Below, piece by piece: positions 1 through 64,000 of a DNA stretch of 64,000 nucleotides. Position 1 is the stretch's first letter. Every line of letters begins with the position of its first letter. The stretch is taken from NCBI GenBank assembly GCA_017510335.1, contig JAFWNM010000033.1, positions 86,868 to 150,867 of the forward strand, read 5' to 3'. Origin of the DNA: Paracoccaceae bacterium. GTDB lineage: Bacteria > Pseudomonadota > Alphaproteobacteria > Rhodobacterales > Rhodobacteraceae. Both the position numbers and the translations under genes were made by a program. The notes beneath the pieces were generated by a model. The model saw nothing but the letters and a program-made list of their open reading frames with translations. It made no database searches and was not told the origin of the DNA.

Positions 1-420
1 AGCCTCGATCATGCCCAGAACCGTGCCCAGAAGGCCAATCAGCGGGGCGATCGTGGCAATCAGTTCCAGTGCGCGCAGCCCGCGCCGCGCCTGCATCAAC
101 GCCAGTTTGCCCACGCGCTGGGTTTCTTCGCGCGCGACCGCGTCGGACAGGTCGGCATCAAGGCGGGTTTCCATGGCACGGCGCGCAACCCGCGCGCGCA
201 GCCCGTTGCGGCGGGCCAGCCGCGCAACGGCGTCCTGCCTGCGGTTTTGCTGCCAGTCGCGCACCGCGGCATCGCATGGTGCGCGCGACCACGCCCCCAA
301 GCGCGCCAGATCCCAGAATTTCCACAGGATTAACGCCAGCGTCAGCACAGAAAGCGCCGCAATCACCCAAAGCGCGGGGCCGCCACGCATCAGAAACTCG
401 GAAATGCCCTGCGCCATCAC
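1..420 (-). CDS. exbB: MotA/TolQ/ExbB proton-channel protein (3' end runs off the window)
   Basis: Not in the ORF track. Manual translation from GTG420/ATG417 gives MAQGISEFLMRGGPALWVIAALS...LRALELIATIAPLIGLLGTVLGMIEA, containing the ExbB/TolQ 'APLxGLLGTVxGMI' motif. It lies directly downstream of btuD. Confidence 0.88.
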   Translation of the reverse strand, partial: MMAQGISEFLMRGGPALWVIAALSVLTLALILWKFWDLARLGAWSRAPCDAAVRDWQQNRRQDAVARLARRNGLRARVARRAMETRLDADLSDAVAREETQRVGKLALMQARRGLRALELIATIAPLIGLLGTVLGMIEA

Positions 421-445
421 GCCTGCCCCTTTTGCCACAATCCGT

Positions 446-1204
446 TCATTCCATCACATCCAGCGGCTGTATGATGGGACCATGGATACCATGGTCCACA
501 TAGGCGCGAATATGAAAAACCCGTGCCAGAACGTCTGGCGTCAAAACCTGCGCGGGGGGACCGTCTGCGACAACCTCGCCCTGGGACAACACCACCAGAC
601 GGGTGCAGAACCGCGCAGCCAGACCCAGATCATGCATCGACGCGATAACCGTGCGCCCTGCGCGGGCCTCGGCGGTCAGGGTTTGCATCAGCGCAATCTG
701 GTATGCAGGGTCCAGTCCGGCAGCAGGTTCATCGACCATCAATACCGGCGTCGCCTGCGCCAGGGCGCGCGCAATCAGAACCCGCGCCTGTTCGCCGCCC
801 GAAAGCTGCGTGGCAATGCGCCCGCGCAACCCCTGCAGGCGCATGCGTGCAATGGCGCTGTCGATCGCAGCCTGATCCAGCGGTCCCGGTTTCTGCCCCA
901 CCCCCAGATGCGGCAACCGGCCCAGCGCGACCAGCGTTTCCACCTTGACGGGCCAGGCAATTTCGCGCGCCTGCGGCAACCAGGCGACATGCTGCGCGCG
1001 CGCCGCAAGCGGCAGTGCCGCAATTGACGATTGCCCCTTGCTGGCCATAAGCCCCAAGGCACCGCGCAACAATGTTGTCTTGCCCGCGCCATTGGGGCCA
1101 AGCAGTCCGACACATTCCCCCGCCCCAACCTGCAGATTGATGTTGCGCAGCACATCGCAAGGGCCCCGGAAAACGCTGAAATTCTGCAAATGCAGCGCGG
1201 TCAT
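446..1204 (-). CDS. btuD: Cobalamin/iron-chelate ABC transporter ATP-binding protein
   Basis: Walker A GPNGAGKT, signature LSGGE, Walker B LMVDEP, H-loop SMHD. 4-nt overlap with the permease gene; the operon is under a B12 riboswitch. Confidence 0.9.
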   Translation of the reverse strand: MTALHLQNFSVFRGPCDVLRNINLQVGAGECVGLLGPNGAGKTTLLRGALGLMASKGQSSIAALPLAARAQHVAWLPQAREIAWPVKVETLVALGRLPHLGVGQKPGPLDQAAIDSAIARMRLQGLRGRIATQLSGGEQARVLIARALAQATPVLMVDEPAAGLDPAYQIALMQTLTAEARAGRTVIASMHDLGLAARFCTRLVVLSQGEVVADGPPAQVLTPDVLARVFHIRAYVDHGIHGPIIQPLDVME

Positions 1205-2187
1205 AAGCCTTGTGCCCTTGTCTTGTAGATAAGGTGCAGGAACAACGGTGCCCCCACAAGCGCGGTCAGCACACCCAACTTCAGGTCGCGTGTGGGCAAG
1301 ATGACCCGCACCGCAATATCGGCCATCAACACCAGAACCGCCCCCCCCAACGCCGAGGCAGGCAACAGCGCCGACGGGCGCGCCCCCACCAAGGGGCGCA
1401 ATATATGCGGCACCACCAACCCCACAAACCCGATGGCCCCCGCCACCGCTGTGGCCGCGCCCACCATGGACGCGACACCCAGAACCAGCATGACCCGCAC
1501 CCGCACCAGACTGACCCCCATGCTGGCGGCCGCATCCTCGCCCAGGGTCAGCGCGTCAAAACTGCGGCCAAGCGCCAGAAGAACAAGCGCCCCCGCCACA
1601 ATGAAGGGTGCAGCTAGGATCACATGGGTCATGGACCTGTCAGCAAGCGATCCCATCATCCAGAATACAATCTCGGATGCGGCAAAAGGGTTGGGCGACA
1701 GGTTCAACACCAGCGACGTCAACGCCCCTGCAAGCGCTGACACGGCAATTCCCGCCAGAATCAGCGTGATTGATCCCCCCCTTGGTCCGGCCAGCGCCAA
1801 AATCAGCAACACCGCCAGCACTGCCCCAGCAAGGGCAGCAAAGGGCAGCGCCAGAATATGCACCGCCGCCAGTCCGGTTTGCAACGCCAGCACAGCCCCC
1901 AGCGCCGCAGACCCCGACACGCCAATCAGGCCGGGTTCGGCCAGCGGGTTGCGCAAATAGCCCTGCATGGCTGCCCCCGCCAAACCCAGCGCCGCCCCCA
2001 CCAACACCGCCAGCATGGCGCGCGGCAGGCGAATTTCACGCATCACCAGGGTTTCGGCCAGCGCATCCCCACGCACCAGCGCTGTCAACGCCTGCAACGG
2101 GGGCAAACCCGCCGGCCCAACCAACAGGGACACAGCAAACAGCGCCATGACCATACCCACCAGACCTGCGCCCAGTCCCCGCGCCAT
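1201..2187 (-). CDS. btuC: FecCD/BtuC-family ABC permease
   Basis: Motifs IRLPR, RNPLAEPGLIGVS and GAIGFVGLVVPH; highly hydrophobic. Start placed at ATG2187 (MARGLGAG) behind a G-rich RBS. Confidence 0.9.
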   Translation of the reverse strand: MARGLGAGLVGMVMALFAVSLLVGPAGLPPLQALTALVRGDALAETLVMREIRLPRAMLAVLVGAALGLAGAAMQGYLRNPLAEPGLIGVSGSAALGAVLALQTGLAAVHILALPFAALAGAVLAVLLILALAGPRGGSITLILAGIAVSALAGALTSLVLNLSPNPFAASEIVFWMMGSLADRSMTHVILAAPFIVAGALVLLALGRSFDALTLGEDAAASMGVSLVRVRVMLVLGVASMVGAATAVAGAIGFVGLVVPHILRPLVGARPSALLPASALGGAVLVLMADIAVRVILPTRDLKLGVLTALVGAPLFLHLIYKTRAQGL

Positions 2188-2191
2188 AGCC

Positions 2192-3013
2192 CTACCCCCC
2201 CTCATGCAGTTGCGAAAGCTGCGCAATTGCCCGCAACACCGCAGGGGTGCCACAGACCCAATCCGCATCCGACAGCGCCTGCGCGGCATGCTGGTCGCGC
2301 AGCGCTGTCATGGCAGGGTGGGTCAGCACTTCTTCGGCGCGCGAGGCACCGGGATAGGGCTGGCCGGAAATGACCAGATCCGGCATCAGCATCACCAGAC
2401 GTTCCAATGCCAGATGCCCGCCACCAGAAATGCCTTCTTCCGCCGCGATATTGGCAAAACCCGCCGCATTCAGAATATCATGCGCAAGCGAATTCGCGCC
2501 GGTGGTGTAATTGTTGGCATAATGCAGCGCTGCGCGCGGTCGGGTGTCCCGCTGGGTGCGCAACTGCGCCAGACCGGCGCGAAACTCCGAAACCAGCGCG
2601 TTGGCGTTGTCCTGCTGGCCCAACAATAGGCCAACCTGCAAAATGGCATCCGGAATGGCATCAAGGGTGTTGACCACAGGCAAGGTCACCACGTTCACAC
2701 CAAGCTGGCGCAGCAGCGCAACCGTATATGGCGACGTGAACTGCCCTGCCAGCACCAGATCGGGGTTCAGGCGAAACACCTCCTCTGCCTGACCATGGTT
2801 AATGGGATAGGACAGCGCCTGTTCCAGCATCACCGACATGTTGGGATCATGCGATATGCGCGAAATCGACACAAGCTGGCCGGGGCCTGCCAGCATCATC
2901 GCCAGTTGGTCCGTGCACAGATTGATGGAGACCACCCGTTCAGGTGGTCCCGCAGCCGCAGCCCCTGCCCAAAGGGCAAGGGCTGCACCAATGACCCTAG
3001 AAGCGCGACGCAA
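2192..3013 (-). CDS. btuF: Periplasmic cobalamin-binding protein
   Basis: Signal-peptide-like N-terminus, then PERVVSINLCTDQL, EEVFRLNPDLV and LERLVMLMPDLVI. Start is uncertain (TTG3013 chosen; the frame is open to 3088). Confidence 0.85.
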   Translation of the reverse strand: MRRASRVIGAALALWAGAAAAGPPERVVSINLCTDQLAMMLAGPGQLVSISRISHDPNMSVMLEQALSYPINHGQAEEVFRLNPDLVLAGQFTSPYTVALLRQLGVNVVTLPVVNTLDAIPDAILQVGLLLGQQDNANALVSEFRAGLAQLRTQRDTRPRAALHYANNYTTGANSLAHDILNAAGFANIAAEEGISGGGHLALERLVMLMPDLVISGQPYPGASRAEEVLTHPAMTALRDQHAAQALSDADWVCGTPAVLRAIAQLSQLHEGG

Positions 3014-4874
3014 AGCCAAGGTAAAACGCCCTGTCAGATGTGCCGTAGCCTGCAACATGTTGGTATTGCGTGTTGAACAGGTTATCAATTTTACCTATCA
3101 GATCAACGCGATCCGTCATCTGATAGCGCAGGGACAGGTTTGCAACCGTGTAATCCGGCAGTGGTCCCGTTGTATAGTTGGGCAGGAAATCCAGCCTGTC
3201 GGCCACATGACGCACAGACACCCGCCCTTGCAGACGGTCCGACAACATCGCATCCAGCCCCAGTTGCAGATCATGCCGCGGCACCCGTGACCGGCGCCGC
3301 TGGTTTGCCAGAAACGCATCAGTGTAGGTATAATTTGCCGATAGGGTCAGTGTGTCCGAAACAGGCTGCTCGAATGAAAATTCAACACCGCGACTGCGCG
3401 CCTTGCCGGGGGCATTCACAACACTGTTGAACGACCCTGCAGCGCAGGCCATTGCGACAGGGTCATACACGCAATACACATCATCTATCAGGTTCTTGGT
3501 ATCAATCTGGAACAGCGTAAGCGACAACGCACCGCCATTCGCGAAGGACAGGTCCGCGCCAATCTCGTAATTCTGGCTACGCTCCACATCCAGTCCGGGG
3601 TTGCCCATGAACGGGAATGCCCCGCCTGTCATCCCGAAGCGCTGTTCCACAGACGGGGCGCGAAACCCCGACCCCAGCGACGCGCGCAAGGTCAATGCAT
3701 CACCAAGGCGGTAGGATGTTGCAACGCGCAAGGTTGGAATGCTGCCATAGTTCGAGTTTCTGTCCATCCTGCCAGAAAGCACGATGTCCAGATCACTGGT
3801 CGCCGCCCATTCCGACTGCGCGAATATGCCATAGCTGGTTGCCTTCGCACCCGCTGGAACAGTGCGCCCAAGGGCTGTTTCGCGCTGGACATCCACACCA
3901 TAGAGTAGGCGCAGCGTATCGGTCATGTCGGTTTGCCCATTCCACGCCAGCCTGTCGCGCCGTCCTGTAAACGAACCGGGCAAACTGTCGCGCAGCTCCC
4001 TCTCGACGGAATAATGCGTATATTCCAGCGTCTGGCGCGATCTGTCAGTGGCGTATTCGACAAACACCCGTCCGCCATATTCCTTGCGGTCCTGTTCATG
4101 GGGGGCATCGGCCAACCAGTCATCAAATTCCACAAATGAATCTTGCAAAAAGAATGACGCGCCTGCAGACCAGTTATTGTCAACCTGATAGCGTGCGGAA
4201 AAACTCAGGCGTGTTTGCTTGTGGCCGTCCGGTTCCGGTTGCCCATCGGCTGCGGAAAAACCGTCTGCGCGGCTGTGGGACAGGCTTAGCGCATAGTCCA
4301 GCGCGCCATGCCGCTGGCGCAACGAATACTGCCCGACCACCGTGCCAAAACTGCCCGCCAGCAGGGTTGCGGTTTGCTGGGTTCCATCGGTTTCCGGGCG
4401 AAGCGTGGTAATATTAACAACACCAGCCGCCGCCGAACCGCCATATAGCGCCGATTGCGCCCCGCGAAGCACTTCTATGCGCGACACATCGCCCAGTTGA
4501 AGCGCGCCAAAATCGACTGCGCCGGTGGATGACCCGGGGTCGTTGATCAACACACCATCCACATAGACAGAAACGAAGCGCGGCTCTATTCCCCGAATAC
4601 GGACATCGGTTGTCGTGCCGACCGGGCCAGTCTGCGTAATACTTACGCCAGCCAGCCCTGCCAGCAATTCCGACACAGATGTGGCGCCGGTGCGGTCAAT
4701 CTGTTGGCGGGTCAGGACACTGACGCTTGACCCGCTGCGCCCCAATTCCGTGGGCGTCAGGTTCGCAGAAAAGGTGATTTCTTCCAGATTTATGATTTGC
4801 TGGGCCGGGGCTGGCAGTCCGATGCTGCCAATCAGCGCAGTTGTGGCGAAAAGTCGCCAGAGAGTGTTTTGCAT
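2997..4874 (-). CDS. btuB: TonB-dependent cobalamin receptor
   Basis: Signal peptide, plug motifs (VYVDGVLIND, IEVLRGAQSALYG...GVVNI), C-terminal NLFNTQY...F. First gene after the cobalamin riboswitch. Confidence 0.9.
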   Translation of the reverse strand: MQNTLWRLFATTALIGSIGLPAPAQQIINLEEITFSANLTPTELGRSGSSVSVLTRQQIDRTGATSVSELLAGLAGVSITQTGPVGTTTDVRIRGIEPRFVSVYVDGVLINDPGSSTGAVDFGALQLGDVSRIEVLRGAQSALYGGSAAAGVVNITTLRPETDGTQQTATLLAGSFGTVVGQYSLRQRHGALDYALSLSHSRADGFSAADGQPEPDGHKQTRLSFSARYQVDNNWSAGASFFLQDSFVEFDDWLADAPHEQDRKEYGGRVFVEYATDRSRQTLEYTHYSVERELRDSLPGSFTGRRDRLAWNGQTDMTDTLRLLYGVDVQRETALGRTVPAGAKATSYGIFAQSEWAATSDLDIVLSGRMDRNSNYGSIPTLRVATSYRLGDALTLRASLGSGFRAPSVEQRFGMTGGAFPFMGNPGLDVERSQNYEIGADLSFANGGALSLTLFQIDTKNLIDDVYCVYDPVAMACAAGSFNSVVNAPGKARSRGVEFSFEQPVSDTLTLSANYTYTDAFLANQRRRSRVPRHDLQLGLDAMLSDRLQGRVSVRHVADRLDFLPNYTTGPLPDYTVANLSLRYQMTDRVDLIGKIDNLFNTQYQHVAGYGTSDRAFYLGFASRF

Positions 4875-5014
4875 TTTCAACACCTATTGGTCCCGTGCGG
4901 ACCGATCCTGTCATGACATGTCTGGCAGGCGCAGGTGCACCGCAGACGGCGAAAGTGTCACCGCTACGGTCAAACCGTTACCCGCAGCGCCACCCGCGCC
5001 GGGACAGGGTGATC

Positions 5015-5198
5015 ACTTCGGCAGGTCTCCTGACTTGCGGGTCGCTGTTCTGCCGGGCCTTCCCATGGTGTGAACCACAGTGGCATGTGCCGACATCACT
5101 CGCCGCTTACAGTTGCGGGGGCAGTCCCGGAATTGCGTCCCAGACGGGGCGCGCACCGTGTTCCCTTTTATCAGGCCCAAAAGGGCCTGAACCGAAGT
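5015..5198 (-). promoter_or_regulatory. Cobalamin (AdoCbl) riboswitch
   Basis: The minus strand carries the conserved blocks AAAAGGGAAcaCGGTG, AATTCCGGgaCTGCCCCCGCAACTGTAA, GCCACTG, GGGAAGGC and AAGTCAGGAGACCTGCC. P1 (ACTTCGGT/GCCGAAGT) closes the domain. It lies upstream of btuB. Confidence 0.96.
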
Positions 5199-5250
5199 AG
5201 GCATTCATTAACTTGCGCAAGGGGATTCGACAATGCCGATTTACGACCTG

Positions 5251-5994
5251 TTACCCATTGGCAGCGGCGCGCACCGGATTATCATCGCGCCGGAAGGTCA
5301 GGTAATGGGGATTGCGCCCTTCGCGCAGGGCCTTTTGTTCATAGCGCGTGGACAACCAGTCATCCCAGGGCTGCACCCAATCCACCGGGGCCGGTGTCAG
5401 GCAGTCGAAGCCGGCGGGCGGCACTTCTGCAAGTGTCTGGCGCACATAATCCGGTATGTCGGTTGCAACCCGGAACAGCGCGCCGGGCTTCAGCACCCGC
5501 GCCAACGGGTCCAGATACCCCGGCGTGACAAAGCGTCGCCTGTGGTGGCGCAGTTTTGGCCATGGGTCGGGATATAGCAAGAATGCACGTTCAAGGCACT
5601 GGTCAGGCAATACATCGAACAGATCGCGCACATCCCACGGGTAAACGCGCAGGTTTTCAACACCCGCGCTGCGGATCTTGCCCAGCAGCATGGCGACACC
5701 ATTGATATACGGCTCGCATCCTATGATGCCCACATCGGGGTTACGCGCGCATTGATGCACCAGATGTTCCCCGCCGCCAAAACCCACTTCCAGCCAAAGC
5801 GGGCGCGTATCCCCGAAAAACGCCTGCGGGTTCACAGTGTGCCGGTCGGGGTTGTCCTGCGGGCTGACGCCGGACAGGCGCAAATCTGCAAGATCTTCTT
5901 GCATGTAGCGCTGTTGCGCAGGCTTCAGGGTCTTGCCCTTGATCCGACCATAGAAATTGCGCGTCTTGGGGGAATTGGGCGGTAACATTGGCAT
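5251..5994 (-). CDS. trmB: tRNA (guanine-N7)-methyltransferase
   Basis: Motifs LEVGFGGGEHL, GCEPYINGVA, LYPDPWPKLRHHRRRF, FRVATD and STRYEQKA. Start placed at ATG5994/5988. Confidence 0.95.
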   Translation of the reverse strand: MPMLPPNSPKTRNFYGRIKGKTLKPAQQRYMQEDLADLRLSGVSPQDNPDRHTVNPQAFFGDTRPLWLEVGFGGGEHLVHQCARNPDVGIIGCEPYINGVAMLLGKIRSAGVENLRVYPWDVRDLFDVLPDQCLERAFLLYPDPWPKLRHHRRRFVTPGYLDPLARVLKPGALFRVATDIPDYVRQTLAEVPPAGFDCLTPAPVDWVQPWDDWLSTRYEQKALREGRNPHYLTFRRDDNPVRAAANG

Positions 5995-6171
5995 AATCCA
6001 TGGCTTTTGCACGGTCGGTATGCAGGCGCAGGCCGCCTGGGTCAAGCCGCTTGGGCCTGTGGATTTACAATCAGGGCACAAACCCCCATGTTTGACACTG
6101 CTAGCCCAGAGCAACCGCGCGAGATTGCGCGCCTCTGACAAACCCGCCCCCCCCGAACGGAAGGATATCCC

Positions 6172-6600
6172 ATGACGCAAGCCAAAGCGGGCGCAACTGT
6201 GCGTATTCACTACACCGGAACCCTGTCAGACGGATCGGTTTTCGACAGTTCCGAAGGCCGTGATCCGCTGGAATTCCAGCTTGGTGCCGGTGCAATCATT
6301 CCGGGCCTTGAACGCGCGATTGACGGAATGACCGTGGGCGACCAGAAAACCGTCACCATTCCCTGTGCCGAGGCATATGGTGATTACCAGCCCGAAGCAC
6401 GTCAGGACGTGCCAAGGGACCAGATTCCCGCTGATATTCCGCTGGACCCCGGCACCATGTTGCAAATGCAAACACCTGATGGCCGCGCGATGCCCGTGAC
6501 CGTTGCCGAAGTAACAGATCAGGCGGTGACGCTGGATGCAAACCACCCGCTGGCCGGCAAGGACCTGACCTTCGCGGTAGAGGTTGTTTCCGTCGCGTGA
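6172..6600 (+). CDS. slyD: FKBP-type peptidyl-prolyl isomerase (SlyD/FkpB-like, no His tail)
   Basis: Motifs HYTGTLSDGSVFDSS, IIPGLE and DANHPLAGKDLTF. Confidence 0.9.
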   Translation: MTQAKAGATVRIHYTGTLSDGSVFDSSEGRDPLEFQLGAGAIIPGLERAIDGMTVGDQKTVTIPCAEAYGDYQPEARQDVPRDQIPADIPLDPGTMLQMQTPDGRAMPVTVAEVTDQAVTLDANHPLAGKDLTFAVEVVSVA

Positions 6601-6662
6601 CATTACCGGACTGCAAGCGGGCATGATATGTTATTGCCCGCTTGCCTCTTGGGCAGGCAGTG

Positions 6663-7685
6663 TCACTCTGCGGCGATGCCCATCGCGTCAGGATAAACTG
6701 GCACAAGCGCAATATCCTGCGCCGTCAAACCCTGCGCATTGCCGACATTCGCAATCAGGTGACCATCCAGCCAGATTTGCGCAGTGTCAGGGTTGCCCGC
6801 GTCAAACTGCACTGAAAGGTCCGGTGTGGCCAATCGCGCCGGGTCGAAATGCAAAATAATCTGGTCTTCGCGCGGGTCAAAATCAACAATCGTGACCGCA
6901 GCATTGCCTTGCAACCAATCGCCCAACGCGAAACTGTCCGCGCCATCCCCGCCATTCAGGTAATCGCCCTGACCGGCGATCAGCACATCATCACCACTAC
7001 CCCCATTCAGGAAGTTGCGCCCGCTGACGTCCTGTCCATTCTGGTCCAGCGTCGCACCCACCAGCGTGTCATTTCCTGCATCACCCTGCAGCGTGTTGTT
7101 GCCCTGACCGGCAATCAGCAGATCATCCCCCGCACCGCCAATCAGCGTGTCATCCCCTGCCCCGCCGATCAGGGTATCGTTACCCTCGCCAGCATTCATA
7201 TGCGTGGCACCCTGACCCGCCTGTAACCAGTCATCACCCGCCAGACCGGCAAGCGTATCATTTCCCGACCCGCCAACCAGCGTATCCCCCAGATTGCCCC
7301 CTTGCAGCAATGACGGGCTGTCCCCGCCAGCCAGATGCACGGGGTCTTCGGGGGCGGGGTCCGGGAACGCGTCCGAACTGTGAATGCGTTCATCCAGATT
7401 GTCGAACAATCCCGCAACATCCGGTGCAGGAAAAAAATACGGTTCGTCATCACTATCTGCCATGCCGGGCGCAGCGAAATCCTGCCCGAAACCGTCCAGC
7501 GTGCCACCCTCATCAGGCGCATCCGCGTACAGCACGAGGTTTTGCGTCTGCGCCGCCTCTGGGGCGTCGGTGCCATCATCAGGGGAATCATCTTGCTGGT
7601 CGTCGGACGTGTTGGCGGATGCAAGCATGCTGTCAGCGGCAACACCCGCAAGCAAAGCGCCGAATAATCCAATAAACATCAACAT
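6663..7685 (-). CDS. RTX/hemolysin-type Ca2+-binding repeat protein with hydrophobic N-terminus
   Basis: About 10 GGxGxD-type nonapeptides (GGSGNDTL, GGAGDDTL, GGAGDDLL, GGSGDDVL, GGDGADSF), an acidic low-complexity linker, and N-terminal MLMFIGLFGALLAGVAA. Confidence 0.85.
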   Translation of the reverse strand: MLMFIGLFGALLAGVAADSMLASANTSDDQQDDSPDDGTDAPEAAQTQNLVLYADAPDEGGTLDGFGQDFAAPGMADSDDEPYFFPAPDVAGLFDNLDERIHSSDAFPDPAPEDPVHLAGGDSPSLLQGGNLGDTLVGGSGNDTLAGLAGDDWLQAGQGATHMNAGEGNDTLIGGAGDDTLIGGAGDDLLIAGQGNNTLQGDAGNDTLVGATLDQNGQDVSGRNFLNGGSGDDVLIAGQGDYLNGGDGADSFALGDWLQGNAAVTIVDFDPREDQIILHFDPARLATPDLSVQFDAGNPDTAQIWLDGHLIANVGNAQGLTAQDIALVPVYPDAMGIAAE

Positions 7686-7894
7686 GTCACACCACCCCGC
7701 ATAGCACCGGAAAATCAAAATTCACGTCACCCAATGGCAAGATTGTCTCATAATTCATGGGATTCTCACAGTGGCATCAACTGCGCCTGTGGCTGAATCT
7801 GCGAAATTAGTTAACGCCACCCCCGCAAAAACAGGCTTTTCCCGGCGTTAGAAATGGTCTATGCGCCGCATCTGTGCTTTTGGCACAACTATCA

Positions 7895-7952
7895 GCCTTG
7901 CTGGACGACATCCCGGCCTGCGCCCAAACCCCAGTTACAGGAGAACCCGATG
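7895..7952 (+). promoter_or_regulatory. Putative S15 autoregulatory leader of rpsO
   Basis: Stem-loop GCTGG-ACGACATC-CCGGC directly before the AGGAG RBS and ATG of rpsO. It resembles alphaproteobacterial rpsO leaders as I recall them; not checked against a covariance model. Confidence 0.45.
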
Positions 7953-8219
7953 TCGATTACCGTAGAAGACAAAACCCGCCTGATTCAGGAATTCGCACGC
8001 GGCGAAGGCGACACCGGCTCGCCCGAAGTTCAGGTTGCTGTGCTGACCAAGCGCATCACCAACCTGACAGAGCATTTCAAGACCCACAAGAAAGACAATC
8101 ATTCGCGTCGTGGGTTGTTGACGCTGGTTGCAACCCGCCGCAAGCTGCTGGACTATCTGCGCGCCAAGGACGAAGCACGCTACCGCGTTCTGATCGCGAA
8201 GCTGGGTATTCGCCGCTAA
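7950..8219 (+). CDS. rpsO: 30S ribosomal protein S15
   Basis: MSITVEDK...[14 protein letters not shown]...[16 protein letters not shown]...RRKLLDYL...LGIRR; 89 aa; AGGAG RBS. Confidence 0.99.
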
Positions 8220-8261
8220 AGCGTTTCGGCTTTTTTAAGCAGCCAGATATAGCCGGTTTCG

Positions 8262-8292
8262 AACGCCCATCTTGGAAAAGATGGGCGTTTTC
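8262..8292 (+). terminator. Rho-independent terminator after rpsO
   Basis: Perfect 12-bp stem AACGCCCATCTT-GGAA-AAGATGGGCGTT followed by T residues. Confidence 0.85.
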
Positions 8293-8439
8293 CTGTTACG
8301 CCAGATGTATGGGCATCGGTCAAATGTGACAGGACATAGCCTTCAAATCGCCTTATTTCTGTCGCCAAACAGCGCCATAGACTGATACATATGACGATAA
8401 GGAAACAATTACGTTCCAATAGTGCGTTCGGTGGCAGGT

Positions 8440-9327
8440 ATGATTATGGTAAATACGCGAAAGCTGGAACAGCTTTTGAAGCGTTCGGATCGCACCAAAA
8501 CGACTGGCAAAGGCCAGCCGGAAACCACACCACTGCGTCGCGGGCTGGCACTTTCGGGCGGTCCTGCCCTGCGCAATGACCACCCCGCCAACACCCCTGA
8601 ACCCCTTGTCGTTCCCCTGAATGACGTCGCATGGGACCAGCTTGACGGCCTTACGCCTGATCCCGACATCGCCAAAGAACACCGCGCATTTAACCAGCAT
8701 GCGCGCACCCCCGCTGTGACAGCCCAGTTTGATGTGCTGCGCACCCAACTTGTGCAGACCTTTCGCAAACGGGGATTGCGTTGTCTGGGTATCACGTCGC
8801 CGCATTCCAATGCGGGCACCAGTTTTGTGGCGGCGGGGCTTCTGGCCAGTTTCGCGCGGCGCACCGATCTGCATGTCGTCGGGCTGGACCTGAATTTCGC
8901 CAATCCCGCGCTACATCGATACTTCGAAGCAGTGCCGGACGGTCCCATCCTTTCCGCGATAGAAGGCAGTATTCCCGTCGAATCGCATCTGCGGCGCGCC
9001 GGTCCCACACTGGCGCTGGGCCTGAACCAACCCGCGCCCGCGCCCGAACAAGGCAGCGCTGCCTTTCCCGCCGAAGATTTCGCAGACATGGTACAGGATA
9101 TTCTTGGCTTTCTCGGGCCGGATTTCGTGATTTGCGACATGCCCCCCCTGCTGGAAGGCGATTGCGCCCTGAACCTGCTGCCGGGAATAGATGCGGTTCT
9201 GGTTGTGTCCAACAGCCACACAACCAGTGCAGAAGACATTGCCGCATGTGAACGTGTTTTGCATGAACAGGCCGCGTTTCTTGGCGTTGTCATGAATCGC
9301 GCAGCCCCTGCACCAAAGGGGCGTTAA
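8440..9327 (+). CDS. CpsD/CapB-family (stand-alone Wzc C-terminal) tyrosine-kinase-like protein with degenerate P-loop
   Basis: FDVLRTQL...CLGITSPHSNAGTS (Walker A position), GLDLNFANP (A' position), FVICDMPPLL (Walker B), DAVLVV, FLGVVMN. Confidence 0.8.
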   Translation: MIMVNTRKLEQLLKRSDRTKTTGKGQPETTPLRRGLALSGGPALRNDHPANTPEPLVVPLNDVAWDQLDGLTPDPDIAKEHRAFNQHARTPAVTAQFDVLRTQLVQTFRKRGLRCLGITSPHSNAGTSFVAAGLLASFARRTDLHVVGLDLNFANPALHRYFEAVPDGPILSAIEGSIPVESHLRRAGPTLALGLNQPAPAPEQGSAAFPAEDFADMVQDILGFLGPDFVICDMPPLLEGDCALNLLPGIDAVLVVSNSHTTSAEDIAACERVLHEQAAFLGVVMNRAAPAPKGR

Positions 9328-18510: not shown

Positions 18511-19494
18511 ATGAACCCCACTGTCCTGACGATCATCGTTAACTACAAAAGCGCCGGAATGTCGCTGCAATCCGCGCAGGCCGCAAACCGTGCCATGACG
18601 GGCATTGACGGCGCAATTACGATTGTCGACAACGACAGCCAGGACGGCTCTTTTGAAACCCTGCGCGACGCCACGCGCGACATGCCACGGGTTCGGGTTA
18701 TCCAGTCGGGGCATAACGGTGGCTTCGGGTTTGGCAACAATGTTGCCATAAATGCGGGCCTGCCGGATGGACGTGCGCCGGATTTCGTCTATCTTCTCAA
18801 CCCCGATGCCTTCCCCGATGCTGATGCAATACAGGTGCTGCGCGACCATATGATCGCGCATCCGCAAACCGGCTTTGCGGGCAGTGCCGTGCGCGGCGAG
18901 GATGGCACCCCCCACGAGGTGGCGTTTCATTTCCCCTCTGCCTGGTCGGAATTCGAGACAGCGGCGAATACCGGCGTCATTACCAGATTGCTGCGCAACT
19001 ACCGCGTTCCCATGGGCTTTCCGCCGGCCACTTGCGCCGTGGACTGGTGTTCTGGTGCCAGTGTGATGTTCCGCCGCAGCATGCTGGACCAGATCGGCCT
19101 GTTTGACGAAACCTTTTTCCTGTATTTTGAAGAAACGGAATTGTGCCATCGTGCCCGCGCTGCAGGCTGGGCGGGCATGTATGTGCCCAAGGCCAGCGTT
19201 ATGCATATCGGTTCGGTTTCGACCGGCATGAGCAACAAGGCGCGCATACCGGGCTATTGGTTCAATTCGCGCGCGCATTATTATCGCAAGACAGGGGGCG
19301 CAGGGTATCTGGCAGTTGCAACGCTGTTTTATGTGCTAGGCGCATCCATCTGGAAAACACGCCGCCTGATTGAACGGAAAGAGGATCGGATTCCGCCATA
19401 TTTTCTCCGTGATCTTGTGGGACATACATTTCAGACCCTGATGCCGGGCACATTGATCAGGGGCAAACGGACGGGGGCGCAGGAAGCGCCCTGA
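18511..19494 (+). CDS. GT2-family glycosyltransferase (WbbL/rhamnosyltransferase-like)
   Basis: Motifs IIVNYKS, VDNDSQDG, NGGFGFGNN, LLNPDA, SGASVMFR, FFLYFEETELCHR and VMHIGSVS. Confidence 0.9.
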   Translation: MNPTVLTIIVNYKSAGMSLQSAQAANRAMTGIDGAITIVDNDSQDGSFETLRDATRDMPRVRVIQSGHNGGFGFGNNVAINAGLPDGRAPDFVYLLNPDAFPDADAIQVLRDHMIAHPQTGFAGSAVRGEDGTPHEVAFHFPSAWSEFETAANTGVITRLLRNYRVPMGFPPATCAVDWCSGASVMFRRSMLDQIGLFDETFFLYFEETELCHRARAAGWAGMYVPKASVMHIGSVSTGMSNKARIPGYWFNSRAHYYRKTGGAGYLAVATLFYVLGASIWKTRRLIERKEDRIPPYFLRDLVGHTFQTLMPGTLIRGKRTGAQEAP

Positions 19495-19507
19495 AAAGGG
19501 GTAATTT

Positions 19508-22500
19508 ATGCAGTTTTCAAGTGTTGTGATCGGCGATGAAAGCCTGCTGGCAGAATGCAGCAACCAGCTTTTGGCGCGTGGACACACCATTGCGGCTGTT
19601 GTCACCAACAACCCGCATCTGGCCAGCTGGGCACATGATAACAACCTGCCTGTCGTCAGCGCGGGCCGTGGTCTGGCAGACCGGCTGAATAGGCTGCATT
19701 TCGACTGGATTTTGAACATAGCCGGCCTGCGCGTGCTGCCGCCGGAAGTTCTGGCGCTGCCTGCCCGTGGGGCGGTCAATTTTCATGATGGCCCCTTGCC
19801 ACAGCATGCCGGGTTGAATGCACCCGTCTGGGCCTTGTTGGCAGGCGAACAACAGCACGGCATTTCATGGCATATGATCACCGAAACCATCGATCAGGGC
19901 GATATTCTGGCCCGCGCCGCTTTTGACATCACCGCTGATGACACTGCCTTGACGCTGAACGCAAAATGCTTTGCCGCCGGTGTCGAAAGTTTCGCAAATG
20001 TGCTGGACATGCTGGAACGCGGGCAGGTTTCCGGACAGCCCCAAGACATGACGGGGCGCAATGTGCATCTGCGCCATGACCGCCCCCTTCATGACGGTTT
20101 GCTGGATTTCACGCGCCCCGCCGCAGAACTGGAACGTGTGGTTCGCGCGCTGGATCATGGGCCATATTGGAACCCGCTATGCGCGGCCAAACTGCGGCTT
20201 GGCGCGCAACTTGCCTGTATTGGCGCCGCGCGGGTGGTTGACGGCCAAGGCGCGCCCGGACAGGTTCTTGATGTGGATTCCGACAGTCTGACCGTCATGT
20301 GCGCGGATATGGCGCTGCGCATGTCCGGACTGTTATGTGTGCAAGGGCTGCCCGTCAGCCCGGTGCAACATGTCACAACCGGCGACATGCTGCACATGCC
20401 CCCGAATGGCGTGACCGATGCGATGACGCGCATTGTGGCAGGCGAGCAGCGCTGGCGCGACGCCTTGCGCGCCATGGTGACGGTTCCCCGCCTTGCCGCA
20501 AAATCCGACAGGCGCGAAACACTGGCCCTGGATCTGGCCCTTGCACCGGACGCGCAAACCATTGCGGCATTCGGCGCGGCTGTCGCGCGCCAGTTCGGGT
20601 TGTCCGGCATCGACATGGCATGGCGCAATCGCGCCATTGCACAGGCACAGGCCGCCGCCCCCGACCATATTTCCGGCTGGGTGCCGGTGCAGGTGGACCT
20701 GCATGGCGCAAACCCCATCGCTGATGTTGAAACCCGCCTGAAGCTGGCCCAAACCGCGCCGGGCTTTGCCTGTGACATCAGCGCGCGCGATCCCATGCTT
20801 GGCCTGATCGAGATGCCGCATGTCGCCGTTACACACGGCGCCGAAGCACCGCAGGCGGCACTTGTGCTTGATCTGGACGCGGGCGCGTTGCGCTATGATC
20901 CCGAAATCCTGAGCGCGGCTGGCGCAAGCAAAATCAATACGCTGCTGGCAAACCCGCAGTCGATGGTCCTTGAACCGGACCAGCTTAACGCCACCACGCG
21001 TCCCTATGACCGCATTTGCATTCATCATGCGTTCGAAGCGCAGGTTCACAAAACGCCTGACGCCATTGCGCTGGCGTTTGAAAACCAGACCCTGACATAT
21101 GCGGACCTGAACGCCCGCGCCAACCGCGTGGCGCATGTGCTGAAGGGTATGGGCGTTGTCCCTGACACGCCAGTTGCGTTGTGCGCTGCACGCGGCCCGA
21201 ACCTGCTGATCGGCGCGCTTGGCATCCTGAAGGCGGGCGGGGCCTATGTGCCGCTGGACCCTGCCTACCCTGCGGACCGGCTGGCACATTACCTGAGTGA
21301 TTCCACCGCGCCAGTGGTCGTTACGGAACATGCCCTGCTGGACATGTTGCCCGACCATGATGCGGCGCTTTTGCAACTGGACACCGATGCGCGGCTTGCT
21401 GCGGCACCCGACACCACCCCTGACGGGACCACCACGCCCGACAATCTGGCGTATCTGATCTATACATCCGGGTCCACAGGCACACCCAAAGGGGTGATGG
21501 TGGAACATGGCAATGTCGCCAATTTCTTCGCCGGGATGGATGAGCGCATACGCCATGACCCGCCCGGCGTATGGCTGGCTGTCACATCGTTAAGTTTTGA
21601 CATTTCCGTGCTGGAACTGTTCTGGACATTGGCCCGCGGGTTCAAGGTTGTCCTGATGGGTGATGAGGACCGCACCGCTGTTTCGCGCGCGCCAGTGCGC
21701 GTGTCCGACAAACCCATGGATTTCAGCCTTATGTATTGGGGCAATGATGACGGGCAGGGGCCGCAGAAATACCGCCTGCTGCTGGAAGGCGCGAAATTTG
21801 CCGACACGCACGGGTTTTGCGCGGTCTGGACGCCGGAACGGCATTTTCACGCCTTTGGCGGCCCGTTCCCCAACCCGTCGGTTTCTGGCGCGGCAGTGGC
21901 GGCGGTTACGCAAAACCTGGCGGTGCGTGCAGGGTCTTGCGTGGCACCGCTGCATCATCCAGTGCGCATTGCCGAAGATTGGGCGATGATCGATAATTTG
22001 ACGAACGGGCGCACCGGCATTGGCATCGCTTCGGGCTGGCATCCGGTTGATTTTGTCCTTCGTCCCGAAAACCGCCCGCCCAACAACAAACAGGCGATGT
22101 TCGACATGATCGACACGCTGCGCAAACTATGGCGCGGGGATGCGGTCGAATTTGACAAGGGCGACGGGATGGTTCCCGTTCAGACCCTGCCGCGCCCCGT
22201 ATCGCGCGAATTGCCAATCTGGCTGACCACAGCAGGCAACCCCGACACTTGGCGTGACGCAGGACGGCTTGGCGCGAATGTGCTGACGCACCTGCTGGGC
22301 CAATCCATTGCCGAGGTGGCCGAGAAAATCACCATCTATCACGAAGCCCTGCGCGATGCGGGCCATGACCCCGCCGATTTTACCGTCACGCTGATGTTGC
22401 ACAGCTTCGTTGCGCGCGACCGCGACCATGCCCGCGAAGTGGCGCGCGGGCCGATGAAATCCTACCTGCTGGCGGCGGCGGCGCTGGTGAAACAATACGC

Positions 22501-24019
22501 ATGGGCCTTTCCAGCGTTCAAACGCCCCCAAGGGGCAAAGAACCCCATGGATATTGACCTGTCCGCCCTGTCCCAGGACGAAGTGGACGGCATTCTTGAT
22601 TTCGCCTTCAACCGCTATTTCGACGAATCCGGCCTGTTTGGCACGGTTGAGGATTGTCTGGACCGCGTGGAACAGCTCAAGGCGATTGGCGTGACGGAAA
22701 TTGCCTGCCTTATTGATTACGGCATCAACACCGATCAGGTTCTGGAAGGGCTGTTTCCGCTGGCCGAAGTGGTCAGGCGCGCGAATGCCGGGCTGGATCT
22801 GGCGCAGGATGATTTCTCGATCGCTGCGCAAATTCATCGCCACAAGGTCACGCATCTTCAATGCACCCCGTCCATGGCGCGCATGCTGGTCCTCAATGAC
22901 GACAGCCGCGCAGCACTGGCAAAGGTGGGGACTGTCCTGATCGGCGGTGAAGCCCTGCCCGGGGCCTTGGCGCGCGACATTGCGCAGCTTACCGGCCAGC
23001 CTGTGCATAACATGTATGGTCCCACCGAAACCACCATATGGTCAACAACCCTGACCACCACAGGCACAGACGGTATTGCGGGAATAGGCACGCCCATCGC
23101 GAATACTCAGGTTCATGTCCTCGACGACGCGCTGCGCCCTGTGCCCCCCCATCAGGACGGGGAATTGTTCATTGGCGGCGACGGGGTGACGCGGGGCTAC
23201 TGGAACCGCGCGGCACTGACAGAAGAACGGTTTATCCCCAACCCATTCGGGGCGGGGCGGCTGTATCGCACAGGCGATCTGGTGCAACGGGGGCATGACG
23301 GGTTGCGGTTCATGGGGCGTGTGGATCATCAGGTCAAAATCCGCGGCCACCGCATCGAACTGGGCGAGATTGAAACCGCCCTGGAAGCGCAGCCGGGCAT
23401 TACCGCCGCTGTTGCCATCGCCCGCGAAGACCGGGACGGCGACATAAGGCTGGTCGCCTATTACACCGGCAGCCCGTCGGGGGATGTGCGCGCCGCGCTG
23501 GCACAGCGCCTGCCTGCACATATGTTGCCCGCGCATTTTATCCCGCTGGCAAAAATGCCGCTGACGCCCAACAAGAAGATCGACCGCAAGGCCCTTCCGG
23601 CACCCACCAGCGCGCCACAACACATGCCAGCACCTGTCGCCAGCGCACCTGCAGGCACAGACACCGCCAGCAAGATCGCGGCCATATGGTGCGATGTGCT
23701 GGGCGTGGCGCAAGTGGGCCAGACGGATAATTTCTTCCATCTGGGGGGGCATTCGCTGCTGGCAGTGCAGGCCCACCGCGAAATGCGCACGCTATTGAAC
23801 ATTCCGGGCCTGTCCATCACAGATTTGTTCCGTTTCCCCGTTCTGGGGGAACTTGCCCGTCATCTGGATGGCAAACTGCGCCCGCTTTCGCCTGTGCAAA
23901 CACCACAAATTCACGCCATCGACAGCGCCCCCCTTGCCCCCGACACACCCCCATCAGACAGGGTTCAGGCCATGGCACGCCGCCGCGCCATGCGCGCAGA
24001 AAGGGCCGGACGCGCATGA
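19508..24019 (+). CDS. NRPS-like starter module: formyltransferase - degenerate C lobe - adenylation domain (Gly code) interrupted by luciferase-like monooxygenase - PCP
   Basis: F domain: NFHDGPLP...IDQGDI. A3 YTSGSTGTPKG; A4 FDIS; LLM insert with WTPERHFH and IASGWHPVDF; A5 NMYGPTE; A7 YRTGD; A8 KIRGHRIELGEIE; A10 NKKIDR. PCP: LGGHSL (Ser 23753). Confidence 0.95.
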   Translation: MQFSSVVIGDESLLAECSNQLLARGHTIAAVVTNNPHLASWAHDNNLPVVSAGRGLADRLNRLHFDWILNIAGLRVLPPEVLALPARGAVNFHDGPLPQHAGLNAPVWALLAGEQQHGISWHMITETIDQGDILARAAFDITADDTALTLNAKCFAAGVESFANVLDMLERGQVSGQPQDMTGRNVHLRHDRPLHDGLLDFTRPAAELERVVRALDHGPYWNPLCAAKLRLGAQLACIGAARVVDGQGAPGQVLDVDSDSLTVMCADMALRMSGLLCVQGLPVSPVQHVTTGDMLHMPPNGVTDAMTRIVAGEQRWRDALRAMVTVPRLAAKSDRRETLALDLALAPDAQTIAAFGAAVARQFGLSGIDMAWRNRAIAQAQAAAPDHISGWVPVQVDLHGANPIADVETRLKLAQTAPGFACDISARDPMLGLIEMPHVAVTHGAEAPQAALVLDLDAGALRYDPEILSAAGASKINTLLANPQSMVLEPDQLNATTRPYDRICIHHAFEAQVHKTPDAIALAFENQTLTYADLNARANRVAHVLKGMGVVPDTPVALCAARGPNLLIGALGILKAGGAYVPLDPAYPADRLAHYLSDSTAPVVVTEHALLDMLPDHDAALLQLDTDARLAAAPDTTPDGTTTPDNLAYLIYTSGSTGTPKGVMVEHGNVANFFAGMDERIRHDPPGVWLAVTSLSFDISVLELFWTLARGFKVVLMGDEDRTAVSRAPVRVSDKPMDFSLMYWGNDDGQGPQKYRLLLEGAKFADTHGFCAVWTPERHFHAFGGPFPNPSVSGAAVAAVTQNLAVRAGSCVAPLHHPVRIAEDWAMIDNLTNGRTGIGIASGWHPVDFVLRPENRPPNNKQAMFDMIDTLRKLWRGDAVEFDKGDGMVPVQTLPRPVSRELPIWLTTAGNPDTWRDAGRLGANVLTHLLGQSIAEVAEKITIYHEALRDAGHDPADFTVTLMLHSFVARDRDHAREVARGPMKSYLLAAAALVKQYAWAFPAFKRPQGAKNPMDIDLSALSQDEVDGILDFAFNRYFDESGLFGTVEDCLDRVEQLKAIGVTEIACLIDYGINTDQVLEGLFPLAEVVRRANAGLDLAQDDFSIAAQIHRHKVTHLQCTPSMARMLVLNDDSRAALAKVGTVLIGGEALPGALARDIAQLTGQPVHNMYGPTETTIWSTTLTTTGTDGIAGIGTPIANTQVHVLDDALRPVPPHQDGELFIGGDGVTRGYWNRAALTEERFIPNPFGAGRLYRTGDLVQRGHDGLRFMGRVDHQVKIRGHRIELGEIETALEAQPGITAAVAIAREDRDGDIRLVAYYTGSPSGDVRAALAQRLPAHMLPAHFIPLAKMPLTPNKKIDRKALPAPTSAPQHMPAPVASAPAGTDTASKIAAIWCDVLGVAQVGQTDNFFHLGGHSLLAVQAHREMRTLLNIPGLSITDLFRFPVLGELARHLDGKLRPLSPVQTPQIHAIDSAPLAPDTPPSDRVQAMARRRAMRAERAGRA

Positions 24020-24696
24020 TTCAACAACGCTTTTCACTGGTGCAATACGCGCGCCCCTTGTTCAGCGACAGGGTTGCCATGGCATGGGCCGACCCGAAAG
24101 CCCCCATGCCCCGCCTTATGGGCGACGAGGTTCTGGCCATTGAACAGGTCGCTGCCGCGCGCGCGCGCGAATTCGCCGCCGGACGCGCTGCCGCGCGCAG
24201 CGCCATGGAACAACTGGGCCATACGCCGCGCCCCGTCCTGCAAGGGGATGACCGCGCGCCAATCTGGCCTTCGGGCATTGTCGGGTCCATCACGCACACG
24301 GGCCAGGACGCGCTGGCCGTTGTCACGGATGACCCCGCCATTATGGCGTTGGGGCTGGACATGGAACCCGCCACACCGCTGGAACCAAGCCTGTGGCCAG
24401 TGGTTTGCACACAAAACGACATGCTTTGGCTGGCTGGCCTTGGCCCTACGCAGCGCGGACATTTCGCCAAGCTGCTGTTTTCCGCGAAAGAAGCGGTCTA
24501 TAAGGCACAGTATCAGGTCAGCCGCTGCCTGATCGATTTTCATGCGCTTGATCTGATACCTGATCTGGCTTCAGGCCGCTTTACCGGGACATTGCGGCAA
24601 GACGTTCCGCATTTTGCATCTGGAACCCGATTCGAAGGACAGTTTTCGATTCTCGCCAGTTCCATTGTCACAGCGGTGGAAATATACCGTCGCTGA
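24016..24696 (+). CDS. 4'-phosphopantetheinyl transferase (EntD-type)
   Basis: Motifs APIWPSGIVGSITH, LGLDME and FSAKEAVYKA; ATGA overlap with the NRPS gene. Confidence 0.93.
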   Translation: MIQQRFSLVQYARPLFSDRVAMAWADPKAPMPRLMGDEVLAIEQVAAARAREFAAGRAAARSAMEQLGHTPRPVLQGDDRAPIWPSGIVGSITHTGQDALAVVTDDPAIMALGLDMEPATPLEPSLWPVVCTQNDMLWLAGLGPTQRGHFAKLLFSAKEAVYKAQYQVSRCLIDFHALDLIPDLASGRFTGTLRQDVPHFASGTRFEGQFSILASSIVTAVEIYRR

Positions 24697-24956
24697 ACGC
24701 AGGTCTGCTGCAATAGGCGCAGTTTTTCAAAGCGGGCTATTCTATGGATAGTGGCTAACCCGACCCGCTTCCCCAACATTCTGCAAGCCGCCGCGACAAG
24801 CTGACCATGCCTTCAAAATCATTGGCAAAACCCGCCTTCAATCTGATACACTTGCGCCAGCAACCCTAACCAGAGGCAGTGTGCTGTCAGTTCCCAAAGC
24901 TACTGATCATCAGAATCGACGACAGCATTCCAGTATCAGAAAGAATCGAGGGCAGA

Positions 24957-25274
24957 ATGAACAAAACCCTGATTGCCGCCATCCTTTCGGCATTCGTTAT
25001 CCCTGCAATACCCACATCCGCAGCCGCCAGCGCAATTGAATCCGCATGCTTGCGGTCGGACAGGGCGCAAGCCACCCGCGCGTTGTGCCGTTGCATCGGA
25101 TCTGTGGCGAATGAAACGCTGACCCGCAGCGAGCAACGCCGCGCCGCCGCATTTTTCCGCGACCCACAGCTTGCGCAGGATGTGCGCATGTCCAAAAGTG
25201 ACCGCGATAATGCATTCTGGGCGCGTTACCGCGCCTTCGGGGACCGTGCCGAACAATTTTGCGCAGGGCGCTGA
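24957..25274 (+). CDS. Small secreted hypothetical protein with four cysteines
   Basis: Signal peptide MNKTLIAAILSAFVIPAIPTSAAA; mature part contains SAC, LCRC and QFC; GAGG RBS before ATG24957. Confidence 0.75.
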   Translation: MNKTLIAAILSAFVIPAIPTSAAASAIESACLRSDRAQATRALCRCIGSVANETLTRSEQRRAAAFFRDPQLAQDVRMSKSDRDNAFWARYRAFGDRAEQFCAGR

Positions 25275-25309
25275 TCTGCTTTTGGCGCCCCTCATCAGAA
25301 ATGCCTGAC

Positions 25310-25350
25310 AAGTCTAGACCCCGAACCATGTTCGGGGTCTAGACTTTTTT
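25310..25350. terminator. Long perfect hairpin between convergent genes (terminator)
   Basis: 17-bp stem AAGTCTAGACCCCGAAC-CAT-GTTCGGGGTCTAGACTT followed by a T run; abuts the PCu(A)C stop codon. Confidence 0.85.
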
Positions 25351-25837
25351 AGTTGTGGCTATGCGTATGTCCGTGACTGTGGTTGTGGCCGCCACCGTGG
25401 TCTGTGGTGCGTTCCAGATCAACAGGAATCACAATTGCAAGCTCATCGCCGTTTTCAAGCACCAGCGTCACCGCCACGTCATCACCATGGCTTAGGGACT
25501 GGTTCAGACCCAGAAACATGACATGGTCGCCGCCACGTTCCAGCGCGTGCATGCTTTGGGCGGGCACGGTAATCCCGCCTTCCAGTTCGACCATGCGCAT
25601 AACGCCGTTGTCATCTTCCAGATGGGTGTGCAATTCGACACGTTGCGCCACATCGGACCGCGCGCCGATGATGCGGCACTCCGTCGCGGAATTGTTCATA
25701 ATATGCATGAACGCCGCACCGGATTGCGACATTGCAGTGGATGTGCGCGCATAGGCATCATGCACTTCCAGATCGCAGGCCAATGCGGGCAGGGCGAACG
25801 TGACTGCCGCAGCAGTCGTCAAAAGTATTTTCTCCAT
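25349..25837 (-). CDS. Periplasmic copper chaperone PCu(A)C with His-rich tail
   Basis: Signal peptide; ELHTH...GVMRM...GGDHVM copper motif; tail DHGGGHNHSHGHTHSHN. Confidence 0.92.
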   Translation of the reverse strand: MEKILLTTAAAVTFALPALACDLEVHDAYARTSTAMSQSGAAFMHIMNNSATECRIIGARSDVAQRVELHTHLEDDNGVMRMVELEGGITVPAQSMHALERGGDHVMFLGLNQSLSHGDDVAVTLVLENGDELAIVIPVDLERTTDHGGGHNHSHGHTHSHN

Positions 25838-25875
25838 TCTTCAAGTCCTTGTCTGACAGGTGGGGTTTTCCGCAA

Positions 25876-26229
25876 TCAGACAAATTCAGGTGGGGCGCGC
25901 GAACTGGCCCAGAACCCCGCTGCCCCCGCTTGCCAGACGGCCGCGCCTGCGTGCCATTGCACGCGACTGGCCCGGGCCGCTGCGTGGAAATACTCCAGCG
26001 GATCGGCCAGCCCGGCGACAACAGGCATAATGCAATCAGGGCAGGGCAACATATGCTCGACCGGGTTGCCGTCAGCATCAATGGTGACAGAAACCAGACC
26101 GTAGCCCGTGCAGATGACAAGCGTTTGTGCGCCCGCCGCAAGATGGCGTGCCTGAACAAACCCGATACTGGCCAGCGCCAGACAAAGCGCCAGCGCAAAA
26201 CCGGAGAAGCTGCGCAACAGTCTTTTCAT
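25876..26229 (-). CDS. DUF2946-like membrane-anchored protein with CxxC
   Basis: N-terminal TM helix, LVICTGYG, and CPDC motif; upstream neighbour of PCu(A)C. Confidence 0.7.
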   Translation of the reverse strand: MKRLLRSFSGFALALCLALASIGFVQARHLAAGAQTLVICTGYGLVSVTIDADGNPVEHMLPCPDCIMPVVAGLADPLEYFHAAARASRVQWHAGAAVWQAGAAGFWASSRAPPEFV

Positions 26230-26272
26230 GCGGCCAATCTATGCCTTTGGCCGCGCCAAGGGAAGCGCCAAA

Positions 26273-26887
26273 CTAGCGCACCATCTGCTTGATGGCCGCG
26301 ACATGTTTGCCTGTCGCGGCGGCTGCATCCTGCGTCAGCGCCAAAGCGTCAGGCAACAGCGCGTCCGGGTCGGACACGCGGTCGACCAGCCCCCAGGACA
26401 GCGCCTCGGGGGTCTCAATGCGCGCACCAGCCATCAGGATCATCTTAGCGCGTGCCGGTCCCACCAGTGCCGTCAGGCGCACGGGGTCGGATGGTTGCGG
26501 AAGGAAGCCCAGCTTCATGACAGGATAGAAAAAATTTGCCCCCGGCACCGCCAGGCGCATGTCACATGCCAGCGCCATGCCAAACGCACCCCCTGCCATT
26601 GTTCCGTTCAGTGCAGCAATCGTCAGCAACGGGGCCGCCGCAATGCGCCCCGAAAGCGCTTCCCACAGGCCAGATGTCGCTAGCCCTGCGCGTGCTTCAT
26701 CCAGATCAGCGCCTGCGCTGAACACCCCGCCCCGCCCTGTCAGAACCAGCGCGCGCGCCCCTGCCTTGCACGCGGCGTCCACACCTTCGCACAAGGCCAG
26801 CAGCATTTCTGCTGTCAGCGAATTGGCCTTTTCGGGCCGGTCCAGTGTCAGGGTCCATACGCCGCCTGCGTCATGCACATGTATCAT
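26273..26887 (-). CDS. Enoyl-CoA hydratase/isomerase (crotonase) superfamily protein
   Basis: Motifs LTLDRPEKANSL, FSAGADL, AALNGTMAGG, ALACDMR and EALSWGLVD. Confidence 0.88.
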   Translation of the reverse strand: MIHVHDAGGVWTLTLDRPEKANSLTAEMLLALCEGVDAACKAGARALVLTGRGGVFSAGADLDEARAGLATSGLWEALSGRIAAAPLLTIAALNGTMAGGAFGMALACDMRLAVPGANFFYPVMKLGFLPQPSDPVRLTALVGPARAKMILMAGARIETPEALSWGLVDRVSDPDALLPDALALTQDAAAATGKHVAAIKQMVR

Positions 26888-27642
26888 TGGACGCCTATGC
26901 GCGCGCGAATATCGGATTGACGCAAGGACACTTCATCCCCGATCCAGTCATCCGCATCAGGTGTGCACATCCAGACCAATGCCGTTGCGGGCCATTCCGG
27001 GGGAACATGCGCCGACCAGTCCAGTTGGCTGACGGGGTTGACGCCGCTTGCCTTGATCTCTCGTTGCATGTTCGTGGCCACGGTGCCCGGGGACAGGCTC
27101 ATGATGCGCAGCCCATGCGCTCGCGCTTCGGTATCGGCAACATGGGTCAGCATCAGGGCGCCTGCCTTCGAACTGCAATAGGCCCCCCACCCTTCCAGCG
27201 GTTTATGCGCCGCGCCAGACCCCACAGTGATGATGGTTCCCCCACCTTGGGCTTGCATCACCGGCAGCGCCGCGCGCATGCCATGAAACACCCCCTTCAG
27301 GTTTATGTCGATCAGGCGGCCAAAATCATCCGGTGAAATGTCGGACAGCATGCCAATCGGGTCAATTGCGCCTGCATTGTTGACCAGCACATCCAACCGC
27401 CCAAAACGGTCGCACATGGTGGCAATCGCGCCCTGCACCGATGCAAAATCGGCCACATCACAGGGCAGCGCCACCGCGCCGGTTTCGCGCGCCAGCGCGT
27501 CCAGTGCCTCTGCGCTGCGTGCAGCCATGCCAACCTGTGCGCCTGCCGCCACAAACGCGCGCACTGCCGCCGCGCCAATGCCACGGCTGGCCCCGGTAAT
27601 CAGGACCACTTTGCCCGCCAGTGATGATGCGTCAAACCCCAT
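26884..27642 (-). CDS. Short-chain dehydrogenase/reductase
   Basis: Motifs TGASRGIG, NNAG and YCSSK; ATGA overlap with the crotonase gene. Confidence 0.9.
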   Translation of the reverse strand: MGFDASSLAGKVVLITGASRGIGAAAVRAFVAAGAQVGMAARSAEALDALARETGAVALPCDVADFASVQGAIATMCDRFGRLDVLVNNAGAIDPIGMLSDISPDDFGRLIDINLKGVFHGMRAALPVMQAQGGGTIITVGSGAAHKPLEGWGAYCSSKAGALMLTHVADTEARAHGLRIMSLSPGTVATNMQREIKASGVNPVSQLDWSAHVPPEWPATALVWMCTPDADDWIGDEVSLRQSDIRARIGVQ

Positions 27643-27658
27643 TCTTGTCCCCTTGCAT

Positions 27659-30600
27659 TCAGTAATCCCGTTCAAAAAACAGCCCGACCCCTGCCCGGCC
27701 CTGATTGTCGATGCGCCCGCGCGCTGTCAACGATGGCGACAGGTCGATATTGATCGACACTTCGCTGTCCCCCTGCGGCTGGACCTCGACATCGGTATAG
27801 ATATTCTCGGTCAGATAGCGCCCCAACCGGATAGAGGTTTCGCCATCCTCGGTTGTGCGCACGTCCAGATCATCCAGTCCGGTATTCTGGCGCAGCCGTT
27901 CAAGAATACCCTCGCCGCGCCCTGACAGCGTGGCCAGCGACGACGCAAGCTGCGCTGCCTGAAACACACTTAGCGTTTCAAACCCGCGCCCGAACAAAAG
28001 CAGGGACACAACTTCTTCTTCTGGCAGTTCAGGGGTGGATTCAAACCGTATTTCGGGCGAATCCGCGCGCCCTTCAAGCACGATGCGCGCTGTCACCCCG
28101 GTGCGTTCGGTCGATGCCACAAGACGCACAAACGGCACCAGATCGCCCTGAAGACTGGCAAACCCTTCGTTCAGGGTGAAGCGGTTGCCCAACAAGTCCA
28201 GCCGACCCCGAATAAGCCCGAATTCACCAATAGGAATAGGGTCCGCAGTGGTGCCTGTCAGGCGCAATTGTCCGCCCAGTTCGGCATCAAGCCCGCGTCC
28301 GCGAATGAAAATGCGGTTCGGCGCGTCGATCAGCAAGTCCAGCGTTGCGGGGCGGCGCACACGGCCATGGGTTTCGCCAGCGAATATTCCGGCGCGCTGG
28401 CGTGTTTCGCGCGCCGCCGCAGTGTCCTGCTGATGCTGGATATTCGGTGGAATGAACCCGCGCGACACCAGCCCGACACGCGGAATGCGAATTTCTGTGC
28501 CATCCAACGTCAACGCGCCCGCAAGCGTGGGGCCTTGCGTCAGCGGGCCGGTAATGGACACATCGCCCGATACATCTGTCTGGAACAATTGCGGGTTCTG
28601 GATGCGCATTTGCCCCAGCCGCGCGCGCAAATCTGCATTCAAGGGCGGCGTCAAGTCAATATTGCCCGTCAGGCTGACGGTTCCGCCTGCAACTGCGCGG
28701 CCCTGCAGATCAATCGCGGCGCCGCCACCCGAAAGCTGGGCGCGCGCATTGATGTCAGTAATACGGATATTCTGTTGCGGCAAAACAAGCTGCGCGCCCG
28801 TTGCCTCGGCGGTGCCGGTGACAGAACTAAGCGCAAGCGGGCCGTTCAACGCCAGATCAAACCGCGCTGGTCCCTGCACGGATCGCGGTTCAATGCGTGG
28901 ATTGATCAGCGCTATGTCGGCGCTGCCACTGGCGCGCAAATCCGCACGCAGATCGCGCGAAATGGTGCCAGCCGCCTGCACCGCCAGGCCCGCAGGCCCG
29001 TTTGCTGCCAGATCCAGCGCAAACACATCGCCCGTATCGCGCACATCACCAGACAGGGTTACCGGACCCACAATACCCGGAACAACCAGCGCCAGATCGC
29101 GCAGCCGCGCGTCAACGCTCATGGCGGGGCGGCCTTGGGTGCTTTGGCCCGCGATTGTGGCCGTCAGGTTTGGCCCTGTCAGGCGTGCATCTTCAATCAT
29201 CAGCGCATCAGGTCGCTGGACCAAGCGCGCGGTCAACTGATGGGTGCCTGCCAGCACACGGTTTGCCACATCACTGCCCACGCGCAAATCACGGGCCGCC
29301 ACATCAAGATCAAGCGACCGCACGTCCCCATCTTCGCGCAGCGCAACATCGCCGCGGATGCTGCCGCCAAAAACAGGGCGAATGGTACCGAGCGAGCCAA
29401 GGGCAAATTCCGCATCCAGCCGCGATGCACCCGCCGCATAGCGCCCATTGGCCGACAAGGTCAGCGCCGCGTTTTCAAGCGTCAGCGACGCCAGATCGAA
29501 GGCCGCGCCATCGCGCTGCCCGTCAACAGCCAGCCGTGTTTCACCCCGCAAGGCGCGGTCTGCATCTGGCTGGCCCACCGTCAGGTCGCGGGCGCGGGCC
29601 TCGATGGTGACGGTTTCGCGTTCTGGGGGGCCGTCTATGGAAATTCGCGCATCAATCGCGCCGCCAAAATCGTCGCCAAGAACCGAAAGATCCGCAAAAT
29701 CCAGGTCACCGCGCAACCGGATATCCTGCGGTGTCACCTGCCCGCGCACATCAGCGCGCAATGTCTGCGCCTGTGCCGTCAGTTTATGCAAGGTGATCGT
29801 TCCATCAAGCCCGTCTGCGTTCAGGGAAATGACACTTTCGCCCGCCAACAGGCGGTCCAGCTGTTCCTGCCCGAAGGTCAGGTCACTTCCGCTGACGCTG
29901 GTTTGCACGCTGAAATGGTCGCGTTCCGGCCCGATGCGGCCCTGCGCCCGCGCCCGCACTGCGCCCGACAACTCCCGTCCCGCCAGCCGCGACAGGCGTG
30001 AAATGTCCAGAAATTCCGCCTGACCATCCGCGAAAACAACCCCGTCTTCCAGACGCGCACGCCCGTTGATGGTGAAATTCCGCCCCTCCAGCAGCACACC
30101 GGGCAACAACAAGGGCCGCCCCTCGCGCCATATGAACGCCACAGACCCTGTCACGGAACTGCCCAGTGCCTCGGCCACGCCCTGATCGCGGGCTGACAGG
30201 CCCAGCGCGGAAAAATCGATAAGCGCGTCGACCACGTCAATATCTTCGCCAAAACCTTGTGACGTGATACGCCCCAGCCCGTTGACGAACAGGCTTTCGA
30301 CCGAAATATCGCCATTGTCGAATCCGATCAGGTCGACAACCAGTTCCCAGTCTTCGCTGACGGATGCATCAAACCCCAGCCGCAAATCGGCCTGTTCTAT
30401 GCTGGTGTCGGACCCGGCCACTGGCAACAAAACCCGTCCGCCGTTGCGGTCCCGAATTTCGCCGCGCAGGTCAATCAGTTCCGGCAGATTATCGGGTCCC
30501 ATGCGCACACGGCCGTCAAGCTGCAGCTTCTCAGTCTGGATGCGCAGATTATCCAGTGACAGGCGACCGTCATCAAACCTGCGCGCCTGCGTGCGCAAAC

Positions 30601-31510
30601 GGCTGTCGGCACCGAAAAACGGGTGGAATTCCGGCTGCAGCAGCGGGCGCAAATCCCCGCCAAGGTCCAGCCGCACGGCCTGCGCAACGCCGGGCAGGGC
30701 TGTTTGCAACCCAAATTCCCCCGCAACGCGGCGCTGCCCATCCGTGTCCAGCGTGATTTCCGCGTCAAAATCGTCGATCGACCCTTCGCCCTGCACACGC
30801 AACGCCGCTGATGGCCGGCCGGGAACATCCAGCAATGTAACCGCCAGCCCGCCCGGCGCTTCCTGAACATTCAGGTCCAGCGATAGAATGCGCGTTTCAT
30901 TGGAAAAGCTGGCATCCAGCAGGAACTGGCCTGCAATATCATCCAGCCGGTCAATTTGCAGCCGTGCATCCCCTTCGCCGCCAGCCAGGGCGGCCCGCCC
31001 GCTGACCCCTGCGCGCAATTCCTGCCCAAGAAGGGGCGCGCCCAGAACCACTTCGTCCAGAGCAAGCTGCCCAAGGTCGATGGACACAGGAAGTTCCGGC
31101 AATTCAAACTGGCGCAGCGGCACCAGTTCATCGGACGTTTCCCCGACTGGCGCACGCAGGACTTCGACACGTTCTGCCGAAATTTCTGCAATTTCGATCC
31201 GGCGCTGGAACAATGCAGACCTGTTCCATTGTAACGCTGCCCCTGTCACCCGCAGCCAGACGCCATCATCGTCTTCTATGGTCATTTCATCGAATGTTGC
31301 GCGCGACGACAACGCACCGCGAAAACCCGTAATGCGCACCGCGCGGCCACGGTCCGACAAGCTGTCTTGCAACAGGCGCGTCAGGAAACCCACATCGCTT
31401 TCGCCGGGATCAGGCGCAATATCTTCCACCCCTTGCGCGGACATGGGCGCGGCAAAACATGTCATAAGGCACACAAGCCCCAGCGCGATGATGTGCAAAA
31501 CCCGCGTCAA
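27659..31510 (-). CDS. tamB: Translocation and assembly module TamB
   Basis: N-terminal anchor, long beta-taco repeat region, C-terminal DUF490-like region (RGRGLDAELGG...GRYLTENIY...FFERDY); follows tamA. Confidence 0.9.
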   Translation of the reverse strand: MTRVLHIIALGLVCLMTCFAAPMSAQGVEDIAPDPGESDVGFLTRLLQDSLSDRGRAVRITGFRGALSSRATFDEMTIEDDDGVWLRVTGAALQWNRSALFQRRIEIAEISAERVEVLRAPVGETSDELVPLRQFELPELPVSIDLGQLALDEVVLGAPLLGQELRAGVSGRAALAGGEGDARLQIDRLDDIAGQFLLDASFSNETRILSLDLNVQEAPGGLAVTLLDVPGRPSAALRVQGEGSIDDFDAEITLDTDGQRRVAGEFGLQTALPGVAQAVRLDLGGDLRPLLQPEFHPFFGADSRLRTQARRFDDGRLSLDNLRIQTEKLQLDGRVRMGPDNLPELIDLRGEIRDRNGGRVLLPVAGSDTSIEQADLRLGFDASVSEDWELVVDLIGFDNGDISVESLFVNGLGRITSQGFGEDIDVVDALIDFSALGLSARDQGVAEALGSSVTGSVAFIWREGRPLLLPGVLLEGRNFTINGRARLEDGVVFADGQAEFLDISRLSRLAGRELSGAVRARAQGRIGPERDHFSVQTSVSGSDLTFGQEQLDRLLAGESVISLNADGLDGTITLHKLTAQAQTLRADVRGQVTPQDIRLRGDLDFADLSVLGDDFGGAIDARISIDGPPERETVTIEARARDLTVGQPDADRALRGETRLAVDGQRDGAAFDLASLTLENAALTLSANGRYAAGASRLDAEFALGSLGTIRPVFGGSIRGDVALREDGDVRSLDLDVAARDLRVGSDVANRVLAGTHQLTARLVQRPDALMIEDARLTGPNLTATIAGQSTQGRPAMSVDARLRDLALVVPGIVGPVTLSGDVRDTGDVFALDLAANGPAGLAVQAAGTISRDLRADLRASGSADIALINPRIEPRSVQGPARFDLALNGPLALSSVTGTAEATGAQLVLPQQNIRITDINARAQLSGGGAAIDLQGRAVAGGTVSLTGNIDLTPPLNADLRARLGQMRIQNPQLFQTDVSGDVSITGPLTQGPTLAGALTLDGTEIRIPRVGLVSRGFIPPNIQHQQDTAAARETRQRAGIFAGETHGRVRRPATLDLLIDAPNRIFIRGRGLDAELGGQLRLTGTTADPIPIGEFGLIRGRLDLLGNRFTLNEGFASLQGDLVPFVRLVASTERTGVTARIVLEGRADSPEIRFESTPELPEEEVVSLLLFGRGFETLSVFQAAQLASSLATLSGRGEGILERLRQNTGLDDLDVRTTEDGETSIRLGRYLTENIYTDVEVQPQGDSEVSINIDLSPSLTARGRIDNQGRAGVGLFFERDY

Positions 31511-33339
31511 AACGCCTGTCCTATGCCCAGATATAATTGCGGGCCGCGTCCGGTGGTGCCCCGCACCGGCATTCCGACATCCAGCCGCAGGGGGCCAACC
31601 GGCGTTTCATACCGCAGCCCCAGCCCGGCCCCCGCATGCCAACCTGATGGGCCGCTGAACGCCCCTTCGGACACATAGCCGGCATCAGCAAATGCCGTCA
31701 GGCCAATCGTTTCCGTGGCGCGCATCCGCCCTTCAAGTGACAGCGCGGCAAAGCCCCTGCCGCCAGAACGCACCCCGCCAGGCGACACACCCAATGACCG
31801 GAACGGCTGGCCACGAACCGACCCGCCCCCACCGGAATAGAACAGGAAATCCCGTGGTGTGTTGTCAATGCCCGCGCCAACAACTGCGCCCAACTGCCCG
31901 CGCGCAGCCAGCACGAAACGGTCATCTTCGCCAAAGCCGAAATACGCACGCGCATCCACAGTGGCGCGCGCGCCACTGTCAGCCGTGCCAATACCGAAGA
32001 ACGGCGTCAGATCGGCCTGTAGATAAGTGCCGCTTGTTGGCGCACGTTCATCATTGCGGCGGTCCCATTCCACAGTCAGCGGCGCCAACAGCAACCTGTA
32101 ATCGCGCCTGATGGCCAATGTCGGCCCAAACCGGGCCTGTTCCACCAGCACACCCAACCCCGCACCAAGCGTCAACTGGTCACTGAACCGATGCGACAAA
32201 CCAGCGTCCAGACGCGCGCGGCGCGCGCGAAAGTCATCTTCGCGCTCGTTCTCGACCAGAAGGCCCAAATTCAGCGTTGTGTCGGGGGTGAAGGTTGCAG
32301 GGCGCGAAAATTCCAGTGCAAAGTGGTAGTCCCGCCCGCCGCGCCGCGCCGCAAGCCCGCCAATCATCGCTTCGATCCGCAGCCGTTCCGCCCCACCCAG
32401 AAGATTGCGATGCAACCAGAAACCCGTCAGCTTGGCACCGCTTTCGGTGTCTAGTTCGATACTTGCCCCGATCCGGCGCAACGGCGCTTCTACCACTGCG
32501 GCGTTAATGTCCAGCGACCCATCGGAATTTCCGTCCTCTGCCTCGCGCAGGGCTACCGACGCGAAGGTGCCGGTCCGGCGCAGGCGTTCTGCAGCGCGCT
32601 GCACATCGTCGGGCGAGAATACCTCGCCTGTGGGCAAGCCCGCGATTTTCACAATCCGGTTCGGGCGCGTTCGGTCCTGACCACTGGGGCGCAACTGGCC
32701 GAACGTGAAGCGGGGGCCTGCGTCCACGTCTATATCGACATCCAGTTCCTGCGCAGCATGACGGGCGGTAATTTGCTGACGCACGGGTTCGGCTTTTGCA
32801 TGGCCCAGATCGCGCCACCGGTCGATTGCCGCGCCGGCAGTGTTACGGATGACCGTGCTGCGCGCAGATTGTCCGGCCGCGAACGCGTCAGGCAATTCGG
32901 TATCCGGGGCAAGCGGTCCGATCTGCGCACGCCCGAACACGAAAGGCGGGCCAGCCGCCAACTGCACATCAATGACACCAATATTTTCAGGCGGGTTCAG
33001 GGGCGATATGTCCGCAGCCTCGCGCCCGTTGATGCGGATGCTGATGACCGGCGCATAATAGCCCGCCTCGTAGAATAAACCGATAAGCTGGCCGTATTCC
33101 GCGCGCGCAATTGTGAACACTTCAAACGGGTCGGACAACCCTTCGTCATGCGCTGTGCGCAGCAAGGACGCGCGCTGCAGGTCTTGTTCAAGCCCATTAT
33201 CTGCGCCAGTGACAGAAAATCGCAGGTCTTCGAACCCCGCCGCCTGCTGGGCAAGAAACATACCGAAAACAAGCGCTTGCGAAAAAACAGTCCATCGACT
33301 GCGCGCGCACCCCTGCAATTTTTTCAAGTGGCTATCCAC
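31507..33339 (-). CDS. tamA: Translocation and assembly module TamA (Omp85 family)
   Basis: POTRA-like N-terminus, FYSGGGGSVRG lid loop, and GLGLRYETPVGPLRLDVG...GIGQAF. Start uncertain (GTG33339 chosen; the frame is open to 33426). Confidence 0.9.
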   Translation of the reverse strand: MDSHLKKLQGCARSRWTVFSQALVFGMFLAQQAAGFEDLRFSVTGADNGLEQDLQRASLLRTAHDEGLSDPFEVFTIARAEYGQLIGLFYEAGYYAPVISIRINGREAADISPLNPPENIGVIDVQLAAGPPFVFGRAQIGPLAPDTELPDAFAAGQSARSTVIRNTAGAAIDRWRDLGHAKAEPVRQQITARHAAQELDVDIDVDAGPRFTFGQLRPSGQDRTRPNRIVKIAGLPTGEVFSPDDVQRAAERLRRTGTFASVALREAEDGNSDGSLDINAAVVEAPLRRIGASIELDTESGAKLTGFWLHRNLLGGAERLRIEAMIGGLAARRGGRDYHFALEFSRPATFTPDTTLNLGLLVENEREDDFRARRARLDAGLSHRFSDQLTLGAGLGVLVEQARFGPTLAIRRDYRLLLAPLTVEWDRRNDERAPTSGTYLQADLTPFFGIGTADSGARATVDARAYFGFGEDDRFVLAARGQLGAVVGAGIDNTPRDFLFYSGGGGSVRGQPFRSLGVSPGGVRSGGRGFAALSLEGRMRATETIGLTAFADAGYVSEGAFSGPSGWHAGAGLGLRYETPVGPLRLDVGMPVRGTTGRGPQLYLGIGQAF

Positions 33340-33534
33340 CCATGAACACCAGCAAATCCGCATTATCTTTTGTTGTTGCAGATCAACTGTCACGGGACAA
33401 CTCGAAACTTTACCGGCTGGCAACACTCTGCCAGTTACACTGCGGCGACCAATACACTGGCCCGCTCTTGTTGGGTGGGGGTTCGGGTGCTATGTCGCAT
33501 GCAAGAATTCATACGAAAAAAGGAGCTTGGGCGG

Positions 33535-34926
33535 ATGTCTCAAGACTATGTCATCAAGGATATTGCGCTGGCGGATTTCGGGCGCAAGGAAATCGATATT
33601 GCCGAAACCGAAATGCCCGGCCTGATGTCCCTGCGCCACGAATTTGGCAGCGCACAACCCCTGAAGGGCGCACGGATTGCCGGGTCGCTGCACATGACCA
33701 TTCAAACCGCTGTTTTGATTGAAACATTGGTCGCCCTGGGGGCAGAAGTGCGTTGGGCGTCATGCAATATCTATTCGACCCAGGACCATGCCGCCGCCGC
33801 GATTGCAGCGGGCGGCACACCTGTTTTCGCCATCAAGGGCGAAACACTTGAAGAATACTGGACCTATACCGACCAGATTTTCCAGTTCGAGGGTGGCGCG
33901 AACCTGATCCTGGATGATGGCGGCGATGCAACCATGTATATCCTGCTGGGCGCGCGGGTCGAGGCAGGCGAAACCGACCTGATTGCCACCCCCACCAGCG
34001 AAGAAGAAGAATTCCTGTTCGCGCAGATCAAGAAACGCCTTGCGGCAAGCCCCGGCTGGTTTGCCCGCCAGCGCGACCTGATCAAGGGCGTGTCCGAAGA
34101 AACCACCACAGGCGTGCATCGCCTGTATGAATTGCACAAGAAAGGGCAGCTTCCCTTCCCTGCAATCAACGTCAATGACAGCGTGACCAAATCCAAGTTC
34201 GATAACAAATACGGCTGCAAGGAATCCCTGGTTGATGGCATTCGCCGTGCCACCGACACAATGATGGCCGGCAAGGTTGCAGTGGTTTGCGGCTATGGCG
34301 ATGTGGGCAAAGGGTCTGCAGCCAGCCTTCAGGGTGCTGGCGCACGGGTTAAAGTAACTGAAGTCGACCCGATTTGCGCGTTGCAAGCCGCCATGGACGG
34401 GTTCGAGGTTGTGTTGCTGGAAGACGTGGTGAAAACCGCCGATATTTTCATCACCACCACCGGCAATAAGGACGTCATCCGTCTTGAGCATATGCGCGAG
34501 ATGAAGGATATGGCGATTGTCGGCAATATTGGCCATTTTGACAATGAAATTCAGGTTGCCGCGCTGAAAAACCACAAATGGACCAATATCAAGGACCAGG
34601 TGGACATGATTGAAATGCCGTCAGGCAATCGCATGATCCTGCTGTCCCAAGGCCGCTTGCTGAACCTTGGCAATGCCACTGGCCACCCCAGTTTCGTGAT
34701 GTCGGCGAGCTTTACCAATCAGGTTCTGGCGCAGATCGAACTGTGGACCAATGGCGACGCTTACGCACCGGGTGTGTTTATCCTGCCAAAAGCGCTGGAT
34801 GAGAAAGTTGCCCGCCTGCATCTGGACCGGATCGGCGTCAAGCTGACCGAACTGCGCCCCGATCAGGCCAGCTATATCGGCGTGGCGGTCGAAGGGCCGT
34901 TCAAGCCGGAGCACTACCGCTACTGA
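33535..34926 (+). CDS. ahcY: S-adenosyl-L-homocysteine hydrolase
   Basis: Motifs [49 protein letters not shown] and GHPSFVMS; AAGGAG RBS. Confidence 0.99.
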
Positions 34927-34932
34927 TACGGA

Positions 34933-34956
34933 AAAGGGGGGCAAATGCCCCCCTTT
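34933..34956 (+). terminator. GC-rich hairpin after ahcY
   Basis: AAAGGGGGGC-AAAT-GCCCCCCTTT, a 10-bp stem between convergent ahcY and trhO. Confidence 0.75.
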
Positions 34957-34990
34957 ATTCTTTCTGGCCCTGCGCTGCGCTACGGGCGGA

Positions 34991-35014
34991 TTTGAGTATT
35001 TTTGGCAAGATGAA
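34991..35014 (+). repeat. Dispersed intergenic 24-bp repeat, copy 1
   Basis: TTTGAGTATTTTTGGCAAGATGAA, identical to 63384-63407. Confidence 0.9.
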
Positions 35015-35028
35015 ACCCCGCCATGCCA

Positions 35029-35952
35029 TCACTGTGAGGGCTTTTGGGGAATTGCGCCAAGATGACGTGTGCCGCGTGCTGCGGCCAGTGTGATTTGATG
35101 CTGGCGTTCGCGGAACGCAGCGCGCCGTTCAGGTGAAAATTCATCCACGCAATGGTGGCATTGAACCCCGTCTTCGTATTCGGGCCTGCGGGTATCTTCG
35201 GGCCAAAGTGGGCGGCGGCAGGCGTGACACATGACATGCGGGCCGGGTTTCAGGCCGTGTTCGACGGATACGCGCTGATCAAATACGAAACAGGCGCCTT
35301 GCCACATGCTTTGATCGGCAGGCACATCTTCAAGATACTTCAGTATCCCGCCCTTCAGATGGTAGACATCACTCACGCCCTGCTGAAGCAGGAAGTTTGT
35401 TGATTTTTCGCAACGAATGCCGCCGGTGCAGAACATGGCAATACGCTTGTTGTGGAAGCGTTCGCGGTTTTCTGCCCACCATTTGGGGAATTCGCGGAAG
35501 GATTTTGTGCGCGGATCAATGGCGCCGTCGAATGTGCCGATGGCCACTTCGTAATCATTGCGGGTGTCAATGACCACCACATCCGGCGCGCTGATCAGAT
35601 CGTTCCAGTCTTGTGGTTCAATATAATGGCCAGTGCCAGCGCGGGGGTCGACATCGGGCTGGCCCATGGTGACGATCTCGCGTTTCAGACGCACCTTCAT
35701 GCGGCCGAAGGGCATGGTGTGCGCGGGGCTTTCCTTCCAGTCAAGGTCAGCGCAGCCGGGCAGGGCGCGGATATGCGCGAGAACCACATCGATGCCCGCA
35801 CGGGTGCCCGCGATGGTGCCGTTAATCCCCTCTCGCGCCAGAAGAAGCGACCCCTTTACGCCGTGACCGTCGGCCAGGGCCAGAAGCGGGCCGCGAAGTG
35901 CGGCGGGATCATCGAATCGGGTGAAGTGGTAAAGCGCGGCGACTGTCAGCAT
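35029..35952 (-). CDS. trhO: Rhodanese-related tRNA uridine(34) hydroxylase (UPF0176)
   Basis: Motifs [53 protein letters not shown] and CFVFDQR. Confidence 0.92.
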
Positions 35953-36052
35953 AATGTGCATTTACTGCCCAGTGGTGCGCTGCGCAAGCCTGCGGGATTG
36001 ACGCAGCGCGATTGTGTGCGTAGCCATTGCCCAGCAGACAGGAGGGCGGGAT

Positions 36053-36649
36053 ATGACCCATGCGCTGATCGTGATCGACATGCAAAACGACTTCTGCCCC
36101 GGGGGTGCACTGGCTGTGGCTGGTGGTGATGGAATTGTCGCTGGCATCAATGCGGAAATGGCGCGGGCCGGCGCGGTTATTCTGACGCAGGACTGGCACC
36201 CTGCGGGGCATTCTTCCTTTGCAAGTCAGCATCAGGGCCGCGCGCCGATGGATACGGTCCTTTTGCCATACGGGGCGCAGGTGTTGTGGCCGGACCATTG
36301 CGTGCAAGGCAGCCTTGGCGCGGAATTCCACGCAGACCTGAATACCGACCGCGCCGATATGATCCTGCGCAAAGGGTTCCGGCCCGATATTGACAGCTAT
36401 TCCGCCTTCTTTGAGAATGACCAGATCACCCCGACAGGGCTGGACGGGTATTTGCGCACGCGCGGGATTACTGAACTGGATTTCGCGGGGCTGGCGAAAG
36501 ATTTCTGCGTGGCGTGGTCGGCGCTGGACGCGGCGCGACTGGGCTATAAGGTGCGGGTTCTGAGGGAGCTTTGCCGGGGTATAGACATCAACGGGTCCAT
36601 GGCGCGGGCATATGAAGATTTGCGCGCCGCCAGTGTAGGGCTGGTCTAG
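36053..36649 (+). CDS. pncA: Nicotinamidase/pyrazinamidase
   Basis: Motifs IDMQNDFCPGG, QDWHP, WPDHCVQG, DSYSAF and GLAKDFCV. Confidence 0.95.
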   Translation: MTHALIVIDMQNDFCPGGALAVAGGDGIVAGINAEMARAGAVILTQDWHPAGHSSFASQHQGRAPMDTVLLPYGAQVLWPDHCVQGSLGAEFHADLNTDRADMILRKGFRPDIDSYSAFFENDQITPTGLDGYLRTRGITELDFAGLAKDFCVAWSALDAARLGYKVRVLRELCRGIDINGSMARAYEDLRAASVGLV

Positions 36650-36651
36650 CG

Positions 36652-37941
36652 ATGGATATTGCGACACGCGTTTATAACCACCGCTGGAAAATGGACCCGA
36701 TTGTGCGGTCCCTGATTGATACGGATTTTTATAAACTGCTGATGTGCCAGTCGGTTTTTACCAACCATCCGCATACGCAAGTGACCTTCAGCCTGATCAA
36801 CCGTGCAACGCATATTCCCATGGCGCGCCTGATTGATGAGGGAGAATTGCGCGAGCAACTGGACCATATTCGCACCCTTGGCCTATCGCGCGGGGAGTCC
36901 ACTTTTCTGCGCGGGAATATGTTCTATGGCAAACGCCAGATGTTCCGCCCTGATTTTATGGAATGGTTCGAAGGGTTCCGCCTGCCGCCCTATCATCTGG
37001 AACGGGTCGGCGATCAATATGAACTGACATTCGAGGGGACATGGTCCGAAGTCATGCTGTGGGAAATTCCCGCGCTTGCGGTGTTGATGGAACTGCGGTC
37101 GCGCGCTGTTCTGGGGCGCATGAAACGGTTTGAACTGCAAGTTCTGTATGCGCGCGCAATGACGCGCCTATGGGAAAAAATCACGCGCCTGCAACAGATT
37201 GACGGATTACGGATTGCCGATTTCGGCACCCGCAGGCGCCATTCCTTTCTGTGGCAGGACTGGTGCGTGCAAGCGATGATGGAAGGGCTGGGCGCGCGGT
37301 TCACCGGGACATCAAACTGCCTGATTGCCATGCGCCGGGAGGTGGAGGCCATTGGCACGAATGCCCATGAACTGCCCATGGTTTATGCAGCACTTGCGGC
37401 AGATGATGACGCACTGGCGCGCGCGCCCTATCAGGTGCTAGCCGACTGGCAGGCAGAGCATTCGGGCAATCTGCGCATTATATTGCCTGACACATATGGC
37501 ACAGCCGGTTTTCTGGACAATGCGCCAGACTGGCTGTCGGACTGGACAGGTATTCGCATTGATTCGGGCGACCCTGCAAAAAGTGCGGAAACCGCCATTC
37601 ATTGGTGGCAGGATCGCGGGCAGGACCCGCGCGAGAAGCTTATCATCTTCTCCGACGGGTTGGATGTCGATCTTATTGAAGAATTGCACACCACCTTCGC
37701 GGGCCGGGTCAAGGTTAGTTTCGGATGGGGCACATTGCTGACGAACGACTTTCGCGGGCTGGCGAATGATGATGGCCTTGCGCCTTTTAGTCTTGTTTGC
37801 AAGGCGGCGGCGGCAAACGGGCGCCCGACAGTCAAGCTGTCTGACAACCCCAACAAGGCAATGGGGCCAGCAAGTGAAATAGCCCGCTACAAGCGTGTGT
37901 TCGGAATGGGCCATCAGGACGCACAACCCGTAGTTGTATGA
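36652..37941 (+). CDS. pncB: Nicotinate phosphoribosyltransferase
   Basis: Motifs DTDFYKLLM, DFGTRRR, GTNAHE, LPDTYGT, RIDSG, FSDGL and KLSDN. Confidence 0.96.
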   Translation: MDIATRVYNHRWKMDPIVRSLIDTDFYKLLMCQSVFTNHPHTQVTFSLINRATHIPMARLIDEGELREQLDHIRTLGLSRGESTFLRGNMFYGKRQMFRPDFMEWFEGFRLPPYHLERVGDQYELTFEGTWSEVMLWEIPALAVLMELRSRAVLGRMKRFELQVLYARAMTRLWEKITRLQQIDGLRIADFGTRRRHSFLWQDWCVQAMMEGLGARFTGTSNCLIAMRREVEAIGTNAHELPMVYAALAADDDALARAPYQVLADWQAEHSGNLRIILPDTYGTAGFLDNAPDWLSDWTGIRIDSGDPAKSAETAIHWWQDRGQDPREKLIIFSDGLDVDLIEELHTTFAGRVKVSFGWGTLLTNDFRGLANDDGLAPFSLVCKAAAANGRPTVKLSDNPNKAMGPASEIARYKRVFGMGHQDAQPVVV

Positions 37942-38063
37942 CCTTCGGTAACTGTAACAGCAAAATTCAGCGCAGGTGGCGCTATGTCACACCGATTTTT
38001 GGTGACAGACGCCGCGACCTGTGGTGCAATATCCTTGTTGTCATCAGAGAAGGAGGAATTTCA

Positions 38064-38231
38064 ATGTCATTGGGTTCACATATTGCGGAACTCCGCCGAA
38101 AGCACGAACACCTCTCTGAAAAGGTAGAAACGGCCCAGCGCAGCCCCGGAATTGACGATCTGGAAATCGCTACCTTGAAGAAACAGAAACTGCGCCTGAA
38201 AGAAGAAATCGAGCGTCTGTCACACGCATAA
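38064..38231 (+). CDS. DUF465/YdcH-family small coiled-coil protein
   Basis: MSLGSHIAELRRKHEHL...LKKQKLRLKEEI; strong AAGGAGG RBS. Confidence 0.85.
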   Translation: MSLGSHIAELRRKHEHLSEKVETAQRSPGIDDLEIATLKKQKLRLKEEIERLSHA

Positions 38232-38251
38232 GCGCTCTTTCCCTGGAAGTG

Positions 38252-38278
38252 AAACGGCCCGCAGTTGCGGGCCGTTTT
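38252..38278. terminator. Bidirectional terminator between DUF465 and phaB
   Basis: 11-bp stem AAACGGCCCGC-AGTT-GCGGGCCGTTT. Confidence 0.85.
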
Positions 38279-38307
38279 GTATTTCAACCAACCCGTAAAA
38301 AAACAGG

Positions 38308-39030
38308 TCAGGCGAAGAACTGCGCGCCATTTGCGCTGATGGTTGACCCGTTGATAAAGCCCGCATCATCGGCAACCAGAAACGCCACGCAGCGCGCAAT
38401 TTCTTCGGGTTCGCCAAGCCGGCCCGTTGGAATCTGGCCAATAATGGCTTCGCGCACCTTTTCAGGCACAGCCATAACCATTTCAGTGGCAATATAGCCG
38501 GGGCAAACCGCGTTCGCCGTAATCCCGAACCGCGCCCCTTCGTGGGCAAGGCTTTTTACAATGCCCAGATCACCGGCCTTGGTGGCGGCGTAATTCACCT
38601 GACCAAACTGGCCTTTTTGCCCGTTGATGGACGAAATGACCACAATGCGCCCGAATTTGCGTTCGCGCATGCCGGGCCAGACCGGGTGAATGGTGTTGAA
38701 CACACCTGTCAGGTTGGTGTCGATCACTTCGCGCCATTGCTCGGGCGTCATTTTGTGAAATGGTGCGTCGCGGGTAATGCCTGCATTGGCCACAACAATA
38801 TCAATCGGGCCAAGATCCGCTTCGACCTGTGCAATGCCTGCCTTGGACGCGCCATAATCTGCTGCATTCCATTTATATGTCTTAATGCCGGTCTGTTCGG
38901 TGAAGGCCGCCGCCGCAGCGTCATTGCCCGCATAGGTTGCAGCAACTGTGCAGCCTTGCGCCTTCAATGCTTGTGAAATAGCCGCGCCAATACCGCGCGA
39001 TCCGCCGGTTACCAATGCTACTCGTGCCAT
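38308..39030 (-). CDS. phaB: Acetoacetyl-CoA reductase
   Basis: Motifs TGGSRGIG, NAGITRD, SSINGQKGQFGQVNYAATKAG and PGYIATEMV; follows phaA. Confidence 0.96.
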   Translation of the reverse strand: MARVALVTGGSRGIGAAISQALKAQGCTVAATYAGNDAAAAAFTEQTGIKTYKWNAADYGASKAGIAQVEADLGPIDIVVANAGITRDAPFHKMTPEQWREVIDTNLTGVFNTIHPVWPGMRERKFGRIVVISSINGQKGQFGQVNYAATKAGDLGIVKSLAHEGARFGITANAVCPGYIATEMVMAVPEKVREAIIGQIPTGRLGEPEEIARCVAFLVADDAGFINGSTISANGAQFFA

Positions 39031-39084
39031 CTTCTCCCCCCTCTGTCAGGAATTATACTTCGCAATAATCGCTATATAGAAACC

Positions 39085-39115
39085 AAAGGTTGCGCAAGAA
39101 TATTGCGCAACCTTT
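39085..39115. other. 13-bp perfect inverted repeat between phaA and phaB
   Basis: AAAGGTTGCGCAA-GAATA-TTGCGCAACCTTT. Confidence 0.8.
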
Positions 39116-39123
39116 TTTCAGAC

Positions 39124-40296
39124 TTAGCGCTCCAGGCACATGGCAACGCCCATGCCGCCCCCGATGCACAATGTTGCCAGACCCTTTTTCGCATCGCGGC
39201 GCTGCATTTCAAACAGCAGCGTGTTCAGGATACGACAGCCCGATGCGCCAATGGGGTGGCCAATCGCGATTGCGCCGCCGTTGACATTGACCTTGTCAAT
39301 ATCCCAGCCCATTTCCTTGTTCACTGCACAAGCCTGCGCAGCGAAGGCTTCATTGGCTTCGATCAGGTCCAGATCTTCGGGTTTCCAGCCAGCCTTGGCC
39401 AGCGCCTTGCGGCTGGCGTAAATTGGCCCTACGCCCATAACCGACGGGTCAAGCCCGGCAGTGGCATAGCTGGCAATACGCGCAAGCGGCGTCAAACCGC
39501 GCTTTTCGGCATCTTCCGCGCTCATCAGCATAACGGCTGCGGCACCATCGTTCAAGCCAGACGCATTGGCGGCAGTGACAGAACCATCTTTGGCGAAGGC
39601 CGGGCGCAGCTTTTGCATCGCGTCCATTGTGGCCCCGTGGCGGATATATTCATCCTGATCCACGACAATATCGCCCTTGCGGGTTTTGACGGTAAACGCC
39701 GCGATTTCATCCGCGAACTTTCCAGCCTTTTGCGCGGCTTCCGCCTTGTTCTGACTGGCAACAGCAAAAATGTCTTGCTGCTCGCGGCTGATCTGCCATT
39801 TCTCGGCCACGTTTTCCGCTGTTTGACCCATGTGATAGCCGTTGAAGGCATCCCAAAGCCCGTCGCGAATCATGGAATCGATCATTTTCATGTCGCCCAT
39901 TTTTTGGCCTGCGCGCAAATGCGCAACATGGGGGCTAAGGGTCATGTTTTCCTGGCCGCCCGCCAGCACGATGGCCGCGTCGCCCAGCTGGATATGCTGC
40001 GCGCCCAGCGCGACAGCCCGCAGGCCGGACCCACACACCTGATTGATGCTCCAGGCCGCAGCTTCGATTGGCAGGCCCGCATTCACATGCGCTTGGCGTG
40101 CGGGGTTCTGCCCCTGACCGGCAGTCAGAACCTGCCCCAAAATGGTTTCAGACACTTCTGCCTTGTCGACACCCGCACGCGCGACTACGGCTTCCAGAAC
40201 GGCCGCCCCCAGATCATGTGCAGGCGTATTGGCAAATGCCCCGCCAAAAGACCCGACAGCCGTGCGGGCGGCAGAAACGATAACAACATTGGTCAT
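39124..40296 (-). CDS. phaA: Acetyl-CoA acetyltransferase (beta-ketothiolase)
   Basis: Motifs [24 protein letters not shown] and LCIGGGMG; GGAG RBS before ATG40296. Confidence 0.96.
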
Positions 40297-40575
40297 GGAG
40301 ACTCCTCTCTCGATCCTCAAGACACCTGATGGAAAGGGCAGAATTGCCGTCACATGCCATTCAGGGACGCTTCGGTTTTAACATGCTCCGGCGTCAAGGC
40401 AATGAAACTTCCCACAATGCTGGCGCAATCAAACACACCACGCGGGGAATCATCTTTGCAAGGGGGGCGTTGCGCACAGGTTTGTCGCGCGAAACCCAAC
40501 AGTTTGTTTCCATGATTCGCCTCTCTGCCCATGGACAGATGTGTTAATTTTAAGCTAAAACGCACGCGGAGGTTC

Positions 40576-40905
40576 ATGTTGGACAAACGAAACGCAAAAT
40601 ATCATCTGGGCCAGATCGTACGCCATCGAAAGCACCCGTTTCGCGGGGTAATCTTTGATGTGGACCCCGCATTTTCAAATACGGAAGAATGGTATGATGC
40701 CATTCCCGAAGACAGCCGCCCGCGCAAGGACCAGCCTTTCTACCATCTGCTGGCGGAAAACGATGAGAGTTTTTATGTGGCCTATGTGTCCGAACAAAAC
40801 CTTGTTCTGGACGAGTCCGGACAACCCTTGGAACACCCGGACTTGCATGAACTGTTCGGCGACTTCCGTGAAGGCAGCTATCCGCTTCAGATCCATATGA
40901 ACTAG
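40576..40905 (+). CDS. hspQ: Heat shock protein HspQ
   Basis: AKYHLGQIVRHRKHPFRGVIFDVDP...QPFYHLLAEN...AYVSEQNL. Confidence 0.92.
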   Translation: MLDKRNAKYHLGQIVRHRKHPFRGVIFDVDPAFSNTEEWYDAIPEDSRPRKDQPFYHLLAENDESFYVAYVSEQNLVLDESGQPLEHPDLHELFGDFREGSYPLQIHMN

Positions 40906-40968
40906 GGCCGGGTCATCCAGACACACTGCAGCGCGGGTGCTGATTTCAGCTGCACGATGACCCCAGTA

Positions 40969-41433
40969 TCACACCTGTGGCAGTCCAGTGGCGATTGTGC
41001 CGCTGTCAACAGGGGCCATGGGGGTGCCCGCAACAAGAAACTGCAGGATGTTCTTATCCTGCTCGCGCGAATAGTGCAGATCGCGCGTCAGTGTCTTTAT
41101 CAGGAACCAGCCATATCCGCCTTCGCAAAGGGCATCAGGGTCAGGCAGCATATCGTCCAGGGCCAGCGGATTGAATTCAATACCATAATCGCTGACCATG
41201 CATTCCACGCCATCACCAACAAGCGACAGATGCAACCTTATTATCCCTTGGTCATGTCCATAGGCGTGGCGGGCGATATTACTGAACACTTCCGCAAGCA
41301 CCAGTGCAAGGTCGTCGTGCAATTGCGGGTGCGTTGGGTTTTGTTTCAGGAATACGTCAACTGCTTCAAGGACTTCCCTGATTTTTAGAAGACTGCTTTC
41401 GGTTTCAAGCACTAGCTTCATATTGTTGTCCAT
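40969..41433 (-). CDS. RsbW/RbaW-like anti-sigma factor Ser kinase (HATPase_c)
   Basis: N box AEVFSNIARHAY, G1 box SDYGIEF, G2 box EGGYGWFLI. Confidence 0.88.
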   Translation of the reverse strand: MDNNMKLVLETESSLLKIREVLEAVDVFLKQNPTHPQLHDDLALVLAEVFSNIARHAYGHDQGIIRLHLSLVGDGVECMVSDYGIEFNPLALDDMLPDPDALCEGGYGWFLIKTLTRDLHYSREQDKNILQFLVAGTPMAPVDSGTIATGLPQV

Positions 41434-41492
41434 TTTCCGCCACTACAGTTGTCCACCCCCTGCGTCGCGTTACCCTGTCCGGTAGGATACTG

Positions 41493-41834
41493 CTATTCTG
41501 CCGCTGAAAGGCCGTTCACATCAGGAAGGCTGTCGTGAATACGGAAAACAGTGTCCATTCTGGTCAGGCGAAAAACCTTCATGACGCCCGGACTTGGCGC
41601 CGCAAGCTCCAGCGGGCGTTCCGGTCCCAACAGTTTCATGGCGCCGACAATCGCGCCCAGTCCGCTGCTGTCCATGAATTCGACATTTGACAGCCCCAGA
41701 ATAACAGGGCTTCCAGGATGTGCTGTTGCACTTCTGATAGCGTCCTTGAAGGCCAGCGCGACCGCCGCATCAAGGCGCGTTTCCAGAACATCGATAACCA
41801 ACGCCCCCGCGGATTGACCTATTGAGAACTGCAT
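41493..41834 (-). CDS. STAS anti-sigma factor antagonist (RsbV/RbaV-like)
   Basis: RLDAAVA...LSNVEFMDSSGLGAIV with the phospho-acceptor Ser motif. Confidence 0.9.
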   Translation of the reverse strand: MQFSIGQSAGALVIDVLETRLDAAVALAFKDAIRSATAHPGSPVILGLSNVEFMDSSGLGAIVGAMKLLGPERPLELAAPSPGVMKVFRLTRMDTVFRIHDSLPDVNGLSAAE

Positions 41835-41928
41835 GTGACGTGCTTCCTTTTCATTGCCTATGGCAAGATTAGGCGGCAAAGATTACCAAGAAGTTGTCAA
41901 AGCCGGGAATAGGCAGGGGGCAAGCACG

Positions 41929-43110
41929 ATGGACAAAGTAGCAATTCTGGGTGCAGCGCGCACAGCAATGGGTGGCCTGCAAGGCGTGTTCGCGCAGGTT
42001 CCGGCCGCAAAGCTGGGCGGGGCGGCAATTTCGGGCGCATTGCGGGATGCGGGCCTGCAAGATGGCGCGGCAGTTCAGGAACTGCTGATGGGCTGCGTCC
42101 TGCCCGCCGGGCAAGGACAGGCCCCCGCGCGTCAGGCAGGGTTTGCCGCCGGATTGTCCCAGGATGTGCCCGCAACAACCCTGAACAAGATGTGTGGTTC
42201 CGGCATGAAGGCGGCAATGCTGGCGCATGACCAGATCGCGCTGGGGCAAGCGGGTGTTATAGTGGCTGGCGGCATGGAAAGCATGAGCCTTGCACCCTAT
42301 CTGCTGCCGAAAATGCGCGCCGGCGCACGGTTGGGTCACGGGCAGGTGCTGGACCACATGTTCCTTGACGGGCTGGAAGATGCCTATGACACAGGCCGCC
42401 TGATGGGCAGTTTTGCCGAGGATTGCTCCGAGCATTTCGGGTTCAGCCGAGAGGATCAGGACAGATACGCGCTGGAATCACTGTCAAACGCCCTGTCCGC
42501 CATGGAAAACGGTGCTTTCACGCGTGAGATTACCCCTATCGCTGTGACAGCGCGCAACGGGGAAAATGTCGTTACGGAAGATGAACAACCAAGGGCCGCC
42601 CGCCCCGACAAGATACCCCACCTGAAACCGGCCTTCCGCAAGGGCGGCACAGTAACGGCAGCGAATTCGTCCAGCATATCAGATGGCGCGGCGGCACTGG
42701 CCCTTGCATCAAACGCCACCGCCGGGGCATTGGGCCTATCGCCACGCGGCTGGATTTGCGGCCATGCAAGCCATGCACAGGCCCCTGGATGGTTTACGAC
42801 CGCCCCCGTGCCCGCCGCGCGCAAGTTGCTGGACCGTCTGGGATGGCAGGTGTCCGATGTGGACCTGTGGGAAGTGAACGAGGCATTTGCTGTGGTGCCC
42901 ATGGCGTTCATGCGGGAAATGGGCCTGCCGCGCGATGTGGTGAACGTGAATGGCGGGGCCTGCGCATTAGGCCACCCGATCGGCGCATCGGGGGCGCGCA
43001 TCATGGTGACGCTGCTGAATGCGCTGGAACACCACGGATTAAGGCGCGGAGTCGCAGCAATTTGTATTGGCGGCGGCGAGGGGACAGCTATTGCCATCGA
43101 GCGCGGTTAA
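41929..43110 (+). CDS. Acetyl-CoA C-acyltransferase (thiolase)
   Basis: Motifs [24 protein letters not shown] and ICIGGGEG. Confidence 0.93.
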   Translation: MDKVAILGAARTAMGGLQGVFAQVPAAKLGGAAISGALRDAGLQDGAAVQELLMGCVLPAGQGQAPARQAGFAAGLSQDVPATTLNKMCGSGMKAAMLAHDQIALGQAGVIVAGGMESMSLAPYLLPKMRAGARLGHGQVLDHMFLDGLEDAYDTGRLMGSFAEDCSEHFGFSREDQDRYALESLSNALSAMENGAFTREITPIAVTARNGENVVTEDEQPRAARPDKIPHLKPAFRKGGTVTAANSSSISDGAAALALASNATAGALGLSPRGWICGHASHAQAPGWFTTAPVPAARKLLDRLGWQVSDVDLWEVNEAFAVVPMAFMREMGLPRDVVNVNGGACALGHPIGASGARIMVTLLNALEHHGLRRGVAAICIGGGEGTAIAIERG

Positions 43111-43119
43111 GCGTGCAAA

Positions 43120-43186
43120 GGGGGGCGCCCTTGCCCCCCATCGAGGGGGGTCGCGGGCGCAAAGCAATGGGCTGCGCCCATGCTTT
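43120..43186. repeat. Two GC-rich hairpins (REP-like/terminator) between thiolase and msrC
   Basis: GGGGGGC-GCCCTT-GCCCCCC (43120-43139) and AAAGC(A)ATGGGC-TGC-GCCCATGCTTT (43161-43186). Confidence 0.55.
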
Positions 43187-43209
43187 CTGCACATTGGAAA
43201 GGTTGGATA

Positions 43210-43668
43210 ATGCTTGATTACGCTGCACTTTCGCAACGCATAGCTGCGCTGACCGAAGGGGAAACCGATATGGTTGCCCTGATGGCGACTATTGCGTGCG
43301 AAGTGCACCACAGTGACGCACGGTTCAACTGGACAGGGTTTTACCGTGTCACTGCGCCAGAGATGTTGAAAATCGGCCCGTATCAGGGCGGGCATGGGTG
43401 TCTGGTCATCCCGTTTTCACGCGGGGTTTGCGGCGCGTGCGCGCGCAGCGGGCAAGCGCAGCTTGTCGCGGATGTTCATACGTTTGCAGACCATATCGCC
43501 TGTTCCAGCAGCACCTTGTCCGAACTTGTGCTGCCGGTGCGCAACCTCAAGGGCGAGCTTGTCGCGGTGTTTGACATTGACAGCGACCTGCCTGATGCCT
43601 TCACCACCACCGACAGGGATGAATTGCAAGCCATCCTGGACCGGACATTCGCACGGGAATTGACATGA
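43210..43668 (+). CDS. msrC: GAF-domain free methionine-(R)-sulfoxide reductase
   Basis: NWTGFY, GPYQGGHGC, GVCG and HIACS (the three MsrC cysteines), SELVLPV, FDIDS. Confidence 0.88.
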   Translation: MLDYAALSQRIAALTEGETDMVALMATIACEVHHSDARFNWTGFYRVTAPEMLKIGPYQGGHGCLVIPFSRGVCGACARSGQAQLVADVHTFADHIACSSSTLSELVLPVRNLKGELVAVFDIDSDLPDAFTTTDRDELQAILDRTFARELT

Positions 43669-44708
43669 CACATCTATGGGTTCGCGCCGAACAGCGCCCG
43701 CAGGAAGAACGCGTGGGCATAACGCCCGAAGGCGTTACCGCACTGATTGAACAGGGGTTTCGTGTCACTGTGGAGGACAGCCCCTGCCGCGCATTGCCGC
43801 TTGCGCCTTATCTGGCTGCAGGGGCAGAAGCCGCCCCCTTCGGCAGCTGGCCGGACGCCCCCGAGGAAGCTATCATCTTCGGGCTGAAGGAGTTGCCGGA
43901 AGATGACAGCCCCCTGCGCCATCGCCACATCATGTTCGGTCATGCCTTCAAGGGCCAGGCCGCAGGCCAGCGCCTGTTGGCGCGGTTTTTCGCAGGCGGG
44001 GGCGTTCTGTATGATCTGGAATACCTGACCAATGATCAGGGCCGCCGTGTCGCGGCATTTGGCTATTGGGCGGGCTATGCGGGGGCGGCAGTGTCGCTTC
44101 TGGCCTTTGCGGCGCAGGCGCGCGGGGGAATTTGCGCGGCGGTTGCGCGTTTCGACGACCGGCACGCCATGGCGCATGCAGTTTCAGAGGCGCTGGCCGG
44201 GTTGGCGCCACCACGCGTTTTGATCATCGGCGCATTGGGGCGCGTGGGCACAGGTGCCGCCGATCTGTGCGCCGCTGTCGGGGCCAATACAACACGTTGG
44301 GACATGGCAGAAACCGCGCATGGCGGCCCCTTCCCCGAAGTGCTGGACCATGACATGTTCCTGAACTGCATTCTGGCCAGTCCCGATGCGCCGGTGTTCG
44401 TGCCCGCAGATGCGCGCGACGCCCCACGCAAACTGCGCGTCATTGGCGATATTGCCTGTGACCCCACATCTGAATTTTCACCCGTAAAGGTATATGACCG
44501 CGCGACGGACTGGGACGCGCCTGTGCTGCGGGTCTGCCAGAATCCGGTTCTGGACGTCATGGCGATTGACAACCTGCCATCGCTGCTGCCGGTTGAGTCA
44601 TCGCAGGATTTCGCCGCGCAACTTCTGCCACATTTGCTGGCGCTGGATGACCTTAGCGCGGGGGTATGGGGTCGGGCACGGGCGGTGTTTGACCAGCATC
44701 GCGCATAA
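43665..44708 (+). CDS. Saccharopine dehydrogenase (NAD+, L-lysine-forming; fungal Lys1/LKR-like)
   Basis: Motifs RAEQRPQEER, GLKELP, HIMFGHAFKGQ, LYDLEYL, GRRVAAFG, IIGALGRVGTGA and IDNLPSLLP. Confidence 0.9.
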   Translation: MTHLWVRAEQRPQEERVGITPEGVTALIEQGFRVTVEDSPCRALPLAPYLAAGAEAAPFGSWPDAPEEAIIFGLKELPEDDSPLRHRHIMFGHAFKGQAAGQRLLARFFAGGGVLYDLEYLTNDQGRRVAAFGYWAGYAGAAVSLLAFAAQARGGICAAVARFDDRHAMAHAVSEALAGLAPPRVLIIGALGRVGTGAADLCAAVGANTTRWDMAETAHGGPFPEVLDHDMFLNCILASPDAPVFVPADARDAPRKLRVIGDIACDPTSEFSPVKVYDRATDWDAPVLRVCQNPVLDVMAIDNLPSLLPVESSQDFAAQLLPHLLALDDLSAGVWGRARAVFDQHRA

Positions 44709-45570
44709 CCACGCGCGAACGCTGCACCGCCAGAATACCCGCCATGATGACCACCACGCCCAGCAGGTCGAACAGGCCCAGCGCCTCGGACAACAAGAAG
44801 GCCGCGACGGCCACCCCGAAAAACGGGTTCAGGAAGTGATAGGTCGCGGCGCGAACCGCGCCAATGCGTGCCACCAACAAGAACCACACCCATGTCGCCG
44901 CCAGACCGGGCACCAGCACCGTGTAGCTGAACGCGCCCGCCAGACGCCATGTCCAGTTCACCTCGAAACTTTCGAACGCCAGCGCGGGGCCAATCAGGAT
45001 TGCAGACCCCACCAGCATTTGCAGGCCCACAATCATCAGCAAATTGCCGCCACTGGCCGACGCCCCGCGCACCGACAGCGTTGCAACCGTCAGCGCAACC
45101 ACGCCCGCCACGCATAATAGCAACCCGAACAGGTCAACCCCGCCGGATAATCGCGCGCCCATGATGATGGCCACACCGGCAAACCCCGCAAACAGGCCCC
45201 CCACCGCCAAGGGGCGCAAACGCTCGCCCAGCACCAGCCAGCTTGCCAGCGCCACCAGTAGCGGCATGGTCGACGCGATGATGGCAGCAAGCGAAGCTTC
45301 AATCGTTTGCATGGCAATGAAATTCAGGCCCAGATACAGCGCGTTTTGGGACAGCCCGAAAATGAATGTCGCGCGCCATTGCGCGGGCGTCAGGTGCCAG
45401 CTTTGGCCCAGCGCGCGCGCGATGGCTATGCCAATCAGCCCCGATATCAGGAACCGCAGCGACAGCGCCAGCATGGGCGGCGCATCCGCCACAATCATGC
45501 GCGCCGATGTAAACGCCGATGACCACATGAACGCAAAGGCAAGGCCCATAAGTAACGCGCGAATATCCAA
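44653..45570 (-). CDS. EamA/DMT-family transporter
   Basis: About 10 TM segments with duplicated EamA pattern (AFMWSSAF, LSLRFL, FLNPFFGVAVAAFLLSE); TTG start inferred. Confidence 0.88.
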   Translation of the reverse strand: MDIRALLMGLAFAFMWSSAFTSARMIVADAPPMLALSLRFLISGLIGIAIARALGQSWHLTPAQWRATFIFGLSQNALYLGLNFIAMQTIEASLAAIIASTMPLLVALASWLVLGERLRPLAVGGLFAGFAGVAIIMGARLSGGVDLFGLLLCVAGVVALTVATLSVRGASASGGNLLMIVGLQMLVGSAILIGPALAFESFEVNWTWRLAGAFSYTVLVPGLAATWVWFLLVARIGAVRAATYHFLNPFFGVAVAAFLLSEALGLFDLLGVVVIMAGILAVQRSRVVMRDAGQTPPVPDPIPPR

Positions 45571-45666
45571 ACCTGCCCCCTGCGTTGCACATGTGAAGCG
45601 ATACCGCCTTTGTGCGGGCAATGCCAGCGCTGGAATGCGCGCCCCGCCAGACGGCAAGGCCCATGC

Positions 45667-46431
45667 CTATTTCGGGGGCAGGCGGGTCGCGCCATCCAGC
45701 CGGATTGTGGTGCCGTTCAGATACGGGTTTTCAATGATCTGCGCGACCATCAGCGCATATTCCGCAGGGTCACCCAGACGCGCGGGGAACGGAATATTTG
45801 CAGTGATGGCAGCAGTGGTTTCGTCCGGCAGGCTTTCCATCATGGGTGTGCGGAACAGCCCCGGCGCGATGGCCATGCACCGAATGCCCGAACGCGCGAA
45901 ATCCCGCGCGGCGGGCAGGCATAGCGCCGCAATGCCCCCCTTGGACGCAGCATAGGCCGCTTGCCCCACCTGGCCGTCCTGCCATGCCGCCGAGGATGTG
46001 TTGATCACCACACCCCGTTCGCCACCTTCCAGCGGGTCCAGCGCCTGCATGACCGCCGCGCCATGCGCCATGACATTGAACGACCCGATAAGGTTAACGC
46101 GGATCACGCGTTCAAACAGGTCGGTTGACGGTACACCGTCGCGGTTGACCACACGCGCGGCCAGTCCGATGCCCGCGCAATTCACAACCGCGCGCAACTG
46201 CCCGCGCCCGTCCTGCACGGCCTGCGCCACAGTTTCGCCCACCTGCGCGGCATCGGACACATCCACCTGATAAGCTCGTCCCCCGATTTCGGCAGCCATG
46301 GCCGCCCCGCGCGCGGCGTCGAAATCGAAAATCGCCACTTCCGCGCCCAGCGCGGCCAGCTGACGCGCTGTGGCGGCGCCCAAACCACTGCCGCCACCTG
46401 TAACGATGGCCATATGTCCCTTGATCTGCAT
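45667..46431 (-). CDS. SDR 3-hydroxyacyl-CoA dehydrogenase (HSD17B10-like)
   Basis: Motifs VTGGGSGLG, VNCAGIG, ERGVVINTSS, GQVGQAAYAASKGG and IAPGLFRTPM. Confidence 0.9.
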   Translation of the reverse strand: MQIKGHMAIVTGGGSGLGAATARQLAALGAEVAIFDFDAARGAAMAAEIGGRAYQVDVSDAAQVGETVAQAVQDGRGQLRAVVNCAGIGLAARVVNRDGVPSTDLFERVIRVNLIGSFNVMAHGAAVMQALDPLEGGERGVVINTSSAAWQDGQVGQAAYAASKGGIAALCLPAARDFARSGIRCMAIAPGLFRTPMMESLPDETTAAITANIPFPARLGDPAEYALMVAQIIENPYLNGTTIRLDGATRLPPK

Positions 46432-46545
46432 AAGCATCCCTCCTGCCTGAACGGCACAAGTTATGCCGCGCTGCGCCCCCAGTGCCAAGCCCTGCTTGCC
46501 AGTTTGCGCGCCCTGTCCTATGTCAAACAAAAGCAAGAGGACCGC

Positions 46546-47136
46546 ATGCCCCCACCCCGCGCCTGGCAAAGAATGCTGTCTGGCCGCAGGCTTGACCTGC
46601 TGGACCCGACACCTGTTGATATCGAGTTGGAGGACATCGCCCACGGCCTTGCCTTCGTGGCGCGCTGGAATGGACAGACGCAAGGTGACTGGCCCTATTC
46701 CGTGGCCGAACATTCGCTGCTTGTCGAAGAAATCTTCACCCGCGCCGCACCAAAGCCCGAACCGCGCTGGCAACTGGCGGCATTGCTGCATGACGCGCCC
46801 GAATATGTCATTGGCGACATGATTTCGCCAGTCAAGGCCGCTGTCGGGCCGGATTATGGCGCACTGGATGACAGGCTGTCAGCGGCGATTCATATCCGCT
46901 TTGGCCTGCCCGCGACTTTGCCCACACAGGTCAAACGCCGTATAAAAGCCGCAGACAAACTGTCGGCCTGGCTGGAGGCCACGAAGATTGCGGGCTTTTC
47001 CGTAACCGAGGCAAACCGCTTCTTCGGGCGCCCCGACCCGGACCTTGCCGCGACGCTGTGCCTGCACCTGCGCCCCCCGGCCCAGGCCCGATCCGCCTAT
47101 GTTGCACGGTGTGAAACCTTGCTTGCCGCGCTATAA
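46546..47136 (+). CDS. HD-domain hydrolase (YfbR-like)
   Basis: Motifs AWQRMLSGRRLDL, RWNGQT, SVAEH, LLHDAPEYVIGD and IKAAD. Confidence 0.85.
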   Translation: MPPPRAWQRMLSGRRLDLLDPTPVDIELEDIAHGLAFVARWNGQTQGDWPYSVAEHSLLVEEIFTRAAPKPEPRWQLAALLHDAPEYVIGDMISPVKAAVGPDYGALDDRLSAAIHIRFGLPATLPTQVKRRIKAADKLSAWLEATKIAGFSVTEANRFFGRPDPDLAATLCLHLRPPAQARSAYVARCETLLAAL

Positions 47137-47165
47137 CCCCAGCATACCCGAAATAAGGACGCGCC

Positions 47166-48059
47166 ATGACCGACCCGTTTGACACCCGTAAATCTGTTGC
47201 TGCCGCATGGTTCCGCGAATTGCGCGACCAGATCGTTGCCGCATTCGAAGCGGTTGAGGACATCCACACAACCGGCCCGCTGTCGGACAGGGCGGCAGGG
47301 CGGTTTGAAGTGCGCGAAACCACCCGCAGCGGGCCGGACGGGCAGGACGCGGGCGGCGGGTTGATGAGTGTGATGCGCAATGGCCGTGTATTTGAAAAAG
47401 TGGGCGTGAACGTCTCGCAGGTTTACGGCCAGTTGGGCGATGCCGCGCAACGGTCCCTGACAGCCCGCAAGGAAATTCCGGGGCTGGATGCAGACCCCCG
47501 CTTCTGGGCCAGTGGCATTTCCCTGGTGGCCCATATGCAAAACCCCCATGTCCCCGCCGTGCATATGAACACCCGCATGTTCTGGACACCGGGGGGCTGG
47601 TGGTTCGGCGGCGGGTCCGATCTGAACCCTTGCATCGAATACCCGGATGACACCGCCGATTTTCATAATACCCTGAAAGGGTATTGCGACCCGCACGGGG
47701 CAGACCTGTATCCGCGTTTCAAGGAATGGGCGGATGAGTATTTCTTCATCCCGCACCGCAAACGCGCGCGGGGCGTGGGCGGCATTTTCTATGATGATCG
47801 TTGCACAGGCGACTGGGACGCAGATTTTGCGTTCACGCAGGATGTGGGGCGCGCGTTTTTGCCTGCCTTTCTGGCGCAGGTGGAACGCCGCAGAAATATG
47901 GAATGGACAGATGCCGACAAGGAAACGCAGCTTATCCATCGCGGGCTGTATGCGGAATATAACCTTGTCTATGACCGTGGCACGAAATTCGGGCTGCAAA
48001 CGGGCCACGACCCAGACGCCGTGCTGATGTCGCTGCCGCCCTTCGCGCGCTGGGTCTGA
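47166..48059 (+). CDS. hemF: Oxygen-dependent coproporphyrinogen III oxidase
   Basis: Motifs FEKVGVN, SLVAHMQNPHVPAVHMN, WFGGGSDLNP, RGVGGIFYD and YAEYNLVYDRGTKFGL. Confidence 0.97.
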   Translation: MTDPFDTRKSVAAAWFRELRDQIVAAFEAVEDIHTTGPLSDRAAGRFEVRETTRSGPDGQDAGGGLMSVMRNGRVFEKVGVNVSQVYGQLGDAAQRSLTARKEIPGLDADPRFWASGISLVAHMQNPHVPAVHMNTRMFWTPGGWWFGGGSDLNPCIEYPDDTADFHNTLKGYCDPHGADLYPRFKEWADEYFFIPHRKRARGVGGIFYDDRCTGDWDADFAFTQDVGRAFLPAFLAQVERRRNMEWTDADKETQLIHRGLYAEYNLVYDRGTKFGLQTGHDPDAVLMSLPPFARWV

Positions 48060-48282
48060 TTTGGCCTGAAAGGGGACATTCGCACTTGGATGAAGCCCGC
48101 ACTATCGGCGGGTCGGGGTCTGCCGATCCGGCGTTATAGGGGAAGCGCTTTATCCAAGCGGCATAGTCCTGACTTCAAAGGCTTGGCATGCCTTCAGGTC
48201 ATCGGCAGGCCGCGGGACGGCCCGCCGATGGCGCGGCGGCCTACGGCCTTGATTCCGCGCCTTGGGTGACTGGTTCAGGCCA

Positions 48283-48972
48283 TCATCCCCCATATTTCCG
48301 CCAGATAGCACTGTCCCCCATATCCTGCACGAAAGCGGCATGCGCGGCGCGCTCATCTTCGGTCAGGCGTGGGGGCAGGGGCGTCGGGCGCTTGGGCAAG
48401 GGCTGTCGGGACTGGTTCGCGCTGGCACTGCCAGAGGATGAACTCAGCCCGAAATCCGGTTGCTGCCCGCCCAGAAGCTCCAGATACACTTCAGCCAGAA
48501 TTTCACTGTCCAGAAGCGCGCCGTGCAAACTGCGCGACGAATTGTCGATGGAAAAGCGGCGGCACAACGCATCCAGCGACGCGGGCGAACCGGGAAATTT
48601 CTTGCGCGCCAGTGCCAGCGTGTCAAAAGCGCGGTCATTCGGCAGGGGCGGCAGGTTCAGCCACCCCAGTTCGGCATTGATAAACCGCATGTCGAAACTG
48701 GCATTATGAATTACCAGCCGGTCATCCCCGATAAAGGCCAGAAAATCCTGCACAATATGCTTGAACACTGGCTTGTCGCGCAGAAATTCATCCCCCAGCC
48801 CATGCACGTCAAACGCTTCCTTGGGCATGGGGCGTTCTGGGTTGATATATTGGTGATAGGTGCGCCCCGTGGGCATCAGGTTGACCAGTTCAACCACGCC
48901 TATTTCGACAATCCGGTGGCCTTCGCTGGGTTCAAACCCCGTAGTTTCCGTGTCCATGACCAGTTCACGCAT
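48283..48972 (-). CDS. dnaQ: DNA polymerase III epsilon subunit
   Basis: Exo I DTETTG, Exo II HNASFD, Exo [17 protein letters not shown]. Confidence 0.97.
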
Positions 48973-49549
48973 CACTTGCCCCCAGTTTTGCAATTACATC
49001 GCGCACAGCGGCGCGTGTGCTGTCCATATCAACTGTTTCAATAACGAAATCCGCGCGCGCGCGTTTTTCGGCATCCGGCATTTGCCGCGACACGATCAGA
49101 TCGAATTGTTCTGCTGTCATACCGTCGCGGGCCAGAACACGCGCGCGCTGCACCGCTGGCGGGGCGGTGACAACCAGCACCCCGTCAACGGCAATGCCCC
49201 CCTCCAACAACAGCGGCACATCCAGCACCACCAAAGGGGCGTCAGAACCGGCAATGAACGCGGCCCTGTCGGCAGCCACCAAAGGGTGGACCACGCCTTC
49301 CAACTGGTGCAGGGCGGTGCTGTCCTGCGCGATCCAGCGCCTTAACTGGGCGCGGTCAATCGCGCCATCCACCACCGCTTGCGGGCATAGCGCGCCCACA
49401 GGGGCCACTGCTGCGCCGCCTTTGGCATATAAGGCATGAACTGCCGCGTCCGCATCCCATACAGGCACGCCTTCGTCACGGAACATTTGTGCAGTGGTCG
49501 ATTTTCCCATCCCGATGGACCCTGTCAGGCCCAGCACATAAGGGGTCAT
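48965..49549 (-). CDS. coaE: Dephospho-CoA kinase
   Basis: Motifs [26 protein letters not shown] and DVPLLLE. Confidence 0.96.
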
Positions 49550-50376
49550 TGGCCCAGCACCAGCTTGCGCAAATCATCGGTCACTTCTGGCCTGTGCCCG
49601 AACCAGCGTTCAAACCCCGGCACAGCCTGATGCAGCAGCATGCCCAACCCGTCAACAACGGCGTTGCCACGGTCCTGCGCCTGTTGCAGTAGATCCGTCA
49701 TCAGCGGCGTATAGACAATATCGGTAACCAGCGCATCAGGTGACAGCCCGTCAAGCGGCATGTCCAGGGCGGGGTTTCCCACCATACCCAATGACGAAGT
49801 GTTCACCAACAAGCCCAGATCATCCAGACCCCGCGCGCGGTCGTCCCAGTCGCACACACGCACACGCGGCCCGAATTCCTGCGCCAGTGTTTGTGCCCGC
49901 GCGCGCGTGCGGTTACTCAGGCGCAGTTCCGGCACACCCGCATCCAGCAACGCCACAATAATGGCCCGCGCCGCACCGCCAGCCCCCAGAACAAGCGCGG
50001 GCGCCCGTTCTGCAACCCAGTCCGGGGCAGATTGGCGCACATTCGCCAAAAACCCATAACCATCTGTATTATCGGCATGAATGCGTCCGTTCGCGCCAAA
50101 GCTTAGCGTATTGGCCGCCCCTATACGCGCCGCAACGGGTGACACATCATCTGCCAGCGCAAGCACCTGTTCCTTATGGGGTATGGTTACATTGGCCCCC
50201 ACAAACCCCATATGCGGCATGGCGCGCAGCATAGGTTCCAAATTGTCGGAATCAACATGCAAAGGGACGTAATGCCCCCGAAGCCCGTAATCACGCAGCC
50301 ATGAGCCATGCACCAGCGGTGATTTGCTATGCCCGACCGGACTGCCAATAACGCCCGCCAATGGTATCTTGCTCAT
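49546..50376 (-). CDS. aroE: Shikimate dehydrogenase
   Basis: Motifs [33 protein letters not shown] and GLGMLLHQA. Confidence 0.97.
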
Positions 50377-50966
50377 CCCTCGATCACTCCACGCAAGGAC
50401 AGATAGTTCAGCACTTCCAGCAGGGGCAGGCCAAGGATGGTGAAATAGTCACCCTGAACCTGCGCGAACAGCCGCACGCCTTCTTCTTCCAGCTTATACG
50501 CGCCCACAGACTCGGAAATACCGGGCCAGTTGCGCGTGACATAGCCATCCAGAAAGCTGTCGGAAAACTGCCGCATCGTCAACCGCGCGACGCCCACATG
50601 CCGCCAGACAGGCTCGCCCCCTTGATAGATCACCGCAGCGGACAAAAGCTGATGGGTCTGGCCACGCAATTCCTGCAGCTGTGCATGCGCATCCTCCGGG
50701 GTTTGTGGCTTTTGCAAACACTCGCCCTTGATAGACAAGACCTGATCACAGCCCAAGACCCAGGCATCTGGCCTGCGCGCAGACACTTTGCGCGCCTTGC
50801 TTTCGGCCAAGGCGTCGGCAATGTCGCGCGGGCTGGCACCGCCCAGCATCAATGCCCCGGTGATGGCTTCCTCATCAACACGGGCAGGCAGCACTTCAAG
50901 GTTGAGGCCCGCGTTGCGCAGCATCTGCGCGCGTATACTGGAACCAGAAGCCAGAATGATGTTCAT
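50373..50966 (-). CDS. maf: Maf-family nucleotide pyrophosphatase
   Basis: Motifs ILASGSSIR, KARKVS, LGCDQVL, KPQTPEDA and GLPL. Confidence 0.93.
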   Translation of the reverse strand: MNIILASGSSIRAQMLRNAGLNLEVLPARVDEEAITGALMLGGASPRDIADALAESKARKVSARRPDAWVLGCDQVLSIKGECLQKPQTPEDAHAQLQELRGQTHQLLSAAVIYQGGEPVWRHVGVARLTMRQFSDSFLDGYVTRNWPGISESVGAYKLEEEGVRLFAQVQGDYFTILGLPLLEVLNYLSLRGVIEG

Positions 50967-51320
50967 GTGGATAACCCTGTGTGAATCCCGCTTCCAAACC
51001 GCGGAACAAGATCTGTGTAACCCCGTTCTTGCGGCTGTGCTGTCACTTTACCCACTACCATGCAAGCCGCCATTGGCAAAAGCCCACATGTGGAAACGTG
51101 AAAACCAGTGCTGTGGATAAATGTTTCCCGACTTTTGTTCGACTGTGATATTCTGTCTTTGTTCTAAGTTAAGCATTTGATATATAATAATTATTTAATT
51201 TATCGTTGACGCGCGGCCAGGGTTTTGGTTGTGTATATAAGTGTGGATAACAATCTTATCCCCATATCAACAGGCCCTACTAACAACATCATTTCCTTTC
51301 TATATTTCTTATTTTATTAG
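50966..51320. other. Probable chromosomal replication origin (oriC)
   Basis: Perfect DnaA boxes TGTGGATAA at 50966-50974, 51112-51120 and 51242-51250; near-matches at 51089, 51230 and 51256; AT-rich tract 51165-51205; IHF consensus at 51170-51182. Located between maf-aroE-coaE-dnaQ and hemJ-rho-mnmEG-rsmG-parAB, with parS sites nearby. Confidence 0.85.
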
Positions 51321-51346
51321 TAGGTAGCATATCGAAAGGCCCTGAC

Positions 51347-51787
51347 ATGCTGTCTACCCTCTATCCTTGGATCAAGGCACTGCACATTATGGCAGTCATC
51401 AGCTGGATGGCGGGCCTGTTCTATTTGCCACGCTTGTTCGTGTACCATGTTGAACGTGGAAATGACGCGCAGGGTATGGGCAGCGTGTTTGAAACCATGG
51501 AAACGAAGTTGCTGCGCGTCATCATGAACCCTGCCATGATTGTTGCATGGCTTTCCGGGCTTACGCTGGCGGCAATGCCCTGGGTGTTGGATATGGGTGC
51601 AATCTGGCCTTACAGCAAGTTCGCAGCACTTCTGGGAATGACATGGTTTCACATGTGGTGTGCACGGCGCCGTCGTATTTTTGCGCTGGGGGAAAATACA
51701 TTGACAGGCCGAAACTACCGCATGATGAACGAAGTGCCCACAGTGTTGATGGTGGTTATCGTGCTGTCGGTGGTTGTTAAATTCTAG
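51347..51787 (+). CDS. hemJ: Protoporphyrinogen oxidase HemJ
   Basis: YPWIKALHIMAVISWMAGLFYLPRLFVYH...IMNPAM...RMMNEVPT. Confidence 0.96.
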   Translation: MLSTLYPWIKALHIMAVISWMAGLFYLPRLFVYHVERGNDAQGMGSVFETMETKLLRVIMNPAMIVAWLSGLTLAAMPWVLDMGAIWPYSKFAALLGMTWFHMWCARRRRIFALGENTLTGRNYRMMNEVPTVLMVVIVLSVVVKF

Positions 51788-51847
51788 GCAGATTGACTCT
51801 TGCGTCATTTGGATGTACGGCAAAGTTGCTTTGCCGTCCGGCGATAG

Positions 51848-51863
51848 CGTTTCACGTGAAACA
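51848..51863. promoter_or_regulatory. parS site (1 mismatch), hemJ-rho intergenic
   Basis: CGTTTCACGTGAAACA versus consensus TGTTTCACGTGAAACA. Confidence 0.9.
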
Positions 51864-51922
51864 CACCATACTTTTGCTGCCGCGTGCCCTTTTCCAAGGG
51901 TTGTGGGCAATCAGGATTTGCC

Positions 51923-53233
51923 ATGTCTGACATCATGACCCCCGATTCAGAATTTGACCTTGAAGAAGCCGGAAGCCTTAACCTGGCTGACCTGAAGGCG
52001 AAAAGCCCGGCTGAACTGTTGTCCATGGCTGAAGATCTGGAAATTGAAAACGCCCCGTCCATGCGCAAGGGCGAGATGATGTTTTCCATCCTGAAGGAAC
52101 GCGCCGAAGAAGGCTGGACCATTTACGGCGATGGCGTAATTGAAGTGCTGCAAGACGGGTTTGGTTTTCTGCGCTCGCCAGAGGCGAACTATCTGCCCGG
52201 TCCTGATGATATTTACGTCTCTCCTGAGATGATCCGTCAGTATTCATTGCGCAGTGGTGATACGATCGAAGGCGAAATTCAGGCCCCGGCTGAAAATGAA
52301 CGCTATTTCGCGATTACAAAAGTCACCCAGATCAATTTCGACAACCCAGACAAGGCCCGCCATAAGGTTCATTTCGACAACCTGACGCCGCTTTACCCTG
52401 ATGAACGCCTGTGGATGGAAACCAGTGATCCCACCACCAAGGACCGTTCTGCGCGCATCATCGACATTGTTTCGCCACTAGGCAAGGGGCAGCGCGCGCT
52501 GATTGTGGCCCCACCCCGCACGGGTAAAACAGTTCTGTTGCAAAACATTGCGCATAGCATCGAGAAAAACCATCCCGAATGCTATCTTATCGTTTTGCTG
52601 ATTGATGAACGGCCAGAAGAAGTGACCGACATGCAGCGTTCCGTTAAGGGAGAGGTGATCGCCTCGACCTTTGACGAACCCGCAACCCGTCACGTTGCAG
52701 TGGCGGAAATGGTCATTGAAAAAGCCAAACGCCTTGTGGAACATAAGCGCGACGTGGTCATCTTGCTGGATTCAATTACGCGGCTTGGTCGCGCGTTCAA
52801 CACTGTTGTGCCCAGCTCTGGCAAGGTTCTGACAGGGGGTGTTGATGCCAATGCCCTGCAACGCCCCAAGCGCTTCTTTGGCGCGGCGCGTAACATTGAA
52901 GAAGGCGGTTCGCTGACCATCATTGCAACGGCCCTGATTGATACCGGGTCGCGCATGGACGAAGTGATTTTCGAGGAATTCAAGGGCACGGGCAACAGCG
53001 AAATCGTGTTGGACCGCAAGGTTGCCGACAAGCGCGTTTTCCCAGCGATCGACATCTTGAAATCCGGCACACGGAAAGAGGAACTTCTGGTCGAGAAAAT
53101 CGACCTGCAAAAAACCTTTGTTTTGCGCCGTATTCTGAACCCGATGGGCACCACAGATGCCATCGAATTCCTGATATCGAAATTGAAGCAGACCAAGACA
53201 AACAGCGATTTCTTCGAGTCAATGAACACATAA
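51923..53233 (+). CDS. rho: Transcription termination factor Rho
   Basis: Motifs [38 protein letters not shown] and GTGNSE. Confidence 0.99.
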
Positions 53234-53243
53234 GGGGGCGGCA

Positions 53244-54530
53244 ATGGATACGATTTTCGCGCTGGCCTCTGCCCGCGGAAAATCGGGCGTTGCTGTTATT
53301 CGCGTGTCTGGCCCGCGCGCGCATGATGTGGCGCGCGCCATTGCTGTGACAGTTCCGCCATTGCGGCAGGCCGGGTTGCGCAATTTCTATGATGCCAATG
53401 GCGGGTTGCTGGATCAGGGGCTGGTCATCTGTTTTGCGGCGGGAAACAGTTTTACCGGCGAGGATGTTGTCGAGTTTATGGTTCATGGCAGTCTGGCGAC
53501 TGTTGCCGCTGTTGAAGCCTGCCTTGCCGAAGATCACGGCCTGCGCCTTGCACAGCCCGGCGAATTTACCCGCAGAGCGCTTGAAAACGGTGTCATGGAC
53601 CTGACCCAGGTCGAAGCGCTTGGTGACCTGCTGGAAGCCGAAACAGAAAGTCAGCGACGACAGGCGTTGCGCGTGCTGGATGGGGCGATCGGCAAGCTTG
53701 TTACGCTATGGCGCGGGCATTTGTTAAAAGCTGCGGCGCTGGTCGAAGCCAGCATTGATTTTGTAGAAGAAGATGTCGGAAACTGGGATGCCCAGATACT
53801 GGCAGAGCTGCAGGCCGTGCAATGCCAGCTACAGGCCGAAATCGCAGGGCAGGGCGCGCGCGAGCGTGTTCAATCCGGTTTTGAAATTGCGATCATTGGG
53901 TCAGTGAATGCGGGAAAGTCCACATTGCTGAATGCGCTTGCCGGGCGTGATGCTGCCATAACGTCTGACATTGCGGGAACAACCCGCGACGTTATTGAAT
54001 TGCGCATGGATATTGGCGGTTTTGCGGTTACCCTGTTGGACACAGCAGGATTGCGCGACACGGATGAGCAGATAGAAGCCATTGGGATTGCGCGTGGGCA
54101 AAAACGGGCTATCGCGGCGGATATGCGGATTATATTGTGTGATTCGCCAGATACACCACCGCCGGTTGATATTTTGCCAGGTGATATTGTCTTGTTCAGC
54201 AAGGCAGATCTTTATCCGGCGCAAGAAGGTGGTGTGTCTGGTTTGACTGGGCAAGGTATTGACCAGTTGCTTGAACGAATCAAAACAGAACTGTCGCAGC
54301 GTGTTGCGCGCGATGGTGTGACTGTCCGGCGCAGGCATTTGCAGGCCATGTTGTCCGCCGAATTAGCCCTAACTGACGCGATTGATAAACTTGCGATGCA
54401 GGGGTATATCGCTGAATTATTGGCTGCGGATATTCGGCAGGCGATCAATGCGCTTGATTCTTTGATCGGCAAAATCGATGTCGAGGATCTGTTGGGGGAT
54501 ATCTTCAGTTCCTTCTGTATCGGCAAGTAG
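53244..54530 (+). CDS. mnmE: tRNA modification GTPase MnmE
   Basis: Motifs [32 protein letters not shown] and terminal FCIGK. Confidence 0.97.
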
Positions 54531-54532
54531 GA

Positions 54533-56404
54533 GTGTTTCACGTGAAACATTATGATGTCATTGTCATTGGCGCTGGTCACGCCGGAACCGAAGCCGCAAT
54601 GGCTGCGGCGCGAATGGGTGCGAAAACTGCACTTTTGACGTTCCGCAAAGATGATCTTGGCGTCATGTCCTGCAACCCCGCCATCGGGGGCCTTGGCAAA
54701 GGGCACCTTGTCCGGGAGATTGACGCACTTGACGGGATCATGGCACGCGCTGGCGATTATGCGGCTATTCAATACCGGCTGCTGAACAGGTCCAAAGGTC
54801 CGGCAGTGCAGGGGCCACGGGTTCAGGCAGACCGCATGCGGTATCGCGAGTTTGTCGGGCGCGAAGTCCTAGCCATGCCGGGATTAGAGGTTATTGAAGC
54901 CGAGGTGACGGCGCTGTTGTTGCAGGGCGATACGGTCACTGGTGTGACGCTGAATGCGCAAACGAATTTACACGCAACATCGGTGGTTCTGACCACAGGC
55001 ACATTCCTTGGCGGAAAGGTGTTTATCGGTGATCTGACCTATCCTGCCGGCCGCATGGGGAACGCTGCATCCAGCGTTCTTGCGCAACAATTGCGTGGCC
55101 TTGGATTGCCCATGGGGCGGCTGAAAACCGGAACCCCGCCGCGGTTGGACGGGAAAACAATTGCCTGGGACACACTGGAAAGCCAGCCGGGGGATGACGC
55201 GCCCGAATTCCTGTCCTTTCAGACAACGCAGGTTATAGCGCCGCAAATTGCCTGTGCGATAACCCATACAAACACGCAAACGCATGATATTGTGCGTGAA
55301 AACCTGTCCCGTTCGGCAATGTATAGCGGCCAGATAGAAGGCGTGGGCCCACGATATTGCCCGTCAATAGAGGACAAGATCACCCGTTTTTCCGACAAGT
55401 CATCGCATCAGGTCTTTCTGGAACCTGAAGGGTTGAATGACGACACTGTGTATCCCAATGGCATATCGACATCCCTTCCGGCTGAGGTTCAGGAAGCGTA
55501 TGTTCGCACTATTCAGGGTTTGGAGAATGTGCGCCTTATCCAGCCCGGCTATGCCATTGAATATGATTACCTTGACCCGCGCGCGCTGAAATCCACTTTG
55601 CAGCTGAAGGATTTGTCCGGTTTCTATCTGGCTGGGCAGATCAATGGCACAACAGGCTATGAAGAAGCTGGGGCGCAAGGGCTGGTGGCCGGCCTGAACG
55701 CAGCGCTGTATGCCCAAGGGCGCGCAGCGGTCAGCTTCAGCAGGGCCGACAGCTATATCGGTGTCATGATTGATGACCTTATCTTGCGCGGTGTTGCCGA
55801 ACCTTATCGCATGTTCACATCGCGGGCCGAATACAGGTTGTCGTTGCGTGCCGACAATGCGGACCAACGCCTGACGCCGGTTGGCTTGGAAATTGGTTGT
55901 GTTTCTGACGGGCGCAGACAAGCATTCCTCGACAAGGCCGAACGGTTGGACGCGGCGCGCGAGAAGATGCGCGCGGTGTCCTTCACCTCCCGGCAGTTGA
56001 ACGCGCAGGGGCACAAGGTCAGCGAAGATGGAACGAAGCGCGATGCATTAACGCTGTTGGGGCTGTCCGGGTTTGATTTCGCTGCGTTGGAGGAATTGGC
56101 GCCAGATTTGGCAGGAATTGACGCCGCAACGAAAGCGCAGCTTGAGAAGGAGATGGTTTATCACGCTTATTTGCAACGTCAGGATTCGCAAATTCGTGCG
56201 ATGAAAGCAGATGAAAACCGGCGGTTCCCGCAAGGGTTTGAATTTGGCAGTGTCAGCGGTTTGTCAAACGAACTGGTGGGGAAGCTGTCACGGGCCCAAC
56301 CCGAAACGCTGGCGCATGCCGCACGGATAGAAGGCATGACGCCCGCCGCATTGGTGTTGTTGCTGTCTCGTATACAGCAACATGAAAAGCGCATATCGGC
56401 ATGA
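54533..56404 (+). CDS. mnmG: tRNA uridine 5-carboxymethylaminomethyl modification enzyme
   Basis: Motifs [51 protein letters not shown] and [11 protein letters not shown]. Confidence 0.99.
54534..54549. promoter_or_regulatory. parS site (perfect), within the first codons of mnmG
   Basis: TGTTTCACGTGAAACA. Confidence 0.93.
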
Positions 56405-57018
56405 CAAGTTTATCGGTCGGGGGCGTGGCTGTTTCACGTGAAACAATGGACCGATTGGATGGGTTTGTCAGCCTGCTTACCAGATGGAACAGCAAGATAA
56501 ACCTTGTTGCGCCGGCGACAATTCCAAACATGTGGCAGCGCCATATTGAGGATTCCGCACAAGTTTTCGCACTGGCGCCCAAGAACGCGCATCAATGGGT
56601 CGATCTGGGGTCCGGCGGTGGTTTGCCCGGGGTGGTTTGCGCAATACTGGCCGCCGAACATATGCCGGACTGCCGTTTCACATTGATCGAAAGTGACAAG
56701 CGCAAATCAGCCTTTCTGATGGTGGTCGCGCGGGAGTTGGCGTTACAAATCGAAGTGCTGCCCGTCAGGGCAGAAGATGTGCCACCAAAAAAAGCTGATG
56801 TTGTTTCCGCCCGCGCATTGGCCCCGTTGCCACAACTGCTGGCATGGGTTGACCGGCACCTTGCTGATGGTGGAATAGCACTTTTGCCGAAGGGCAAAAC
56901 ATGGGAAGAAGAACTTGCTACCGCCCGCGCGGACTGGATGTTTCATGTCGTCTCGCATATCAGTCAAACTGATCCGGCCGCACGCCTTCTAGCGATAAAG
57001 GAGCTTTCGCGTGTCTAA
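56401..57018 (+). CDS. rsmG: 16S rRNA m7G527 methyltransferase
   Basis: Motifs [30 protein letters not shown] and VSARALA. Confidence 0.96.
56430..56445. promoter_or_regulatory. parS site (perfect), inside rsmG (encodes VSRET)
   Basis: TGTTTCACGTGAAACA. Confidence 0.93.
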
Positions 57019-57826
57019 ATCAGGAACCACCCGAATCATTGCGATTGCCAATCAGAAGGGCGGTGTAGGAAAGACGACAACCGCGATTAACCTTGCCGCC
57101 GCCCTGGCAGAGCAGGGCATGAAAACCCTTTTGATTGACCTGGACCCGCAGGGGAATGCGTCCACAGGATTGGGCGTTGAACCCGGCGCACGGAAATACA
57201 CGACCTATGACCTGATTTTTGCTGAAGTGTCCGCAGCGAAAATTGTTGTCCAGACAGAGCAGGATGGATTGTATCTTGTTCCAGCGACCACTGACCTGTC
57301 ATCTGCGGATATTGAATTGATGTCGCGCGCGCGTCGGTCGCATTTGTTGCATGATGCCTTGCGCCAGCCTGATATCATTCATGAGGGTTTTGACTATATT
57401 CTGATCGACTGCCCCCCCTCGTTAAGTTTGCTGACAGTCAATGCGATGGTCGCGTCGCATTCCGTTTTGGTGCCCCTGCAGGCCGAATTTTTCGCACTCG
57501 AAGGGTTGTCCCAGCTTATGCTGACGATTCGTGAACTGCGCGATACAGCCAATCCGCAATTGCGCATCGAGGGGATTTTGCTGACGATGTATGATAAGCG
57601 CAACAATCTGGCGCAGCAGGTTGAAGAGGACGCGCGCGGTAATCTGGGTGATTTGGTGTTCAATACCATCGTGCCGCGAAATGTCCGGATAAGCGAAGCC
57701 CCGTCCTATGCTGTGCCCGTTTTGCGCTACGATACGCAGTCAAAAGGGGCGCTGGCCTATCGTCAGCTTGCCGTGGAGCTGCTGGAAAAACATAACAAAA
57801 CCCTTAGGGAAAGGGCAGTATCATGA
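57011..57826 (+). CDS. parA: Chromosome partitioning ATPase ParA
   Basis: Motifs NQKGGVGKTT, DLDPQGNAS, IDCPPSL and EFFALEG. Confidence 0.97.
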   Translation: MSKSGTTRIIAIANQKGGVGKTTTAINLAAALAEQGMKTLLIDLDPQGNASTGLGVEPGARKYTTYDLIFAEVSAAKIVVQTEQDGLYLVPATTDLSSADIELMSRARRSHLLHDALRQPDIIHEGFDYILIDCPPSLSLLTVNAMVASHSVLVPLQAEFFALEGLSQLMLTIRELRDTANPQLRIEGILLTMYDKRNNLAQQVEEDARGNLGDLVFNTIVPRNVRISEAPSYAVPVLRYDTQSKGALAYRQLAVELLEKHNKTLRERAVS

Positions 57827-58710
57827 CCGAACGCAAGCCGGAACGCCGCGGACTGGGGCGGGGGCTATCCGCATTGATGGCCGATGTTGCGGCAACCGCG
57901 CAGGCCGAACCCGCACCAGACTCGCGGGGCAGGGACCAGCTTATGCCGGTTGAAAACCTGATTCCAAACCCCGACCAACCCCGCAGGCATTTTGATGACA
58001 CCGCCCTGGCAGAGCTTGCGGCCTCGATCAAGGAGAAAGGGGTAATCCAGCCGCTGATCGTCCGGCCAAAGGGCGACAGGTTTGAAATTATAGCAGGTGA
58101 ACGGCGCTGGCGCGCGGCGCAGCGCGCACAGGTGCACGAAGTACCTGTAATCATTAGGGATTTTACTGATACGGAAGTTCTGGAAATCGCGATTATTGAA
58201 AATATTCAGCGCGCCGACCTGAACCCGGTAGAAGAGGCGATGGGATATCGCCAGTTGATTGACCGTTTCGGCCATACTCAGGAAAAACTGGCCGAGGCGA
58301 TGGGCAAAAGCCGGTCCCATATTGCGAACCTGATGCGGTTGTTGAACCTGCCGGATGACGTGCAGGGTATGCTGCGGGACGGACGGTTAAGTGCCGGCCA
58401 TGCGCGCGCCCTGATCACCGCTGACCTGCCGTCAACGCTTGCGCGCAAGGTTGTGGCAGAAGGGCTAAGTGTGCGTCAGACTGAAGCGCTGGTCAAAAAA
58501 CCGGACACGACGCCCGGCAAGAAATCTGCCACGCGGAAGAATGAAAAAGACGCTGACTTGATAGCCTTGCAAAACGACCTGTCCGCCGCATTGAAATTGC
58601 CGGTGGACATAACCTATGATGGTGCTGGCAAGGGGCATGTTGTCATAAAATACCGTTCCATCGAAGAAATGGACCGGCTGTGCAAAGTTCTGGGAAACCC
58701 TATTGTATAA
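57823..58710 (+). CDS. parB: Chromosome partitioning protein ParB
   Basis: Motifs LGRGLSAL, QPR, IAGERRWRAA, ENIQRADL, the HTH region, and GHARAL. Confidence 0.97.
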   Translation: MTERKPERRGLGRGLSALMADVAATAQAEPAPDSRGRDQLMPVENLIPNPDQPRRHFDDTALAELAASIKEKGVIQPLIVRPKGDRFEIIAGERRWRAAQRAQVHEVPVIIRDFTDTEVLEIAIIENIQRADLNPVEEAMGYRQLIDRFGHTQEKLAEAMGKSRSHIANLMRLLNLPDDVQGMLRDGRLSAGHARALITADLPSTLARKVVAEGLSVRQTEALVKKPDTTPGKKSATRKNEKDADLIALQNDLSAALKLPVDITYDGAGKGHVVIKYRSIEEMDRLCKVLGNPIV

Positions 58711-59857
58711 GCAATTCCCGCAGCAGGGCGTTCAGAATGGGCCGCCCTGTTGGTGTTGCTGCAATGCGGTCGCCCTGTTGGGTCAGGAACCCGTCTGCAA
58801 TAAGCGACTCGATGCGTCCTTGCGGTAGGTCAAGCCCTGCAAGTTCTTGATAACGCTTTATATTTGACCCTTCGGCCAGGCGCAGCGACATCATCAGATA
58901 TTCCAGTGCCTGTTCATCATGCGGAATGATATGGCGGGCGTTTTCGCCATGACCTTTGGTATTGACCTGGTCCAGCCATGTTTGCGGCTGCAGGGGTGTT
59001 TGTGTTGCTACGCGGGCGGTGGCTGTGCTTAGGCGTCCATGCGCGCCGGGACCAATTCCCGCATAATCGCCATAGCGCCAGTAAATCAGGTTATGGCGCG
59101 ATTGCGCCCCATCGCGGGCGTGGTTGGACACTTCATATGCGGGCATATTGTGTGCGTCGCAAATTGCCTGCGTTATCATATACATATCGGCAGATATGTC
59201 GTCATCCGGCAGGCCCTTCAGCCCGCCTTTTGCATGGCGCGCGCCGAAGGCCGTGCCGGATTCGATGGTCAGTTGATACAGCGACAGGTGGTCAACGGCC
59301 ATTGACAGCGCTTCTGAAAGCTCATTCTGCCATTGCGCCAATGTCTGGAACTGCCGCGCATAGATCAGGTCAAAACTGACGCGATCGAATGTCGCGCGCG
59401 CAATGTCGAACGCAGCGCGCGCTCCGGCAGCGGAATGCAGGCGGCCAAGGCGTGTCAGGTCGGCATCATTCAGGGCCTGAATGCCCATGGAAATGCGGTT
59501 TACGCCTGCGTCGGCATAGGCGCGAAAGCGACCAGCCTCGACCGATGACGGGTTCGCCTCCAGTGTCACCTCAAAATCATTGGCGGTGGTCCAGCGGGCG
59601 CGAATGCGGTCCAGCAGCGCGCCGACTGTTTCGGGGTCCATCAGGCTGGGTGTGCCACCGCCAAAAAAAACCGTGTTCAGCAGGCGGCCATCAGTTTCAG
59701 CGGCGATACGGTCAATTTCTGACAGATACGCCGCAGCCCATGCGCGTTGATCAATATGTGCCGCGACATGGCTGTTAAAATCGCAATAAGGGCATTTCGA
59801 CTGGCAAAAGGGCCAATGAATATACAGGCCGAAGCCGCCATTCTGCCAGTCTTGCAT
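58700..59857 (-). CDS. hemW: Radical-SAM heme chaperone HemW
   Basis: HWPFCQSKCPYCDFNS, GGGTPS, EANP, YEVSN, HNxxYW. Confidence 0.93.
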   Translation of the reverse strand: MQDWQNGGFGLYIHWPFCQSKCPYCDFNSHVAAHIDQRAWAAAYLSEIDRIAAETDGRLLNTVFFGGGTPSLMDPETVGALLDRIRARWTTANDFEVTLEANPSSVEAGRFRAYADAGVNRISMGIQALNDADLTRLGRLHSAAGARAAFDIARATFDRVSFDLIYARQFQTLAQWQNELSEALSMAVDHLSLYQLTIESGTAFGARHAKGGLKGLPDDDISADMYMITQAICDAHNMPAYEVSNHARDGAQSRHNLIYWRYGDYAGIGPGAHGRLSTATARVATQTPLQPQTWLDQVNTKGHGENARHIIPHDEQALEYLMMSLRLAEGSNIKRYQELAGLDLPQGRIESLIADGFLTQQGDRIAATPTGRPILNALLRELLIQ

Positions 59858-59859
59858 GA

Positions 59860-60243
59860 TTAGCCTTTCAGGGCGGTTACTTCGATCTCGATCAGCATTT
59901 CCGGCTTGATCAGACCAGCGATAACCATTGTGGCGGCGGGGCGGATGTCGCCCATTGCTTCGCCCAATGCGGGCAGCAGCGCGTCCAGCAAGGTGGCATC
60001 GGTCAGGGTGTATTGCACCCGCACGATATCGTCCATGGCAAAACCCCCTTCGGCCAGCGCCTTGGCGATGGTGGCAAAGCAGTTGCGCGCCTGATCGGCC
60101 ACGCTTTCGGGCATGGTCATGGTGGCATAGTCATAGCCAGTCACACCAGAGACGAAGCACCAGTCCCCTTTGACCACGGCACGGCTAAAGCCCATGGTTT
60201 TCTCAAACGGGGACCCTGTAGAGATGCGTTTCACGTGAAACAT
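59860..60243 (-). CDS. RidA/YjgF-family protein
   Basis: ISTGSPFEKTMGFSRAV, VSGVTG, IRPAATM, IEIEVTA; start either ATG60243 or GTG60234. Confidence 0.9.
   Translation of the reverse strand: MFHVKRISTGSPFEKTMGFSRAVVKGDWCFVSGVTGYDYATMTMPESVADQARNCFATIAKALAEGGFAMDDIVRVQYTLTDATLLDALLPALGEAMGDIRPAATMVIAGLIKPEMLIEIEVTALKG
60227..60242. promoter_or_regulatory. parS site (1 mismatch) at the rdgB/ridA junction
   Basis: CGTTTCACGTGAAACA. Confidence 0.9.
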
Positions 60244-60839
60244 CCTTTCAAAAGGGCGGCGATGGCTACGCCGCGATGGGAAAGCGCGTTTTTTTCCTCG
60301 GGCGTCAGTTCCGCGAAGGTGCGGGAGCAACCGTCGGGTTGGAACAAGGGGTCGTATCCGTGGCCCGTCTGGCCACGATAGGGCCAGACAAGCTGGCCAT
60401 TCACGAACCCTTCAAATACTTCGTCATGGCCATCGGGCCAGGCCAGAACCAGCGTGCAGCAAAACCGCGCTTGCCACGGTTGCGGCGCACCGCAATCCAC
60501 CAGCTTTGCATGGGTCTTTTCCATCGCCATGATGAAATCGCGGCCGTTCGGGGTTTCGGCCCAGTCGGCGGTGTAAACACCGGGGGCGCCGTCCAGCGCC
60601 ATGACTTCCAGACCGGAATCATCGGCCAATGCGGGCAGGCCGGTGGCACGCGCTGCAGCGTGCGCCTTGATCCGTGCGTTACCTACGAAGGTTGATTCCG
60701 TTTCTTCAGGTTCTGGCAGGGCGTGTTCTGCAGCAGATGTCACCGAAATACCCAGTGGCCCCATGATCTGGCGAAACTCGTCCAGCTTGCCGGCGTTATG
60801 GGTGGCCACCAGCAAGGTGGTTTCGGAAAACGCCCTCAT
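60231..60839 (-). CDS. rdgB: dITP/XTP pyrophosphatase
   Basis: Motifs [23 protein letters not shown] and SHRG. Confidence 0.95.
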
Positions 60840-61549
60840 GCTATGGCTGTTTTCTGGGCGGAAACCAGTTCGCTAACGCCTTTTTCCGCAAGATCCATCA
60901 GCGTGTTCATTTCCGCCCGAGAGAAGGTGGCGCCTTCAGCGCTCATCTGAACCTCGACCAGCCGACCGGACCCCAGCAAGATGAAGTTCCCGTCAACGCC
61001 AGCGGTGCTGTCTTCGGCATAATCAAGATCAAGCACGGGCTGGCCCGCGTAAATGCCGCAGCTGACAGCCGCCAGATGGTCGGTAATGGGGTCTGACACA
61101 ATATCGCCTGCCTTCAACAGCTTGTTCACTGCCAACCGCAGCGCGACCCAACCCCCCGTGATGGCCGCGCAACGCGTGCCGCCATCAGCCTGAATAACGT
61201 CGCAATCGATCGTGATCTGGCGTTCACCAAGCGCGGAACGGTCCACGCAAGCGCGCAAGGACCGCCCGATAAGGCGTTGAATTTCCACCGTTCTGCCTTG
61301 CTGCTTGCCCGAAGCGGATTCGCGGCGCATGCGGGTATTTGTGGAACGTGGCAGCATGCCATATTCCGCCGTAACCCAACCCAGACCCGTATTGCGCAGG
61401 AAGGGGGGTGTGCGATCTTCCAGTGAGGCAGTGCAAATTACCTTGGTGTCGCCAACGGTAATCAGGCATGACCCTTCCGCATGTTTGGTGACATTGGGTT
61501 CGATTGAAATTTCGCGCAAAGTGTCTAAGTCACGTCCAGAGGGGCGCAT
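60836..61549 (-). CDS. rph: Ribonuclease PH
   Basis: MRPSGR...AEGS...[10 protein letters not shown]...[11 protein letters not shown]...QADGGTR...LDLDYAEDS. Confidence 0.98.
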
Positions 61550-61685
61550 GGCGGTGTCCTTTCCTGTTTCACGTCACGCATACAAGGACGCATAGCCCGT
61601 GTGCAAGCCTGATACCCCTTGAATTATGTGCTGTTTTCAAGTCGATTTATGCTGTCCTTAACCTGCATCCGCCATAAGGTGGCCC

Positions 61686-62765
61686 ATGCCTGAAACCCGA
61701 AACTCTGCCGACCTACTGTCGGAAATGAACGACCGCTCTCGCGAGGTGTTTCGCAGGGTGGTGGAATCCTATCTGGGGACGGGGGCGCCGGTCGGTTCGC
61801 GCAGCCTGACCCGCGACATGAGCGAGAAGGTTTCCGCCGCAACTGTGCGCAACGTCATGCAGGATCTGGAATATCTGGGCCTGTTGGGCAGCCCGCATGT
61901 GTCGGCCGGGCGGGTGCCGACGAATTTGGGCTTGCGATTGTTCGTGGATTCCCTGTTGGAAGTGGCCCCGCTGGACAACGCCGACCGCGCGAAACTGGAC
62001 AGCACCATGGGCAGCAATGAACGCGACGTTGGCAGTTTGCTGGATGCAGTGGGCGGCGCGCTAAGCGGGGTCACGCAGGGTGCGTCATTGGTGTTGTCGC
62101 CCAAGCATGAAGCGGCGCTGCGTCATATCGAATTTGTCAGCCTTGCGCCTGACCGGGCGTTGGTGGTGTTGGTGTTCGTGGATGGCCATGTTGAAAACCG
62201 TGTTTTCACCCCACCACGCGGCCTGACCCCATCATCCTTGAGAGAGGCCGCAAACTACCTGAATTCCATGGTGGACGGGGCCAGTGTTACCCAGCTTCTG
62301 GCGCGGTTTCGCCGTGAAATCAGCCGCAACAGGCGCGAAATTGACGGGCTTGCCGCCAGCCTGGTGGAACAGGGGCTTGCGGTGTGGGAAAACGAAGGCG
62401 AGCCGCAGGAACGCCTGATCGTGCGCGGGCGCGCGAATCTGCTTGACGAAGGGGCCGGCACTGAAGATATCGACCGCATTCGGACCTTGTTCGATGATCT
62501 GGAACGCAAACGCGATATTGCGGAGTTTCTGGAACTGACGGAACAAGGCGAAGGCGTGCGCATTTTTATCGGGGCAGAAAACAGACTTTTTTCGCTGACG
62601 GGTTCAAGTCTGGTTGTTTCCCCTTATATGAACGCAGAACGCAAGATTATCGGCGCTGTCGGCGTGATTGGTCCAACACGGCTGAATTACGGGCGGATTG
62701 TGCCGATTGTGGATTATACTGCGCAGCTTGTCGGGCGGATACTGTCCGACCGGCAGGCAGAGTGA
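61686..62765 (+). CDS. hrcA: Heat-inducible transcription repressor
   Basis: Motifs PVGSRSL, SAATVRNVM, SPHVSAGRVPT and GVIGPTRLNY. Confidence 0.96.
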   Translation: MPETRNSADLLSEMNDRSREVFRRVVESYLGTGAPVGSRSLTRDMSEKVSAATVRNVMQDLEYLGLLGSPHVSAGRVPTNLGLRLFVDSLLEVAPLDNADRAKLDSTMGSNERDVGSLLDAVGGALSGVTQGASLVLSPKHEAALRHIEFVSLAPDRALVVLVFVDGHVENRVFTPPRGLTPSSLREAANYLNSMVDGASVTQLLARFRREISRNRREIDGLAASLVEQGLAVWENEGEPQERLIVRGRANLLDEGAGTEDIDRIRTLFDDLERKRDIAEFLELTEQGEGVRIFIGAENRLFSLTGSSLVVSPYMNAERKIIGAVGVIGPTRLNYGRIVPIVDYTAQLVGRILSDRQAE

Positions 62766-62778
62766 AGGAAAGAAAAAG

Positions 62779-63363
62779 ATGGCCGAGCCGAAACCGACAC
62801 TGCATCCGGAAACCGAAGCGGAATTTTCCCAGGATCAATCCGCATCGCCAGAGATGGACTCTCCTGTGGGCGATGACCCCTATCTGGCGCTTGAAGCAGA
62901 GCTGGATAAACTGCGCAATGAACGCGATGAAATGCGTGATCGCATGATGCGCGCCCTGGCTGAGGCCGAGAACAGCCGCAAACGCGCCGAAAAAGACCGC
63001 CGTGATGCGCAGCTTTATGGCGGGTCCAAAATCGCGCGCGACATTCTGCCGGTCTATGACAACCTTGCGCGCGCGCTGAATGCGGTTACTGACGAAACGC
63101 GCAGCGCGGCTGGCGGGTTGGTCGAAGGCGTTGAGCTGACACTGCGCGAATTAACCAACGTGATGCAAAAACACGGTGTTGAACGCATCAGCCCGGAAGT
63201 GGGCGACATGTTCGATCCCCATCAGCATCAGGCGATGTTTGAAGCGCCGGTGCCGGATTTCAAGGCAGGCCAGATCATTCAGATTATGGCCGATGGTTTC
63301 AAACTGTATGAACAATTGTTGCGCCCCGCACATGTGGGGGTGTCGTCAACGCCAGCGGGGTAA
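62779..63363 (+). CDS. grpE: Nucleotide exchange factor GrpE
   Basis: RALAEAENSRKR...DNLARAL...FDPHQHQAM...GFKLYEQLLRPAHVGVS. Confidence 0.96.
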   Translation: MAEPKPTLHPETEAEFSQDQSASPEMDSPVGDDPYLALEAELDKLRNERDEMRDRMMRALAEAENSRKRAEKDRRDAQLYGGSKIARDILPVYDNLARALNAVTDETRSAAGGLVEGVELTLRELTNVMQKHGVERISPEVGDMFDPHQHQAMFEAPVPDFKAGQIIQIMADGFKLYEQLLRPAHVGVSSTPAG

Positions 63364-63407
63364 AAGGGGCATTCTGCCCCTTGTTTGAGTATTTTTGGCA
63401 AGATGAA
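63364..63407 (+). repeat. Hairpin plus dispersed intergenic 24-bp repeat, copy 2
   Basis: AAGGGGCA-TTC-TGCCCCTT, then TTTGAGTATTTTTGGCAAGATGAA (63384-63407), identical to 34991-35014. Confidence 0.9.
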
Positions 63408-63409
63408 GT

Positions 63410-64000
63410 CTATGTCTGGTTAAGGGCTTTCAGGTCGTACAACAGATCCAGCGCCTCTTTGGGTGTCAGCTCGTCCGGGTTAATCCGGGCGAGTTTTTCT
63501 GTTGCGGGATTGGGTTTTTGTGGCTGCGGGGCAGGGGTGCGCGCGAGAGAGAACAGCGGCAGGTCATCGATCACGGCTTTGGGGTTCTTGCCGCCTTCGC
63601 CTTGTTCCAGCGCGGACAGCACTTCGCGGGCGCGCGTGATGACGCTGTCTGGAAGTCCGGCCAGGCGTGCCACTTGCACGCCATAGCTGCGATCGGCGGC
63701 GCCGCGTTTGACTTCGTGCAGGAAAATGACGTCGCCTTCCCATTCCTTGACAGTAACAGTGGCATTTTCGACGCCGGGCAACCTGCCGGCAAGGGCGGTC
63801 ATTTCATGGTAATGGGTGGCGAACAGGGCGCGGGTGCGGTTCACGTCGTGCAAATGTTCCAGTGTGGCCCATGCAATGGACAGCCCGTCATAGGTGGCCG
63901 TGCCGCGGCCGATTTCATCCAGAATTACCAAAGCGCGGTCATCTGCCTGATTGAGGATTGCAGCGGTTTCGACCATTTCCACCATGAAGGTGGACCGCCC
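63410..64000 (-). CDS. mutS: DNA mismatch repair protein MutS (C-terminal part; 5' end outside the window)
   Basis: [52 protein letters not shown]. Confidence 0.98.

What the first reader, a model, noticed from the sequence alone, without database searches (positions are those of the whole stretch)
21000..23600. Glycine-specific adenylation domain interrupted between A4 and A5 by a complete luciferase-like monooxygenase
An LLM domain of about 355 aa (about 21716-22785) is spliced in right after A4 (FDIS at 21596), and the A domain resumes at THLQCTPS. Reading the ten specificity positions across the insertion gives D-I-L-Q-L-G-M-I-W-K, the established glycine code. In myxothiazol MtaG and melithiazol MelG, a monooxygenase inserted at the same A4-A5 position oxidises the C-alpha of PCP-bound glycine to give a terminal amide. 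Here it sits in a starter module behind a formyltransferase, so the chemistry must differ: alpha-hydroxy-N-formylglycyl, or oxidation of a later intermediate. No flavin reductase is encoded in the operon.
Basis: partly seen in the sequence, partly recalled or inferred. Interest (0 to 1): 0.8.

Follow-up and report, generated by a model that had tools for sequence, protein, structure and literature searches.

The report
Formyl-glycine loading enzyme with built-in oxygenase
The gene really does encode a glycine-loading peptide-synthetase module with a formyltransferase in front and a flavin monooxygenase spliced into its adenylation domain, but it is an ordinary copy of a gene found in about a third of Rhodobacterales genera, part of a PKS/NRPS cluster known since 2007 whose product is still unknown.

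Summary
Observation confirmed at the stated coordinates. ORF 19508-24019 (+, 1503 aa) reads F - A(N-part) - LLM - A(C-part) - PCP. The LLM (aa 739-1088, nt 21722-22771) scores 473 bits on TIGR04020 (cut-off 244). It lies between A4 (FDIS, nt 21596) and A5 (NMYGPTE). The code reads DILQLGMIWK, and two solved A domains that I recall as glycine-activating (5u89, 4zxh) share the same pocket pattern.

It is not a rare architecture. At least 597 species genomes encode the same roughly 1500-aa protein, and 100 of 301 sampled genera of the same family have it. The PKS-GT2-NRPS-PPTase order is conserved. This is the orphan "Roseobacter" NRPS/PKS/glycosyltransferase/PPTase cluster attributed to Martens et al. 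2007. No product is reported in the literature I could search, up to 2026.

The LLM is the best-conserved part of the protein, so it is almost certainly active. Its closest solved relative is the PuwE LLM (6KET). All nine other A4/A5-embedded LLMs I found also sit in glycine-coded A domains. That points to C-alpha hydroxylation of PCP-bound (N-formyl)glycine. This step is inferred, and the fate of the carbinolamide is unknown.

Interest is moderate to low.

The parts
19508..24019 (+). Whole gene: F - A(Gly)[LLM] - PCP single-module NRPS, 1503 aa
19508..20323 (+). Formyltransferase domain (aa 1-272). It has FMT/ArnA-like N- and C-subdomains and the triad N91/H93/D129.
   Evidence: Pfam. The nearest PDB matches are FMT 5uai (E 4.6e-22) and ArnA 8gjh (E 5.6e-21); the LgrA F domain scores only about 1e-9. 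The triad is about 95% conserved in 77 orthologs.
20408..20992 (+). Poorly conserved region of about 195 aa between F and A (aa 301-495), with no family assignment
   Evidence: No Pfam hit. Mean identity to orthologs is 24%.
20993..21721 (+). Adenylation domain, N-terminal piece (aa 496-738), motifs A1-A4. A3 (LAYLIYTSGSTGTPKG) is at nt 21446 and A4 (FDIS) at nt 21596.
21722..22771 (+). Inserted luciferase-like FMN-dependent monooxygenase domain (aa 739-1088)
   Evidence: TIGR04020 at 473 bits. PDB 6ket (PuwE) matches at E 7e-105 over the whole domain. It is the most conserved part of the protein.
22772..23602 (+). Adenylation domain, remainder (aa 1089-1365): THLQCTPS at 22850, A5 NMYGPTE at 23009, A7 YRTGD, A8 GRVDHQVKIRG, A10 NKKIDR at 23570
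23672..23872 (+). PCP domain (aa 1389-1455). The Ppant serine is S1416 in GGHSL (nt 23753-23755).
   Evidence: Pfam PP-binding. GGHSL is 99% conserved.
12130..18504 (+). Partner type I PKS, KS-AT-KR-DH-CP-TE, 2124 aa from the first TTG. The likely start is the ATG at 12160.
   Evidence: Pfam. Active-site motifs TACSTS, HGTGT, KTNIGH, GHSMG, GGFGGIG and GFSGGG are intact.
18511..19494 (+). Family-2 glycosyltransferase between the PKS and the NRPS
   Evidence: the position is conserved in relatives
24016..24696 (+). Sfp/EntD-type 4'-phosphopantetheinyl transferase, overlapping the NRPS stop by 4 nt
8422..12120 (+). Three co-directional upstream genes: a BY-kinase-like protein (8422-9327), a Wzz/PCP-type chain-length determinant-like protein (9330-10616) and a Wzy_C/O-antigen-ligase-like membrane protein (10636-12120)
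   Evidence: Family hits are weak. Homologues lie within 10 kb of the cluster in most Rhodobacterales loci.

Best explanation
This is the loading module of the conserved Rhodobacterales ('Roseobacter-type') PKS/NRPS/glycosyltransferase/PPTase cluster.

Shown from sequence: the A domain has a glycine-type pocket with the alpha-amino-binding Asp and the carboxylate-binding Lys intact. The PCP has its serine. The N-terminal FMT/ArnA-like domain keeps the Asn-His-Asp formyl-transfer triad. A complete TIGR04020 luciferase-like monooxygenase sits in the A4-A5 loop and is under the strongest purifying selection in the protein.

Inferred mechanism:
1. The co-encoded PPTase primes S1416.
2. The A domain loads glycine.
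3. The F domain N-formylates glycyl-S-PCP with N10-formyl-THF, as in LgrA, CongA and OzmO.
4. The LLM uses FMNH2 from one of the cell's free flavin reductases, plus O2, to hydroxylate C-alpha of the tethered N-formylglycyl thioester. This is the chemistry proposed for the MOx domain of MtaG/MelG and for other assembly-line LLMs of this family.
5. The KS of the upstream-encoded PKS takes this starter. One malonyl extension with KR and DH follows, and the TE releases or transfers the product.
6. The product is probably glycosylated or joined to a glycan by the co-transcribed GT2 and the Wzy/Wzz-like proteins.

I favour retention of the N-formyl carbinolamide, possibly trapped as an N,O-acetal, over its collapse. 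The reason is that the formyltransferase triad is conserved and would be pointless if only glyoxylyl-S-PCP were wanted.
For: - Domain calls.
- Glycine pocket: in the pocket region the best PDB matches are 5u89 (by my recollection the DhbF A1 domain) and 4zxh (AB3403). Read at the same ten positions they give DILQLGLIWK and DILQLGVVWK.
- 77 orthologs all read DILQ[M/L/F/Y]GM[I/V]WK.
- The LLM is the most conserved domain: 73% mean identity, and 38% of columns are at least 97% conserved. The A domain is at 61-62% and the F domain at 48%.
- The LLM matches the PuwE LLM structure 6ket at E 7e-105.
- TIGR04020 members in PKS/NRPS lines are proposed alpha-hydroxylases of tethered intermediates (PMC8739492). 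The MtaG/MelG MOX is proposed to hydroxylate glycine C-alpha (PMC11411415).
- In all 9 other proteins found with an LLM in the A4-A5 loop, the host A domain also has a glycine-type code, whatever the module position. This ties the LLM to the glycine loaded by its own A domain.
- F triad: N91/H93/D129 aligns with the FMT and ArnA catalytic residues and is about 95% conserved.
- F-A(Gly)-PCP starters feeding a KS are documented for conglobatin and oxazolomycin (PMC4504003).
- Starter logic: there is no C domain, and the PKS starts with a catalytically intact KS and ends with a TE.
- Operon: seven co-directional genes with gaps of no more than 39 nt. PKS-GT2-NRPS-PPTase synteny holds in nearly all Rhodobacterales loci.
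- Flavin reductases are present elsewhere in the genome.
Against: - No biochemical data exist for any member of this family. The product is unknown in all the literature I could search.
- Specificity codes predict but do not prove the substrate.
- The order of formylation and hydroxylation is unknown, and so is the stability of the carbinolamide.
- The closest solved LLM (PuwE) comes, by my recollection, from a pathway where the hydroxylated carbon belongs to a fatty-acyl or polyketide unit and not to glycine. The LLM could therefore act on the ACP-bound extended chain instead.
- The F domain is closer to FMT and ArnA than to the LgrA F domain, so an amino-sugar substrate is not strictly excluded.
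- The PKS could act iteratively.
- Rhizobiales copies lack the GT2. The one Rhizobiales locus examined, Aureimonas (L064), has a GT4 and a GMC oxidoreductase instead.
Confidence: 0.55

Rival explanations
1. MtaG-type collapse. The LLM hydroxylates N-formylglycyl-S-PCP, and the carbinolamide fragments to formamide plus glyoxylyl-S-PCP. The true PKS starter is then a glyoxylyl unit, which after one extension with KR and DH would give a 4-oxo-2-butenoate-type product.
For: This is the chemistry proposed for MtaG/MelG: hydroxylation, then dealkylation to the amide plus the alpha-keto acid (PMC11411415). The insertion site and the glycine code are the same.
Against: A free alpha-hydroxyglycyl thioester would lose ammonia on its own, so a conserved formyltransferase would not be needed. 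In the sample of 9 embedded LLMs from other NRPSs, six or seven sit in internal C-A(LLM)-PCP-C modules, where chain cleavage is not the obvious purpose.
Confidence: 0.15
2. The LLM does not act on glycine. It alpha-hydroxylates, or performs a Baeyer-Villiger-type oxidation on, the extended intermediate bound to the PKS carrier domain. This would resemble stand-alone or PKS-embedded TIGR04020 members such as PuwE, MupA, OnnC and CalD.
For: The closest solved structure is the PuwE LLM. The family is used on polyketide intermediates in several pathways (PMC8739492).
Against: A4/A5-embedded LLMs were found only in glycine-coded A domains, 9 of 9, and in all 77 orthologs. That coupling is hard to explain if the substrate is unrelated to the residue loaded by the host A domain. 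The LLM is also fused next to its own PCP and not to the PKS.
Confidence: 0.12
3. The A domain loads something other than glycine, for example another small alpha-amino acid. The predicted starter would then be wrong.
For: Codes are predictive only. Position 299 varies among orthologs (M, L, F or Y).
Against: D698 (the alpha-amino contact) and K1357 are invariant. The pocket pattern D-I-L-Q-x-G-x-(I/V)-W-K is shared with 5u89 and 4zxh, which I recall as glycine-activating domains. Bulky residues at positions 299, 322 and 331 leave little room for a side chain.
Confidence: 0.07
4. The LLM is a catalytically dead structural insert.
For: None is specific.
Against: It is the most conserved domain of the protein across Rhodobacterales, Rhizobiales, Myxococcota and Planctomycetota: 134 of 350 columns are at least 97% conserved, and motifs such as WTPERHF, LTHLLGQ and CLIDYG are invariant.
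Confidence: 0.03

Closest known systems
Conserved Roseobacter-clade NRPS/PKS/glycosyltransferase/PPTase cluster (Martens et al. 2007, as cited in PMC4337385 and PMC4062626; called the 'NRPS-like/T1PKS hybrid' of Roseibaca in PMC10584327)
   Same: It has the same four genes in the same order, PKS-GT2-NRPS-PPTase. The proteins are 50-93% identical to copies in Roseinatronobacter, Roseibaca, Leisingera, Phaeobacter, Shimia, Sulfitobacter and others. The NRPS architecture is the same.
   Different: Nothing essential differs. Here the polysaccharide-type genes (BY-kinase-like, Wzz-like, Wzy-like) lie directly upstream in the same operon, whereas in many relatives they lie downstream or on the other strand.
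MtaG / MelG terminal modules of myxothiazol and melithiazol synthetases (C-A-MOX-A-T-TE)
   Same: A monooxygenase is embedded in a glycine-activating A domain, and hydroxylation of the tethered glycine C-alpha is proposed (PMC11411415). An MtaG-like C-A(LLM)-PCP-TE terminal module with the same A4/A5 insertion site was seen in representative P0199.
   Different: Here the module is an initiating one. It has a formyltransferase in place of a C domain and no TE of its own, so the N-acyl group is formyl and not a long chain. The F-type units form their own clade, separate from the C-type units.
Formylating starter modules F-A-PCP: LgrA (linear gramicidin), CongA (conglobatin) and OzmO (oxazolomycin)
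   Same: An N-terminal formyltransferase is fused to A-PCP. In CongA and OzmO the amino acid is glycine and the next enzyme is a PKS KS (PMC4504003).
   Different: Those A domains have no LLM. The F domain here has the two-subdomain FMT/ArnA layout plus an extra region of about 195 aa, and it is only distantly similar to the LgrA F domain. No OzmP/CongE-type cyclodehydratase is present among the seven operon genes.
PuwE luciferase-like monooxygenase (PDB 6KET) and other TIGR04020 assembly-line LLMs (MupA, OnnC, CalD)
   Same: The LLM belongs to the same subfamily: E 7e-105 to 6ket over the full domain, and TIGR04020 at 473 bits.
   Different: Those are stand-alone proteins or sit in PKS modules. 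Here the LLM is spliced into an A-domain loop.

Membership tests
Roseobacter-type NRPS/PKS/GT/PPTase orphan cluster | Four adjacent genes: NRPS, type I PKS, glycosyltransferase and PPTase | tested here: met
   Pfam on the neighbouring ORFs. The order is PKS 12130-18504, GT2 18511-19494, NRPS 19508-24019, PPTase 24016-24696.
Roseobacter-type NRPS/PKS/GT/PPTase orphan cluster | Orthology and synteny with the copies in named Roseobacter-group genomes | tested here: met
   80 loci were fetched. tblastn with the window's proteins finds PKS-GT2-NRPS-PPTase in the same order in nearly all Rhodobacterales loci, including Leisingera, Phaeobacter, Shimia and Sulfitobacter. The window's protein nests inside the Rhodobacterales clade.
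TIGR04020 (MupA/Atu3671 family FMN-dependent LLM) | Score above the curated cut-off over the whole model | tested here: met
   473.2 bits against a cut-off of 244.45, model positions 1-340 of 341.
MtaG/MelG-type MOx-interrupted glycine module | Monooxygenase inserted in the A domain between A4 and A5 | tested here: met
   FDIS at aa 697, LLM at 739-1088, NMYGPTE at 1168. Colinear alignment with uninterrupted A domains. That MtaG's own site is A4/A5 is recalled, not tested: the paper read says only that the A domain is split by MOX.
MtaG/MelG-type MOx-interrupted glycine module | Glycine-specific A domain | tested here: met
   The code is DILQLGMIWK. The same pattern occurs in 5u89 and 4zxh. 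This is a prediction only, with no assay.
MtaG/MelG-type MOx-interrupted glycine module | Terminating module: a C domain upstream and a TE directly after the PCP | tested here: not met
   No condensation or thioesterase domain is found in the 1503-aa protein. A formyltransferase is at the N-terminus, and the protein ends 48 aa after the PCP.
MtaG/MelG-type MOx-interrupted glycine module | Product carries a terminal amide, with glyoxylate released | not testable with these tools
   This needs chemistry.
Formylating NRPS starter modules (LgrA/CongA/OzmO type) | N-terminal formyltransferase domain with an intact Asn-His-Asp triad, fused to A-PCP | tested here: met
   Pfam Formyl_trans_N and Formyl_trans_C. 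N91/H93/D129 align with the FMT and ArnA catalytic residues and are about 95% conserved. An extra spacer of about 195 aa has no precedent in LgrA.
Formylating NRPS starter modules (LgrA/CongA/OzmO type) | For the oxazole-forming CongA/OzmO subtype: a CongE/OzmP-like ATP-dependent cyclodehydratase in the cluster | tested here: not met
   None of the seven operon proteins gives such a family hit.

The most novel reading that the evidence does not exclude
The cluster does not make a diffusible antibiotic or siderophore. It makes a small N-formyl-alpha-hydroxyglycine-derived enoyl unit whose LLM-installed hydroxyl is glycosylated, forming an N,O-acetal. That unit, or the glycoside, serves as a primer, cap or anchor of a Wzy/Wzz-dependent surface polysaccharide. 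This would be a new class of PKS/NRPS-made glycoconjugate present in about a third of Rhodobacterales genera.
Probability: 0.15. Interest if true: 0.75.

Novelty: new member of a known kind. Interest (0 to 1): 0.33.

Why it matters
The cluster is one of the most widespread biosynthetic loci in the marine Roseobacter group and its relatives. About one genus in three has it here, and earlier work counted 28 of 57 genomes. It has been an orphan for nearly twenty years. Its loading module combines three activities on one tethered glycine, which makes it a compact and testable system for on-line alpha-hydroxylation of an aminoacyl thioester. Knowing the product would clarify a conserved trait, probably linked to the cell surface, of ecologically dominant bacteria. 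This particular copy adds nothing new beyond another ortholog, apart from a neat operon arrangement with polysaccharide-assembly-like genes.

Tried and rejected
1. Literature search for a characterised product. Ten full-text searches found only statements that the product is unknown. Martens et al. 2007 itself is not held. One search was wasted on prefix matches ('PuwE' matched 'Puwen...').

2. Whole-library HMMER search with the A(LLM) unit. The ranking was dominated by giant multimodular NRPSs through summed scores. Only 10 of the 150 listed representatives contain an LLM, so the census of architectures is small.

3. The idea that the missing flavin reductase is significant was rejected. Three PF01613 genes lie elsewhere in the genome.

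4. The idea that the F domain marks an oxazole-forming CongA/OzmO-type starter was rejected as membership, because no cyclodehydratase is in the operon.

5. Promoter and terminator scans at the operon ends gave nothing above the shuffled expectation upstream. Downstream, the only notable hit is a strong hairpin at 25310-25346.

7. I did not run a structure prediction. Sequence matches to solved structures were already unambiguous, and interdomain geometry from a model would not settle the chemistry.

Full report
**Observation.** The window carries a 1503-aa ORF at 19508-24019 on the + strand.

- Pfam finds Formyl_trans_N (aa 54-164), Formyl_trans_C (196-272), and an AMP-binding domain in two pieces. 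The first piece is aa 509-723 (profile positions 1-243). NCBIfam A-domain models place the second from about aa 1100.
- Pfam also finds Bac_luciferase (748-1063, E 2.5e-49), AMP-binding_C (1287-1357) and PP-binding (1389-1453).
- NCBIfam places the insert in TIGR04020, the MupA/Atu3671 family of FMN-dependent luciferase-like monooxygenases. The match is aa 739-1088 at 473 bits against a cut-off of 244.
- FDIS begins at nt 21596 exactly as reported, THLQCTPS at 22850 and NMYGPTE at 23009.
- When the LLM is cut out, the two A-domain pieces align colinearly with both A domains of LgrA. The insertion falls in the loop between 'FKVVLMGDEDR' and the helix 'IAAQIHRHKVTHLQ', that is, between core motifs A4 and A5.

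**Specificity.** I read the ten Stachelhaus positions from the motif anchors: FD-I-S-V-L-E, HL-Q-CTPS, V-L-I-G-GEA, N-M-YGPTETT-I-W and NK-K-ID. They give DILQLGMIWK.

- When only the pocket region is searched against the PDB, the best matches are 5u89 and 4zxh.
- By my own knowledge, 5u89 is the DhbF A1-PCP-C2 fragment and 4zxh is AB3403, and both activate glycine.
- At the same positions they read DILQLGLIWK and DILQLGVVWK.
- In 77 orthologs from fetched loci the code is DILQ[M/L/F/Y]GM[I/V]WK without exception.
- The alpha-amino-binding Asp and the carboxylate-binding Lys are invariant.

Glycine is therefore a well-founded prediction, but not a measurement.

**How common it is.**
The best 120 are almost all proteins of about 1500 aa with the same Pfam set, 67-99% identical, from Roseinatronobacter, Roseibaca, Natronohydrobacter, Pararhodobacter, Rhodobacter and others.
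Most are Rhodobacterales. Others are Aureimonas, Devosia, Agrobacterium, Rhizobium, Bosea, Hyphomicrobium, betaproteobacterial MAGs, a Sandaracinaceae MAG and a Phycisphaeraceae MAG.
- Within the window's own taxonomic family, 100 of 301 genomes have a TIGR04020 match over the cut-off. The sample holds essentially one genome per genus. Nearly all matches lie in open frames of about 1500 aa.
- tblastn with the window's neighbouring proteins shows the order PKS-GT2-NRPS-PPTase in nearly all Rhodobacterales loci. The Wzy-like, Wzz-like and kinase-like genes lie within 10 kb in most.
- In Rhizobiales the PKS is divergent and the GT2 is absent. In Aureimonas, a GT4 glycosyltransferase and a GMC oxidoreductase flank the PKS instead.

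**Literature.**
- Collins et al. [quoted passage not shown] - The Phaeobacter inhibens T5 genome paper confirms the genes (PMC4062626).
- A 2023 study of Roseibaca domitiana, whose protein is 82% identical to this one, lists the 'NRPS-like/T1PKS hybrid' in 18 of 37 related species with no known product (PMC10584327).
- Later searches up to 2026 found no product.
- Martens et al. 2007 itself is not in the library, so I cannot say how fully it described the domain architecture.
- Earlier follow-up agents of this scan reached the same identification on other genomes. I list these as agreeing, not as independent evidence.

**Is the LLM functional, and on what does it act?**
- Across 77 orthologs the LLM is the most conserved part of the protein: 73% mean identity to the window copy, and 134 of 350 columns are at least 97% conserved. 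The A-domain pieces are at 61-62%, the F domain at 48% and the F-A spacer at 24%. A dead insert is very unlikely.
- The closest solved structure is the 362-aa PuwE LLM (6KET, E 7e-105 over the whole domain).
- TIGR04020 members in assembly lines are proposed alpha-hydroxylases or Baeyer-Villiger-type oxidases of carrier-bound intermediates (PMC8739492).
- For MtaG/MelG the embedded MOX is proposed to hydroxylate the glycine alpha-carbon. The carbinolamide then breaks down to the terminal amide and the alpha-keto acid (PMC11411415).
- In a whole-library HMMER search, ten of the 150 top representatives contain the LLM. In nine it sits in the same A4-A5 loop, and all nine host A domains have glycine-type codes.
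- Their module contexts differ. Six or seven are internal C-A(LLM)-PCP-C modules, one is an MtaG-like C-A(LLM)-PCP-TE, and one ends after the PCP.
- The tenth, P0232, has the LLM at another site.

This constant coupling to glycine, across varying contexts, is the best available argument that the LLM acts on the glycine loaded by its own A domain. It also shows that terminal-amide formation is only one use of the cassette.

A maximum-likelihood tree of the A(LLM) units puts all F-type units in one clade (SH-aLRT 100), apart from the C-type units. Myxococcota and Planctomycetota members are basal, followed by a Rhizobiales clade and a Rhodobacterales clade. The F-A(LLM)-PCP architecture therefore arose once.

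**The formyltransferase.** Its nearest solved relatives are Met-tRNA formyltransferase (5uai, E 4.6e-22) and the ArnA N-terminal domain (8gjh, E 5.6e-21). The match covers both subdomains. The LgrA F domain matches only at about 1e-9. N91 and H93 (NFHDGPLP) and D129 (IDQG) align with the catalytic Asn, His and Asp, and are about 95% conserved; the exceptions are mostly truncated sequences. F-A(Gly)-PCP starters that hand N-formylglycine to a KS are documented for conglobatin and oxazolomycin (PMC4504003). No CongE/OzmP-like cyclodehydratase is present here.

**Context and assembly logic.**
- Seven co-directional genes run from 8422 to 24696, with gaps of no more than 39 nt and one 4-nt overlap.
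- In order they are: a BY-kinase-like protein, a Wzz/PCP-like chain-length determinant and a Wzy_C-like membrane protein (all weak hits); then the PKS, the GT2, the NRPS and an Sfp/EntD-type PPTase.
- The NRPS has no C or TE domain.
- The PKS begins with a KS with intact Cys-His-His (TACSTS, HGTGT, KTNIGH). It has AT (GHSMG), KR (GGFGGIG), a DH placed after the KR, a carrier domain with a PCP-like LGGHSL motif, and a TE (GFSGGG).
- No flavin reductase is in the window, but three PF01613 genes are elsewhere in the genome, so FMNH2 supply in trans is unproblematic.

**Mechanism, with status of each step.**
- Shown from sequence: domain identities, insertion site, intact catalytic and binding motifs, glycine-type pocket, strong constraint on the LLM, operon and synteny.
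- Inferred: glycine loading; N-formylation on the PCP; FMNH2/O2-dependent C-alpha hydroxylation of the tethered N-formylglycyl thioester; transfer to the KS; one malonyl extension with ketoreduction and dehydration; TE release; glycosylation or attachment to a glycan.

I favour retention of the carbinolamide, possibly trapped as an N,O-acetal. A conserved formyltransferase would be superfluous if only glyoxylyl-S-PCP were wanted. The MtaG-like collapse (formamide plus glyoxylyl starter) and action on the PKS-bound chain remain live rivals.

**Comparison and novelty.** The gene is a member of the known orphan Roseobacter-type cluster and of TIGR04020. It works like, but is not a member of, the MtaG/MelG terminating modules, because it has no C domain and no TE. 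It also resembles, without matching, the oxazole-forming F-A-PCP starters, because it has no cyclodehydratase and carries an extra LLM. This copy is a new member of a known kind.

The open question is what the cluster makes. That question is real and worth pursuing, but it is not raised for the first time by this window.

**Limits.** The architecture census rests on only ten LLM-containing representatives.

Noticed in passing
window 15600-17300 (PKS aa ~1160-1700): The PKS has its dehydratase after the ketoreductase (KS-AT-KR-DH-CP-TE). Its carrier domain has a PCP-type LGGHSL motif in place of the usual ACP GxDS. The DH His motif is spaced HxxxxGxxxxP, where the usual form is HxxxGxxxxP.
   Followed up: partly
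window 20408-20992 (NRPS aa 301-495): About 195 aa between the formyltransferase and the A domain have no family hit. They are the least conserved part of the protein (24% mean identity to orthologs). LgrA has no such spacer.
   Followed up: partly
protein P0232 (4180 aa, from the representative search), aa 3494-3830: In this unrelated multimodular NRPS, the same kind of LLM is inserted at a different point of the A domain. It lies after the GGEA strand and directly before NMYGPTE, and the stretch carrying position 278 lies upstream of the insert. This is a second, independent insertion site.
   Followed up: no
locus L064 (Aureimonas altamirensis) 98-3028: In this Rhizobiales copy of the cluster the GT2 is missing. 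A GT4 glycosyltransferase and a GMC-family oxidoreductase flank the divergently transcribed PKS.
   Followed up: partly
genomes G161, G166 and G286 of the family sample: These genomes each show two separate full-length TIGR04020 matches (in frames of about 1500 aa in G161 and G166; one copy in G286 lies in a short 380-aa frame). Some species therefore appear to carry two copies of the cluster.
   Followed up: no
window 25310-25346 (+): A perfect 17-bp stem-loop followed by TTTTAGTTGT lies about 600 nt downstream of the PPTase stop. It could be a terminator or a palindromic element. Five terminator-like sites were found in 24500-25500, against 1.1 expected.
   Followed up: no
window 8422-9327: The first gene of the operon gives only weak matches, far below the cut-offs, to polysaccharide tyrosine autokinases (TIGR03018, TIGR01007). 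Another first-reader note suggests it is a pseudokinase. I did not check the Walker motifs.
   Followed up: no

What the first reader, a model, noticed from the sequence alone, without database searches (positions are those of the whole stretch)
23750..24019. Non-colinear assembly line, and a concrete product prediction
The NRPS gene lies downstream of the PKS but has starter architecture (F-A-PCP, no TE). It ends in a basic helix (RVQAMARRRAMRAERAGRA), while the PKS starts with a short acidic leader (MTDLPDHFSEND) and ends in the TE, consistent with NRPS-to-PKS docking. One malonyl extension with KR and DH would give an (E)-4-formamidobut-2-enoyl unit. Calculated masses: free acid C5H7NO3, 129.043 Da; +111.032 Da as an acyl substituent; +127.027 if hydroxylated by the LLM; +129.043 if left undehydrated. 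Iterative use of the PKS would lengthen it.
Basis: inference. Interest (0 to 1): 0.6.

Follow-up and report, generated by a model that had tools for sequence, protein, structure and literature searches.

The report
Arginine-rich tail pairing NRPS with PKS
A glycine-loading starter enzyme ends in a short, strongly conserved arginine-rich helix that occurs almost only in relatives sitting next to one particular polyketide synthase, so it probably links the two enzymes; the cluster is a known orphan of marine bacteria and its product is still unknown.

Summary
The NRPS (19508-24019) is F-A(LLM-interrupted)-PCP with no C or TE domain. It lies downstream of a KS-AT-KR-DH-ACP-TE PKS (12160-18504) and ends in a predicted basic helix (23957-24016).

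The tail is a real, selected element. Its core, M-[AS]-[RK]-R-R-A-[ML]-R-A-x-R, is nearly invariant in 120 orthologs and 40 genomes, while the Pro/Ala linker before it varies freely and third codon positions drift.

Across 52 loci from several phyla with at least 3 kb on both flanks, 42 of 43 basic-tailed homologs sit beside this same PKS. None of 9 homologs with other endings does; those have acidic or other tails with a condensation-domain partner, or a fused TE.

Outside Rhodobacterales the usual order is NRPS then PKS, so "non-colinear" is only a lineage-specific gene permutation.

The proposed receptor, the acidic PKS leader, is not supported. It is 6-24 residues long, unconserved, and no more acidic than other parts of the PKS.

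The mass arithmetic is correct, but the product is untested. Iteration by the PKS and the MtaG-type alpha-hydroxylation precedent are both unresolved.

This is the Roseobacter NRPS/PKS cluster known since 2007, with no product reported in the 2015 and 2023 papers I read. The scan's index shows no such finding on other DNA.

The parts
19508..24019 (+). NRPS starter protein, 1503 aa: formyltransferase, adenylation domain interrupted by a luciferase-like monooxygenase, PCP, flexible linker, basic tail
   Evidence: Pfam and NCBIfam (TIGR04020 473 bits, TIGR01733). Catalytic motifs intact. Specificity code DILQLGMIWK.
19508..20323 (+). Formyltransferase (F) domain
   Evidence: Formyl_trans_N residues 54-164 and Formyl_trans_C residues 196-272. 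The Asn-x-His and Asp motifs at residues 91-98 and 129-133 are invariant in 40 diverse homologs.
21722..22771 (+). Luciferase-like monooxygenase inserted in the A domain between A4 and A5
   Evidence: TIGR04020 matches residues 739-1088. A4 lies at 696-700 and A5 at 1168-1174.
23672..23866 (+). PCP domain; phosphopantetheine Ser1416 is encoded at 23753-23755
   Evidence: PP-binding residues 1389-1453. GGHSL motif. AlphaFold2 pLDDT above 90.
23879..23956 (+). Pro/Ala-rich linker, variable in length and sequence
   Evidence: Predicted disordered, pLDDT 52-67. Not conserved among orthologs; the distance from the PCP Ser to the C-terminus varies from 78 to 104 residues.
23957..24016 (+). C-terminal arginine-rich helix (DRVQAMARRRAMRAERAGRA), the proposed PKS-partner element
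   Evidence: Nearly invariant core. Third codon positions vary freely at 1.5-1.8 bits. Predicted helix. Co-occurs with the PKS in 42 of 43 loci. No Pfam match.
12160..18504 (+). Type I PKS, 2114 aa: KS-AT-psiKR/KR-DH-ACP-TE
   Evidence: Pfam. Motifs intact: KS Cys185/His320/His360, AT Ser631, KR Tyr1313, DH His1399 and Asp1568, ACP Ser1778, TE Ser1927 and His2083 (residue numbers read from the motif ranges). Start at ATG 12160 by comparison with orthologs.
12160..12195 (+). 12-residue PKS leader MTDLPDHFSEND
   Evidence: Unconserved in 41 Rhodobacterales and 8 outgroup loci. The KS Pfam profile starts at residue 11.
18511..19494 (+). GT2 glycosyltransferase between the PKS and the NRPS
   Evidence: Pfam. 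Present in 39 of 40 Rhodobacterales loci. Mostly absent between the pair outside that order.
24016..24696 (+). Sfp-type phosphopantetheinyl transferase; its ATG overlaps the NRPS stop codon (ATGA)
   Evidence: 4PPT_N and ACPS. Sequence.
10636..12120 (+). Wzy_C / O-antigen-ligase-like membrane protein directly upstream of the PKS
   Evidence: Weak Pfam hit below the gathering cut-off. A roughly 500-aa ORF occupies this position in nearly all of the 40 loci.

Best explanation
This is a two-protein hybrid assembly line. The NRPS loads glycine on its PCP, the F domain N-formylates it, and the embedded monooxygenase probably hydroxylates its alpha carbon. The unit is then passed to the KS of the PKS. 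The PKS extends it at least once, with a malonyl extender assumed, ketoreduction and dehydration. The TE releases or transfers the product. The PCP hangs on a flexible Pro/Ala linker that ends in a conserved arginine-rich helix. This helix most likely acts as a short docking element that holds the NRPS on its PKS partner while the PCP swings between its own domains and the KS. The contact site on the PKS is unknown and is probably not the short N-terminal leader. Shown here: the domain content, intact catalytic motifs, conservation of the tail, and its co-occurrence with the PKS. Inferred: glycine specificity, formylation, hydroxylation, transfer to the KS, the docking role, and the number of extensions.
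For: Architecture and intact motifs are. The glycine-type code DILQ[LM]GMIWK is conserved in orthologs. The starter role is supported by homologs fused as F-A(LLM)-PCP-C-A-PCP. For pairing, all 40 Rhodobacterales loci hold PKS and NRPS together. Outside that order the same PKS (39-54% identity, full length) is adjacent, usually 15-250 nt downstream on the same strand. Arrangement counts are 27 colinear, 23 PKS-upstream and 7 opposite-strand. For the tail, the core is nearly invariant while the linker varies. Invariant Arg codons have free third positions, which points to protein-level selection. A helix is predicted after a disordered linker. Among loci with at least 3 kb on both flanks, 42 of 43 basic-tailed proteins have the PKS next door and 0 of 9 with other endings do. 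Acidic tails (L071) and other non-basic tails (L160; the EKxAxILK type in L216 and L218) are followed by a condensation domain 16-145 nt downstream, and five proteins carry a fused TE. Non-basic tails form at least three separate clades inside the basic-tailed tree.
Against: No physical interaction was tested and no multimer model could be run. The tail and the PKS are inherited together, so their co-occurrence is partly shared ancestry. One basic-tailed locus (L194) has no PKS within 8 kb. No NRPS-PKS fusion protein was found, though that search was crowded by giant NRPSs. The PKS has no recognisable N-terminal docking domain. The helix is predicted with only moderate confidence. Glycine specificity rests on the code read from motif anchors, not on an assay.
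Confidence: 0.55

Rival explanations
1. The basic helix docks on the acidic 12-residue PKS leader. A single malonyl extension with KR and DH gives an (E)-4-formamidobut-2-enoyl unit (free acid 129.043 Da).
For: The leader is net acidic in most loci, with a mean of -2.2 in 41 Rhodobacterales loci and a negative charge in all 8 outgroup loci. The tail carries +3 to +7. One module with KR, DH and TE fits one extension. The masses recompute correctly (my own arithmetic).
Against: The leader is 6-24 residues long and has no conserved sequence. Without its last three residues its mean charge is -0.5. Its charge is at the median 25th percentile of same-length windows of the same PKS. The KS profile starts at residue 11. 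The model treats the LLM as optional, although the LLM is as conserved as the rest of the protein. The number of extensions is unknown.
Confidence: 0.1
2. The tail has another job, such as binding the membrane, the glycan machinery or the PPTase, or regulating its own domains. It tracks the PKS only because both belong to one inherited gene pair.
For: Polysaccharide genes lie next to the pair in several lineages. The PPTase gene overlaps the NRPS stop codon. Co-occurrence is not phylogenetically independent. L194 has the tail without a nearby PKS.
Against: The GT2 and Wzy-like genes are not adjacent in most outgroup loci that keep the tail. The helix is arginine-rich rather than amphipathic-hydrophobic. 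Homologs that switched to a condensation-domain partner or a fused TE also replaced the tail.
Confidence: 0.25
3. The embedded monooxygenase hydroxylates the alpha carbon of N-formylglycyl-S-PCP, as proposed for MtaG/MelG, and the carbinolamide collapses. The PKS would then receive a glyoxylyl starter, or an alpha-hydroxy unit, rather than formylglycine, and all predicted masses would shift.
For: The arrangement matches MtaG/MelG: an LLM inside a glycine-type A domain (PMC11411415 read). The LLM is highly conserved across phyla. Homologs with their own TE exist (F-A(LLM)-PCP-TE).
Against: No chemistry was tested. Losing the formamide would make the conserved F domain only a transient activator. 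Fused forms pass the unit on to a condensation domain, which fits either fate.
Confidence: 0.2
4. The PKS works iteratively and builds a longer polyenoyl chain on the starter.
For: It is a single module with KR and DH but no ER. The KR lies before the DH, an order I know from iterative PUFA and enediyne synthases (and my own knowledge).
Against: The KS-AT is closest to modular PKS structures such as CurL and DEBS, not to iterative ones among solved structures. There is only one ACP and no chain-length factor. Nothing here measures chain length.
Confidence: 0.3

Closest known systems
Conserved Roseobacter-clade NRPS/PKS/glycosyltransferase/PPTase cluster (Martens et al., as cited in PMC4337385)
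   Same: It has the same four genes, in a Rhodobacterales genome whose closest relative is Roseinatronobacter sp. at 90% identity. In my sample the NRPS is present in 190 of 401 genomes and 69 of 138 genera.
   Different: Nothing differs at the cluster level, so this is a member. The papers I read from 2015 and 2023 still give no product. The tail, its link to the PKS partner and the spread beyond Rhodobacterales were not mentioned in what I read.
LgrA-type formylating initiation module (F-A-PCP) of linear gramicidin synthetase
   Same: It has an N-terminal formyltransferase with the Asn-His-Asp motifs, then A and PCP, with no condensation domain, and acts as chain starter.
   Different: It is a stand-alone protein that loads glycine, not valine. 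Its A domain is interrupted by a monooxygenase. Its downstream partner is a PKS on a separate protein rather than a fused condensation domain.
MtaG/MelG modules of myxothiazol and melithiazol synthetases (C-A-MOX-A-T-TE)
   Same: A luciferase-like monooxygenase sits inside a glycine-type adenylation domain. The proposed chemistry there is alpha-hydroxylation of N-acyl-glycyl-S-PCP (PMC11411415).
   Different: Those are terminating modules with C and TE domains that use the reaction to release a terminal amide. Here the module is a starter with an F domain and hands its product on.
Docking and communication elements of NRPS and PKS subunits (PKS class 1 and 2 docking domains, TubC-type beta-hairpin docking with a C-terminal short motif, COM domains)
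   Same: It is a short terminal element behind a flexible linker on the upstream carrier protein. It is specific to the type of downstream partner, and it is replaced when the partner changes.
   Different: It matches no docking family in Pfam. The partner PKS has no N-terminal docking domain. The element is strongly basic, whereas the NRPS-partnered homologs carry the acidic type.

Membership tests
Roseobacter-clade orphan NRPS/PKS cluster | NRPS, PKS, glycosyltransferase and PPTase genes together in a Rhodobacterales genome | tested here: met
   Pfam. Synteny in 39 of 40 loci. Description in PMC4337385.
Roseobacter-clade orphan NRPS/PKS cluster | Wide but patchy distribution within the order | tested here: met
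   190 of 401 genomes and 69 of 138 genera. PMC4337385 reports 28 of 57 genomes.
Formylating NRPS initiation module (F-A-PCP) | N-terminal formyltransferase domain with the catalytic Asn, His and Asp | tested here: met
   Formyl_trans_N/C. Motifs at residues 91-98 and 129-133, invariant in 40 homologs.
Formylating NRPS initiation module (F-A-PCP) | No condensation domain before the A domain, and the product is handed downstream | tested here: met
   No Condensation hit. Fused homologs F-A(LLM)-PCP-C-A-PCP exist.
Formylating NRPS initiation module (F-A-PCP) | Formyl transfer to the PCP-bound amino acid | not testable with these tools
   This needs an enzyme assay.
Interrupted A domain with monooxygenase (MtaG/MelG type) | MupA/Atu3671-family LLM inserted between A4 and A5 | tested here: met
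   TIGR04020 at residues 739-1088, between A4 (696-700) and A5 (1168-1174).
Interrupted A domain with monooxygenase (MtaG/MelG type) | Glycine specificity code | tested here: met
   DILQLGMIWK, read from motif anchors. The match to the glycine code DILQLGLIWK is from my own knowledge.
Interrupted A domain with monooxygenase (MtaG/MelG type) | Terminating module with C and TE domains that releases an amide | tested here: not met
   No C or TE domain in this protein.
Known PKS/NRPS docking domain families | Sequence match to a described docking family | tested here: not met
   No Pfam family hit the last 59 residues at E up to 1.
Known PKS/NRPS docking domain families | Matching N-terminal docking domain on the downstream subunit | tested here: not met
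   The leader is 6-24 residues and unconserved. The KS profile starts at residue 11.
Known PKS/NRPS docking domain families | Physical binding between the two termini | not testable with these tools
   No multimer prediction or binding assay was available.
Iterative PUFA/enediyne-type PKS | KR placed before DH | tested here: met
   KR at residues 1160-1353 and DH at 1395-1658.
Iterative PUFA/enediyne-type PKS | Tandem ACPs, a chain-length factor or integrated PPTase, and a KS-AT related to those synthases | tested here: not met
   There is one ACP and no such domains. The nearest solved KS-AT structures are modular PKSs. PfaA scores 325 bits against 977 bits for a type I PKS model.

The most novel reading that the evidence does not exclude
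The C-terminal arginine-rich helix is an undescribed kind of NRPS-to-PKS docking motif. It would bind the body of the PKS directly, with no N-terminal docking domain on the partner. It would belong to a two-gene formylglycine/PKS module spread across several bacterial phyla, often next to polysaccharide genes, that makes a still unknown conserved acyl unit.
Probability: 0.4. Interest if true: 0.6.

Novelty: new variant of a known kind. Interest (0 to 1): 0.45.

Why it matters
The cluster sits in about half of the Rhodobacterales genomes I sampled and has had no known product since 2007. The same NRPS-PKS pair also turns up in Beta- and Gammaproteobacteria, Acidobacteriota and a Candidatus Leptofilum MAG.

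A partner-specific tail gives a simple, testable handle on how the two enzymes find each other. If it binds a PKS that has no docking domain of its own, it would add a new kind of interface for engineering hybrid assembly lines.

The comparison also corrects the product prediction. The gene order carries no mechanistic meaning, the leader is not a credible receptor, and the embedded monooxygenase must be included in any mass list used for metabolomics.

Tried and rejected
- The search of protein representatives with the A(LLM)-PCP-tail part returned only giant multi-module NRPSs and gave nothing useful.
The gene neighbourhoods of the tail classes seen therefore came from the search for related loci instead.
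- A search for longer, fused F...KS proteins found none. The list was crowded by large NRPSs, so this is weak evidence of absence.
- I recalled a link to the Rhodobacter capsulatus capsule genes rcc01081-01086. The paper never mentions PKS or NRPS, so I dropped the lead.
- I tested whether conservation on the helix is one-sided. It is not significant (permutation p = 0.15).
- I considered nucleotide-level conservation, for example for translation of the overlapping PPTase gene. Third codon positions vary freely, so I rejected it.
- My first neighbourhood script wrongly scored L161 as lacking a PKS because the genes overlap. Pfam showed the PKS directly downstream.
- A literature search for the domain order KS-AT-KR-DH-ACP-TE found one paper, which I did not open.
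- I searched for papers combining formyltransferase, LLM, adenylation and PKS and found none.
Full report
**What is there**

The + strand carries a tight run of genes.
- A BY-kinase-like gene (8422-9327) and a chain-length-determinant-like gene (9330-10616).
- A Wzy_C-like membrane protein (10636-12120).
- A type I PKS (12160-18504).
- A GT2 glycosyltransferase (18511-19494).
- An NRPS (19508-24019).
- An Sfp-type PPTase (24016-24696), whose ATG overlaps the NRPS stop codon.

The NRPS has a formyltransferase, an adenylation domain split by a MupA/Atu3671-family luciferase-like monooxygenase (residues 739-1088, between A4 and A5), and a PCP. It has no condensation or thioesterase domain.

The PKS is KS-AT-psiKR/KR-DH-ACP-TE, and every catalytic motif I checked is intact. 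Its real start is the ATG at 12160, not the TTG at 12130, as orthologs show.

The finding's coordinates cover the PCP from its serine to the stop codon. The last 20 residues are DRVQAMARRRAMRAERAGRA.

**Is the tail real?**

In 120 database orthologs (55-99% identity) and in 40 loci fetched from different genera, the core M-[AS]-[RK]-R-R-A-[ML]-R-A-x-R is nearly invariant. It always sits 13-17 residues from the C-terminus. The stretch between the PCP and the tail is Pro/Ala-rich and varies in length and sequence.

The invariant arginine codons have third-position entropies of 1.5-1.6 bits and fixed first and second positions. Selection therefore acts on the protein, not on the DNA upstream of the PPTase start.

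AlphaFold2 on the 41-sequence alignment gives a confident PCP, a disordered linker (residues 1458-1483) and a helix over residues 1484-1502 at pLDDT about 67-71. No Pfam family matches the tail.

**Does it go with the PKS?**

The NRPS ortholog is in 190 of 401 sampled Rhodobacterales genomes and 69 of 138 genera. All 40 fetched loci hold PKS and NRPS together, and 39 have the order Wzy-like, PKS, GT2, NRPS, PPTase.

Outside the order the protein is rare in Alphaproteobacteria: 2 of about 398 sampled genomes. Those cases are informative.
- In L072 the NRPS lies directly upstream of a PKS of the same architecture, 22 nt apart, and keeps a basic tail.
- In L071 the homolog is followed 16 nt later by a condensation-type NRPS. 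It ends in an acidic tail, and its partner begins with a basic stretch.

A database search from L071 found 86 stand-alone F-A(LLM)-PCP proteins, those with source names coming from Myxococcota, Planctomycetota, Chloroflexota, Acidobacteriota and Betaproteobacteria. Of these, 64 have basic tails of the form DRAxxRRxA[LM]xxRRxxR, 9 have acidic tails and 13 have other endings.

I then fetched 160 loci from genome and metagenome collections and scored their neighbours by tblastn.
- Among F-containing loci with at least 3 kb on both sides, 42 of 43 basic-tailed proteins have a homolog of this PKS next to them. L161 is counted after correction by Pfam, and L194 is the one exception.
- None of 9 proteins with other endings has the PKS.
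- Those 9 are five F-A(LLM)-PCP-TE fusions, L071 with its condensation-domain partner, and three with neither partner nearby. Three further loci with shorter flanks or a truncated F domain (L160, L216, L218) also have a condensation domain 44-145 nt downstream.

A tree built without the tail places the non-basic classes as at least three separate clades within basic-tailed diversity, so the tail was replaced more than once.

The caveat is that tail and PKS are co-inherited, so these counts are not independent events.

**Gene order**

Among 57 basic-tail/PKS pairs, 27 have the PKS downstream on the same strand, 23 have it upstream (the Rhodobacterales type) and 7 are on opposite strands. The colinear loci include Agarilytica, Sneathiella, Comamonadaceae, Novilysobacter, Sphingobium, Candidatus Leptofilum and Terricaulis, with gaps of 15-250 nt. 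The "non-colinear" order in the window is therefore a lineage-specific permutation and says nothing about mechanism.

The starter role is further supported by natural fusions F-A(LLM)-PCP-C-A-PCP. No fusion to a KS was found, but that search was crowded by giant NRPSs.

**The acidic leader**

The leader is 8-24 residues in 41 Rhodobacterales loci and 6-19 residues in 8 outgroup loci, with no conserved sequence. Its mean charge is -2.2, but only -0.5 once the last three residues, which abut the KS, are left out. Compared with same-length windows of its own PKS, its charge lies at the median 25th percentile. The KS profile already aligns from residue 11.

The leader cannot be a docking domain in the usual sense. 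A loose electrostatic contribution is not excluded. If the tail docks on the PKS, the site is more likely on the folded body.

**Product**

The specificity code read from motif anchors is DILQLGMIWK. It is conserved as DILQ[LM]GMIWK in orthologs and one residue away from the glycine code I know. The formyltransferase catalytic motifs are invariant in 40 diverse homologs.

They assume one extension, a malonyl extender and an optional LLM.
- The AT resembles FabD and MdcH, but its specificity motif (IAAHS) is neither of the two textbook forms.
- The LLM is as conserved as the rest of the protein.
- The only described relative inside a glycine A domain, in MtaG/MelG, is proposed to hydroxylate the alpha carbon, after which the unit splits into an amide and a 2-oxo acid (PMC11411415). 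A hydroxylated or even glyoxylyl starter is therefore as likely as plain formylglycine.
- The KR lies before the DH, an order I know from iterative PUFA and enediyne synthases. However, the KS-AT is closest to modular PKSs, so iteration remains open.

**What is known**

This is the conserved Roseobacter NRPS/PKS/glycosyltransferase/PPTase cluster. PMC4337385 (2015) reports it in 28 of 57 genomes with an uncharacterised product. A 2023 study of Roseibaca still lists it as an unknown hybrid cluster. I found no paper on the tail, on the partner-specific tail classes or on the wider distribution. The library does not cover subscription journals.

The earlier follow-up on this window (e1-5232074) reached the same view of the NRPS. 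The scan's index shows no such finding on other DNA.

**Verdict**

The pairing of NRPS and PKS is well supported, and the basic tail is a partner-specific element. Its docking role is likely but untested. The acidic-leader receptor is not supported. The product prediction is one of several equally open options.

Noticed in passing
L073:12399-15867, L074:14368-18951, L072:16970-18061: Outside Rhodobacterales the NRPS/PKS pair again lies next to polysaccharide genes. These are a Wza-like exporter with a Wzz/BY-kinase-like gene, a GT2 with a priming sugar transferase, and a sugar epimerase. This fits the idea that the product is linked to a glycan.
   Followed up: partly
L156, L157, L158, L159, L209 (metagenome contigs): Some homologs carry their own thioesterase-like end (F-A(LLM)-PCP plus about 280 more residues) and have no PKS or condensation partner nearby. 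In those the starter module may release its own small product.
   Followed up: no
L062 (G294:C1): This is the only one of 40 Rhodobacterales loci in which the PKS is followed directly by the NRPS, with no GT2 gene between them.
   Followed up: no
P0070 (Pararhodobacter zhoushanensis protein) and G055, G024 matches: P0070 ends in a different, Cys/Gly-rich sequence where the tail should be, which looks like a frameshift. Two genomes have one in-frame TGA inside the NRPS match. These may be sequencing errors or decaying copies.
   Followed up: no
window 12130-12160: The mechanical ORF call starts the PKS at TTG 12130. Orthologs and the KS profile point to ATG 12160, ten codons later.
   Followed up: yes
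L163-L165, L183 (metagenome contigs): One group of homologs ends just after the PCP (about ...FLRAADNEGARA) and has neither the PKS nor a condensation domain in the flanks held. Their partner is unknown.
   Followed up: no
L194:7926-12638: This is a basic-tailed F-A(LLM)-PCP with no PKS within 8 kb on either side. Its neighbours include a 3-keto-disaccharide-hydrolase-like protein and large ORFs with no Pfam match.
   Followed up: partly
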